DNA of 64,000 bases from Oikopleura dioica (lineage: Eukaryota; Animalia; Chordata): the NCBI GenBank assembly GCA_907165135.1, contig OU015567.1:682001-746000 (forward strand), given 5' to 3'. The translations under genes were made by a program, and so were the position numbers. The number at the start of each line of letters is the position of its first letter. Position 1 is the first letter of the stretch. The notes under the pieces are model-generated. The model was not told where the DNA came from, searched no databases, and worked only from the letters and a program-made list of their open reading frames with translations. This document shows, piece after piece, positions 1 through 64,000 of this stretch.

Positions 1-1264
1 AATGCGTTTGTGTGGATCACTGAGGAACGGATGAAAAGCTGCTTCGAAGAATGCTAAAGCAATGAAAAACTTACCAGAAACAAACTTAGCGTCCGTTGGA
101 TCGAGTCTGGAATCAACTGGAGCCGCTTGATCCTTGAAAATCTCCACTTGTACCGGCTTGTCTTCATAAAACTGAGCTAAAAACGAAAAATGATCTCATT
201 GCGTCTCTTTGTTTGATTTTACCTTGAAATTCTTTGAACCAAGCTTTGATATCAAAGTTCTCAAATCCTTCGCTCCAGGAAGAAAAGCTCGATGAAGAAT
301 CGCTTGAATTGTCTTCTGGCGCGAGGGTGGTTGTAGAAGGCTGAAGCGGCTCAGGCTTACTGTATAATTTGAAGGCTTCGTCGCTGATGAAATATGGACC
401 AGCCGGATCAAGTCCGTCGATTCGGTCGACTTCGAAGCTGCCGTTCGAGATGGTGCGGAGCCAGAAGCCTGCCTGGCCGCAGACGTGGGAGCCAAGGCTG
501 TGGCCGACCAGGTGAATCTTCAGCGAGGGGTTTTTGAGCTTTACGTCGTAGAGAAATTTACCCAAAAGGCGGCCCGCAACTAAATCTACCTCAAAAAGAG
601 CTTTTTAACTAACTTTACCTTGCGTATTTGTCGCAGCTCTTCCATAGTTCCAAAAGTCCTCAGCACCATTACTCCAGTCGAACTCCAAAACGCTCGGAGG
701 TCGAGAAAGGTTGAAGAGATCAGCTCTAGCAGGCTCAGTCCACCGGGTCGTTTCACCGTTGTCCATTGAATCGACGAAACCGTGGGTAAAGACGACCAGT
801 TTCTCGGGAAAGTCCGTTTTTTGAATAAATTTTTCAGTGCCGTTTGTCCAGTAATCGCTTTTTGAAAGGATATTTATAAAGAAAAGAACTGACAGCTGCG
901 CTCGGCGACCTGTGTAGATACCTGAGTCAGGGTTTGTTAAACCTGTAGGACCCAGTCTCAGATCGCCGTGCTCAGACTGACAGTATTCAAGACTGTATCT
1001 AAATCCTTTCCTAAGAACTTCATACTTCTGCGTTTCGTTTTGCCTTTCCTTCGTATAATAGAAAAACTTGGGCTGGATCACTTTGGGACTGTCAGGTTCA
1101 CACTTCCAGAAGCTAGAATCGAACGAGCCGATTCCAAACTCCGAGAAGTCGACTGTCCCATTCCACTCGCAGAATAATCGCTCGGCAGTGTCGAGGACAT
1201 TTCGCGAAGTGAGACAACTCAGGCAGAGAGCAGGCAGGAGCGAGAACTCGAGCCAGGGACGCAT
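1..1264 (-). CDS. Pancreatic-type triacylglycerol lipase family protein, multi-exon, 3' end runs off the window
   Basis: Signal-peptide-like start MRPWLEFSLLPALCLSC. Motifs VVFTHGF, DWSNGA, HLVGHSLGSHVCG (GxSxG), RIDGLDPAGPYF and RLDPTDAKFV lie across ORFs 605-1270 and 164-565 and the leftmost exon. Confidence 0.85.
896..975. mobile_element. 80-bp CTG...CAG inverted-repeat element (CCTGAGTCAGG family) with perfect 8-bp TSD
   Basis: ACTGACAG at 888-895 and 976-983. TIRs ctgcgctcggcgacctg / revcomp ctgagcacggcgatctg match at 14 of 17 positions. Confidence 0.75.
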
Positions 1265-1579
1265 CGTCACGTGAAATTAGGACAAATCATTTCTGAAAAG
1301 AAAACAGGGGTTATTTTTAACATTCCAAATTGAAGCTAATAAATAAGCACAGAGAGTGATAATAAAGTCCTAATATCCCGCACTCGAAAATCTCTACTGA
1401 AACCTGAGTCAGGGTTCTGAAACGCGATTGTCGATTTTATAAATTATGATTTGACATAAAAAATAATCGCAATTGTTTCTCAAGGTGCGCAATCACAGCT
1501 CACAAGTGGGCCTGGTGATTGACGACAGTGTATCATCACGAAATCTATCAAATTTTTGATAAAAGTAACTGCTTTTCGG

Positions 1580-2022
1580 GGGTGACGGCGGGAGTGAGTC
1601 TTTGTAAAGATTGAGTCTTTTTGTAAAGACTCATTCCCGCCGTCACCGCGCGGTATCGGCGGGAGTGTGTCTTTGTTCTAGAAACTTTTTCAACTTGAAA
1701 ATATAGTCGAAGCGGTAAACGTATAACCCGTTTTATCAATGAATTTTCTCTAAGACAAGCGCGGAGCGCACAAACGGTCAGAAAATGGTTTGAAATGTCA
1801 TTTTCAAGTTGACTTTTAGGTTATTCCTTCATGTTAAATAAGGAACTGATGAATAGAAATGATTCAGAAGAGACAACAAATTTTTTTCTAGAGACGTAAA
1901 CAATTGCTCGAAAAAGACTCAGTCTTTTATTTTTCTAAAAAAAAGACTCACTGCCCGAAGAAAAAGACTGAGTCTTTGCGCGAAGACTCAGTCTTTACAA
2001 AGACTCACTCCCGCCGTCAACC
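1580..2022. mobile_element. 443-bp MITE with GG(G/T)TGACGGCGGG TIRs and 8-bp TSD
   Basis: CTTTTCGG at 1572-1579 and 2023-2030. About 40-bp inverted arms, with many internal aaagactca/tgagtcttt subrepeats. Confidence 0.8.
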
Positions 2023-2840
2023 CTTTTCGGACATCATTATTCTCTATCTATCTTTATGTCTTCTCTATCTTTTTTGCTTCAGTTGAACATTCCTTCCTAC
2101 ACTCTCATACTGTACAAATTAACTTTTACGATCGAATGAAAAAAATCAGACAAAAGCTTGGCTAAACAGATCTTTTTCTCCAAGATAAGTAAAATCATCA
2201 TGAGTGTGCTTGTAGGAATTACCCTCTAAAAGAAAATGAGTCTGCAAGTTTTTGCAACATCTTTTCTGTTCTCTCAATTTGAAAAGGGTTGACATTGGAT
2301 TGGCCCTCTCTCTCTCTTTCGATTTGAATGGCAATCACGCCATATCACCTCAAAATGGTGCCACAAAAAGGAATAATCGATTTATTTCGAAAAGCAAAAA
2401 TATTTCGCAAAAGAACCCATAACGGCTGAAATTGAACAACTCCTGAATCGATGAAAAAAATAAATTCTTTGAAAATTTTCTCTGTTGAAAAAAAATGAAT
2501 TCAAATGATCCTCGTGGTTGTATTTTTCCTCTCCTAAAAGAGCCCTGTCACTCAAAATAGCCGATTAGGTGGCCACAGATCACTCGGCTTAATCTAATTT
2601 TTGTGCTTTGTGTTTTCAACCTCTGTGGTCTCCTACTGCTGTATTTGCCCGGATGGGCTTGAAAACCACATGGGCAAAGGGGATCATCCGCTTGGGAAAC
2701 GGGATTAAAACAATAGGACAGATTTAATTAAATATTCTTCCCCTGGGAGCACCAAATCAAACGAAATCTCCCGAAATCAAGCTTATTCGGAAATTCGTTG
2801 AAAATAAAAAATGCATGAATTTCAAGATAAAGAATATTTT

Positions 2841-7444
<4,604 letters not shown>

Positions 7445-7546
7445 TCTTATAGATATAATTTGTTAATTCCACGATTTAGCCGAGAGAAACCCGATTTTAA
7501 AGGATGGAAAAGGGGCAGTGATTTACAAGCAGCTTCCTGAGAAATT

Positions 7547-8678
7547 CTAGCAGTTCTCAGCAAATAAATAATTGTCGCTCTTGTACTTCTTGTATCGCTT
7601 CTCAACGAGCCCCTTCATCTTTTCCAGATCTTCTTTTGCAGTCAATTTTACCAAGCAGTTGAAATCCTGATCTTCGCATCTTTGTTCAAACTCTTTATAT
7701 ACCTCTCGCGCTTTCTTGAAGTCATCGAAGTGTTTCCAAGTATACAAGTCCATCAAGTGGTAGCGAATCTTCAGGGAGATGTTGACGAGGAAATGATCGT
7801 CTAAGGGGAGGTCGAGGGCGAGTGCGTTTTTCGCGTGCTTGATAAGCTGTTGATTTGGAAGCTTTTTCTTGCCGAAGATAATCACTCGTTGGATGTTAAT
7901 CAGGAGCTGTCGGTCACGATCGGGGGAAGATTCAAGCTCGGAGAGGACGGTCACGGATTTCTAATTTACAAGGGGTAGATAGAAGGAGAGAATAAAGACA
8001 AACCTGTAAGTTTGCTAGATTTTTCGACGCTTTGGCACGTTCGGCAAACTCGACAACTTCTTGAAAGACGTATTCGGGGCCGATGCACTTGGTCAGTCCT
8101 GGCGGATGAGCCAAGAAACGGGGGATGAAGTTAGATTCGATGTCTACAATTTCAAGCTGCAAGAAGAGCTCTGAATTCGGCGGGACTTTCGGAGGAACGC
8201 CGATCTTTCCAAACGCTTTTTCAGGAGAAATGATCGCGTAGCAAGAGTCGCCGAGGGATAGTTGAAGAAGGCAGGAAACGAGGCCCGGGAGTTCTTGCTG
8301 GCCGACTCGATATTTCGAAGGACTAGAATTCTAGTTTACAAAAAGGTAGAATGATACTGGAAAAGTGGCTGGGCTGGGGTCCTACCTTGATGTGAAAGTG
8401 GTATCAAAGGGTTTTTTCTCATCAAAATCGCTTTCGAGAAAGAATGAAATGTGGTAAAAAATAGTGATGCACGAGTCTGGAATTATGTCTTCTGGAACAC
8501 CTCCGAGCGCCTTCGCTTCTGCTTCAAAGATCTCTTTGACAGTGCGTCCTTTTCCATCATTCGCAGGATTTTTTTCCATGAGTACTTCTGGCGCGACTCT
8601 TTCGCATCTTTCACGCAGCTTTTCTGATCGCCTCATAGTGTTCTTATAATAGACCTGTCTGTTGGGGATCGAATACAT
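7547..8678 (-). CDS. FKBP6: FKBP-type peptidyl-prolyl isomerase, FKBP6/Shutdown-like (3' end may extend to 7447)
   Basis: Spliced frame gives IPDSCITIFYHISFFLE...KPFDTTF...AFGKIGVPPKVPPNSELFLQLEIVDIE, matching the FKBP domain, followed by a helical region. Orthology is inferred. Confidence 0.6.
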
Positions 8679-8778
8679 TCAAATCAGAGACTTTTAATTT
8701 GATTCTTTGTTGAGATTTATTTCGACGATTTTCTATCCGTAAAGAAGCACATTGCAGGGAACAAAAAATAATTAGAAT

Positions 8779-8884
8779 GTGTACTCGGCTACCTGTGTTG
8801 AAAACCTGAGTCAGGGTCTGAGAGAGGGTTATTAAGATCTTTCAGACCCTGACTCAGGTTTTCAACACAGGTTGCCGAGCCCAG
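8779..8884. mobile_element. 106-bp CCTGAGTCAGG-family hairpin element, 8-bp TSD with one mismatch
   Basis: Arms ctcggctacctgtgttgaaaacctgagtcagggtctga and its reverse complement. Flanks attagaat / attcgaat. Confidence 0.8.
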
Positions 8885-9084
8885 ATTCGAATGTTCGTAA
8901 AATACATATTGATAAAGTGAACATAATTATTAACGGTACGAGGAAAGAGCGGTAAATGTAACTGAACGAGCTGTAGATTTGTAACAAAATGCATAACTGA
9001 AAAAGATTCTTGAAAATTTGAAATTCTATGAATTCTTCTTTGGGAAGATGGCGCCGCGGAACTTGAAGATTTCGCCCTTTTTTA

Positions 9085-10400
9085 TTAAGAATAGCTTGTT
9101 AGATCGGCGACACTTTCTATCGTCTTTTTCCAGCGGAAGATGTCGCCGAGATCGTCGTAAGTGATCAGGGAGCGGTCGCCTTCGACATACTCGATTCCGC
9201 AGATTCGATCCTAAAAGGGTGTCGTAAGCGCCTTCTCTCGTTAGTACCTTGTGTTTTCCCTGTTTCAAATCTTGAAACAATGTTCTATCGCTCAATCTGT
9301 AAATCTGCGTTGATCTACTGCCAGTGATACTGAAGAAATCCTTCCCAAGAAGCTTCACTCTTTGTTCGAAGTCGCCCAAGCTGTCTTTTCCCCAGAAACC
9401 TGAAAATGAGACTCAATTTATGAAACAGGCCCAATAAAATCGTTCTAAAAATTGTCAGAAAAGTTGCTCACCAAGTTCGATGGAGTCAAATTGTTCAAGC
9501 TCGTCCTTGTCGCTTTTCTTTCGGTAAAAGAAGATGTTCGGCGTTTTGGACGCGAATCGCCCTTGAAGTCGAACTCTGGCCCAGGAGTTGCACTCATACT
9601 TGCACAAGGAGGTAAAAGAGATGTAGTCGTCCGATGGGCCCCAGAAGATCGAGTTTGGGTACGATGCATCTAGGGGATCATGTAATTTTTTACGAAAAAA
9701 TTGCCTCTTACCGAGTGAGTCTTCAACTTGTGCAGTATATAAAGGTCTCATGTAGTTCCGTAGATCATAAACGCTCATCGCATTTTGACGCTTTTCATTT
9801 TCGTGTGTGATCGCAAAAAGTGCTCCGGATCGAGAAAACTTGACGGAATTGATCTTCGGCGGGTAGACTCGCTGTCGATTTTCCTGTTGCGCTCCGTGGG
9901 AAAGATCGATGATGTCGTTTCCAGAACGAAAGTCGAGCGAGTAGACGCCGGCGTAACCGGCTAAGAGGCCGAGGTTTCCGTCGGGCGAGACGGAAGAAGC
10001 CATGAAGTTGAGTCGGCATTGAGAGAAAGAGGTGAGATCGATTTTTCTGTTGAAGCAGAGCGCAGTCGGGTCCCAGCGATGGTAGTACAGGTTCGACTGG
10101 AAGATAGGGATTTTCAAAAATAAAAAATGGAAATTTAGGTTTTTTTAGTTTTAGTTTTGTTTTGAAAATCCGTGGCAAAGAGTGAAAATAGTCGCCAATC
10201 CATTCCATGTTCAAGACGCAGATGCTTCCTTCTTCAGTCGGCGAAATATTGACTCTTGCGCAGAAAGAAGGTTTGTCGAAACGCGTTGTTTTCATCAAAT
10301 TCAGCCTCCCACAGGTCGTGCCTAAAAAGGATGAAGAAGATGAAATTGAGGAGAGCAAGTACCGATGACGAGGATATCTGATGTCGGCTTCATGGTCGAT
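9085..10400 (-). CDS. WD40/beta-propeller protein, start unresolved
   Basis: Repeats such as INSVKFSRSGALFA...MSVYDLR, SIFWGPSDDYI and SLITYDDLGDIFRW across ORFs 9795-10358, 9455-10117 and 9026-9379. Confidence 0.55.
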
Positions 10401-10592
10401 TGAGTGAAGGAAATTTCTTCAAACATAAGTTGATTCGTTTCATGAGCTTTTTGGAACCTGAAGTTGTGATCGAAAATCTTTTATACGGTCAAAATTATTT
10501 ATTTGAAACAAATAAGATTTTCGAAAATCGAGAGGCGGGTTCCGCCTCCGAGCAAATCAATGATTATTTTCGTAGATTCGAAGCCCCAAACG

Positions 10593-10707
10593 CTAGACTC
10601 GAGAACCTGTACAGAAACCTGAGTCAGCGTACCGAGAGAGCTTCCATCAAATCTTCATGCTCTTTCCCAACCCTGACTCAGGTTTCTACGCAGATTCTCA
10701 AGCACAA
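10593..10707. mobile_element. Degenerate CCTGAGTCAG-family hairpin element
   Basis: ctagactcgagaacctgtacagaaacctgagtcag ... ctgactcaggtttctacgcagattctcaag. No TSD visible. Confidence 0.65.
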
Positions 10708-11294
10708 CTGTGCACTTGCTTGCGGATCGAATCTGAGAAAGAGTTCATATATTTGCGCGAATCTTAGAAAAGAGAATCTTGAAAGTTTTTGCATATTTTT
10801 GACCGAATTGCCCATCTGTCATTGTATTTCATTCTTCTTCCGTCATTTTTTCTGTCTCTCAATTTTTCAATAAGAGTGACTTTTCTTGCCCTCTTCTTTT
10901 CATTTTTATTCTCCATTCTTTTCTCTCTATTTCCGATTTGCTAGAAGAGAAACCGACTGTAGTTTCATTTCTAGACAGTTTCAAGGTGGTATCTGCCCAT
11001 TTGAGTCGACCATTATTATCTGAATAAAATATAATTTTTACAACATTTGTATTGATTTTTCTTCGAGAAGATTCTTCTCACTAATGAAAAATTAAACTTT
11101 CTGTCTAGAAATAAAAATAGACTCTGAGCGACTTCATTTCCAAACTTCTCTAATCAGCGCAAAAAGACACCACAAAGCTACCTTTCTCAGAAAAATTATG
11201 ATCGCTGATTGGCCGCGCCCAACATACTGAGCTCTGGCGCGCAGACTCAAATTCATGGCTCAATTCATGCTGAACTTCACTAGATCTGGCCCGG

Positions 11295-11702
11295 CTGAAG
11301 TGAGCCCGGCATCCCGTGGAAAAAACCTGAGTTAGAATATTAACGAATTTCATTACAAATTCCGAGTCGAACTCTTACCTCCTTTCTTATGCTCATTAAA
11401 AAGTGCGCAAAAACATATGCAAGAAAATCGGTAGTACGGGGAAAACTTCGAATTTATTACGTCAAAGCACATGACTGAACTTCAAAAAGGACCAAAACTT
11501 TTCATTCTGAGCATCTGTCAACCTCTCGAGCTACCGAGGCTGTGACGTAATAAATTCGAAATATTCCCGATATTACCGATTTTTTTCGCGTAAGTTTTAT
11601 TTCAATATCTTATTTATTGACCAATTTTCAATAATAATTTCTTATTGAAATTGGTCAATATTCTGACTCAGGTTTTTACTCAGGATGCCAGGCCCTTTTC
11701 AG
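11295..11702. mobile_element. About 400-bp nested hairpin element with CCTGAGT(T/C)AG arms
   Basis: Outer arms gcccggcatcc...aaaaacctgagttagaatatt. Inner arms ttcgaatttattacgtca / tgacgtaataaattcgaa. Confidence 0.6.
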
Positions 11703-11710
11703 TATATTAA

Positions 11711-12442
11711 GGGACACGGGCGAGCAGCGCGGAGCCGAACTTCACGCGCTCGCCATTATTCTTGAAAATGAGATTTTCAAAATTTCTTTTGCAAATATCA
11801 TCTACAACTCTTCAGCTTTCTATTCCAGTTCTCAGTTTGTCTCTATCATTACTGACTGACGAGCTAGCGAGAAAAAGACGCGCAACTTAGAAAACGCATC
11901 AGGTCCTTCAATCTTTATAATAATTTCATGAAATTAGCACCATTGAAAAGCCCATTAAATTTTGAGCAGATCATACGTATAGCGCTAAGCTGAAAATGCA
12001 CTACTTGCGCAGGACGCGCTGATAAACCTAGGAACTTAGCGCGCTCCGCACGGCAGGGCGCTCCGATTTAACTATTTTGGGCTCTTTCGACATGATTCCC
12101 GCTGGGCGCGCGCTAGGTTACCTTGTTTATCTGATCTTTATCGCCAATTAGTATATTTTCAGCTTAGCGCTATACGTATGATCTGCTCAGAATTTAATGG
12201 GCTTTTCAATGGTGCTAATTTCATGAAATTATTATAAAGATTGAAGGACTTGATGCCTTTTGAAGTTGCGCGTCTCTTTTTCTCGCTAGCTCGTCAGTCA
12301 GTAATGATAGAGACAAACTGAGAACTGTAATAGAAAGCTGAAGAGTTGTAGATGATATTTGCAAAAAAATTTTGAAAAATCTCATTTTCAAGAATAATGG
12401 CGAGCGCGTGAAGTTCGGCTCCGCGCTGCTCGCCCGTGTCCC
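11711..12442. mobile_element. 732-bp foldback element with about 290-bp near-identical arms, TTAA TSD and GG...CC termini (Kolobok-like)
   Basis: TTAA at 11707-11710 and 12443-12446. Arms begin gggacacgggcgagcagcgcggagccgaac and differ at only a few positions. Confidence 0.9.
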
Positions 12443-13444
12443 TTAAAACAACTGTATTTGCCTGAAAACTGAGATCTCTCTCTCTCTCTCTCTTTGTGCA
12501 TCTTTTCAAGAATTAATATTGCATCTATGAGAAACAATTTTTAAAATTTGTGATCATTTTATGTTTATTAAATCATTTTTCACAGTTTTGAATGGTATCG
12601 TAAAACTTTTCAACTATCCACGAAGTAGAGTTATTGGAGTAGATCATTTTAACTTGTTTAATCAGCGTATTTTTATTCACATATTATTGACAATTCTTGT
12701 GCAATATGCCTAGATCCATTTCAAGATTTTGTTTCATTTTGGAAAATATTTAAGTAAGTCAGCAGTTCGATTTTGAAGTGAGTCTCTTCATTGATTTCAA
12801 TCTTCATCGGACCATCTTGAAAATGCCGAAACGGAATGTCAAAATCGCTCCTTCATCCCCCAGGATCTTCGCATAATGCGGAGGTCAAAAAGCGCTGGCT
12901 GAGTCAGTGAATCTCCCGCGGCGGTGGTGGTGGTTCACATCGAACCTGCCGCGGGTGGTTTTGAATCTGCAGCAGCACCAATGCGCGCGGGCTTTACCGG
13001 TCCGCGCTCCTCGAGCTCCAGGTTAAGCGTAACACACCGTTTTCGCCTTCTTGATTTACGTTCACTAAGCTGGCATCAGAGACAATCAGCTGAATTGAGA
13101 AGACAAGATGAGATTTCTCAGTGAGTCAAAATGAAAATCGGCGCTCTTGAATTCTTCAATTCAAAAACGCGATCTAAAAATAGCCGGCGAGCTTGGTGAA
13201 AGAAATGATGATGGATAAAGGGTTCTTTTTACGATTATTAGGATTCAAGGGGAGGCGGATTAGTTTGACTTTGAATGAAGTGGAGTTTTGATAGAGACGA
13301 TTTTGTGGAGTTTATGGTCAGAATTTTAAGTAAGAATGGTTTTTTGACGATAAAAATTCGAAAAAAAAAATAATTTGTGAAATTTTTGATAAAAATTATG
13401 AATTCAAATTATGAATCGGGCAAAATTTTTTTCAACAAAGCAAA

Positions 13445-13475
13445 AACCTAACCCTAACCTTAACCCTAACCCTAA
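13445..13475. repeat. Short interstitial telomere-like (CCCTAA)n tract
   Basis: aacctaaccctaaccttaaccctaaccctaa. Confidence 0.6.
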
Positions 13476-13706
13476 GATTCAGCGTTAGAGCCTCTAACTT
13501 TATAGCCCATAAGGGCTGTTTTATGCAAATAAGGTTGGATAAGCATAAATAAGCTTGCTTTTCTATCGAGTTGTTTTTTGACCAGAAGTCCCTTTATCCA
13601 TTTTAATATTTTTTTCTTGCCGAAAAAGGCTCTTTAAAAATTCTCTCTTTCAGGCTACGTGCTGGTATCCATCACGACACTATGTCTGTACAACCTGTGG
13701 CAGAAG

Positions 13707-16700
13707 ATGAAGTACGAAAGGAAAAGGAAGAATCTTGCTATTTCGTTTCCAAAATGGATAATTTTACGCCTATTAAAAAATTCATCCCCGTCAAGATTCA
13801 GTATGAGATTAACTGCGAAGAAGCTCATAATTATGGGACTGCTGATTATTGGATTAGGCACCTTCTTTGATTTCGATGCCAATCGGGCTGAGAGGATGTT
13901 GGATGATGGGTAATAAAACAACTTTCTGAGGAAAAAAATTTTCAAAATCAAATTCTAGTGACGAGCAATTGGGCGAATACTACGGCTCGATGCGAAGCAA
14001 ATACATCAAATTCATGGGCTTCGACTACGATCACGTGAAATTTGACGAGATCGGCAAGGATCTCAAAGCTGATCCGGCTCCCAAGGTATTCCTCCTTGAT
14101 TTCAAGTCCTTTCCATCAAAAATTTTTTAGGAAAAATCTGTTGAGCAGAAAAAAGTCGAGTTGAAAGAAGACATCAAGGATGACGCCCCTAGAGAAGTAA
14201 AGGAACTCGTTCCTGAGGAAGAAGAAATTGAGGAAAATGTTAAACAAGATGCTGCAGAACTTGCTGCTGTTGCTGAAAGCATGAATAAGGAACCTCAAGC
14301 TGCGGGAGACAGAGCGAATCATGCGGATTTGATGATTTCGGCGAAGAATCAGCCGGATATACCGAAGGACGACCCGAGATTGCCCAAGTTTATTGTTGTT
14401 GGCGTGATGAAATGTGGAACAGGAGCGACACAGGTAAGAACATGATCAGAAAAGTTTGATTGCTTCGTGTTTTTGAATGGTTTCCGGCATGTGGGACATG
14501 ATCCAGATAATTTTGAAATACAGCCAATACAGAACTTCGATGTGGTTCTTTAACTAAGAAGTGAGCTCGTTATACTATCCGAACACTGAATTTTTTTTAT
14601 TAAACCATCAACTGATGACCGCAAACTATGATGCATCCTCTTTGAATTTTTCCTTTTTTATACTTTTCAAAGCAAACTGGGCATTGAGAAAAGTTATCTT
14701 CTTCATCGTGTTCTTGATTTTTGAAGAATTTTCTTATCTCAGAGAACTTATTTTCATTAATTGCTTCGCGTTCTTTGTAAATTTTTTCTAGTTTATCAAT
14801 ATACTCGCCGGAATCTTTAATTTTTTCTTTCAGCATCTCCAGAAGTCTTTTAAATGATTCCCTTTGGTCTACGAGATAAGCGATATATAATCGTAAATCG
14901 TCGTTTTTCTCATCCAGATCCTCAAGCTCTTTGCTAAGAATTTTGTATGTTTTCTTTTCAGCGACTACTAGAGAATGAACTTCTTTGATATCCTGAAGGT
15001 GTGACTTGATTTTTTCTTGAAAATCCTTGTAACATTCCAGATAAAAGCAATGAAGAAGGGATCCTTTAGTTTCGTAAGAGTGAGGTCTTGTTGCTTCAGA
15101 TATTTTGTTTTGAAGCCTAAATATTTTTATAACTATACATTGAAGAAAATTTACTCATAGCTATAATGATTATTGATTTTTGCATCCCAGATTATTTTCT
15201 GATCTTCGTCGAATTTGAATTGAAAAATAACTGTATAATGATTTTCTCCACAAATTTTGAGCTCAATCATTCCAGTCACATCTTCGATCTGATAAGAAAA
15301 GCCGAAACAAACATAAATACATTCTCTTCTTTTCGAAAGATCGTGCACTTTTGAATCCACAAACGAAAATTTGCCTTCAAGTTTTAAGTGTTTTTGAAAG
15401 TCCACCAAGGCATTTAAGAATTTAAAACGGCAAAAATTATAGGAAAGTGCGTTTATCGCGTCTTCTTCAGAAAGGAGCCATATTGTTTTGTCTATAAATG
15501 TGTATGTTCCAGAATTAACGAAAGTCTGAGAGGGACCAGTGATTCTAATTGAGTGTTCTCCGTTATAGTGGATAGTTATTCTTCTGAAAAAGCTTTCATG
15601 TTCTTCTGGAATTGTGTATATCTCAGATATATGCATTCTATCAATTGTGATTTTCGATGAGCCATTATTAATGGCCCATTAAGTATATTTTTCGTCAGAT
15701 TTTCTCTTTAATGGAGTTGACTTGATGTATTTTCGTCAAGTATCTTCATACATATAAATCTTATCCCAAATTTACTTTTAGCACTTCCTGCACAACCACC
15801 CCGACCTGCAACAAGCCAAACAAGAAACATATTTCTTCAACAACGACCACAAATATCTCGAGCTCGGCTACGACTGGTACCTCAACCTCTACCGCTTCCC
15901 AACTCACGACGGCCAGATGAACTACGAAAAGACTCCGACTTACTACAAAAGCGTCCGCGCTCAGCCTCGAATCAAAGCAATGAACGAAACCGTCAAACTT
16001 GTCAACATCGTTTGCGATAACGTCCGAAGAACTCTTTCTCGATTTTTGCACTTGCAACACGGTGTTGGAATTGAAAAGTTCAAGGAAGACAAGCTTGATG
16101 GTTTTGGTCACACTCTTGATGAATTCAACAGGTTGGTCTGTTCAGTTTGAGCGTTATAGGAAATTTTCTTCTAGAAATCTGAAGATCACTCTCAAAAAAT
16201 TCGGCGATTTCTTGGAAGATGTCAAGCAAAATGAAGGTCATGGAACAATGGAAGGTACAGTTCAACCCCTCTTTTCTTCTTTTTCATCTTTTTAGGTCTT
16301 GTGAATGCTCTTCTTGTCCGATTCAAGCGACGAATGCGACCATTCGGAATCCACGCTACTAAGGATCCAATCGAATTGATTCTTTCTGACGGATTCTACG
16401 CCGTTTTCCACCAGCGATGGATGGAAGTCTTTCCCAAAGAACAAATGCTTGTGCTTGATGGATCGAAATACTGTAAGTCAAAATATCATAAAGAAAACCA
16501 TAACGTTTTCTAGTGACTGAGCCGTGGATACCACTCAAGGCAATTCAACAGTACATCGGAGTTCAAGAATACATCACAAAAGACAACTTCATGGTCAATC
16601 CTGGAGGACTTCCCTGCTTCATCGAGCCTGGAAAATCAAAAGAGCAAGTGGACTGTCTGGGATCTGGAAAAGGAAGAACGCTGGACAAGCGATTTCATAA

Positions 16701-16903
16701 AGAGGTCACGCTTGGACTTCACAAGGAATGTGATCGAGACGAAGAATTTTCTTATTTATCGAATTTTAGCGCGAAAAAATCGATGAAACTTTAACTCGTT
16801 GAATATCACAAAAAAGCTCTTCCAACCTTTCGACGACTACTTCGCTAAAAAAGTCCTCGGTCGACCCAGTTTCGGATGGGACTTTGGCCTGGACTCGTTA
16901 TAA
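13707..16903 (+). CDS. Type II membrane sulfotransferase, heparan sulfate 3-O-sulfotransferase-like; start approximate
   Basis: TM KKLIIMGLLIIGLGTFF. 5'-PSB LPKFIVVGVMKCGTGA, ETYFF...GYDWY, NYEKTPTYY, VKLVNIVCDNVRRTLSRF, CLGSGKGR, KLFQPFDDYF. Confidence 0.8.
14446..15636 (-). CDS. Coiled-coil plus C-terminal RING-finger gene nested antisense in the sulfotransferase intron (possibly frameshifted near its end)
   Basis: ORF 15151-15636, then a coiled-coil exon, then CPVC...CIIVCGHQ / FCIGC...CPTCRKPF. Confidence 0.6.
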
Positions 16904-17263
16904 AACAAAACTTCTAGATAAATATTATATTACCGTACTTACCCTTACTTTAATCTGTACAAAAAACATTAAGACATATTTTAAAAAATTATTCTGTACA
17001 CTGCCCAGATTTTTCAATTTTAACATATTATAATTTAAAAAAAACTATACTATCTTTATTCTTGTACTGCGTTCATAAGAAGCGCTTATTATTCAGTTAT
17101 CAATAAACGAATAAAAAAAAACGAAAAAACTTTCGCTTGTTTCATGCATTTTTCCGAGAAAATTCTAGAACTATTTTTCAGCGTATTTTTCTCACAAAAT
17201 AAAGGTAGATATTCAAAGAGCTAAAAGATGGTCAGTAAAAATAAAATTCTCCAATATTACTTT

Positions 17264-17417
17264 GAGGTTGTCTCAGGAACCGACAAAAATTTCGACAAAT
17301 TTTGCATGGGCGGTTACTCGGCTGCTGATTGGCAAGTAAACCGAACTTAGGCTTCTGATTGGTTCAAGATTTCCACGGAAAAATTGTCGATTTTTTTGTC
17401 GGTTCCTGGCATCACCC
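17264..17417. mobile_element. About 155-bp MITE with ggaaccgacaaaaatttcgacaaa arms and two internal CCAAT (gattgg) boxes
   Basis: Inverted arms. A second copy lies at 44879-45032. Confidence 0.7.
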
Positions 17418-18724
17418 AATTATTATCTTGAAATAGACCTCTTCCGGTGGCGGTTTATTCCCTTCTGCAAGCATGGTTGTTCACTCAATGTTCTGGCCCC
17501 TGTCAAACGATGGCGATGCTCACTGGTACGCATACTTCACGATTCTCATTTCTTTCTACCTTTTCATCGTCGCCAAGATTGTTGGAGCTTCTCGAATTTA
17601 GCCCCCTTTTTCTGATTTTTTGCCACTTTTTTCCTGAAATAAATTTATTTTCGTCTTCTGAAATAACCGGAAAAACCTAGAAGCCACCCTTCACGTAAGA
17701 AAATGTATCTCAAGAGGCGACATGATTATGGAAAGGCTGAACTAAGTGCCGGATTTACCAACTCGGATTACGCAAGAGCGATAAGGGTGCCTGGCGACAT
17801 CCAAGAGTGATAAAGTAGATTTCGATACGGTTTCTTTTTTCTTCGCAGAAAATGGCGTCATGAATCTATTTACGTTGATAACGCGCATCAACCTTTCTAG
17901 AACACAACAAACGTAATTGGGTTATTAATAGCGTAATGATGCCAATTCCGATTCAGAATTCTGCTCTAGAAAAATCTTCAAGTTGCAAGTTGCAAGAGTC
18001 GTGCTCAATTAAAATCGTCACTGCGGTAGTACCGCTAAGCCTCGATTTCCCACACGATTCATTCGTCTTGATCTTCAATTTGTGCCCGCAAATCTTGTTC
18101 AATTTGGACTCCAATTATCAGGCTCTATCTTCTGAGAGAGGGTCGATTAACTTGGGTTGTGGAAGGCGGTTTCTTTGATCTCGCAATTTGTGCCTTCTTT
18201 CTTCTTGTTTATTTGTAAATGGACACATACTGGAGGAATAATCGATTTCCACAGTCTGTGTTTTACCGATTATTTCAATAAAATTCCGAAAAAAAATGCG
18301 AAATTTGCCCTTCTAGCTTTGAAATTTGGGACCAAACCGGGGGTCAAAAGTTGGGTGAAAATCGTTGTTGACACCCTTAAATTTTGACCCATAAATATAA
18401 ATATTTTTCGATTTTTGAGTACTCGATTTCAGCACTAGAATTCAGCTCAAAATCGTGACGTCACAAGTTAAATTCTGACATCATCGTTCTTCTGACATCA
18501 CAAGATTCCATTTTCCGACAGAAAACATGATTCGTTATAACGTGAACGAATTTTTCTCGTGAAATGCTTAGTGTGCTTCGTACGAGCGCCCCCACTTTCC
18601 TTCGCGTTTATAAGCAACGCGCGGGCCGCCCGGAGAATAGACCTTTCCTGGTGTAATACTACGCTTGGAAGAGAAATATTTTCACAAGTGACATTTGTGA
18701 TTGAGAAAACTCAACTTTTTCGCT

Positions 18725-20181
18725 ATGGCTTTTAAATTTGCCCTTGCTGCCGTCGTGGCTGGCTCACGAACTGCGCGAGATGCCCAACAAGACCTCGTCA
18801 ATTGCCGAGTAAGTACAGAGATATACAGTCATTTTTGGAAAGGCAGTCAAATTGTCTTTTGTCCTTTTCTTTATGAATTCCTCAAAGGCTAGGGTTTGAA
18901 GGAAATTTTTCTTAAGAAAATATTCAGGACACGAAACCTTGGCTCAGCTGTATCACTGCCTACACCCGAGGCGAGTGCTTCGCCAACATCGGCTGCGATC
19001 GAACCTGCGGTCAATGCTCCTCCAGCGCTTGCTACGATCGAATTCCGGTGCCACATGTCAAGCTCTACGAGGATAACGCCCCGGTCCGCGCGATGTGGCC
19101 AACAATCGGCAACCAGAACGGCCAGAACTCCTTCCCCGCTCTGAAGGAACTTGAGAGCCGAGAGGGTTTCCCCTTCGAAGAAAGCAGCATTTCGAAGTTT
19201 TGCTTGGACGTTTTCAACAACGGCCTTTGCGATTCATGGGATCAGCTGACTCTCCATTACGAAGACGCTAGCATCCTGTTGACTGGCATGCCAAACGAGT
19301 ACTGCCAGTTCACCTGCGGATACTGCAACGATCAGACGTCCGATGATGTTCACAACTCATGCGTGAATGCTCACAACAATATCATGACACTTCTTGCCGG
19401 GGAGAACAAAATCCAGAACGTCTTTGATTACGGACTTGGTGAAGAAACTACCACTGAAGGACCAGCTTCAACAGAATCACCAGCCATTGATGAAGCGGAA
19501 GAAGAAGAAGACGAAGGAGAGGAAGAAGAATGTGATTGGTTCTGTCAATTCTTCAGCGGAGGAGATGCAGAACACTCAAACACCTGGTGGAGAAGGCGAC
19601 GATCGGCCATCCCACTTGAAAAGCGAGAAGTCATCGTTTCCGCGATCGAGTCGATTCTCAAGAACTCCAATGTTCGAAATCGCCGAGAAGCAGAAGAGGT
19701 CCTCTTTTCCGAGTTTGGCTGGTTTACGAACGAGTTCAACGCTCCAGAAGCCGTAACAACGAACCACGCCGATGGGTTGGAGAACTGCAACGACAAACTC
19801 TTCGCCCAAAACGATGGAGATTTGATCGAGGAAGAAGAAATTGAGGAATTTGAAGAAAACGAAGAGTTGATGAACCCGTTCAGTCAAATTGCCGAACGTC
19901 GATGGCCACAAGATAGTGAGGCTATTCAAAGATACTTCAACAAAAAGTGAGTTCCATAGCTAATCATTGAAGACTAACATTTTTCAAGCTCGAATGTTAA
20001 CCTCGGCGAGTGCCAATGGGTCGAAATCCCGGCGTCAGCAGCTGAAGAACTTGAAGATCTCGCTTCGACTGAACTCACTTATGACTGCTCGATCAGCTGT
20101 CCCGAAGGAACAGCACTTTTCATTTCCGACAAGGAAGCCTCCGACGAGGAAATCCGAATGAACTGCAGGAAAGAGGCTTGA
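18725..20181 (+). CDS. Secreted ShKT-type Cys-domain protein with acidic linkers and furin-like sites
   Basis: Signal MAFKFALAAVVAG. Cys motifs CRDTK..C...C..GCDRTCGQC and C...C...EYCQFTCGYC. Sites RRRRS and RNRR. Confidence 0.65.
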
Positions 20182-20854
20182 TAGTATCCACTCTTCTTAG
20201 AACAGATAAAGAGACCGAGCTGAAACCGCTAAAGGTATTTCGCGGGCCAAACGCGCCCCAGCTCTGCGGTCAATTTGCGTAAGTTCGAAGATTCTCTTGA
20301 ATCTTTCGTGAACCGCTTGTCAAAGTTGCGCAAGGTGGTAAATTCAATTTTCCAAATTCTGACAAATTCAATTTCCTCAAATTCTTGAAGTTCAACTATC
20401 AAGCCAGGAAAAAGCAAAGATAGTCGATTCGCCACAAACATGCAACGGGATTCTTCTTGCCAAGCTGCCAATTATTGTCCCAACAATATCTGTGAGCGAC
20501 TCGAATGTCGGGAAGTTGAGGAGGAAGAAGGAGAAGAAGTTGAAACTTTTGAATGGGACTTTTAAATTCACCGAAAATGCCTTCTTTCCTCTGAACTCAA
20601 GCAACAAAATACCCATCTTCAATAAATTTACCTATTTTCTGCACGCATACGACTTGCTCTACACTTTTGCTCTTGAAAAATTGGTCTCCGAGTTTTTATG
20701 TTATCATGACAACGCATCGTAGGCTAATTGTCCTGCAGTTAAATCAACCGTGATGAGTTCACGCTGACTATCTCATTGTGTCCATCTTTTTATTGTTTTG
20801 AAGTCTCGTATTCATAAATTAAGAACCAAGACTCTTGGTTCAAGAGAAATAAAA

Positions 20855-21342
20855 ATGAGCGACTGGCGTGAGGACTTTTTGGAAGATTTTGACTCGGAGT
20901 TCGACACCTCGAGAAAAATCATTATCGCGATCAGCAGTACAATTGCAGCAATTGTGTTTTTGACTATTCTTGGGCTTTGCGCTTTTGGATGTTGCGGCTC
21001 ATTTTTCGCGATTCGACAGCTCCGCGAATACAGAGAACGAAACAGGCGTCCACAACAAAATACACCTGCGTCTACTTTTCATCAATCAAGTAGAGTCTCT
21101 GTTGAGCCTAATTTCCAGTAAATTTTTCTTTAGACCCTACTTTCAATCCCTCAGCTCCATATAATCATTGAGCTTCTGCATATCCTCCTCCTTATGGACA
21201 ATATCCAGTAGCGGGTTCGACAGCTTATAATTCAGGTAAAAAATTTTCGATTCGTTTATGTCAAATTTTCAAAGACTTCAATACAGCGACACCTTATAAC
21301 CATGGAACAACTGGATATCCTGTAAACTCGCATGCTTTCTGA
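20855..21342 (+). CDS. Small single-pass membrane protein with Cys after the TM and a PY-rich tail, interrupted by an in-frame TGA
   Basis: TM IIIAISSTIAAIVFLTILGLCAFGCC. GT-AG introns. Tail SAPYNH*ASAYPPPYGQYP...TPYNHGTTGYP. Confidence 0.55.
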
Positions 21343-21498
21343 TTCTTCTACCAAATTTTGCTAAGAGAGAGATAAACGTTTATTCGCCCTACGATCGTTT
21401 TTCTAAGATACAGAATCACTCGATGAGTATTTACAGTAAAAATCACGTGAGATGAGAGAGGATAGACTACATGTCGTTACAAATCAGGGTAGGAAACT

Positions 21499-22968
21499 TT
21501 ACTTCTGGGCGACGGCAGAGATGTCAGAATCGGCGTTCTCGCCAGCCTGGAGTTTCTTCTCGATGGCGATCAGGGTGTTGACACCGTCGACGACCATTTG
21601 GACGAGCTCTAGCTCGGAGAAGCCAAGTCGGTCGGCGTTGGAGATGTCGAACATACCGCCCTCGGAGGCAGTGTCGACGCCGCCTGGATCAAGTGTTTTG
21701 AAAAGTTCTAGAGCTTGATGACTTACCAGTTCCTCGCTTCTGGAGTCGAAGCTTGCCAAGGAGCTCGTCGAACTTGGAGTGCTCGGAGAGCTTCTCGAGT
21801 TTCATGTGGACACCAGCTCGGACACCAGTTCCTAAAAAACTGTCAGCGCAAGTTGAGAAAAAGGGTTTTACCAAGGTTGGATGGGCAGGTAAGAATGTAG
21901 CCAAGATGGTCGCTGTGCATGAAGTCCGCTCCCTGCTCCTTGACATAGGTCTCGAACTTGTTGAGTCCGTCGATCCATCGTCGCCAGCAGGACTGCATGT
22001 CTCCGTCCTTCTGCATGGAAATGACTCGGAGATGATCTTCCTCGTTGATCCAGACCTAGAAACAGGTAATTTGGGACGAATGAAATTTTCGGGCTTACCA
22101 AGAAGTCCTTGTTGTCATTGTGCCAGATTCCTCGGGCATCGGGCCAGTCTCGAGCCATACCAGCGGCGGTGAGAAGGGGAGAGACGGGCTTGTCGAAGAG
22201 GAAGTGATCGGCGATGAGCTGCTCCTGGGCGGCGTCGGTCATTTCGTAGAGGGGGAAGTACTTGCCTTAGAAGAATGATTAGAGAGAAAATATAATTTGA
22301 GGGGATACCCTTAAGATCGCCGTCGAATCGATCGAGAGCGCCGATAGAAATGCTCTCGACCTTTCTTCGCTCAGCTCGGGAGCACCATGGAGGAAGAGCA
22401 TATCCTCGGATAGATCGGCCGGTTCGGACTCGGACAGAGAAGACGTACTCGGGATCGAAGGGCTCTTCCATGACGAGGTTGTCGGAGAGATCGGTCTTGT
22501 GCATGTCAGTGGGCTTGTATCCACCATGTCGTCCCTCGATAATTTGATCGAAGAATTCAGCAAAGGCATCGTAGGAATCTTCATCGCCAGCAACGCAGCC
22601 GACGGTCATGATGAATGGGTGGCCGGGGTTGTCGACGCCAGTCTGGATGGCATCGTCGATGGTGAAGCCGGATTTGGTCTGTCGGGCTCGCATTCGCTTG
22701 TAGAGCTCAGGGGTCATGACTTTTGACATCCAGTTGTTGTGCTTTTACAAGGTCGAAAAATGAGCTCTGTTGAGTGAAATCAAGGAAGAAAAATCATTAT
22801 TTGAGGAGAATGATTTTCAAGCAAAAATGTTGCCTTTATTATACATTTTTTCAAAATTGGCGGAAATTTCTATTTTTATTAAAAAAAGCCTGTCGTTTTG
22901 GACCTTTCCTTGGAGAGATCGGGCATCTCCTCATCCCCAGTGTATTTAGCGGTGTTCAGGTTTGGCAT
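21499..22968 (-). CDS. CK: Creatine kinase (cytoplasmic type), 6 exons
   Basis: [93 protein letters not shown]. Confidence 0.95.
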
Positions 22969-23412
22969 CTTTTTTGTTTTGTTTTGTGACTTCTTCTCTC
23001 CCTAGAAACGCCAATCTCTGTGAAATGAAATATAAATCTTTCTATTACCCGAGTTGATAAAAGAGTGAGGCCAAAATAAAAAGTACGTTGCGGCCAGGAG
23101 TCCCTGGCGTTATCGCCTCCTCACCTTGAGCGAGTGACAAAAAGGGATCAAGAGCGTGAATCAGCTGTGCCATCTTCTTTTTTTAACAAATGATTTTCAT
23201 CGCGCAAATGTTTCGTTTCCTTGAACTTCATTAATTCGACTCAACAATAGACGCTACCCTTATACTTTCATGGCTAATATGAAGATTTTGATCTGCTCTT
23301 CCAAAAAGAAGAATAAATAGAAAGATCTCGAACTGCTGACATTGATCTACCAGCGCAATAATATTTAAAATAAAGACCTGCACTTCACCTTGCCGTCTAT
23401 TTGAAATCAGTC

Positions 23413-24376
23413 ATGAGCGGGAGCAGAGCAGAATACATTCTGGTTGAAGATGGATCTTGTCAGCGAGAGGCTTGCAAAGAAAAATATCCACGAAAAATCG
23501 AAAGAAAGGAAAATATTGCGGATGAAAAAGTCGACGAATCCACCCTATTGTATGAAAATTTAAAAACTGAGCAAGCATTTGAGCTTTTTTAGATCTATTG
23601 GACTATGGTTGTGGTTCTTCTTGGTTGTCTCGTCATTAATTTTAGATTTCTTTTCGACCGGTTAAGGATTAACGATCAAGCGAATGATGCGAAAGAAAAA
23701 TACTTTTAAGAAAATTTACTGTTGTAAATCTTCGTTGAACTATCCTAAAATTACGAATAAAACTTGCATCAAAATATCCGAACCAACGCTTCTTAAAGAT
23801 TTTCGAGCCCTGGTCAGAAGAGCTCAAGTCCATGAAGAAAGCCAATGTCAAGGAAATTGCACTTCTGAAAAAACATGATAAAACATAGTCAGAGAATCGC
23901 GATTATTTTTTCCCTCGGTAGTTGCGTAGCTGAAAAGGATTTCAAATGCTACGAGTGTTCTTCAATCACGTACAACGGTGTCAATACATGCGGCTCCATT
24001 GAGAAACTTGAAGATATTTCTTCGTGTGAAAGCGATATCGGATGCTATACGAAAGATTTTATATATTTTTCCGAAAACTACGACGGCGGATATTGTAAAA
24101 AAAATAGCATTCACTCATGGAGTCTAATGATTCTTATTTTTAGTGGAAACTATCACAAAAGGTTGTCTTACGAGTAATGATCAAACAAAAACTGGATGCT
24201 CGTTTTATCAGGAAGGAGACACAGTCAGAGATGAAGATGGTGCCCCTCAGAGAATAGATTTTGATCATGAGCTGTGCAATTTAAATTGTTTCAATGACTT
24301 TTGCAACCGTAAATCATTTATTGAGCCTGATCTGCAACTATCTCTAAAACTCTCTAATTCCAATAAAATGCGATGA
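23413..24376 (+). CDS. Membrane or secreted protein with a Ly6/three-finger-like Cys domain; start uncertain
   Basis: KCYECSS...TCG...SCESDIGCY...KGC...GC...LCNLNCFNDFCN pattern, with an upstream hydrophobic segment. Confidence 0.5.
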
Positions 24377-24830
24377 AGTGAGCAAGAGGTTAAAAAAAGC
24401 TGACTTTTTTAACTGAGTAGTGGGGTTTGAGAGTAGTTCATGAGTCTCGTATAACGTTTTATATTGCTCATCCTTCTTTTCGCTTCAATAACGCGTTACA
24501 TAATTCTAGCGCCAAGTGCAGTAGATGCAGGGTGCGGTACATTTTACGGAACAACGTGACGGAATGACGTCAATCGGAGGATGCGAATTCGGGAGGACCC
24601 CGGTCAGGTAAAAGTGTACCGCGAAACCGGGCGATTCAAAAGAGATTCATCTTTTTTAGAACTTCTATTTAACAGTAATTCAGAGAGAGCAGGAAAAAAT
24701 TATTTGTGTACAAAGCAAGCTTGGGTTTTAGTCGCGTTAAACATCGACTGGAATTGAATTTGTCGAATTTAACGAGATTTTCACCTTGAGATTTTATCTT
24801 ATTAGCTGATGATTAGTCACGTGGTTGGAG

Positions 24831-27800
24831 TTACTCCTCTTCGTCAGAATCTTGCATTTCAGCTTCTTGAGTGGCTTCAAGAGCGACGACTTTGCGGCGG
24901 AGAATTTCGCGTAGGGCGATAAGGCAGAACTAAAATGATAAGCTTAATTTCTAAAATTTTAAATTTCCAAAAATTTTTTTGAATATTTTTTTTTCTTGAA
25001 AATACGGTTAGGGGCTTACCTGGTATTGAGCGTGAGTCTGGACGGAGAACGCGCGCTGCTCTCGTATCCTTCTAATAGTCGCGTACAAGTCGATTTCTAC
25101 GTCAACATCGAGCCAGGCTCGGCAGATATCAATTCCCAAATATGTTCCTAGGAAAAACCAATTACTTCTCTGTTCAAAAAACCGTTTCCAGAAAGCGCCA
25201 GAACGCAAATTCTGGAGTGAAACAAACCAGTTCTGCCAATTCCAGCGCTGCAGTGTACAACAATAGGGGATATTTCGAAGGCGTCTTCGTCGGGAGGAGT
25301 TGGCGGGCCGTAGGGCGAAATCAGCTGGCTTCTGATTCTAGCGTGGCACTCGTTTACTTGGTCCTGGAAGTCGAGGAGCATTTCCGGGCATTCGGGCACA
25401 TCGAAATCGGGCCACTAGAATCGATAGTTAGGGCATTATAATTGCTTTCAAATGAAAAAAAAGCCGCTCGCGGCTTTCGGAAGAAAAAAGTCGAAGAAAA
25501 AGCCGCATGAAATCGAAAAAAATTTGCTTAAATTTGATTTTTTTCATACCTTTTTGAAGGCAAAGTGATAAATTGTCCTGGTCTGGCACTCGAATTCAAT
25601 CTGGATGGTTGTCCTCGTAAAATGCTCTTCTTCCACCGTTTCGTCTTGATTGTAAAGCACGAAGTGCCCGGCAATCTTCCGCTCACCCTCGAGCGGCCAG
25701 TACAAATCGCACTTTTTCTTGTCGTTTTCAAAGAGCTTCGTGGTCATGACAATCACCCTCGAGTTCGACTCCCAAACCATTTGCCAAAAGTGCGCCATCG
25801 TGTTTTCTTTTGGGCCTTGAGTGCAGATGTACTTTTTCTTCATTTCAAAGCCGTCACAGTGACTAGCATTTATATAGTCATTTTCGTCTAAAAACAGGTT
25901 GAATTTCTCGAAAAAAATGAAAATATTGAAAAAAAAATTCTTGATTTTTTCGATAAAGAAAGTTGTTTTTCACGAATTCTACCAGAAAGTCGAGTGTCTT
26001 CCAGTCTGACGCGAGTGTGATCGTAGCAGGGGACATCGGAGTAGCGATTCCGCACTTGATTTGGCCGCGCCCGGGAGAAGGCGAAACAACCAGCTGGCTT
26101 TGCGGTTCGAATCTCTTCGTATTGACGGCGTAAACAGCCACTAGACGCCTGAATTCTGAGTGAATGTTGATAAAAGATGATGTTTTTCATCAACAAAATT
26201 TTTCTCATTCTACTAGTTTCAATTGTAGACAAAAATTATTGAAAAGAGACTTAAGGGATTCCCCTCCCCCGATTTCGTCAACTTTGACTTCGAACTACTT
26301 TCTTTAGGGCTGAGTTTTTTTACAAGTATGAGGGCTCATTTTGAAGCCCGTTTCTTAATGAACAAACTCTAGTACAGAAATTAATTTTCATAAGGGGAAA
26401 CACCTTGAAAAGACGGACTGAAAACATTGATTCTCGCGAAAAACCCCATTTTGGGCCATTTTTAAGGGTGTCTGCGGAGAAGCTCCTTGCTAAAGATCCT
26501 AAGTGGGGGGTCCCTTAACTAAGAATTAGGGGTTGTTTTTATATTAAGTTATTATTATAATTATTATTAATAAATTAATTAATAAATTATAAATATCAAT
26601 TAATTATTATGAGAGCTACCCCTTATTCTTGATAAAGGGACCGCCCAACTTAAGACTTAAAGCAGGGGTAATAATTTATTATTAATAACAATAAATTATT
26701 ATTATAACTTCAAATTACGATGCTAAGAAATGTCTTTCAGACATATTTATGATGAAAAACATGCGATTGTAATTGTAAATGTAATTAAATTACCTTGTAC
26801 CAAGTTTTGTTTCCACCATTGTATCTGTTATGCACTGATCTTAGGGTTACATCATTTTGCTCACTATCCTCGCTATCGTAAGAATCATGACTAAAAATAT
26901 CGTTATTTTCCAAAAAAACGGAATTATTTCATGTTTTTTATAAATAATTGATCAATGTGAAACGAGATTAACTTTTGTGAGTCCAGGCGGGTTCATTCTA
27001 GCGCTTGTTTCGGCGAAAACACGCGCTAGACCGTTCGATTTTGTAATGGCTATTGAAAAAAGGGTTATTTGGGGCTTTTGCTTACCTGGGAAAACGATTG
27101 GTGTTATGATGAATTGGATCGGCGGCGAGCTTGGCGAGAATTCGCGACTTGCTTTTGCTGATTTGACGTGCGGAGTTATCGCTCTCTGCAAGTTCGACAC
27201 CCGAGTCGTTCCAGCACCTGAATTTGAGCTTGAAAAAGTGAACAGGATTACGCGCGAAATTGAAAGCACAGCACAAAAAAACAGGCTTTCAGGATGAAAA
27301 AAAAAAGATATTTTCCGTTTCACTTCTACTTAAAAACAATAACAAAAAAAAATAAAATATTTTTTCCCAAAAATAAAAATAATTAATAAAAAATCAATAA
27401 TCTTCGCCCCTTCAACCAATAAAAAATCATTAGATTTCTCAAAAAGACAACCCTTACCCCCTAACCCTAATCCCTATGCCCTACCCTTGTCTTTATCCGT
27501 TTCCTACCCTTATTTCGTAACCCAATCCCGTACCCTTAATCAAATTCTTCAAAAAGAAATGTCTCAAATAAACTTTGTCTCGCTTTTAACCAAGTCAAAG
27601 TGTTCATTCTTTCTTGTTTAACCTAATAAGATACCCTTTATTTACCCTTTTCTTCAGCTTACAAGATAACAAAACAGATAAAACATCGTTGCCTATATTT
27701 ACCTCGCTCGTTTCGGCGAATGAGTCGGGCTGATTTCATCCTCTTCGCTCGAGTCTGTGTCGAATTTTTTCGCCAAAATCTCTTCGGCGAATTTTCTTAT

Positions 27801-27863
27801 GTCACAATTTTCGAGGTCTATCTCTGTCGGCACACATGGCACTTCAAAGGAAATATTCTCCAT
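24831..27863 (-). CDS. Classical non-receptor protein tyrosine phosphatase with PTPN9-like catalytic domain; start approximate
   Basis: [73 protein letters not shown]. Confidence 0.85.
26255..26514. mobile_element. TTAA-flanked GGGA...TCCC MITE in a PTP intron
   Basis: TTAA at 26251-26254 and 26515-26518. Short gggattcccc / ggggggtccc termini. Confidence 0.55.
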
Positions 27864-29294
27864 TTTTTTCTCTTTATTTGATTTTTTAATTTGTTAAAAA
27901 AAATGTTGGTTGTTAGTGGATTTGAAGAGCGAATTTGAAAATCGAAAAATTTTCGACTTTTCTTTTCTTTTTTTTAGATTTTAGCTTTCTAATAGAAATG
28001 AGCATGGCCATGAAGCAGGAAGAGCCGAGCTCAACGTGGGTGAAAGTTTGGCCGAACGCGGCGTCTATACGGACTCCTCGGCACCACACCAGCGCGCACA
28101 GCACCACCACACCGGAGCTGCGCCGATTCAATTCTACTGAGCAATTTTCCTATGGCGCAATTTTCGACCTACTATTAGTCAATTTGCAGGCGTAAGCACA
28201 ATTCGCACTTTTTGCTTAAAAACGAGAATTTTTGTACTTCTTCAGTCTTGATCCTTTTTTGTCACAAATAGAATTTTTTTCCTTTTTCCTTTATAAAAGA
28301 ATCTCACAGATTTTGATCTGAAAGACAAACCGCGTTTTCGTAACAATAAATGAGAAACTGAGAAGGACCATAAATTGCATCAGTCCGATGATTTTCAGAA
28401 AATTTTGATCAATATGATTTAGAAGAATGATTTTCTTTATTTCCTGCCCTGCAAGTGTTTCCCTGGCGATTTACATATGTTATGTTTTTTGAAAATTCCC
28501 GAAATTCGTCAACATTTCAAACATCGTTTTTAACCACAGACCCTTACTATCAATGATAGTTTATCATTGACATTTTTAGAGTTATTCAACGGTTAAAGTT
28601 GTGGAAATCGAAGGTAGTACCCTTAATAAAAATTATATTCAAAGCTTAGAATATTTAACTATTGTATGTTATTTCTTTTGCACCACAAGAGAGTTTAAAA
28701 ATTGTAAAGCACTTTGGCAAAACAAGATTTCTGATTGAATCTGTTGCGTTAGAATCTCACTTCTTCCGGGAAAATGAGGAAATGTGAATTTCTTCTTGCG
28801 CTGGACCGCGGAGGAGCGTAGGAGTGTTGGCCACCCACGCACTTTTGCACCACCACACCGCGCACCAACACCACACTCAGGAAGGAATACGCGCGCCGCG
28901 CATTTCTTCTTCGTCAGGAAATGCTCGACTCACTCAACCGTTCACCTACTTATTCAAATTCGACCAAGAATCGAAAAAAAGAAAATGATAAGAAATAATT
29001 ATCCGTAAATTTTCCAGTATTTTTTCAAGCCGCTGATTTTCGTGATTTCGTTGCTAATTGAGTTCCGCCTACAATGCGACCTTTTTATTATGAAAATCAA
29101 CAAGGACTTTCGATTCGAAAAGTTCATCAAAACTGCATGAGAAAATTGAATTTCCGGCTCGTTTAATTCATCAATTAGCTTGAAAGCAAATTGCGTCAAA
29201 AAAATAAAAAGAAACTGCAAAAGCATTAACTTCAATAAATAATGCGGACTTTGCCTCGAACAAAGCTAAAACATTTTTTAAAAAAGTCGAAAAA

Positions 29295-29540
29295 ATGAAG
29301 TTTTTTATTTTAGGATTATTTTTTATCGGGGCTTTTGCCCTTTCTCCGTTCTCGGTGAACAATCAGATACAGAGAATTTGGAGGGCTTATGAAAAATCAA
29401 AGGCTTGTCGAAGAGGTGAAAATAATCTTTTTAGAAATTTCGTGAATAACAAATTTTGCAAAGCAAGAAGGCAGGCGCTTGGAAGACTTCCAACTCGATA
29501 TGAGAAATTGAAAATACGCCGAGAATGCGACTATTCGTAA
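29295..29540 (+). CDS. Single-exon 81-aa secreted cationic peptide precursor
   Basis: Signal peptide MKFFILGLFFIGAFA. Mature part has 11 Arg and 6 Lys versus 5 acidic residues, plus 3 Cys. Confidence 0.55.
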   Translation: MKFFILGLFFIGAFALSPFSVNNQIQRIWRAYEKSKACRRGENNLFRNFVNNKFCKARRQALGRLPTRYEKLKIRRECDYS

Positions 29541-29669
29541 CGAAAAATCTGACCTTATAAGCCGAATATATTTAATAAATTTTTCCGCAGAGATTTTTCT
29601 TAAACCATAGTTAAAAATTGTTTCTCACGCCATTGCAAATTATTTATTTTAGTGTCTTTAATTTCTGGA

Positions 29670-29935
29670 CCAGACGGGTGTAGGGCGGCTACGTTCGAAA
29701 TTTCGAACGCCGTTCGAGATTTTTCGAACGCCGTTCGAAAAATTTCTGAATTTGCTTATAAAAATGAGCTCGTATGCGCTCCGCGCCTGTAAGTCAACTT
29801 CATCTACTTACACGATGACATTGATTTAAGCTCATTCTTAGGTCAAGATTTTTCGGAAATTTCGAACGCTGTTCGAAAAATGGGCCCAAAAACCGATTTC
29901 GAATGGGGCCGCCCGCCACCCGACCAGACCGTCTG
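29670..29935. mobile_element. Possible MITE with ccagacgg termini and internal ttcgaacgccgttcga palindromic repeats
   Basis: Short terminal inverted repeat and repeated gttcgaaatttcgaac motifs. No clear TSD. Confidence 0.4.
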
Positions 29936-30425
29936 GTAGTCACTTGAAATGCAGTAAAAATGATAAATATGCTGCATGGTAACTGCAGCTACTTTAGGAT
30001 CAAAATGCTTCGTTTCGACGAATTTAAGGGTAAAGTCATCGCTGAGCCCTACTTTGAGCTTGAATTCCTCGGTATCTGTAAATGGTAACGAAGTCCTTGA
30101 AATTCATTGGCATTATGCCTTTGTTGAAGATCTATCCTTGTTTTTACTATTCACAAGAGCTTTCTTCAAAATTTAAAGTAAAAATATTGTTTCTAGTCCG
30201 TCAAATTTGACCAAAATTTTCAATATTTTCAGGGATCCTTATTTGCACTATGACTACGAGTTCTTGAGGAGAATTTTATAAAAGCTCTTGTTATTTTTCT
30301 CTTTTTCCCCTGAAGGAAATTTTGAGTTATAACAGTTAACTCTGCGCTAATTCAAGCCTCAAACTGTTACTACAACCTTATAAATTATAAGGTATATGCG
30401 AGTTACGAACATACATTTTGTCTTT

Positions 30426-30518
30426 AATTGTTTTTTTATTATCGAAAAAATAAATCAATTGTTTTTTTATTATCGAAAAAATAAATCAATTGTTTTTTTA
30501 TTATCGAAAAAATAAATC
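30426..30518. repeat. 3 x 31-bp AT-rich tandem repeat
   Basis: aattgtttttttattatcgaaaaaataaatc x3, abutting the stop codon of the kelch-like gene. Confidence 0.85.
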
Positions 30519-32240
30519 AAGCACAGTAACCTGAAGAGACTTGAAATAAAACGGGACCTGACTCGCCTGTACTATGACTTCCAATAATTTCCGAGCTTTT
30601 TATTTGATCTCCTTCTACTTCAAGACGTTGGAGTGGATTGCCATAGTTATAACCAGCCACAAGAAAGATAGAATCATTAATTTTGAGCGAAGAATGTTGC
30701 GAAACAGCCTGAAAAATTTTGAAATTTGAATAATATTATTAATAATAATTATAATTGAAGATAAATAACGGCAATACTATTTATGATGATAAATCTTTGA
30801 GCAAACAATTTTTCCGATATATAACTCAATTTAAACAAGCCTAAATAGAGAAAATAATAACGTACGCTTTTAAGTGATCCAGATCGTGACCATGAGTCTT
30901 CAGAAAGGAGCCAAATGTGATTAAGAACTGTGCTTCCGTTTGCGATCCCACCAAGCAAAAGAAGGTTTCCGCTTTCAAGTCCAACCAAAACATGTGCACG
31001 AATATCGCTTATGAAAAATTATTATAAAAAATAATTTTCAAGACGTTTTTAAATTTCAGTAACCTTATTGGAGGGTCTCCAATAACACTCCATCCACTTT
31101 GTGTGAGTGTCTCGACTTTTCTGAGGTCTCCAAAACCATGAGAACCAACTGTTGTCGGTTGATTTTTGTAGATGCCCAGCTTCCCAGATTTATGTCCACA
31201 TATCGTTGAAGAAGCGGGAGAAGAACTCGAACCATCAAAAATTTCGCAATGTCTTTTGTCGGTTCCGTCAGAAAAACAGATGAGAGCTTTAATAAAAATG
31301 ACGACTTTGTTCAACGGTTTTTTATATTGATCTTTACCTCGAGAATCATTTTCAATCGGAAGTGCAGCACTCGAATAATCGATGTCATTGAGAAGTCTGA
31401 CGGATGATTCAACAAATTGACATCCATCAAGAACGGCAATCTTTGTAAATTGATTACAATTTTTCGCTCAATCAAACCTTTTTCTTGTCAGAATCACCAC
31501 CAAAAATAAAAAATTGATTTTCAATAACCGCATGTTGTGCATTTTTAGCATAATTATCCGCAGGAGCTGAGATTTTGCGGAAAGTTGTGAGCTTCCGTCT
31601 CCCGAGATAACGTATGAGTCTGTGATCGAGTAGCGTACAACAAGAATGAACATTCCGTTCTTCAAAATATACTTTATTTAAGAAGAAATAGTTACAAACT
31701 ACCGGATCAGACGGATGTTGAGTAGTTGGAGAGACAGTCGAGGTCCCTGATCCCTAGAAGCCAATTGCGAAAAATTCATTCCGATTTAGAGAAACCTGAG
31801 ACTGAAAGCAAGGACAAGAAGCCATTCTTTCTTGATGTCCAGAACAGCAAGTTTCATGACAAAGTCCCGTCGGTTCACAAATTTTCATGCAGGAAGTCTT
31901 AATGCAAATCAGCTCACTGATAACTTTAAATCAAACCAGCTCATCAAGAGAGTCATTGAGACATGATTTGTACTCGGCATTGTTTTGCTCCGCATCTTCG
32001 CATTGTCCGAGACATAAGGGGTGCTCACCGCATTCCACGCATCCAGTTTGGCAGTCACCTCCGCAAGGACACGAGTTATCGCAAGCTTAAAGACTTTCTT
32101 GCCTTTTTATTGTACAAATCGGCTTTACCGGAAAAACTGCTTAGGCAATTCGAGTGACATAAGGAAGAGTCGCATGAGGATAAACAGTCCAGGTATGATA
32201 CTCTGCAACTTGCCAAGCATTCCTCATAGAGAGGCCGATC
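30517..32240 (-). CDS. Cys-rich helical-repeat plus kelch/beta-propeller protein; first exon unresolved
   Basis: ECLASCRVSYLDCLSSC...CPCGGDCQTGCVECGEHPLC, then propeller-like exons (KVETLTQSGWSV, NLLLLGG, IFLVAG) ending PVLFQVSSGYCA*. Confidence 0.6.
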
Positions 32241-32413
32241 GCTATAAATTATATATTATAGCCTATAATATATTTTTAAAATAAGTGTGAACAGTTTTTT
32301 CCATCTTTAGAGGCCCCAACTGAAGAGGACTTAATTATAATAATAATAATTAATAATTATAAAAATTTACAAGCATTTAATTAACAAGCATTAATATCAA
32401 GACCTCATATTAA

Positions 32414-32748
32414 GGACCCCCCCGTCAACAATTTTCGAAAAATCTATTTTCGGAATTTCAAAATTTTGACCCCGGAAATGGATTCTACGGGTAAAAAAAC
32501 GATTTTGAGGCTTCATTTTTTGGGGGTCTATCTCGACTCTAACACCCTCAAAATCGCCTTTGAAAATTGGAGTTTTTGACGAAAAATGATGAAAATGGTC
32601 TATTTTCGCTAGAAAATCAGTTTTTCTTGGGCAAAAATTGCTCCGAACAAGTTTATCTGATGTATTAAACTTCCAGGTACACTCAGAAGCCAAAATATGG
32701 CTGTTCTAAAATTTTCGAGTTTTTGAGGAAAATTGTTGACGGGGGTCC
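32414..32748. mobile_element. 335-bp TTAA-flanked GGACCCCC MITE (Kolobok-like)
   Basis: TTAA at 32410-32413 and 32749-32752. TIR ggacccccc(c)gtcaacaatttt. An inverted copy lies at 52923-53253. Confidence 0.85.
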
Positions 32749-33249
32749 TTAAATCGCTCTTTTGCATACTCACATGCATAACTCATCTCTTTGTCCAAGC
32801 AGTCGGGAAAAAACCGTCGTTCCATAAACTGGATCACTCGGAAGAATACACAAAAGTGCAAAAAACCAAGTAAAAAACATACTTCTGCTCGAATGACGGT
32901 CTTACGAGAGAATCTGCCTGTTTTATCTTGAATATAAACTTTTAAAATGCAAAGTAAATACTATTGCTCGCCGGTTCCGTGATTAAGGACAGAAAAAATT
33001 GACATTTGACACAAGAATCTAAACGAGGAACGATGATATTTATCGTTGATTTTCGCAATTCTGCTCGGAATTTAATTTTATTTAAATTTTAGTTATCATG
33101 CGAATTAAAGCAAAATTCGTAAAGAAATTCTTCTTCAAGGAAAATGAGGGAAACTTGTTCGCCAGACTGAATTTATGATCAGCAAATATCAAGCCAACTT
33201 ACATATTTCTACGCTGTTTTTCTCTCATAAATAAGGGTCAGCTAAGAAA

Positions 33250-34537
33250 ATGGACGGCAAAGAGAACGCAGCTTTTGACCTAGAAGCGCAATATATTCCA
33301 AAAGCGGGGGAAGAACTCGCCGCTGATTCCATATCCATAAATTGCTCCAAGGAACAAGTCGGAAACTTCGATGCAGAGATAAATGCACGAGTTTCGAGAC
33401 GGCGATTGATGAAATCAACGAGGAAGACGAGGAGGGCGCTTTTGATGAGGACAATCGACGATTATTCTTGGTTCAAGTCTGCTTAATCGGTAAATTTTTA
33501 TAAAGTAAAGCAATCTAAAAATAAGTTTTTATCCAAATGGGAACTCTTGCCAATAGAGAATGGTGGCTCTATTGGGTTCTCATAACTTCTTGTCTTCTAC
33601 TTCTCTGGTTCGTTTCTGGATATTTTTGCTGCTGCGAGCATGTCATGAGAAGAAAGCCTGCACCTGTTATTCTCCATCCAATCGTCACTTAAATCGTGAC
33701 AGTCCTTTTTGTTTCGATCGCATTGCTTTCATCTGGAATTTTTCTTGGTATGATCGACGATTCGACCGAGTGCGAGGTCAAAACTTATTGCGAGTATGAT
33801 TTTTGAGAAAATATTCATGAGCTTAAAAATTTAAGAGCGGCGAAATACGATTGCTCGAGCGGAAAATATACGTCAGATGAAATGGAAAAATGGTGCGAAA
33901 AGGCGAATTCCTGCGTTCAAAATACTTTCAGTAAATGAAGCTTCAAGCTCACATAAAATTGGACGAAATTCAGCGATCATGGTTTTTGCTGAAGCTGGAG
34001 TGGCTCTGAATTTGATCATAAGTGTCATTTTGATGATGTTCCTTAATTTTGATATCATTAAAAAGAAGAATATCACCTTGATCATCTATCTTGTTCTCTC
34101 AGTCCCCGTTGGATTTATCGGATTTGCAATTTTTCCGGTAAATGTTGAGTACTCCATCATCTGGTAATGCTCGGATATTTTACTGATAACGACAATTTCT
34201 AGTGTAATTACAATTTTCCTGTCGACAGTGATCATTTACTGCAATTTCTACTGGATTGTTACAAACAAATACGATTTTACCCCGGAAGACTGGATTTATA
34301 TCGGATCCCATCTTTACACACAGGAAAGATTTCAAACTTTGTTTTCATAATCAAGTTTGATTGGATTTTTCATATCATTTGTAGATTGGGTCATACTTCT
34401 GTTTCTGCTACAAAGCAAACTGCGTCAACGGTCACAGGAAAAAGAAACATGGAAGCGGTGAAGCAGCAAAAAGAGGGGTGGAAAGAAGAGTGAGTAGAAG
34501 GCAAAATCGGAGACGACGAAGAAGAGGACGAAGATAA
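33250..34537 (+). CDS. TMBIM/Bax-inhibitor-1-like multi-pass membrane protein, paralog A
   Basis: Start MDGKENAAFDLE, several TM exons, C-terminal YDFTPEDWIYIGSHLYTQ/IGSYF resembling the family's last helices. Confidence 0.55.
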
Positions 34538-34695
34538 AACAGAATATTTTATGATATTTAATTTATGAGCTCTAATTAAAATCTTATCGCCAACCTGCGT
34601 TCGAAGCTGAATAAAATATATACAAAAATGAAAATTGGTTTATTTGCTCAAATAAATCATCCTTGCAGTTATCCGTTAATTTGAGGAATAAGAAC

Positions 34696-35708
34696 TTATT
34701 TATAAATTGGCACAAAGGGGACAAAAACCGGTACTTTCTCACAGTACTGCTGGTATTCCAACGTTTCTCCCCACTTTCTTCTTCCATTTTCCTCCAACAT
34801 CGGGATTCCGGAAACGAATCGTAGAAGTCCATAAATGAAGAAAATAGACAAGCCGGAAAGAAATTCAGGCCAGTAGGTGAACGACCCAGCAGCGGAAACG
34901 TAGAGGCCACTCCAAAGCAGGACTTCACCAAAGTAGTTCGGGTGGCGGGAGATGCTCCATAAGCCGGTTTTGATGAATTGACCTGAATTAAAATTTATGT
35001 CCTTCAGAAAACCTAGGATTCTGAAGGCCCTAGCCTTAGGCCCCTAGGGAGGGGGGGGTTTGATCCTGGGATACGCAACCTGTCAGAAAACCTGAGTCAG
35101 GGCCTTCTTCAAAACCCTGACTCAGGTTTCTTTTGCCAAGCCCAGTTTTTCTCGCCATATTTTACCTCGTTTAGATTCGTCATTCAGAAATCTCGCCTTC
35201 TGAAAATCGGAAACAGCTTCGAAAATGAACCCAACAAGAAAAATCGCCCATCCAACGTAAGAATACGGAGTTACTTCCGTTTGCGGAGTCCGATTAGCCA
35301 AATACGTCGGGCAGGACATGACGAAGACCCATATGATTTGAAGAATAAAAGGGACAAGAAAAGCGATTGGTGCGTTGTCGTACTTTTCCATTCTAGCGTC
35401 GCCGCGTTTGATTGCTCTGTAGAACAAATACGAGCCGAGGCGGAATGCCCAGAGCATGATACAGCTGCTCTGGAATTTTATTCACAAAGCGTTTTCTTGA
35501 CTTGGAATACCTGGACGATGTTCATAACCGTCAAGTCGGAGTGATAAAGCGAAAGAGCACAGCAAGTCAAGTAAGCGATCGATCCAACGAGATCGTAGGT
35601 CTTGTGTGTTTTAGCCACAGCGGACACTGCCCAACCAGCGATGTTGATATAACAATCCAGCAGAAATAATCTCAGCAAAATATCGAGCGATTGGTATCCG
35701 CCCTCCAT
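34696..35708 (-). CDS. DUF1295 / steroid 5-alpha-reductase-like membrane protein
   Basis: KTYDLVGS, WAFRLGSYLFYR...DARM, FEAVSDFQK, GQFIKTGLWSISRHPNYFGEVLLW, SGIPMLEE. Confidence 0.85.
35066..35145. mobile_element. 80-bp CTGGG...CCCAG CCTGAGTCAGG-family element in a DUF1295 intron
   Basis: aaaacctgagtcaggg...ccctgactcaggttt arms with family termini. Confidence 0.7.
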
Positions 35709-35716
35709 GATTTCTC

Positions 35717-36374
35717 GAGTCACGCTAACTTCCCCAAGACGCTAACTTCCCCAGACGCTAACTTCCCAAAACGCTAACTTCCCCAACATTGTGCAAGTTA
35801 GCGTCTGGGGAAGTTAGCGTCAAAGTTGCCGGTTGCAAAAAATATTTTTTTTCTCGAAATTTTTATATCGAACACTGAATACAGTATTCAGAAATTAAAT
35901 GAGCCATTATTTCTAAGTAATTTAGACAGAGGTTTGAGAATTCAGGCATTTTTTGGGATGAATGTTCTAATAATGACGCTTCGAAATAATCAAAAATATT
36001 TTATTATAAATAATAAGAGCTTAGAAATTTTGAAATCGACTGTCAAAATGAGTGTACTCTCGGAGTACAAAAAATATTATTTCAAAACGTTAAACTAAAT
36101 TTGCTCAAAAGAAATGGAAAATATGACCGCTTTTCACACGGAAAGGTCGAGGTTAGATTCTAAGAGGGAACTGACTGTCTACTAGACTAAGACATGCTCA
36201 GCATTCAGTAAAAGAGCCATTCAACGCTCCACGGATCGCCCACGCACTTTCGACGCTAACTTGCCCAAGACGCTAACTTGCCCAAAACGCTAATTTGCAC
36301 AACCTTGGGGAAGTTAGCGTCTGGGGAAGTCAGCGTCTGGGGAAGTAAGCGTCTTGGGGAAGTTAGCGTGACTC
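35717..36374. mobile_element. 658-bp Mutator-like foldback element with perfect 9-bp TSD and subterminal 16-17-bp tandem repeats
   Basis: TGATTTCTC at 35708-35716 and 36375-36383. Termini gagtcacgctaacttccccaag / cttggggaagttagcgtgactc. Confidence 0.85.
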
Positions 36375-36616
36375 TGATTTCTCTTCTTTCTCTTTCTTTT
36401 GCCGTGATTTTTATGTGTTTCTGCTATTTGAATAGACAAAAGTGGGCGCACCGTTACGTCATCAAGGTATAACTGACAGTATAATGAGAAAATGAATTTT
36501 AAACACAAAGATTCTAGAAGAAATATTAGAGATAAATTATTTCAAATAATTATTTTTTCTTAATAAATTTTTTGAAGTTTTTTTTATTTATATAATATTA
36601 TATTATTAAAAAATCA

Positions 36617-36699
36617 GGGGGTCCCCTAGTTCATCCTTGACTTTTAACGTGTGGTGCCCAAGTTCATCAAAGTCAAGGATGAACAACGGGATCCCCTAT
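36617..36699. mobile_element. About 85-bp hairpin MITE
   Basis: ggggtccc..gttcatccttgacttt / aaagtcaaggatgaac..gggatcccc inverted arms. Confidence 0.55.
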
Positions 36700-37686
36700 T
36701 TTATTAATTATAAGTATCCATGAATTTCTCGTTTCAGACTTGTTAAGGGGTCCCCAACGATTTTTCCGAAATAAGCCATTTTCAAACGGCGCTCACGGCG
36801 TCACGGACTTAGATTTTTCAAAAATTTTCTTTCGTACAACTAGATCATTCTTAGATCTAGTGAAGCGTGTCTCAAGTTTTTTTAAATCCAACCACATTCG
36901 GCGCTAAAGAGCCGAGAAGGTAACCATCTCGCGCAAAATCGCGTTTTTGGGTACTTTTTGACCGAGATTTACTCCAAAAATTTAGGAAACAAATATTTTT
37001 TTTCCTGTGGTTTCTGAAAGGTCTAACGCTTATCTAGTGAAGCGTATCTCAGATTTTTCAAATTCCAAAAAATGATAATGTAACGAAGACGATCAAAATA
37101 ATGTACGATTTTTGAAATTTCAACCATGTGAATTGCCTTCCGGGCATTACCCAAACCCATATTTTCTGGCATAAATAGAAAGTTGAGCTCATAGCCTTTC
37201 TAAAAATATGCCATATACGACCCTTTCACAACTGTAAATATGTAAATATGGTAAATATTATTTTTAACGCATAATTTAAGATAAAAAGTCAATGACGGGC
37301 ATTCTAACGCGATTAAAAGAAAAATTTATCAAATATGTTAATACTTTGTCTCCAGGGTGGATAAACTAGAAATGGCTGTTGGCGAGCGCGAGTGAGCGGG
37401 AGCGGCAGCCCGGAATTTTATGGTGAGCGAGTGAGCATGAGCGCTCGCTCACTCGCTCGCGCTCGCTCGTGGCTCGCGCTCACCATTTTTTCAAACTTTG
37501 GTTGGCGGCAAGAATTGACAAAATAATTGAAAGAATTTCGGTCAAATAACGCAAAATATTGAACAATTTAAAATATATTTATCATGATGTCTTGATGGCT
37601 AACGAGCCTTGTAAACTCCGCTTGGATGATCAAACAGTTTCACCGTCACTGGACCCGTGTGTTCGAAGAACGAATCCCTTTAAAAA

Positions 37687-39633
37687 ATGGAAAGGAAAAT
37701 AATTATTTTACTTTTTGTTTCGTTTTTCATCGGCGTTGGCCTCTCGATCTACCCGCTAATTATCGCATTTCGCAAAGAACAAAAAGAAGTTCAAGAAAAT
37801 GGCCATCTAGGTGATGCAAAACCGATCGGCGCATGGACTCCTACCGAAGAGCGCCTTCATGACAATCTAATTGAAAAAAGAAGCAGCAGAATTTTTCGAA
37901 GTCAAAGCTTTTTATCGCGGAAAATTAACTGATGCAATTATTTCGCCAACACTTCTCCGTAAGTCTATCTTCACCAAAATATCAAATTAATTTTTGTAAT
38001 AAAAATATTTAATAACTAATTTGAACATTATTTAATTTTAAATTAATAATTTATTGAATAAAATGATTATTTAATTATTTATTATCTTATAATGATAAAT
38101 AAATTATTTAATAATAACAATATAATTATTTATTAAATTTTATTATTTAATTTTATTAATTAAAGAATACGAGGCTGCACAAGCGTTTTGCTTGGAAAAG
38201 AACAGTTCCATGCTAGAGATGAAAATCGACACATTCATGCCCATTCCCGACCATATTCATCGACTAACCTTTCTTTATTGGATAAAAGCTGAGTTCTCTC
38301 AAGATCTCGATGGTCTTGAAATCAACGAAGAGTACCGCGAAAAAATTCAAAATGAGCTTGACCGCAGTAAAGCAAGGCCTGGATACATCTTCTTTATGTA
38401 TACAGTTTGCAATCTGCCCAACAAATGCTCATTTTGCTTGTATAATGAACCAACGAACGGCTCAAAATTATATTTGAAAATGATCGTCAGACCACGGAGA
38501 TTTCAAAGATATAAAAGAATCTCTCGGGAGCGGATCCCTCCAATTTGAGCATTTTTAAAGCATAGAAACAAATAGTAGGGAATTTGAATTCGTCTGCGCT
38601 GATAGAGTTTACGAAGATGGAAAAATCCTGGTTCAAGTTGAAGCTGAACCCGATTGTGATGTCTTACAGGTACGAAACAACGGGGGGTACTGAATTGTGC
38701 CGCCCTGCGCCGCCCTGCGCCGCCTTGCGCCGCCCTGCGCCGCCCTGCGCCGCCCAGCGTCGCCCGGTCCGGAACCAATCGACTCTCATTCGACCAAACC
38801 ATGACCTAGGAAAGAGTTCTGAACAAGAGCGACAGAGAGCGAGTTCTCTACCAGAAAATGCACGCGTAAGGGCCTTTGGCCCGTCGCGTGCTCAATAAAT
38901 TAGTGATTTTATGCAAGATCTGAATTTGATTGAGAACTACGAACCTGGCACCCTACATTATAGGTTTTACAAATTTTAACTGTTTGACAATATAAATAAG
39001 TGAGAATAACTAAGTTGACATAAAAAACTTAAATTATGGCCTTTGAAAGACCAAATATCTTCAAACCCGGTGAGGCAGGGCGGCACAGGGCGGCGCAGGG
39101 CGGCGCAGGGCGGCGCAGGGCGGCGCAAGGCGGCGCAGGGCGGCACAATTCAGTGTCTCCCGAAACAACTTGTCATCCTTGCGCAAAGAAATCTATGAGT
39201 TATGAACCGTGAACAATTTTACAATGTTCTTGATAGCTGAACACAACATTTGTGGAGAAGAACAATCTTTTTCTTGGCCCTGATAATAACCCTTTTTGGA
39301 AGCGAGTCGACAACATCAAAGGAACGACTTCCAGGAAAATTCTTTCTGGATACTTCGAAAAAGGTAATCTTCCAAAAACCGAATAAACATTTTGGTCAAT
39401 TTATAATACAAAGGCGGTGAAACTGGCGATATTCCATGGTGCGAAAACAATCCAAATCGTCTCCAGGGTGCATATATTTACGAAAACGAAGTCTATCTCG
39501 GAAACAAAGCGAAAAAGTAAGAATTCGTTTGTTTAATTATTTTATTAAATATTTTCTAAAAGAGCATTTGCAGTTTGTCTTCGCTGATGCTCCTTGCTGG
39601 CTTCAATTATCTTCATCTTCGCGTTTTTTCTGA
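37687..39633 (+). CDS. Hypothetical type II membrane protein, multi-exon; 3' end uncertain
   Basis: N-terminal TM IIILLFVSFFIGVGLSIYPLIIAF and further open exons flanked by GT/AG (e.g. VCADRVYEDGKILVQ, LNTTFVEKNNLFLGP). No family recognised. Confidence 0.4.
38682..39161. mobile_element. 480-bp element with perfect 8-bp TSD and subterminal (GCCGCCCTGC)n arrays
   Basis: GAAACAAC at 38674-38681 and 39162-39169. About 80-bp inverted arms containing about 6 x 10-bp GC-rich units. Confidence 0.85.
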
Positions 39634-39909
39634 ATCATTTTCGTCACTAAAAATCTTTAAAAAAAAACGAAGCCTTTTTTTCCTACAAAAGCAGAAAATG
39701 AGCGTTGCAAGGAAAAAGACAACAGCGCCAAACAACATAACCATTTTTCTCGCTTCTTTGAAATTCTCGATGTCGACTCTCATAAAGCATCCGTCGATAA
39801 AATCGCCGTTGAGGGGATCGAAAACGCTGTCAACATAAGAAAATTCTTCACCAAGTTCATCACAAAAACTTAAAAATTTTTTGAAAAACAAGTTCCAACT
39901 TTTTGACAA
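39613..39909 (-). CDS. Probable last exon of a small single-pass membrane protein
   Basis: MVMLFGAVVFFLATLIFCFCRKKR TM with basic stop-transfer. Upstream exons are not resolved. Confidence 0.35.
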   Translation of the reverse strand: MSKSWNLFFKKFLSFCDELGEEFSYVDSVFDPLNGDFIDGCFMRVDIENFKEARKMVMLFGAVVFFLATLIFCFCRKKRLRFFLKIFSDENDSEKTRR

Positions 39910-39955
39910 AACGTTTTATTCAGAAGCCAAATATTGATTCTCAAAGCTCTTTCAT

Positions 39956-40042
39956 CTAGGCTCGGCAACCTGTGTAGAAAACCTGAGTCAGGATTTGAAG
40001 GAGCTCTTGACTCAGGTTTTCTACACAGGTTGCCGAGTCTAG
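39956..40042. mobile_element. 87-bp CTAG...CTAG CCTGAGTCAGG-family hairpin element
   Basis: ctcggcaacctgtgtagaaaacctgagtca occurs as a perfect inverted repeat. Confidence 0.8.
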
Positions 40043-40362
40043 ACCGTCAGCTTGCAAGAAAAAAGCATTTTTATTTTCCATTTTTTCTATTTTAAATCCA
40101 AAAGAATGAGACCTTTAAACCTTCTCCCAATTTTTCTTCAACAAAAACCATTGTTGACAAATTGACATTTTTGCATCCAGAAAGAAAAGAAAGCATCAGT
40201 TCTCGCTAATTAACGATCATCGCGGATGTCAAGCGATAAATCGTCAAGCAAGAAATTTATTTTTCGCGTTTCTGCCCGCGGCTGATCCAAGCCCGCGTGG
40301 GTGATACGCGCCCTAGAAAAAAAATCGGCCAAAAATAGGCGGTCAAAAAGAGTGCAATAAAA

Positions 40363-41375
40363 ATGACCGAGCCTCTTCTCGCGGAAAATCTGAATGACAA
40401 AGAGATTGAGGAAATTTCGGAAAAGGAAGAGGAAGAGTTGCTGAAAGAAGAAAACGAGCAGGAAAATGAGACTTCCGGAGAACCGACGAATATTTTGGCT
40501 GTGTTTAATATTCCGCTGGAGATTGATGATGATTCTTTGAAGGGAAGGGCTTTTTCTACGGGGTCTCTTTTTCAACCCTTCCTGAAAATTTAGGAAATCT
40601 TTTCGGGAAAGCCCAAAAAAGACACATTTCCAAAAATGGGGAAAACTAACCGACGCTAGAATCGTCAAAGCAGGAAAGAAATCAAAATCCCGTGGTTTCG
40701 CCTTCATCACATTTGCTGATCTAGAATCCGCAAAGAAAGCGAAAGAGGAAGCTCATGAAAGCTCATGGAACGACAAAATGTACGCGAATCTACCAAAAAA
40801 CTAAATTAAAAAGCAATTTCAGAATTCGAGTTGACTATTCGGTCACGAAACGCGGTCACAGTCCAACGCCGGGGGTTTACAAAGGCCATGCAACTGAAAA
40901 ACTTGCTGTTTCGAAAAAAGTAGTGAATTTGGAACCAGGTCGTCCAGAAACCATCATCAGGGAACGATCCATTTCGCCAGGTCGCCCGGAAGTTGCTGGA
41001 AGACCAAAAACGCCGGAGAAGGAAGAAAAGAAGAAACGAAATAGCGAATCAGAATTGCCAGTCAAGCCGGATGTTATTCGCGGCAGAGCGAGGCGAAAAT
41101 CAAGGTCCCGATCGAGGGAGAGATATCGAAGGAAATCGAGAAGCAGATCGAGGGATAGAAGAAGATCCAGATCAAGAGACCGAAGAAGACGATCATCTCG
41201 CTCAAGATCAAGGTTTGCGGCAAATCTTTTTCCTTCTCATCCTCATTTCTTTCTTAGATCTCGAGACAGAAGAAGATCCAGATCCCGCTCCCGGTCCCGC
41301 GATCGTCGAGACCGAAAACGCTCGCGCTCAAGATCGAGAGAGCGCGAACGAGACCGAAGATATAGAAGATATTGA
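40363..41375 (+). CDS. TRA2: Transformer-2-like RRM plus RS-domain splicing factor
   Basis: RNP2 ILAVFNI, RNP1 SRGFAFITF, the TRA2-typical linker IRVDYSVTKRGHSPTPGVYKG, and a long RS tail. Confidence 0.75.
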
Positions 41376-41560
41376 AGATTATTCTTCATGAAAAATAATT
41401 TTTGATTTTTTGCATTCACCAAGTGCCTTGAGACCAAATACCAATAAAATAAGAAACTGCCAATTATGTTTTCTCAATTTCTAGAGCACTTTTGTAGATT
41501 TTGTCTTAGATTGGAAACCTTGATCAGTTTAAATTTTATGAGAGAAAATTTCTTTGAAAA

Positions 41561-42790
41561 ATGGCAATTATTTTGGTGACGATTCTAGCGATTGGCAGGG
41601 GCTATGATTTTATAATTTTGAAAAAAGAAAAATTGAAAAAATCGGCAATTTAAAATCTATCAAAAGTTGTGACATCATCGTTGATTTTCAAATGCAAACT
41701 AGTCCAAGACTATCTCGGCCGTTTTTCCCGCAAATGGGAGCAGAAAAGGATCCTCCAGACGCCTATCAACACGATTCTAGAGTGGGTCCTCGCGGCTCGC
41801 TGCTCTCGACTCGCCTACATTCCACACGAGGAGTTCAAAAAGATCATCGACGAATGCGGCGATTTCGAAAGCTCTTCTTGCAATTTGACCAAAAAATCGA
41901 AGCGAAAAACCGGCCAAATAAAAAACGTTCTGTTTCAATTTGAAAAGCGGACGTTCGAGTACATCAATGACAAGAAAGAAGACACAGATGTTTATGTCTT
42001 TTGCAACAAGCACTTTTTGGTTATTGCGTTTCGAGGGACGGCGTTTACGATGGTCGATGGATTCAGCTTCAAAGATGTGATGCAGGATCTGAAAATCAAG
42101 AAAGTTCCGTTTTTCGGAGGCTTGGTTCATTCGGGCTTTTACAAGCAGTACTCAGGATCGGTTTCGAGAACCCTTCGAATAAATAAATTCCTCGCTTCTT
42201 CAAACCCTTATCAAGCCATTCGCGATAAACTCTTCTCAAAGACCCTCTTCAACCTGGCCGAATACAACCCTCCAAAAATCCTCATCACTGGCCACTCACT
42301 TGGTGGCGCTCTAGCGTCTCTTTGTGCAGTAGATTTTTCAATCTCCCTGGACCAAGTTTTCAGCGACAGAATCAGATGCATAACTCTCGGGGCGCCAAAA
42401 ACTGGAAACTCGAAATTCTGCAGAGTTTTCAGAAAAAATGTGAAAAATGCGCATCGGCTGGTCTTGCCCTTTGATCCCATTCCAAAGGTAAGCGAGTCAA
42501 TTTTTCCTCCAAGAATATCGATACCGCCGTAGATTCCGCCAAATATTCCTGGAATGCAGTACAAACATCCCATCAAAAAAACGCTGCTCCGGAACTACAA
42601 AAACAAAGTCCTCCAAACGATCCCGACGGAAAGTCATCACTACGAGAACTATCTTCAGTCACTTGAACAGACCAAGAAGGAAGTTTACCGTCTGCTTTCT
42701 CTCTCCCCTTAAAATTGATTTCTCTTTAGAAATGCCGCAAAGAAGGTCATGAAATTGAAGAAAATCAACAAGGAAAACTGTCCTCTTTGA
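41561..42790 (+). CDS. Class 3 lipase (Lipase_3); start tentative
   Basis: LVIAFRGT, LVHSGFY, ILITGHSLGGALASL, CITLGAPKTGN, DPIPK. Confidence 0.8.
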
Positions 42791-42861
42791 GTCGAAAATT
42801 TGTCAAATTGCCGAAATTTATGAAAAATAATTTAAATATTTATTTCCTTTTTTTACAAAAA

Positions 42862-45402
42862 TCACCATCCAAAAGGCTCTTCTTCCGACTCTTCCGAATC
42901 ATCATCGCTTTCTCGTACAATCGGCATAATCGGAGCTTGCTGAGCTCTGACGCTAAATAAGCTCATATTGCTTGGCATTTTCTTCATAATCGATTGTTTT
43001 CGTCTTTGATGTTCTGTTGCGTTCATGATTCCGGCGCTGTAGCTTCTTCTTTCCACTTTGTGAAGTTGACCAGCGTTGGCGTACGGGTCGACTGGGTGAA
43101 CTGGTGCAAAGTCCATTTCAGAGGTGGTCATGGTGAGAGTTGGTGCTTCTTCTGGTTTTGGCAGGTCTTTCGCGAGCTCTTCGTATTTGTCTCCGAGGCG
43201 TTGTTTGGCGACTTCAAGGAGTCGAGCTTGTTCGCGAGGGTATGATTCGGCAATTTGCTTGTGGTCGGGATCAACTTGATTTTCCATAAAAAGGGGAAGC
43301 CAAAGTTATCTTGTTAATAAATCCCTGTCCTGAAAATCATCGTAGCAAAGTGAATAGACATACAGTTCACCCATCGCTGTAATCGTCGCCTGGCGCTTGA
43401 CAGTAGGCATCAACAATGAAATTTCACCAAAGAAGTCTCCCTCCTTCAAAACTAAGAAAATGACTCTCTTATTTCTGAATAGAACTTACTGAATGGCTTG
43501 AAGTCTTCGGTATCCGGCATTTCCACCAAGACAGATCCCTGAGTGATAAAATACATGCTTCGGCCAACCTGGCCGATTTTTACGATGGCATCGTCTTTCA
43601 TGTACATTTCCAGCTTCATAAACGGAAGGACCTCGTCAACGAAGTTTTTCGGCGCGTCCTTGAGGAAGGGAACTCCGTTGATTAACGGCGCGCAGTTGTG
43701 GCGAATAATCTCCATTCGCAGCTTTGGATTGAGGATCTTCAGTACTTTCGTTTCATCAAACATCTTTCCGGCGTATCGTTTCTCGTAGTAGTCCAAAACT
43801 CTTTGAGAAAGCTCCTTTGGAACTCTTTTCGTCTCCAAGTAGCCCATTACAGAGGCGATCTTCTCGTTGTAGAGGCGTTTTGATGCGGCCATCATGTGCA
43901 TCATCGACGAAGCGATACCGATGAAAGCTGCTTTGAGCAAGTTCCCGATGAAAGCGGAAGAAAAAGCGGCCCAAAGATCGTGGTAGTTCTGGGGAACGAT
44001 GCTTCCGTAGCCGATGAACATGTGACTCAGCGATCGAAAAACACTGTTTCTAAAGAAAAATATGTTTCTCGAATAAGGATGAGAGGATTCTTCTTACATG
44101 TACTGGAAGCTAAATGATGTCCCGTCCAGATGAAGCTGCTGAATTGTCGTCCAAGAGCTTTTATGAGGAAAAGCCGGATGAAAAGTCGTCACGGCAAACT
44201 AAGAAAAATCGGTCGGACTAGAAAAGGGAAATCGGTTACCTGAAAACAAGCAGAAATATGAATCCAAGTAAGAAGGACGAAAACAAAGAGGAAAATCTTC
44301 AAAAGCCCTTTTGCAACATCAGCATTGAAAACCTTCTCCATGTAAATCGTCAGATTGCGAAACAGTCGAGTCAGTCGCATGAGTCGGAGAACACCAGTGA
44401 TTTTCGTCAAACGGATGAATTTGAGGTATCGAATGATGTCACTTGCAGCCACTCTTGAAAGATAATGAGAAAACGGGAGTCATGAAATTGGTTACTTTTG
44501 AGTTCCGGCAATGTCAGTTTCTGCTGCGTAAATATCCGTGTCGTTGAAGAACACGGCCACAATCTGGTCCAACGGAAGCGTCGCCAGTAAATCGAGCCAG
44601 AACCAGCCTCGCATGTATCGCTTCCGGATCAACTTTGTGTTTAAAACTGCGACATCGGCTTCTTCGTAGCCCGTTCGGAAGTTGCACATCATTTCGAAGG
44701 TGAACCAGAGGTCCGAGACGAGGGTCGAGTAGAAGGCGAAATAGGGATGAATCGTGTCGGGACGGACCATGGCGTAGATGCTCTCGAACTTTGGATAAGC
44801 GATGAACATCGGGATCGTATAGATGTTGAGAAAGAGGATCAAGGCTTTTTAGATCTTCACAATTGGCCTCAGATTTTGGGGATGGTGTCTGGAAGCGTCA
44901 AAAATTTCGATAAATTTTCGTGGGGGGCTACTCGGCTGCTGATTGGCCGATTTGCCGAATCCAGGCTTCTGATTGGTTGAAAATATCTACGCAAAATTTG
45001 TCGAAATTTTTGTCGGTTCCAGACACTTTCCCAAATTTTAAAGAAGAAAGAAAACAAGGAAGACCTTCCTGAAGTCAAGTCCAAAAAAATCCTGAAAAAC
45101 GAGTAGGGATGAATCACAAATGGAAGTTTCTCGATAACTTCATTCTCCGCCTCCAACTTCTCGTCGCAGCCAAATTTGTCCGCATGAAAATCGGCGATGC
45201 TGAAGATCGACTTTCTTGTATTCGCCTTTTTTGTACTGAGAAGGCTTTCTTGCTGCTCCACCGATTTCTTCTTCTCGTCATTTTGATCTTGTGTGATTCC
45301 GAATTCAGCAAGAGGCGAATTGAAAGTTGATTTTTTTCTCGATTTGAAGGCGGTTTTCCGCGCTCCCATGACGGAGACTCTCCGGGGTTCTAGCGTCGCC
45401 AT
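42862..45402 (-). CDS. HCN: HCN-like hyperpolarization-activated cyclic-nucleotide-gated channel
   Basis: VIHPYS, WFWLDLLATLPLD, S4 RYLKFIRLTKITGVLRLMRLTRL, pore SHMFIGYG, C-linker YYEKRYAGKMFDE, CNBD FFGEISLL...RQATITA. Confidence 0.85.
44879..45032. mobile_element. Second copy of the CCAAT-containing MITE, inside an HCN intron
   Basis: Shares tactcggctgctgattggc and ggcttctgattggtt core and the arms with 17264-17417. Confidence 0.75.
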
Positions 45403-45496
45403 CAGACCAAGAAAAATTCCAAAACTGATTTTTCGCGTTTATTTATTTTTTTACAGGAAAGGGTTTCTAGAGAAAAGAGTCTTCATGCACCAATCT

Positions 45497-46778
45497 TTAG
45501 TCTGAACCACCAATGATGGCGATTAGGTAGATGAAAATTCTTCCTATCTTTTTATTGGATCTTAAATTTGGAAAGCGAAAGGAGGAATTTGAAAAGTCAC
45601 GTGATCCGAGTCCTGCATGAAAATGTACATTGATGCTCGAACCCACTCATCGGGCGAAAAGTCGTACTTGTTGTTGACAATCAGCGAGAGTGTAAAAAGA
45701 ATTCCAACGCTCCCGCAGAAGATAACGAAGACACTGGAAATCAGAGAGCTATTTTCAAATGAAAACCTACCAAAGCATTGCCCAGTAAATTTCAATCGGG
45801 AAGAGGAACCATCCGAGAAGACCGATTGGCCAGGAAAGAACGAAATAGATGATGATGACGATTTTCATATGATTGAAGATGTCTTGATAAACGCTTTAAA
45901 TAGTGAAAAGGAATTTTTTCTTACCAAAGCCGCAAACGGTTAAAATCAAGCTGACAAAGAAAATTGACGCGGTTCCGATTCCAGCAGGCACGATTACGGC
46001 TAAAATTAAGATTAAACTGATGAAAGAAGATTTGTACTTACAGAATGCATCTTGAACGCAAGTTTCTACGGCTTCACATTTGGAACTACTACTTCCATAT
46101 GAGCAACCATATTCATCAGCTCTTAAATAAATTCATAAATTTTAACATATAGAGCTAAACTCACTTGCAAAATACATCGTAGCTACAGTTACTTCCAGCG
46201 GTCGACCACATTCCGGCAAGAAATGCGAACATAAACGCCATCAAAACGCTGAAAACGACCAACGAAATTATATTTAATGGCGATGTCCGCATGAGCTTAT
46301 CACTTTTCTCCAGTTTTTGAGCCGAAAAAATTAATGAAGTGCCTTGATTATCCAAAAACGATCCTGCAAGCCATAATACAGGCCACGATGGGAAAGACAA
46401 GAATAACGACCCAGTACAACCACCAGTTCTCGGAAATATAACAAGCAGTCCCATAATCAAACAAGATCCAGCACGTCATCGCCCCAAGAAGGCACATTTG
46501 CAAGCAAACTTTTCAAATGAATTTAACGTTTCATTTGCTTATCTAACCTGTTAGCGAAACTTTGATAAGAAAGGGCCTTCGATTGACCTCATCAAATCCT
46601 TCAGACTCGATATTTATGTCGCCTTGTGGGACATAAGCCGTGGAAGGGGAAATTCTTCGTTCTGAAATTCTGCTCCCGCTTTTGGAATATCACTGAATAA
46701 ATAATTCTTTATTCTCTTCGCCGGAAAAGTTCCCTACCCAAGTTCGACATCATCAAATGCTTCATTCTCTTTTCCCAT
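45497..46778 (-). CDS. TMBIM/Bax-inhibitor-1-like protein, paralog B
   Basis: Start MGKENEAFDDVEL. C-terminal YDFSPDEWVRASMYIFMQ/IGRIFIYLIAIIGGSD*. Parallels paralog A. Confidence 0.6.
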
Positions 46779-47042
46779 TTTTCTATTTTTGGGCGAAGAA
46801 AGCTGGTAATAATCCAAGCTTCCTCACGAGTGTGCATTCAATCCTGTTTGCCTTTCTCATATTATTTGAGTAAATACCAAAAAGCTCGTTATTACCTCCA
46901 AAATTCTCTTGAGCATTAACTTTTCCGACGAGGTTTTTTCCGAGACATTTTCCTCACATAGAGTGAGAGGACATATAATAATCCACTTCTTCAATCGTTC
47001 AGTGGCTCAGTTGATGTCTCAGTCGTTGTCTCCGTTGAGGAG

Positions 47043-47200
47043 TCAAGTTGTGGGAGAGTCGGTTTGCTCGGTTGGTGGCTTAGTCGTTGGCTCAGTTGTG
47101 TGATCAATTGGAGGCTTAGTTGGGGACTCAGTCGGTGGGTCAGTTGAGGGCTCAGACGGTTGGTCAGTGTCGCATTTCGGCTTGGAAAAGTCGAGGGAAA
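47043..47200 (-). pseudogene. Pro/Thr/Ser-rich mucin-like coding fragment
   Basis: PSEPSTDPPTESPTKPP...PTT* continues as STETTTETSTEP after a 1-nt shift. No host gene was resolved. Confidence 0.3.
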
Positions 47201-47853
47201 CTTGGTCGCCCCGGCGAGTTATTCTACTTATTCTAAATGAGAGTGCAGTCACTCAAAATGAAATCGCGGTATTAAGAAATTCACCATTATCAAGTGCCAG
47301 TTGCGTAAGTTTCTAAAAAAGAAAAGATGATTTTTAGCGAACAACCTGAGTTAGGCAACGACGGCAACAACGGCAACAAAGGCAACAACGGCAACAGGGC
47401 CAAATAAAAATAATTCATATTTTCGCATAGCCTGAGTTAGGCAAGAACGGCAACATTCTAGAAGCAAACTTGTCTTTAAAACCCCTTGAGTTTCCTAAAA
47501 TCAGGCGCGAAGCGCATACTCACTCTTTGACTTTTGATTTTGTTTGCTAAAACGGTGAATTTATAATTAGTTCAAGTTGGCTAATTACAATTCGCAAACT
47601 GGTCAATCTATGAAGTTTAACAACGAACAAAGAGCCGTGGAAAAAAAATTTGATTATTTAACAAAAAGTACTTTTCTTTTATAATATTGTAGTTACACAG
47701 ATATTGAGCCTTATAATGAGTTCCATACTTCCATTTTCAATACTGCCATTTTAAATCTGACAAGCATTTGCAAAAAAATAACATCTAAAGCTGCGCTCTA
47801 GAGAAAAAATGCAAAAAAAAGAACAAGAAAAACATCGCGCAAAATTCATCAGA

Positions 47854-47932
47854 ACCTGAGAATGGCAACATGTTGCCGTTGTTGCCTTTGTTGCCTTTGT
47901 TGCCATTGTTGCCGTTGTTGCCATTCTCAGGT
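47854..47932. repeat. Small element with perfect 16-bp TIR enclosing a (GTTGCC-N3)n nonamer array; related fragments at 47343-47460
   Basis: acctgagaatggcaac / gttgccattctcaggt. Confidence 0.7.
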
Positions 47933-48621
47933 CGAACCATTTTTAGGCATGTTTTTTTTCACCAACTTCTTTTATAAGACTCAATTTACCTCTATCTCTT
48001 CTGAGCTTCCCGCATTTTGCTGGTCAATCGGGACTGCATTTAGTTTTGCAAAAGATAAAATTTTGAGAATTTTCATTTTAAAAGGATCAATAAGAAATTT
48101 TTCGACATACAAATGAATTTTAAAGCACAACCGATGGGGAGCAAGAGCCACAGTTTATGCATGATTTTACGTCATATTCGGTTTTTTATCGCCTTATTTA
48201 GGCGATTTTTGATGAAACTTCGGATTAACGTGGCCTTAAATTCACGCATTGCGGTCTACTCAGTCGTGTTCAGGAGGATGACCTTGCTGTCTGGAATCAT
48301 ATGAACAGTACCGTTAAAGACTGAATTTGATCAGGAACGGTTGAAGTACCGTAATTCCGAGTGTGAACGGTGGTGGCGCTATGAGTGCTCTTATTTTCGT
48401 GAAATCGTCGAATGAAGCATGAAAGGTCAGCCGACCAAGGACTCTCTATTCGCTGTTTTTACTCTTTCTAGCTCGGACAAAACTTGCCCTTCTCCTTTCC
48501 GTCAACCTTTTGCCAACGTGCGTCTAACTCAAAATCGCAAACTCGCCACTACATAGTTCTTCTTTTTCATTTTCAGGCAGAGAGTTTAGTTTGAGAGAGA
48601 AAAAAGGAAAGAGAAAGGAAA

Positions 48622-50472
48622 ATGAAGATGATACGAAGATTGCTGCTTTTTCAGGAAAAAATTACAAAATTTCATTAAAAATTATAAAAAGCGGAAATTT
48701 TTCAAAAATTTTTCGAAAAATTTTTGGAAAAAAATTTTAATAAATTTCAAAAATTATCGAATTTTTCAAAAGACAGTCGTTCTTGCTCAATTCAACGAGC
48801 TCGATCTGTACAATCGACCGCGAAAGCCCCGGCCCAATGCGCCGAGAATTTACGATGCAAGTGATGCACCTCTTGAAGACTTCTCCATGCTTGATGATGC
48901 CCAAGTGATTCAATACGAAGACGAAGGGGAAGAAGAAACGATGGACGCTCCAGCGTTGATGAGTGGTATCAGACCGCCCGTAAATATCATGGTCAGAGGT
49001 GCCAGGCAGCGAAAGCTTGGGTTTTGCAATTTTTTATTTGAATAACTGCATATAAAGTTATTTAACTATGACTCATACTGTGTGACTTTCATCATACTAT
49101 TCTTTATTTACAAAACTCTTGACTATTTTGTTAATCCAATCGCGCAAATGAGAAAAAAAAATATAAAAATTTTTAAGAAAATAATTTTTCTGATTTTAAC
49201 GCGACTTGAAAATTCTCGAAATTAAAAATCCCGAATAGAAAAGAAAGCAAGCGGCAAAAACAACTGCTGCTCCAAGCACAACAACCCTTCAAATCAACGA
49301 AGAAAATAATGAGAAGATGCCAAAATTTGCTAGGTTTTTGCTTCAATTTTCCCTTTTTCAAATGTTTTTTTAAAGAACCGCGGCAGAAGACGAAGTTGAA
49401 AACATTCAGTTTCGGATGGAAGCGATTGTTCAGGAGGCGAAAAAGTGGGTGTTCAATAATATTGGGCGAAATTCGCAAAGAGATCAGCTGAAGGCGAAAC
49501 GACTTGTGCAGAGGCTGGATGCTCTTCCGGATCGATATGCTAAAGGAATGTTTGTCAGAGACAATAAAGAGAGGATAAAATTGACAAATTTATAAAAAAA
49601 AAGCGAGGTCAGTTTTGATCCCCTTTCAAAAAAATAGAAATAAATGACAATTCGTTGGCCATGAATCATGTGATAAACCAGAAAAAAAGTTTTCGAGCGC
49701 TGCCGAAGTCCAGAAGACGCAGCTCTGATTGCCGAGCGCAAGAAGCAGCGCGAACTGGAAGGCGGCGAAAAAGGTGAGAGAATGGACAAGGACGAGAAAG
49801 AGCTCATCAAGGAAGAAAGAAAAGCAGCAAATGCGATCAAAAAGGAAGCACGGCTCAAGAAAAAGGCCGAACGACTCGAAAAACAAAGCTCAAATGGGGC
49901 TGAGAATGAACTGACAACTGTAAGAAAAGTCGGTTGTTTGCAATCTACATTATGATGATTCTAGAGACGAACGGATGACTTGGAATTCCTGGCGCTAGAA
50001 CGAGAATATGAAGATTACACCTGGGTCCGAAAACGACGAGAAGCGGAACCTCCGAAAAAGGGAGGAAAATTTCGACCTGGAAGAGTATCTCGGCGGCCAG
50101 AAAAATACTTTCACTTTTTGCAGAATCAAATCAAAGACAGAAAGTAAGGAAGAAAGCTGTTAATTCTTCTATTGTTTTTCTAGGCTCCAGCGAAACGAGT
50201 TGAAGTGCGATAACGAGCTGTACCCCGACTGTAAGAAAAAAGGCAAAGCAGGCGCTGATGCTCGTCGAAAATTCAGACCAAATGCACAGGAAGCTATGTG
50301 GACCAAAATTGTCAGGGCGATGCGACTCGCTCCACTTGAGGTAGCAAAATCTTTGTTTTCAGTTTTTGATGTTTCGCTTTCAGATCGCGGAAAATTGCCA
50401 CATATGGGAACGACTAGAAAAGAAAACGTCGAAATTAAAAGAAAAGGCATGGAAGTGGTTCTTGGAGACTGA
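48622..50472 (+). CDS. Hypothetical secreted, highly charged protein, multi-exon
   Basis: MKMIRRLLLFQ/TVVLAQ signal peptide formed by a GA-AG splice, followed by several open charged exons. Confidence 0.5.
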
Positions 50473-52681
50473 ATCTGGCCAAGTGAAGGGTCGTGAATTG
50501 AGAATACTCATTCGCGAGGAGAGAAATTGATGGAGATCGTGAAATCGCGAGCTCTAGCAACTCACTGGCGCCATTAATTTTACAGGTTTTTGTTCTGATA
50601 TTGAGCTCAATAGCAGAAAATCAACTTTGAAAAAGCCTTTTGAAACCAATGGGCTATTCAATTAACCATCAAGAGAGGTTTTTCTCTAAGCCAATAAGAA
50701 ATCCCAATTTTTTCCCAATCACAGGCGAGCAAAACCCCATGGCCCATAACGCCCCCACCTTTGAGCCTATAAAAAACGACCACTTTTATCTTCTACCAAT
50801 TTGAGTCGAGCAAAGCCCCCTTGCCCTCCCCCCTCGATTTTTACCCACCCCTCGCCGCTAATTCTTATGAAAACTCAGTCTGGGTAAGGTTTCCGACCCA
50901 ACAAAAGAACGAGTGAACGCTAGAATGATCAAAACGACGAAAGAAAGATTCCACTACACTGAATAAACCCGAGATCTGATGCCTTGCCAATCTCAAAAAA
51001 AAAACATAAAAAACTGTATATTCATTTGTTTACTCGTGTTTTAGTCCCATAAACTTTACAAAAAGGTGATGATCAAGTCTCCGGAGAAAATCGTGAACTC
51101 AAAAACCGGCAACTTTAAAAAGAAGAAGAAAAAATCGAAAAAGCAAATTTTAAAAGAACAACAACAAAGAGGATGAGAAATTGGCAAAAGAAAATCTCGC
51201 GCGATGAAGCTTTTGCGACTTCAATCCTCTTTTTTTCTGTAAATATTGAATTTTTAAAAGACTGAAAACTAAAAAAATAGACGCCATTTTCATCGAAGCT
51301 GGGGAGCAGAGAATGGACGATCTATTTTTTATTCCGAGAAAAATGAAGCTGTCCAAAATTTTATGGTGAATAAAATTGATCCAGTTTTACGCCAACTCAA
51401 TTGTTTAATTTTAAATTGGTGTAATTCTTTTGAAGGATGACGGTTCAATTCAAGCGTAATTGAAAATGTGTCAAGATTGAATTAAATTTGCGAATACCGA
51501 GATAATTTGGAAGGCTTTTGGAAGGTTCCCTATTCGACTTTTTATGCACGATTAAGAGATTCTGCTCCATTCTTGAAGATTAGAGCTACGCACCTGAATT
51601 ATTAACGGTATGCAAGATGGAATAGACAGTCGTTTATTTAGTCGATTTCAGCAAAATTATCATCGGCCATGAATCATTTATTTATCCATAATGTATAGAC
51701 TTAGAGATTTTCATGCGTAATTTTACAGTTTCAAAGGAGGATGTGCTTTAACAAGGTCTATTATCATCTCTCGAATTTCGGCTCTTGAAACAAATTGTGG
51801 CGCAAAAACATGAGAAGCGCCAATTCCGAGAACTAATTAAAATATTTCCAATGTTTCGAGAAAAAACCTCAATTCTGAATAATGAAGCCTTTGGCTACAA
51901 AAGTCCTGAATTAGGAAGTTGAATAATAAATTCAGAAAATGTACTGTATCTACTGGTATACTGGATTGGTGTTCGAGACCTTTCCTAGAGGCTCATTGTC
52001 CATTCTGTATCGCTTTTCGTCGGTTCAATCGTAAAATACACAGAACAGCAGTTGACACTAATCGAGTCAAAATGCCGCTGAATTTAAAAAATTAATCGGG
52101 TTGAACCGTTCCTTTGAATTGCTGCGGCTGATCCGCTGAATCGTCCGCTCATGTCTTACTGTACTTGGTTCTCCGATAATTAATTGAATTTATCAATGGG
52201 TAATCGAAACGACAGGTCTGCAGGAAAATGACCTTTGCTTATCAGTGCTGAGCTGGGAGACCGTTTCTGATCTTTTCGAGAGACGCCATTTTGCGAAACC
52301 GAACCGTGGTGGCGGTGGCACGTAGTCAAATTGCGGTAAAGGCAATTCTTTATGAACTCGTTTTGATCCTAGAAAGCTTAATAATTTGTTTCTCTATATT
52401 CTTGGCTAAACTAACCGCCAATTCCCATAAGAGCTCTTTTGATAGTTTTCTATCTCTCTCTTTTTTAGAGCAAAAAAAGAGCATATTTGCAGAAAGTCAT
52501 TCAATCGGTAAAAAATGAATAGAGAAATTTTTTTCTTCGTTAAATAAAAAAAAAACTCTTTCATCATTGAAACAAGGTTTGTTATTTTTTGATGATTATT
52601 GGTCAGAAAAAATAATTAACAGCAAATTTGCTTCAGGAGATTTTTCTGATCTTGTCGGACAAATTAAACATCTTGGATTAA

Positions 52682-52905
52682 GGATCCCCCTCAACAATTT
52701 TCGAGAAACTGAAAATCGGGTGTTCGATATTTTGACCCAGGAAATGGATTCTTAGGGGGTCTATTTCGACTCTTTCAACCCGAAAATCGCTTTTGAAAAT
52801 TGCAATTCTGCCCGGAAATAAAGGAAAAATCGAAATTTTCGCGATAAAACCCATATTTTTTCTGAAATAATCATACAGGAAAAGGAAACCCGAATCATTC
52901 TAAGG
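52682..52905. mobile_element. Deleted relative of the GGACCCCC TTAA MITE
   Basis: ttaaggatccccctcaacaattttcg start and a shared internal gaaatggattc...gggggtctat core. Confidence 0.55.
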
Positions 52906-52922
52906 ACCTGCCAATCGATTAA

Positions 52923-53253
52923 GGACCCCCCCCCCCTCCGTCAACAATTTTCCTCGAAAAATCGAAAATCGAAAAAAGCCATATTTTGGCTTCTCAGCGT
53001 GCCTAGAAGTTCAATTTATCTTAAAAACTTGTTCGGAGCACTTTTTGAACAATAAATCTGAAATTTTGGCATAATTGGCACTTTTTCGTCATTTTTCGTC
53101 AAAAAGTCCGATTTTCAAACGCGATTTTGAGGGTGTTAAAGTCGAGATAGACCCCCAAAAAATGAAGCCTCAAAATCGTTTTTTGGCCCGTAGAATCCAT
53201 TTTCGGGGTCAAAATTCTGAAATAGATTTTTCGAAAATTATTGACGGGGGTCC
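52923..53253. mobile_element. 331-bp TTAA-flanked GGACCCCC MITE, inverted copy of 32414-32748
   Basis: TTAA at 52919-52922 and 53254-53257, with high similarity to the other copy. Confidence 0.85.
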
Positions 53254-54043
53254 TTAAAATCATTATCAGAAATATGGGTGGTCCTTAACTTCGCAAAATA
53301 GAAGAGTAAAGCATCATTATTCCAGTTCAAAATTTAGGTCAAGGAAGAAGAGACGATAGAATGACATATTTTCATTAAGAGTACCTTCTGCATATCTGTT
53401 TCTTTCGTAGATTACAGTAAATCTGACCAAAGCCCATTATGACGCCCCTTGTGTGCTGGGTCACGCTTTTTGGGCGAGCTATCATTTTAAAAATTGAAAA
53501 AAGCAGCTTTCAAAGAAGATTCTTCCATTTGTTGATTTACCTTGTCATTTTTTAGAAGAAAGATATTCATTAGATTACTTGCTAATTCGTGTGCTAAGGT
53601 GATCAAGAAGCCGCCCTTCTGAATATTGAGAGAGCTGACGAGCGCCAGTCCATCTTCCCGTTTACTGGAAGTTGATTATGAACGATTATTTTCCGTCTTC
53701 TCTCAGGAAATTTTCAGTTTTTTTTTGTTTTTCAAAGAGAATAATTTATCGAGAGAAAATGCTCAGTTCGATTATTGCCTTTGTCTACAGGAGTGGTACG
53801 AGATTTTTGTTGAAAAATTTGGACTAGAAAAAATTAGTTTTTTTTTTTAATTTTTAATTTGGGTTATTCAGATTGGAGTTGAGTAAAGGTAAGGACTTAG
53901 GATTTTCAAGTAAAAATTAGGTTAGTGGTTAGATTTTTCAATCGAATTTGTGAACTTGTTTTTGTAGTAAAACCATTTTATCCGAAGAAAAAGATAATGC
54001 TTGAAATTTTTTTCGTTGAAAAATAAATAACCCTAACCTTAGC

Positions 54044-54272
54044 CAGGGTTTGAAAAGTCACAAATTTTGACTGAGCATAGGCACGGTTGAGCATTGGCGT
54101 GCTCAGATTTCGCTGAGCCTGAGCATGTTTGAGCATCCGTCGGCTCAAATTTCGCTGAGCACTCGAATGCTCAGATTTTATTGAGCTTGAGTACGACTTA
54201 GCTCGACAAGCTGAAATTACCGTTGAGTTTGAGCACACTGAGCATGCTCATGCTCAGACTTTTCAAACCCTG
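54044..54272. mobile_element. 229-bp hAT-type MITE (CAGGG termini) with perfect 8-bp TSD
   Basis: ACCTTAGC at 54036-54043 and 54273-54280. TIR cagggtttgaaaagtc. Internal tgagca repeats. Confidence 0.9.
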
Positions 54273-54469
54273 ACCTTAGCACTCCTTCATTTCGATTAAA
54301 ATAATAGAAATTATCCTGAAATAATTCTGATTTCAAATAATTCTGAACTCTTAAATCTAATCCGCTACTCTTACTAATATAGTGCGAAGTAGAAACACTC
54401 AAATCTATACCCTCCCCAAATATGCTAATCTCGAGCCACGAGCAAGTTTAAGTATCAATATTAAATCGA

Positions 54470-56279
54470 GCAAGATGTTTTATTTCATTTTCAGCCTTCT
54501 TTTTCGGCAGTTTCGCAAATCTGATTGTTTTCTTTGCACTTGTTTCCATGAAGAACAAATCTCCCAGGCAGGAGTCAATGATTTTAAAAGCAAAATTAAC
54601 TGAAACGATCAAAAATTGATGCATTCCTTTTCAAACGATCGACTCCATTGAAGCGAGGTCTATATTCTTCATCTGGTACGTCGAGTTCAAATATTTGATT
54701 CATACATTGCATGACAATTAAGACACTAACGGACATCTTATATGTCTGTTCACTGCCGCTTTTCGCCATTAGCGCCTATCTCGAATTTACTTGGATCTTT
54801 GGCGCGTTTCTTTGCCGCCTCAATGCGTTTTTATTCTACGTGGGCATGTTTGACAGGAGTTTAAAAAGACGCGTTTATTTGCAAGTTTCAAAATTAATCG
54901 AAGAAAAGTCAAGTGAACTCAATGAAAGCCATGTCATTTTTTATCTCAAGTTTATCACTGGAAAGATGTTCAACTCTTCGAAATTCATTCGTTAGAAAAT
55001 CAAAAACGAGCCTAGTCCATCAGACTGGAAAAAAGTCGCACAAAATTATCATCTTCTTTTTATGGCTTTTGGCGATCATAGGCTAGGGTGGGCATAATTT
55101 TGTCCGTCGGAGTACCTTGGCCAATCAAAATCAAGTATTTTTTCTATCAGCGAATCAAAATCGAGCATTTCTACTGTCAGCCAATCAAAATCGAGGATTT
55201 CTTCTTTAAACAAATCAAAATCGAGGATCTCTTCTGTAAGCCAATAAAATCGACAATTTTTTCTTTCGACCAATCAGACGCCAGAAAGCTACCTTGAAAG
55301 GGTGTCCTTTGTCTTGAAAACCCCCGATCCTCCGAACATTTGCCCACCCAAGATCTTAGGAGCCCTGCCGATATATTGGTATACAGGTTCTCCAAAGTTA
55401 CTCCATTCATGTCAAAAGATCATTCAGACACTATTTCTACGTCGCGTGAAAAATGCATCGACGGCACTTGCAGAAATGTGACCATCACGAGAGTAAGAAT
55501 ACATTTTCAATTTCTCCAGAATTTACCCCTCGATAAGTGCATACCAAATTTCGACGAGAACCTGACCGCGTTGACAACCTTTTCGGCCATCAGAATTATT
55601 GGTGGTTTTCTCATTCCGTTTGTTGTGTTAATTGTCGCCAATTCATTATTGATAACCATCGGTAAATGGACGAAACTGACCAAGCTATTGAGAATTTTAT
55701 TTATCTAGTGCTCCAGCTCAAGTCAGAGGTATCGGCCCAATCTGTTGTCGCCAAACGAAAAGGTGAGATCTTATTCTCTTAAAATCGGCAAATACAGTAA
55801 TAACATTAATTCAAATCTAAGCAATATTGGTCTGCCTTTTGATAGTTGCTGTTTTCTTCGTCACGTGGTGCCCAAACCAAGGATCGGTTACCAGGCCTTC
55901 TTCAATCAACCTTTGATTGAGTCCCTTGTAAGAAACGTCTTGTTAACTGGATTCAGTAACATACACGCTAATAACAATTCCTGTGATCTACAACTTCATC
56001 GTTCCAGAAGAAAACATGATCGGCCTGCCTTCCATCATCCCCTTCATGCACATCATATCGACCTGCTTCCTAATCTTCGGCTCCTGCATTAACCCCTTTC
56101 TCTACGCCCTCTACGGCCGGAAGATCAAACGCGCAGTGATAGTCGTCTTGGCCAAAATCGGCTTCAGGTCGAGAATACAAAGAGACGTCAAAGTTCTTGT
56201 TCTTCAAAAAGAAGAAGCGATTTCCAAAGGAAACTCGAATTTTGCCCTGGTCAAAAGTCAATCATCAGCTTCTGTATAA
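54470..56279 (+). CDS. Class A (rhodopsin-like) GPCR, multi-exon; N-terminus unresolved
   Basis: TM1 FGSFANLIV, TM2 VYILHL/TLTDILYVCSLP, WIFGAFLCR, TM3 SLSLERC, TM4 WLLAIIG/ALP, TM5 GFLIPF, TM6 TWCPNQ, TM7 SCINPFLY. Confidence 0.85.
55083..55352. mobile_element. 270-bp CT...AG element with 8-bp TSD inserted in GPCR TM4, forming a precise GC-AG intron (55082-55359)
   Basis: Termini ctagggtgggca / tgcccacccaag. TSD ATCATAGG (55075-55082) and ATCTTAGG (55353-55360). Internal array of about 30-bp units. Confidence 0.8.
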
Positions 56280-56366
56280 ATTTTGCACAGTGTATATTTT
56301 TTAAAATTTTGCAAGTTTAGTAATGAACTTTTGAACAAAGAATTTCAAATTGGTCGTTTTTTATTT

Positions 56367-57909
56367 TCATTTCTTCAGAGAAGACAGTCGTTCGTGGAAG
56401 AGTTTTTCGATGAGAGAGTAGATTTCCATTTCGTATTTCTTAAAATATTGTCTGAATATTCCGAAAACCGTTAAAAAGAATAGAATTTCCCGGTTTTTAG
56501 TCAAAGAAAATCAAATTCTCGAACAAATAGTCTGAATTTTCCGAACTAAACCAATTAATGAAAGTGGACCAATAAAATTGCTCTATTTGGCCTACCGGCC
56601 AATCAAAACCCTTATCCATAAAATCACTTCGATAAATTGGTTTCACCCAATTTCTTCTTCAACTTACAAGAATTCCATGTTCCAAAGCTTCTCTCGTCTC
56701 ATTTGAGTAAACCGCCTTGATCTTCGACTTAGATTTGCTTCTCTTCTTCTCAATCGCCGGATTTTTCATCATCTCCCTCGCTCCATCAAAATACCCAGGA
56801 AGAATATTTTCCAGGATTTCGAGCGTTTCGTCAAATTTTTCCAAAAGGCCGACGAAGAAAAATTCACGGAGAATGTTTTTCTTTGCGATTTCCGCCGAAA
56901 TTGCCACCTTGCTCCATTTCGTCTTGCCATGAGAAGAGTGCTTGTTGCATTCGTCGGACGTTCCGCAGAAGTATTTCACCATCACTTGGAGAGCGTCTGT
57001 GCATTCAGGAACGGATTGTTTGACGCAATCGTCGAGGGACCGGTCGAGATCTTCTGCCGAACCGTGGAAGTTTGTCCTACTGCCGGATTTTCCCATGCTC
57101 CAACTTAAAAAGGGCTCAAAATTGGGGATGGAAAAGCGCGGCTAGTTTGGTAAGGGATACCCTTATTTTTATCTTTTTTGAAGTTATTCTGTAATATTTA
57201 TTGACAATTTGAGACTATCCATTATTATTTAAAGCGGGTAATTAATGAGCCCTTCCCCGAATCGCTGGAAATAATATCTTGACGCGAAGCGAGTGACTGG
57301 ATTTCTCGCTACGTTTATAAACGTCGGCATAGGCAGATCGAACTCCGTAAAATTAAACCAATGATGATGCTTCAGCAAAATATATTTTCTTCCTTTATTC
57401 TTCTCCAGCGTCTTTCGCATGTAATTTGCGAAATCGCGCCGACCATTCGGCCCATCGTCGCGGTAAGGCTCGTAGCAGTCGTCTTTGTGGATGCAGAATC
57501 GTTGGTGGTCCAGTTTGAAGTTGTTTCGTTTTTGTAGATGGCTCATCAGCCATTTCATCGTTGTTGAACCCGACTTTGGCAGTTTGTTGTGGAAGACGAA
57601 CATTCCATTTGGCGGCCTATAAAGGAAATTAGTTGGATTCGTTCTGGATTCTTTCATTATTATCAGACAATACCTCGATAAGCCTGGAAATCGAAAGCTT
57701 AGTTCTTCATCGTCCTTTTTCTCTCCATCAAAATTAATCTCGAAATTCTCCGCCAGCACATCATCCCCCGAAAATTCTTCCGAAAACTCCAGCTCATCAT
57801 TTCTCTCCTCATTTTCGCCCCTAACATCGCCTTCTCGCTTGAAAAGATAAAATTGCAAGAATAAAAGAAGAACAACGGAAGCTAGAATTCTTTGCGGAAG
57901 AGGCCTCAT
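56367..57909 (-). CDS. Uronyl/heparan sulfate 2-O-sulfotransferase-like type II membrane protein
   Basis: N-terminal TM, FHNKLPKSGSTT, FINVARNPVTRFASRYYF, YFCG, AKKNILREFFFVGLLE, YEMEIYSLIEKLF. Confidence 0.8.
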
Positions 57910-58374
57910 TGAGTGCTTTCATTAGTAATTCAAGTGAGAATGCCGCATGTTTTTATCGAAACATTTCAGTGCATTTTTTATGTGAAAGGGCCGGGGGCGG
58001 AACCTGCGGATTACGGCAAAGCAAGTGTCGCTAGAATTCCTCATCGCGGCTTTTCAGATGAAATTTGAAATATGAGAATTTTTTTTGTTGATTTCTCGAC
58101 AAAAAGAGCATATTTATTCATCTCATTTACAGTGAAGAAAAAGATAGAAAAGAAATGAAAAAGAGCTGATAAGTATGAATTTATCTTGAAAAAGCCCAGG
58201 AGCTTCAGGACCTGAGCTTTGTTCATCGATAAATGTAGAAATTTCTAGCAGGAAAAAGCGAGGGAAAAAAGAGAGAAGAAATCATCAAGCTTTTGATTTT
58301 TCTTCTGAGTCACATTGTTTGTACAAAGAGTTTTACTTGTATTTTCATTCGTTCGTGTTAGATGATTTGGAGAC

Positions 58375-59621
58375 TTAGAGCAGGCAGCCCATGGCGTGGA
58401 ACTTCTTGTCGGTCAAAAACTTCTTTTGTCGATGAAGCATTTTAACGGCCACGCTTGGCCGCTTCATTTTTCTTGCTCGTCGTTCTTTCTTTGTTTCTCC
58501 AGGGACTTTGTCCGCTAGCGAAATGCCGTCCATGCAGACGTACGCGTAGTGGAAGGTCCTGATCGAGTCGACAAAGTTTCCAAGGGCGGCGCAAGGGTCG
58601 GAAAAGTCGGTTGTTGGTTGCATGAAATCATCGCCGGTTCCGGGCATCGCCTTTTTTGTGCACGGTGGGTCGACGGAGCTGTGGTCCTTCATCCAGACGA
58701 ATCGTTCCATGATTTTTTGCATGTGGGCTGACTGAAAGAGAGGGTTAAAATGAACTTTATTGGAAGAAGCAGATCGTTAATGACAAAAATAAGTTGGAAA
58801 AGGTACCTTTTTGTTCTGGATATGATCTTGTCGATGACCATGGCCGTTGAAGACCTCAGTCTTCAAGTTTTCAAACGCGTTGTTGATCATATTCCAAGCG
58901 AGCACATTTTCCGGCAGGTCGATGAGAGTGAAGGTAGCAGTGAAGCCCCGGTGGACGACGGTGTTTTCGTTTGTTTTGAAAACGAGCGTCATGTCCTCGC
59001 GAGTCCCGAAAACAGGCTCAACTTCGATCGAGTTCGACTTGGGATCGTTTCCGCAGTATCTGGCGAGCTCGGCGTTTCCGTCAGGGCCGTTGATGATGAT
59101 GGCCGCGTCCAAGTTGCACTCGCCGTTGACGTCGGCTTCTTCAACGTCGAAATTTGCGAAAGAGACGGAGATTGACTTCTTTTCCGGGACGGTGACGTAG
59201 ATTCGGTAGTACTTGTTAGGCAAGTATCGATCGTAACCGCTCGCATCGGGGAAGACGGGAACGGACCAGGAGGCGGTGGGATTGTCGGCGTCGAGGGTGA
59301 AGGCCTGGTAGTCAGTGACATCAGCGGTCCAGATTCGATCCTCAGAGAGGGCTGTTTCGTCGCCCAGACGGGCTGAGGCAAGAGCAGCAAATGACCAGGC
59401 AAGCTAGATTCAAAATTATTTCTCTACTCAACGATGTTTATTTTCCTGACACTTTTGAACAGGAAAAAATTACGAATAAAAATACGACTCTATGATGAAA
59501 AATGTCAAAAACATTATTTTCAAAACATTTCTTCATATTTTTACATGTATCTCTTGATCTGCTTGTAGAATACGAAAAATTAGCGTGGGAAAAACACGAA
59601 GGAAATCGATCTTACCTTCAT
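58375..59621 (-). CDS. Secreted CUB-domain protein
   Basis: Micro-exon ATG AAG/GTAAG at 59621 joins LAWSFAALASA to give a signal peptide. CUB-like ISVSFANFDVE..C..D...RYCG...LVFKTN..VHRGFTATF. Confidence 0.7.
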
Positions 59622-60665
59622 TTTCTGGAAGTCTCTTCAAAAAATCAATTTTCCGAACGAAGAAAAAGTATGATGACAAAAAGCGGACGCAAATGCATTT
59701 AAATAGAGCGCTACGTGTTTTTAATAAAAACTACAAGGCGCCCGAACAAATTTACGCGGTTTTTAGCAATAACAGACCTTAATGTTCACGATCACAATAA
59801 TTGCTAATTCTCGTGAATGCTCAGTTTACATTTGAGACAACGTGTGGCGCTTCCTGGCGAGTTTCTTTTTTAATTGAAGCGCTTTTTTCAAATTCAATTA
59901 GTAATCATGCTCTTTAAGACTTATTGCTTCGAGTTTATAACGGTCTAGATTTGATAATTCGATACCACCGTAGATAACGGATATTACAAAGTAGTTTTCT
60001 GCTTTGGTAAAATTTATTTACTTTGATTGAAAGAAGAAAAGTGCTCTCAGTAGTAAGCATTATCTGTTTTCATTTTTAATTGAAGATAATTTACAGTTTT
60101 TCGCTCGAAAGAATACCAACTCGTCTTCCCGATTCCAAAAGACCTCGACCGGCAAGGCAGATGAAAAGGGGAGGAAAAGCGGGTTTAACGGATTCAAGAG
60201 CTTTAACGTAGTTCTGTTTCGGAAAGTTGGAGAACTTAAGTTTTGGGTTCGAAAAGAAAGGGGTTGGTTATGGAGGGTATGTACAAATTTAAGGTATATT
60301 CTGCAGATTTATGATGAAATAACAAGCTTTATCTCTAAAAGGAAGGAGGTTCTGAGGGGATCAGGTGACTTTTTTCCGGGCTCAGGACTCTTCTCTGAGT
60401 CAGGAGCCTATGAACTACAGATTCTGAGAAACCTGAGTTATTGACCCTGAGTCTGGGTTCCATAAAAGAAGTCCCCTTTAGGAGCCTGATTCTTTTAGAA
60501 AAAGAGCTTGTTTTTTCTACGAGGTGTTTATAGTGCTTCGGGAAATGCAATTCGGATACACAAACGCTCGGATTTACGAGTGTTTGTGACGAAAACATTT
60601 CCGTATTGTCGAATTTACGAAAAGAAATAAAGAAAAAAATAGTCATGGTAAAAAAGCTAAATAAA

Positions 60666-63600
60666 TTATGAAGCAGCAGTTGGGGTCACGATCGAGTCGC
60701 TTGTCGGCAGTGAAGTGGACTCGTGCAAAGATCCGTTTTCGGAGCATTTCTTTCTTCTGAACAGCTCTCGCCAGAGTGCCGCTGCGAGCAGAAAAGCAAG
60801 GAGCTTGACGCCGATCGTCAAGCCGAAGTAGATGTAGCGGAAAATATCGGGACTGGAAAATCAATCATTATCAGTTTTGCGAGCAAAGAATACCTGTAAA
60901 TTGCGCACGCGCCTGTATCGTCGTCGCATTCAGAAGCAGTATTGTCCCAAAGAATGCAAGCCATATCAATAGCGGCGCCAAAATACATGGGGGCCTACAA
61001 AATATCATTATTTTGGTAATGAAATGCGAACTTACGGGAATATAAGCAAGCAGTCGCATGATGAGGAACTGGACACCCATCGCCAGCGGTCTTTCATCAT
61101 CTGCGCAGCAACGGAGGGTAATCATAATCGCAGGAGTCTGGGCACTAGCAGTAACGCATGTTACGACAAAGACGAAGACGAGGAATGGCGCCATCATGTG
61201 GAAACAGTCCTTTTCACAAGCGCCTGAAAGGATGATCAGTTTTATCATATCGAAAGAGGCGTACCAGTGGGTATCGATGGCGCAGCGGGATTGCCAAGAC
61301 AGGCGCAATCAGCAAAGGAGCCATTGACTGACATCTGGCAGCCGGCAAGACAGGGGTTGACGAAAGTCACGTGCTCGTAGCACAGCGGTTGATAAACGCC
61401 GCTACAATCGCAGTTTTGATTGCATTCGGCGAGCGGCAGCTCCCCATGATCGCTAATCGTATCGCTCTCTATTCGAATCGGTAAAAAAGCGGTAAAGAAG
61501 AGTCCTTTCTACCTGTAGGATAGTCGATCGTGACGCCTGCGATAGGGGCGCTTCCGCATTTCAGAAAGAAAACAGGAATGATCAGGCAAATCGAGAGGAT
61601 CGAAGTGAAAGTGGCCATTTTCGCACAGCCGACCATGTCCAGATCGAAGCGACGGATCAAATACCCGCCCAAGACGATGCCAAGTCCGGCGGCTGAAAAA
61701 TAGAAATAAGCAACTTTCGTAACTAATGAATCCAAAGAGAAAAAAAAATTACAGGACTTCTTACCTGGCAAAAGAACGCCACCACAGAGCAAAGCAGAAA
61801 TTGAAGAATCGATGGAGAACTGTTCTTGAAGATATTTCGGCATAAAAGTAAGGAATGAAACGACGATTGTAAACTCGCAGCACATTGTGAGAGTCACCAG
61901 GGTGAAGGCTTTGTTTGACAGTTGTTTGATTAGGTTTCGAGGCAGATCTACCAAGAGGGGTTCAGAACGAAAGGAATAAGATTGAAAATTACCTTTTATA
62001 GAATTCCCAAAGCTCATCTGTGAGCTTGTTGTCGATTGATTGATGAGTTCTTCGTTCAATTCAGAATTCTCCGACGAGTTGAGCTCGACGATATTGCTAG
62101 GGTGGGTTTTGAATTTAATCGGGCAATCTTGGTCCTGCTCTCTCCCTGATCTTGAAAACATAAACCAAACATATCATACATGTATGGATAGAGCTTTTCA
62201 AGATCTAGCAACTCTGCATTGGAATTCCAAAAATATCAAATATAATCAGTTTTATCGGAGTTTTTCCTTCAAAACTGGGTTGCATTTTTGAAAATTGAAC
62301 AGTGCGAGACATGAATTCAGATTAGATTTCAACATTTTTAACGCCTGAAAACCGGTAATTTTTGGCTGATTTGTTATTCAAATGCAGAGTTTATCAACCT
62401 GTGGGAGATCGAAAAGGATCTGATTGTTAATTTTGGTGAAAACCGGCAATTCAGATAAAAATCCGTATGCAAAAACCGGGAATTTCTATAGATTTCGGAA
62501 ATTCCAATGCAGAGTTTGTAGAGCTCAAAAAGCTCTTTCCAACCATGTGTCATATGTTGGAGGTTTATTAGAAAAGTTCGGAGCTACAGCCAAAGAAAGA
62601 TTGCCCGATTAAATTCAAAACCCACCTAGGCGGCTGCTTTTTGAACAGAAACATGGGAAGCAAGCTGAGGAAAACGAAAACAGCGGCGATAAAGTATCCA
62701 AGCCACCACTGACCGACCCATCTTGTATCGGCTGGGCTGACGGAAGGCTCTTGAAACGGATCTACCCAGCGGTTTTCGACTAAATAGAAGATAGAAAGGC
62801 TGGTTTGATTGTAAAAATGCAGTAACTTGAACTACTCGGTCTTAATTGTGGAGTGTTTATGCAACAATTTCAATTGTTTCTAATTCAAGCGTTATCTTGA
62901 TTTCGGGAAATTGTCGGAATAAAGTCTGCCGAGCCGTTAAAAATAATCGAATTCCAGTTTGTTGAATAGAAAAATTTGAGTAAACTGTTAACTCATTTTC
63001 AAGTAGACTATTTCTCCTGGGTTAACGAAGCTATCACACTATTTTTGGTAAATAATCGATTGTTATGCATTAAATATTTGTTACTCTCTTTCTTACGAAA
63101 TCGAGACGAAGTTATTAAAGAGAATCTCGTAATTCAGTTCGATTTGCATACCCCCCCCCCATTACCTTGTGAAGCAAGAACATAACCAGCTGCTGGTCCA
63201 ATCGCTCCAACAAGATAGACCACCGAAACATAAACAGGCGCAGATCTCACTGGAGCAGCGTCGTGGACATAAGTCGTCCCTAAAATCCAATAACAGTCGG
63301 GGCCTTCGCCGTTCTTTTACCTAAAGTGTAAATGGGACTTCCACCCATGCCAATGATCAAATTAGCGAGCAGAAAAATGAACATGTAAAGCGAGTTCTTT
63401 GGGCCGACGTTAAGACAGTCGTCTGGATTGAAAACCGAGTAGTTTGACTGGCACAGGTCGCCGTCGATGCTGTTTGGGTCCGACCCGCTGGGCTGGTACA
63501 GACCCGAAATCAGCTGCGGAAGGGTGAAGAGGAGGGAACCCAGGACGACGAGGAAGCCGCCTCCTGCCACCTAAAGAATGCGTTTTTAGGAAAATGTTCA

Positions 63601-63977
63601 AAAAAGAAGGAAACGAACCCATCTGGGACGATTGCCGCTCCCACCAAACCAAGAGACGAAAACGACGGTGCTTAAACTTCCAATATCGCCGGCGGAGATA
63701 ATCGTCCCGATTTCAGAAGATCTGAGGGAGTATCTTTGTTCTATCGAAGTTGAGACTCCAGCTGTGTAGCCAGAGCTAACCATCGACTGAAAAGAGAGTT
63801 GTCAAAACCCTAGAGGAATTTGAAGATTCTTACCTGGAAGAAAATATACATCGAAAAGCAAACCAAAAAGCCCTTCGCCGTAAAGAATATCCTCCTCAGC
63901 TTCTTGAAGGGAGCAAAACATCTGCAGCAAAGAAATCGTCGCCATTTTGATTCGCCTTTGCCGATATCTGACAGCAT
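60666..63977 (-). CDS. SLCO: Organic anion transporting polypeptide (OATP/SLCO), multi-exon
   Basis: STSIEQRYSLRSSEIG, NRPRW, GSPIYTLG, RWVGQWWLGY, FMPKYLQEQF, Kazal-like CECNQNCDCSGVYQPLC, ITLRCCADDERPLAMGVQFLIMRLLAYIP. Confidence 0.92.
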
Positions 63978-64000
63978 AACGCTCTGAAAACGAAAATATG

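What the first reader, a model, noticed from the sequence alone, without database searches (positions are those of the whole stretch)
55075..55360. Transposon that became a precise GC-AG intron in GPCR TM4 (Introner-like event)
Seen: the exon reads SLSLERC...WLLAIIG then hits TAG inside a 270-bp element with CT(A/T)GGGTGGGCA TIRs and an 8-bp TSD (ATCATAGG / ATCTTAGG). TM4 resumes as ALPIYW right after it. Splicing ATA G|GCTAGG...ATCTTAG|GA GCC removes exactly the element plus one TSD (278 nt) and restores W-LLAIIG-A-L-P, with the canonical W to P spacing of 9. The donor is a composite of the TSD G and the element's C. The acceptor is the AG in the duplicated target. The single TSD mismatch falls in the intronic copy and makes it more pyrimidine-rich. 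Established: TE-derived introns (Introners) use one splice site from the element and one from the TSD. Inference: this is an intron-gain event by a CT...AG, 8-bp-TSD family. Whether the family is already catalogued is unknown.
Basis: partly seen in the sequence, partly recalled or inferred. Interest (0 to 1): 0.85.

Follow-up and report, generated by a model that had tools for sequence, protein, structure and literature searches.

The report
Transposon-derived intron in a receptor gene
A 270-base miniature transposon sits in the fourth membrane helix of an Oikopleura dioica receptor gene, and comparison with a related lineage shows the gene has stayed under selection with it in place, so it is most likely spliced out as a GC-AG intron, although no RNA reads could confirm this.

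Summary
Window 55083-55352 is a 270-bp element with 12-nt terminal inverted repeats (11/12) and 8-bp flanking repeats (7/8). This structure is expected 0.13 times per window by chance. The window is Oikopleura dioica OKI2018_I69 chr2.

The host is a class-A GPCR gene with ten short introns of 33-80 nt. The public model g4088 starts after the element and lacks TM1-TM4. Removing 55082-55359 (278 nt, GC-AG) gives a 359-aa model with seven hydrophobic segments and the class-A motifs.

The key evidence is a marine-metagenome contig from a related lineage (about 89% identical). It carries the same element at the same site with the same GC..AG ends, but 64 bp shorter, which is not a multiple of 3. 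With the element spliced out, both lineages keep an open frame, and dN/dS is 0.10. The element itself diverges at the neutral rate (0.117 against dS 0.12).

Two things remain unshown. There is no RNA evidence: three RNA runs laid no reads. No second copy of the element and no empty site were found. It is therefore an old, fixed, transposon-derived intron, not a demonstrated Introner family.

The kind is known from Introners and from Fritillaria MITE introns. A second MITE splits the NVL AAA domain in the same window.

The parts
54422..56279 (+). Class-A (rhodopsin-type) GPCR gene. My 11-exon model gives 359 aa. The 5' end (ATG 54422, 33-nt GC-AG first intron) is uncertain.
   Evidence: Exon and intron table and translation are. 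Pfam 7tm_1 hits the TM2/3 exon (E 2e-6, profile 28-70) and the public 3' model (E 4e-12, profile 133-260 of 260). PDB hits are to AT1R and C3aR (E 1e-10).
54929..55081 (+). Exon encoding the end of TM3, the ERC (DRY-type) motif, ICL2 and the first part of TM4 (…FFLWLLAII-G).
   Evidence: It is unannotated in the public model. Against L002 there are 5 synonymous and 4 non-synonymous changes and no indel.
55075..55082 (+). Left (exonic) copy of the 8-bp target-site duplication, ATCATAGG. Its last G is the first base of the proposed intron.
   Evidence: It is identical in L002.
55082..55359 (+). Proposed GC-AG intron of 278 nt (TAG|GCTAGG ... ATCTTAG|GA), equal to the element plus one TSD.
   Evidence: The ends GC and AG are conserved in L002, whose version is 214 nt.
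55083..55352 (+). MITE-like element of 270 bp.
   Evidence: TIR and TSD are.
55083..55094 (+). Left TIR, CTAGGGTGGGCA. It puts G-rich sequence just after the 5' splice site.
   Evidence: I2.
55120..55264 (+). About 4.9 copies of a 30-bp tandem repeat inside the element (consensus starts GCCAATCAAAATCGAGG).
   Evidence: The 64-bp deletion in L002 lies just 3' of the conserved repeats, in the last repeats and the sequence after them.
55341..55352 (+). Right TIR, TGCCCACCCAAG. It supplies a pyrimidine-rich tract before the acceptor and a second AG at 55351-55352.
55353..55360 (+). Right copy of the TSD, ATCTTAGG. Seven bases are intronic and it contains the acceptor AG (55358-55359). It reads ACCTTAGG in L002.
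55360..55386 (+). 27-nt exon (G)ALPIYWYT(D) that completes TM4.
   Evidence: It is 27/27 identical in L002, while the flanking introns differ by about 10%.
55409..56279 (+). Extent of the public gene model g4088 (CAG5109568.1, 214 aa, ECL2 to TM7 only).
   Evidence: Its ATG is AAA in L002 (P0010 reads K where OKI reads M).
55882..55956 (+). GA-AG intron (75 nt) of the same gene, used by the public model (WCPNQ|VTYTL).
54856..54928 (+). Probable GG-AG intron (73 nt) in TM3. This is inferred only.
   Evidence: and frame analysis.

Best explanation
A non-autonomous DNA transposon (270 bp, 12-nt TIRs, 8-bp target-site duplication) inserted into the TM4-coding exon of a class-A GPCR gene in an ancestor of the Okinawan Oikopleura dioica lineage. 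It inserted at an exonic ...TAG|G site. The duplicated target supplies the last exonic AG, the first intronic G and, in its second copy, the acceptor AG. The element's first base makes the donor GC, and its TIRs place a G-rich run after the donor and a C-rich pyrimidine tract before the acceptor. O. dioica routinely splices GA-, GC- and GG-AG introns, so the insertion could be removed exactly (55082-55359, 278 nt). That removal restores the original codons, and the insertion has since been kept as an ordinary, neutrally drifting intron of a functional receptor gene. What is shown: the structure, the orthologous presence, conservation of the ends, and purifying selection on the flanking exons. 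What is inferred: the splicing itself, the exact junction, and the insertion history.
For: TIR and TSD are real and not chance. The organism and locus are O. dioica OKI2018_I69 chr2, because locus L001 is 100% identical to the window. Removing 55082-55359 gives a 359-aa model with seven hydrophobic segments and the motifs N1.50, D2.50, C3.25, ERC, W4.50, P4.59, ECL2 Cys, P5.50, TWCP and NPFLY. All other introns are 33-80 nt. The public model covers only 7tm_1 profile positions 133-260, so a complete receptor needs the upstream exons. The orthologous contig L002 aligns at 88.7% identity and has the element at the same site with the same G|GCTAGG and TTAG|GA ends. On the spliced frame there are 21 synonymous and 7 non-synonymous changes, giving dN/dS 0.10 (binomial P 2e-8 against neutrality). 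For the exon upstream of the element dN/dS is 0.22 (P 0.037). The element shows 0.117 substitutions per site plus a 64-bp indel, which matches dS 0.12 and the other introns at about 0.1. The 64-bp indel changes the genomic frame relation between the exons on either side, yet both sides stay constrained. The exonic TSD copy is unchanged in both lineages, while the intronic copy has drifted. The start codon of the truncated public model is not conserved. The same gene already uses a GA-AG intron in the public model. About 11% of O. dioica introns are non-GT/AG, and GV/AG is a recognised class in tunicates (PMC8008620; PMC13326754).
Against: There is no transcript evidence. Three oligo-dT RNA runs laid 0 reads on 53800-56700, and the listed older RNA runs hold none of the sampled words. 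The tool itself calls this no test. The public RNA-seq-guided annotation did not join the upstream exons across the element. Constraint on the part upstream of the element rests on only 45 codons. The donor TAG|GCTAGG is a weak match to the U1 consensus. The start codon and first intron of my model are uncertain. No empty site and no second copy were found, so insertion is inferred from TIR and TSD alone.
Confidence: 0.7

Rival explanations
1. The element is spliced out, but at other junctions. One option is GG-AG at 55081-55352, using the AG at the very end of the element, which gives ...WLLAII-IL-GALP (two extra residues). The other is GC-AG at 55072-55352, which gives WLL-IL-GALP (one residue fewer).
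For: Both are in frame and free of stops. The AG at 55351-55352 is also conserved in L002. It is the first AG after the pyrimidine-rich TIR.
Against: These junctions change the W-to-P spacing that class-A receptors keep at 9-10 (established knowledge). ATA|GGCTAG has poor exonic -1 and -2 bases, and AAG is a weaker acceptor than TAG. Under the GG-AG option the I-to-T change in L002 (ATC to ACC) would fall inside TM4, whereas the exonic TSD copy shows no change.
Confidence: 0.12
2. The insertion simply broke the gene, and the locus is a pseudogene or a dying gene in this lineage. The perfect excision frame follows automatically from the TSD geometry.
For: Any TSD-flanked insertion restores the frame if the element plus one TSD is removed. 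No RNA reads were laid. The public annotation is truncated.
Against: dN/dS is 0.10 with 28 substitutions since the split of two lineages that both carry the element. There are no indels or stops in 262 aligned codons, although introns and the element do have indels. The splice dinucleotides are conserved.
Confidence: 0.1
3. Only the 3' half (ECL2 to TM7, as in model g4088) is expressed, from a start inside or after the element. The upstream exons would be relics.
For: The public model starts at ATG 55409. Selection is strongest on the downstream part, where dN/dS is 0.056.
Against: ATG 55409 is AAA in L002. A three-helix fragment matches only 7tm_1 positions 133-260 and has no known function as a receptor. 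The upstream exon shows an excess of synonymous changes (P 0.037), and the 27-nt exon is 100% conserved. The TM1-TM4 exons are intact with usable splice sites.
Confidence: 0.06
4. The sequence is not a transposon. It would be an ordinary old intron whose ends happen to be inverted repeats, or a MITE that landed in a pre-existing intron.
For: No second copy and no empty site were found.
Against: TIR plus an adjacent 8-bp repeat is expected 0.13 times per 64 kb anywhere, and here it coincides with the exact codon-restoring position. After subtracting the element and one TSD, zero intronic bases remain, so there is no room for a pre-existing intron. At 278 nt it is the only intron of the gene above 80 nt. 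Other 8-bp-TSD MITEs are present in the same window.
Confidence: 0.02

Closest known systems
Introners: DNA-transposon-derived introns of Micromonas, Aureococcus and others (Huff et al. 2016; Gozashti et al. 2022, PMC9860276; review PMC11282704)
   Same: It is a short non-autonomous TIR/TSD element inserted in an exon. The splice sites are made jointly by the element and the duplicated target. Removal restores the original coding sequence.
   Different: Introners are defined as families with many near-identical intronic copies, and only one copy was found here. The TSD is 8 bp instead of 3 bp. Here both the acceptor AG and the first donor base come from the TSD, and the element gives only +2 onward. 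The donor is GC. Gozashti et al. report Introners in only two animal groups, and Oikopleura is not named in the main text.
MITE-derived non-canonical introns of the larvacean Fritillaria borealis (Henriet et al. 2019, as summarised in PMC11282704 and PMC13326754)
   Same: The host belongs to the same class of animals (the appendicularian tunicates). Introns carry TIRs and TSDs, have non-GT 5' ends, and are thought to be tolerated because the U2 spliceosome is permissive.
   Different: Fritillaria introns are mostly AG/AC and AG/AT with a YAY triplet and occur genome-wide (about 95% of introns). This one is GC-AG, in a species where about 89% of introns are canonical.
The GV-AG (GA/GC/GG-AG) non-canonical intron class of Oikopleura dioica (Denoeud et al. 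2010 as cited; Bliznina et al. 2021, PMC8008620; PMC13326754)
   Same: It has a 5' G followed by a non-T base, and a 3' AG. The same gene has a GA-AG intron in the public model.
   Different: The published descriptions I could read give no transposon origin for this class. This intron is 278 nt, against a median of about 49 nt.
hAT-type MITEs (8-bp TSD)
   Same: It has an 8-bp TSD and short TIRs, encodes no transposase, and other 8-bp-TSD MITEs lie nearby (54044-54272, with CAGGG... TIRs).
   Different: The TIR starts CTAGGG/CTTGGG, not the usual YARNG. No autonomous partner was identified, so superfamily assignment is open.

Membership tests
Introner (transposon family that generates introns) | Transposon hallmarks (TIRs and a TSD) at the intron ends | tested here: met
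   The TIR matches 11/12 and the TSD 7/8. The chance expectation is 0.13 per window.
Introner (transposon family that generates introns) | Many similar copies in one genome, most of them introns of unrelated genes | tested here: not met
   No other copy was found in the 64-kb window. Contig depth over the element is like the flanking single-copy DNA in DNA run X26, whereas the neighbouring MITE reaches 164-214. Scans of JGI metagenome contigs found nothing related. The whole genome could not be searched, so this is a weak negative.
Introner (transposon family that generates introns) | Removed from mRNA by the spliceosome at sites built from the element plus the TSD | not testable with these tools
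   The only read-laying run laid 0 RNA reads. Indirect support comes from dN/dS 0.10, conserved GC..AG ends and a tolerated 64-bp indel.
hAT-superfamily MITE | 8-bp target-site duplication | tested here: met
   The flanks are ATCATAGG and ATCTTAGG. L002 has ATCATAGG and ACCTTAGG.
hAT-superfamily MITE | TIR beginning YARNG, and a related autonomous element with a hAT transposase | tested here: inconclusive
   The TIRs begin CTAGG and CTTGG, so the motif fits only if shifted by one base, which then breaks the TSD. No transposase-bearing relative was available.
Class-A (rhodopsin-type) GPCR | 7tm_1 profile match and seven helices with N1.50, D2.50, D/ERY, W4.50, P5.50, CWxP and NPxxY | tested here: met
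   Pfam 7tm_1 hits are, and PDB hits. The motifs and seven hydrophobic segments appear in the spliced model. The whole model could not be scored as one protein, because joined sequences have no reference.
O. dioica GV-AG non-canonical intron | 5' G followed by A, C or G; 3' AG; spliced by the U2 spliceosome | tested here: inconclusive
   The sequence ends GC and AG are present and conserved. Splicing was not observed.

The most novel reading that the evidence does not exclude
In Oikopleura dioica, 8-bp-TSD MITEs that land in coding exons may be routinely neutralised as introns. The species' unusual GA/GC/GG-AG intron class would then arise largely this way, with the 5' G and the 3' AG coming from the duplicated target and the second intron base from the element's first base. 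This 64-kb window alone holds two exon-splitting MITEs (the GPCR TM4 and the NVL AAA domain). Unchecked first-stage notes list many more in the same genome.
Probability: 0.3. Interest if true: 0.8.

Novelty: new member of a known kind. Interest (0 to 1): 0.55.

Why it matters
Oikopleura dioica is known for massive intron turnover and for about 11% non-GT/AG introns, and the source of its new introns is still debated. This locus is a concrete, datable case. A transposon forms an entire intron, its splice signals come from the target duplication plus the TIR, and the gene stays under purifying selection in two lineages. The locus also shows that the public gene model is truncated because the annotation did not splice the element out. 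If the pattern is general (see the novel case), it would link the GV-AG intron class to transposon insertion. It would also extend the Fritillaria story to the model larvacean, where this can be tested by RNA-seq and population genomics.

Tried and rejected
- **RNA reads.** Three 2026 oligo-dT runs laid 0 reads on 53800-56700, and the listed older RNA runs hold none of the words. This gives no test of splicing.
- **X26 word share.** I suspected that DNA run X26 (word share 0.86) lacked the element. That is rejected, because its contigs contain the element. The lower share comes from six 1-bp homopolymer deletions. L002 agrees with the window's homopolymer lengths wherever it covers them, so I treat the deletions as read or assembly artefacts.
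- **Protein searches for an empty site or upstream orthologues.** Searches with the TM4 ORF and the TM2/3 ORF found nothing.
- **JGI metagenome scans.** A scan with the public protein found no relative. A scan for two internal repeat units 30 bp apart gave 14 loci, none related to the element.
- **Contig L003.** This more distant relative does not reach TM4.
- **Paralogues.** There is no paralogue in the window.
- **Other databases.** Rfam gave nothing. The phage DNA collection gave nothing. PDB with the TM4 exon alone gave nothing.
- **RNA folding.** The fold of the intron is no more stable than shuffles (z 0.42), although the TIRs do pair.
- **Literature.** I found no paper in the held library that describes MITE-derived introns in O. 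dioica itself. Denoeud 2010 is not held.

Full report
**1. What is in the sequence**

Window 55083-55352 is a 270-bp element.
- Its ends are CTAGGGTGGGCA and TGCCCACCCAAG, 12-nt inverted repeats with one mismatch. These are the only two matches to that motif in the window.
- It is flanked by ATCATAGG (55075-55082) and ATCTTAGG (55353-55360).
- Inside it are about five degenerate copies of a 30-bp unit.
- A scan of the whole window for a TIR (at least 11/12) directly flanked by an 8-bp repeat (at least 7/8) found 9 hits, about 6 of them independent elements. The mean in 30 Markov simulations was 0.13.

The structure is therefore a real transposon signature, and 8-bp-TSD MITEs are common in this stretch. 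One perfect example lies 800 bp upstream at 54044-54272, with a 16-nt TIR and the TSD ACCTTAGC. It has very high contig depth in a DNA run.

**2. Organism and host gene**

A search with the TM7 exon found the public protein CAG5109568.1, Oikopleura dioica OKI2018_I69 chr2 g4088. Its locus is 100% identical to window 49409-62279.

That model has 214 aa and begins at ATG 55409, after the element. It matches only positions 133-260 of the 260-position 7tm_1 profile and residues of about 180-330 of AT1R-like receptors. It is therefore a 5'-truncated GPCR.

The missing half lies upstream in the window:
- TM1 (FANLIV),
- a 22-nt mini-exon (EVYILHL),
- TM2/TM3 (LTDIL ... C ...; Pfam 7tm_1 E 2e-6),
- the exon 54929-55081, which reads ...SLSLERC...FFLWLLAII-G and then meets TAG inside the element.

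With the exons listed the gene encodes 359 aa, with seven hydrophobic segments and all class-A landmarks. Its other introns are 33-80 nt, typical of this species (median 49 nt, PMC8008620). Two of them are non-canonical. One is a GA-AG intron already used by the public model (55882-55956). The other is a probable GG-AG intron (54856-54928). The start codon and first intron of my model are uncertain.

**3. The proposed splice**

Removing 55082-55359 (278 nt, TAG|GCTAGG...ATCTTAG|GA) joins ATC ATA G to GA GCC. This gives WLLAIIGALPIYW, with W4.50 and P4.59 nine residues apart.

Once the element and one TSD are removed, no intronic base remains. The element is therefore the whole intron, not a passenger in an older one.

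An enumeration of G-start donors and AG acceptors found two other stop-free, in-frame options near the ends:
- GG-AG 55081-55352, which adds two residues,
- GC-AG 55072-55352, which removes one residue.

I prefer it, but I cannot exclude the others.

**4. Direct test of splicing: none possible**

The single read-laying run placed 0 reads from three oligo-dT RNA runs on 53800-56700, and the tool marks this as no test. The listed older RNA runs hold none of the sampled words.

The DNA run X26 contains the element, shows no joint that skips it, and has depth over it like the flanking single-copy DNA. It differs from the window only by six 1-bp homopolymer deletions. Three of these would wreck the TM4 frame. 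The independent contig L002 agrees with the window's homopolymer lengths wherever it covers them, so I regard them as artefacts.

**5. Comparative test**

A search with the public protein found an ORF (P0010) on an ENA marine-metagenome contig, ERZ17293588 NODE_1234940 (locus L002). L002 aligns to window 54945-56448 at 88.7% identity.

L002 carries the same element at the same site:
- The left flank and left TIR are the same.
- The right TIR has one change.
- The right flank reads ACCTTAGG.
- There is a 64-bp deletion in the repeat region.
- The ends G|GCTAGG and TTAG|GA are conserved.

Using my exon model, both sequences give an open 262-codon frame with no gaps in exons:

| Region | Synonymous | Non-synonymous | dN/dS | Binomial P vs neutrality |
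|---|---|---|---|---|
| All aligned exons | 21 | 7 | 0.10 (dS 0.12) | 2e-8 |
| 45 codons upstream of the element | 5 | 4 | 0.22 | 0.037 |
| Downstream part | 16 | 3 | 0.056 | 7e-8 |

The 27-nt exon after the element is identical in both lineages. The element differs at 0.117 per site, the same as dS and as the other introns.

Three further details point the same way:
- The 64-bp indel is not a multiple of three, so the genomic frame relation between the two halves differs between lineages.
- The exonic TSD copy is unchanged, while the intronic copy has drifted.
- The ATG of the truncated public model is AAA in L002.

Together these show that the receptor has remained functional with the element in place since before the two lineages split. 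That requires the element to be removed from the mRNA.

**6. What could not be shown**

- No second copy of the element was found, either in the window or in JGI metagenome contigs.
- No empty site was found. The more distant contig L003 stops short of TM4.

The label 'Introner family' is therefore not earned. This is one old, fixed, transposon-derived intron.

**7. Mechanism (inferred)**

The insertion happened at an exonic TAG|G proto-splice site. The 8-bp duplication copies the AG|G, so the second copy provides the acceptor and the first copy provides the exonic AG and the intronic +1 G. The element's first base gives +2 = C.

The inverted ends put GGGTGGG after the donor and CCCACCC before the acceptor. 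They can also pair and bring the splice sites together (although the fold is not unusually stable).

A spliceosome that accepts GV donors, documented for tunicates including O. dioica (PMC13326754; PMC8008620), makes such an insertion immediately tolerable.

**8. Comparison with what is known**

The logic is that of Introners (review PMC11282704; PMC9860276) and of the MITE-derived non-canonical introns of Fritillaria borealis. I found no paper in the held library that reports this for O. dioica. I rate it a new member of a known kind.

**9. Seen in passing**

A second MITE (5705-5830, minus strand, 15-nt perfect TIR) splits the D1 AAA domain of an NVL-like ATPase between Walker A and Walker B. 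The Pfam AAA profile positions abut exactly at 46/47 across it.

Unchecked first-stage notes from other windows of this genome describe many similar cases. This is why the genome-wide reading is given as the novel case.

Noticed in passing
window 5705-5830 (minus strand gene): A 126-bp MITE (TIR CTGGGCTTGAAAACC, flanks ATCAGATA/ATCAGACA on the coding strand) sits inside the D1 AAA domain of an NVL-like ATPase, between Walker A and Walker B. The flanking pieces match Pfam AAA positions 1-47 and 46-125 and the PDB entry for NVL (E 3e-41). Exact excision would need an AT-AG intron. A GC-AG alternative adds 4 residues. It is either a second transposon-made intron or a null allele.
   Followed up: partly
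window 54044-54272: A 229-bp MITE with perfect 16-nt TIRs (CAGGGTTTGAAAAGTC) and a perfect 8-bp TSD (ACCTTAGC) lies just upstream of the GPCR's first exons. Its ends have contig depth 164-214 in DNA run X26, against about 14 for the flanks, so it belongs to a multi-copy family.
   Followed up: partly
window 55409-56279 (public model g4088, CAG5109568.1): The public gene model is a 5'-truncated GPCR (ECL2 to TM7 only). TM1-TM4 exons at 54422-55386 are unannotated, apparently because the element was not treated as an intron.
   Followed up: yes
window 56449-56655: A segment of about 200 bp between the GPCR 3' end and the convergent sulfotransferase-like gene is absent from the related contig L002. 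It has very high contig depth in X26 (about 2350), so it is a high-copy repeat inserted or deleted since the lineages split.
   Followed up: partly
window 54863, 54937, 55029, 55057, 55321, 56297: DNA run X26 differs from the window only by 1-bp deletions in homopolymers of 5 or more bases, with zero substitutions over 2.3 kb. This looks like a systematic long-read error. L002 supports the window's lengths wherever it covers these sites (all but 54863 and 54937).
   Followed up: partly
window 55882-55956 and 54856-54928: The same GPCR gene has a GA-AG intron, used by the public model and conserved in L002, and a probable GG-AG intron. Neither shows TIRs or a TSD.
   Followed up: partly
window 52934-53260 and 32407-32745: These two stretches are an inverted pair of about 330-bp repeats at 83.6% identity, so another dispersed repeat family is present.
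   Followed up: no
window 1580-2022, 20175-20405, 35792-36299, 11796-12357: There are further TIR+8-bp-flank structures. Three are MITE-like elements of 231-508 bp. The fourth is a long nested palindrome (11796-12357).
   Followed up: no
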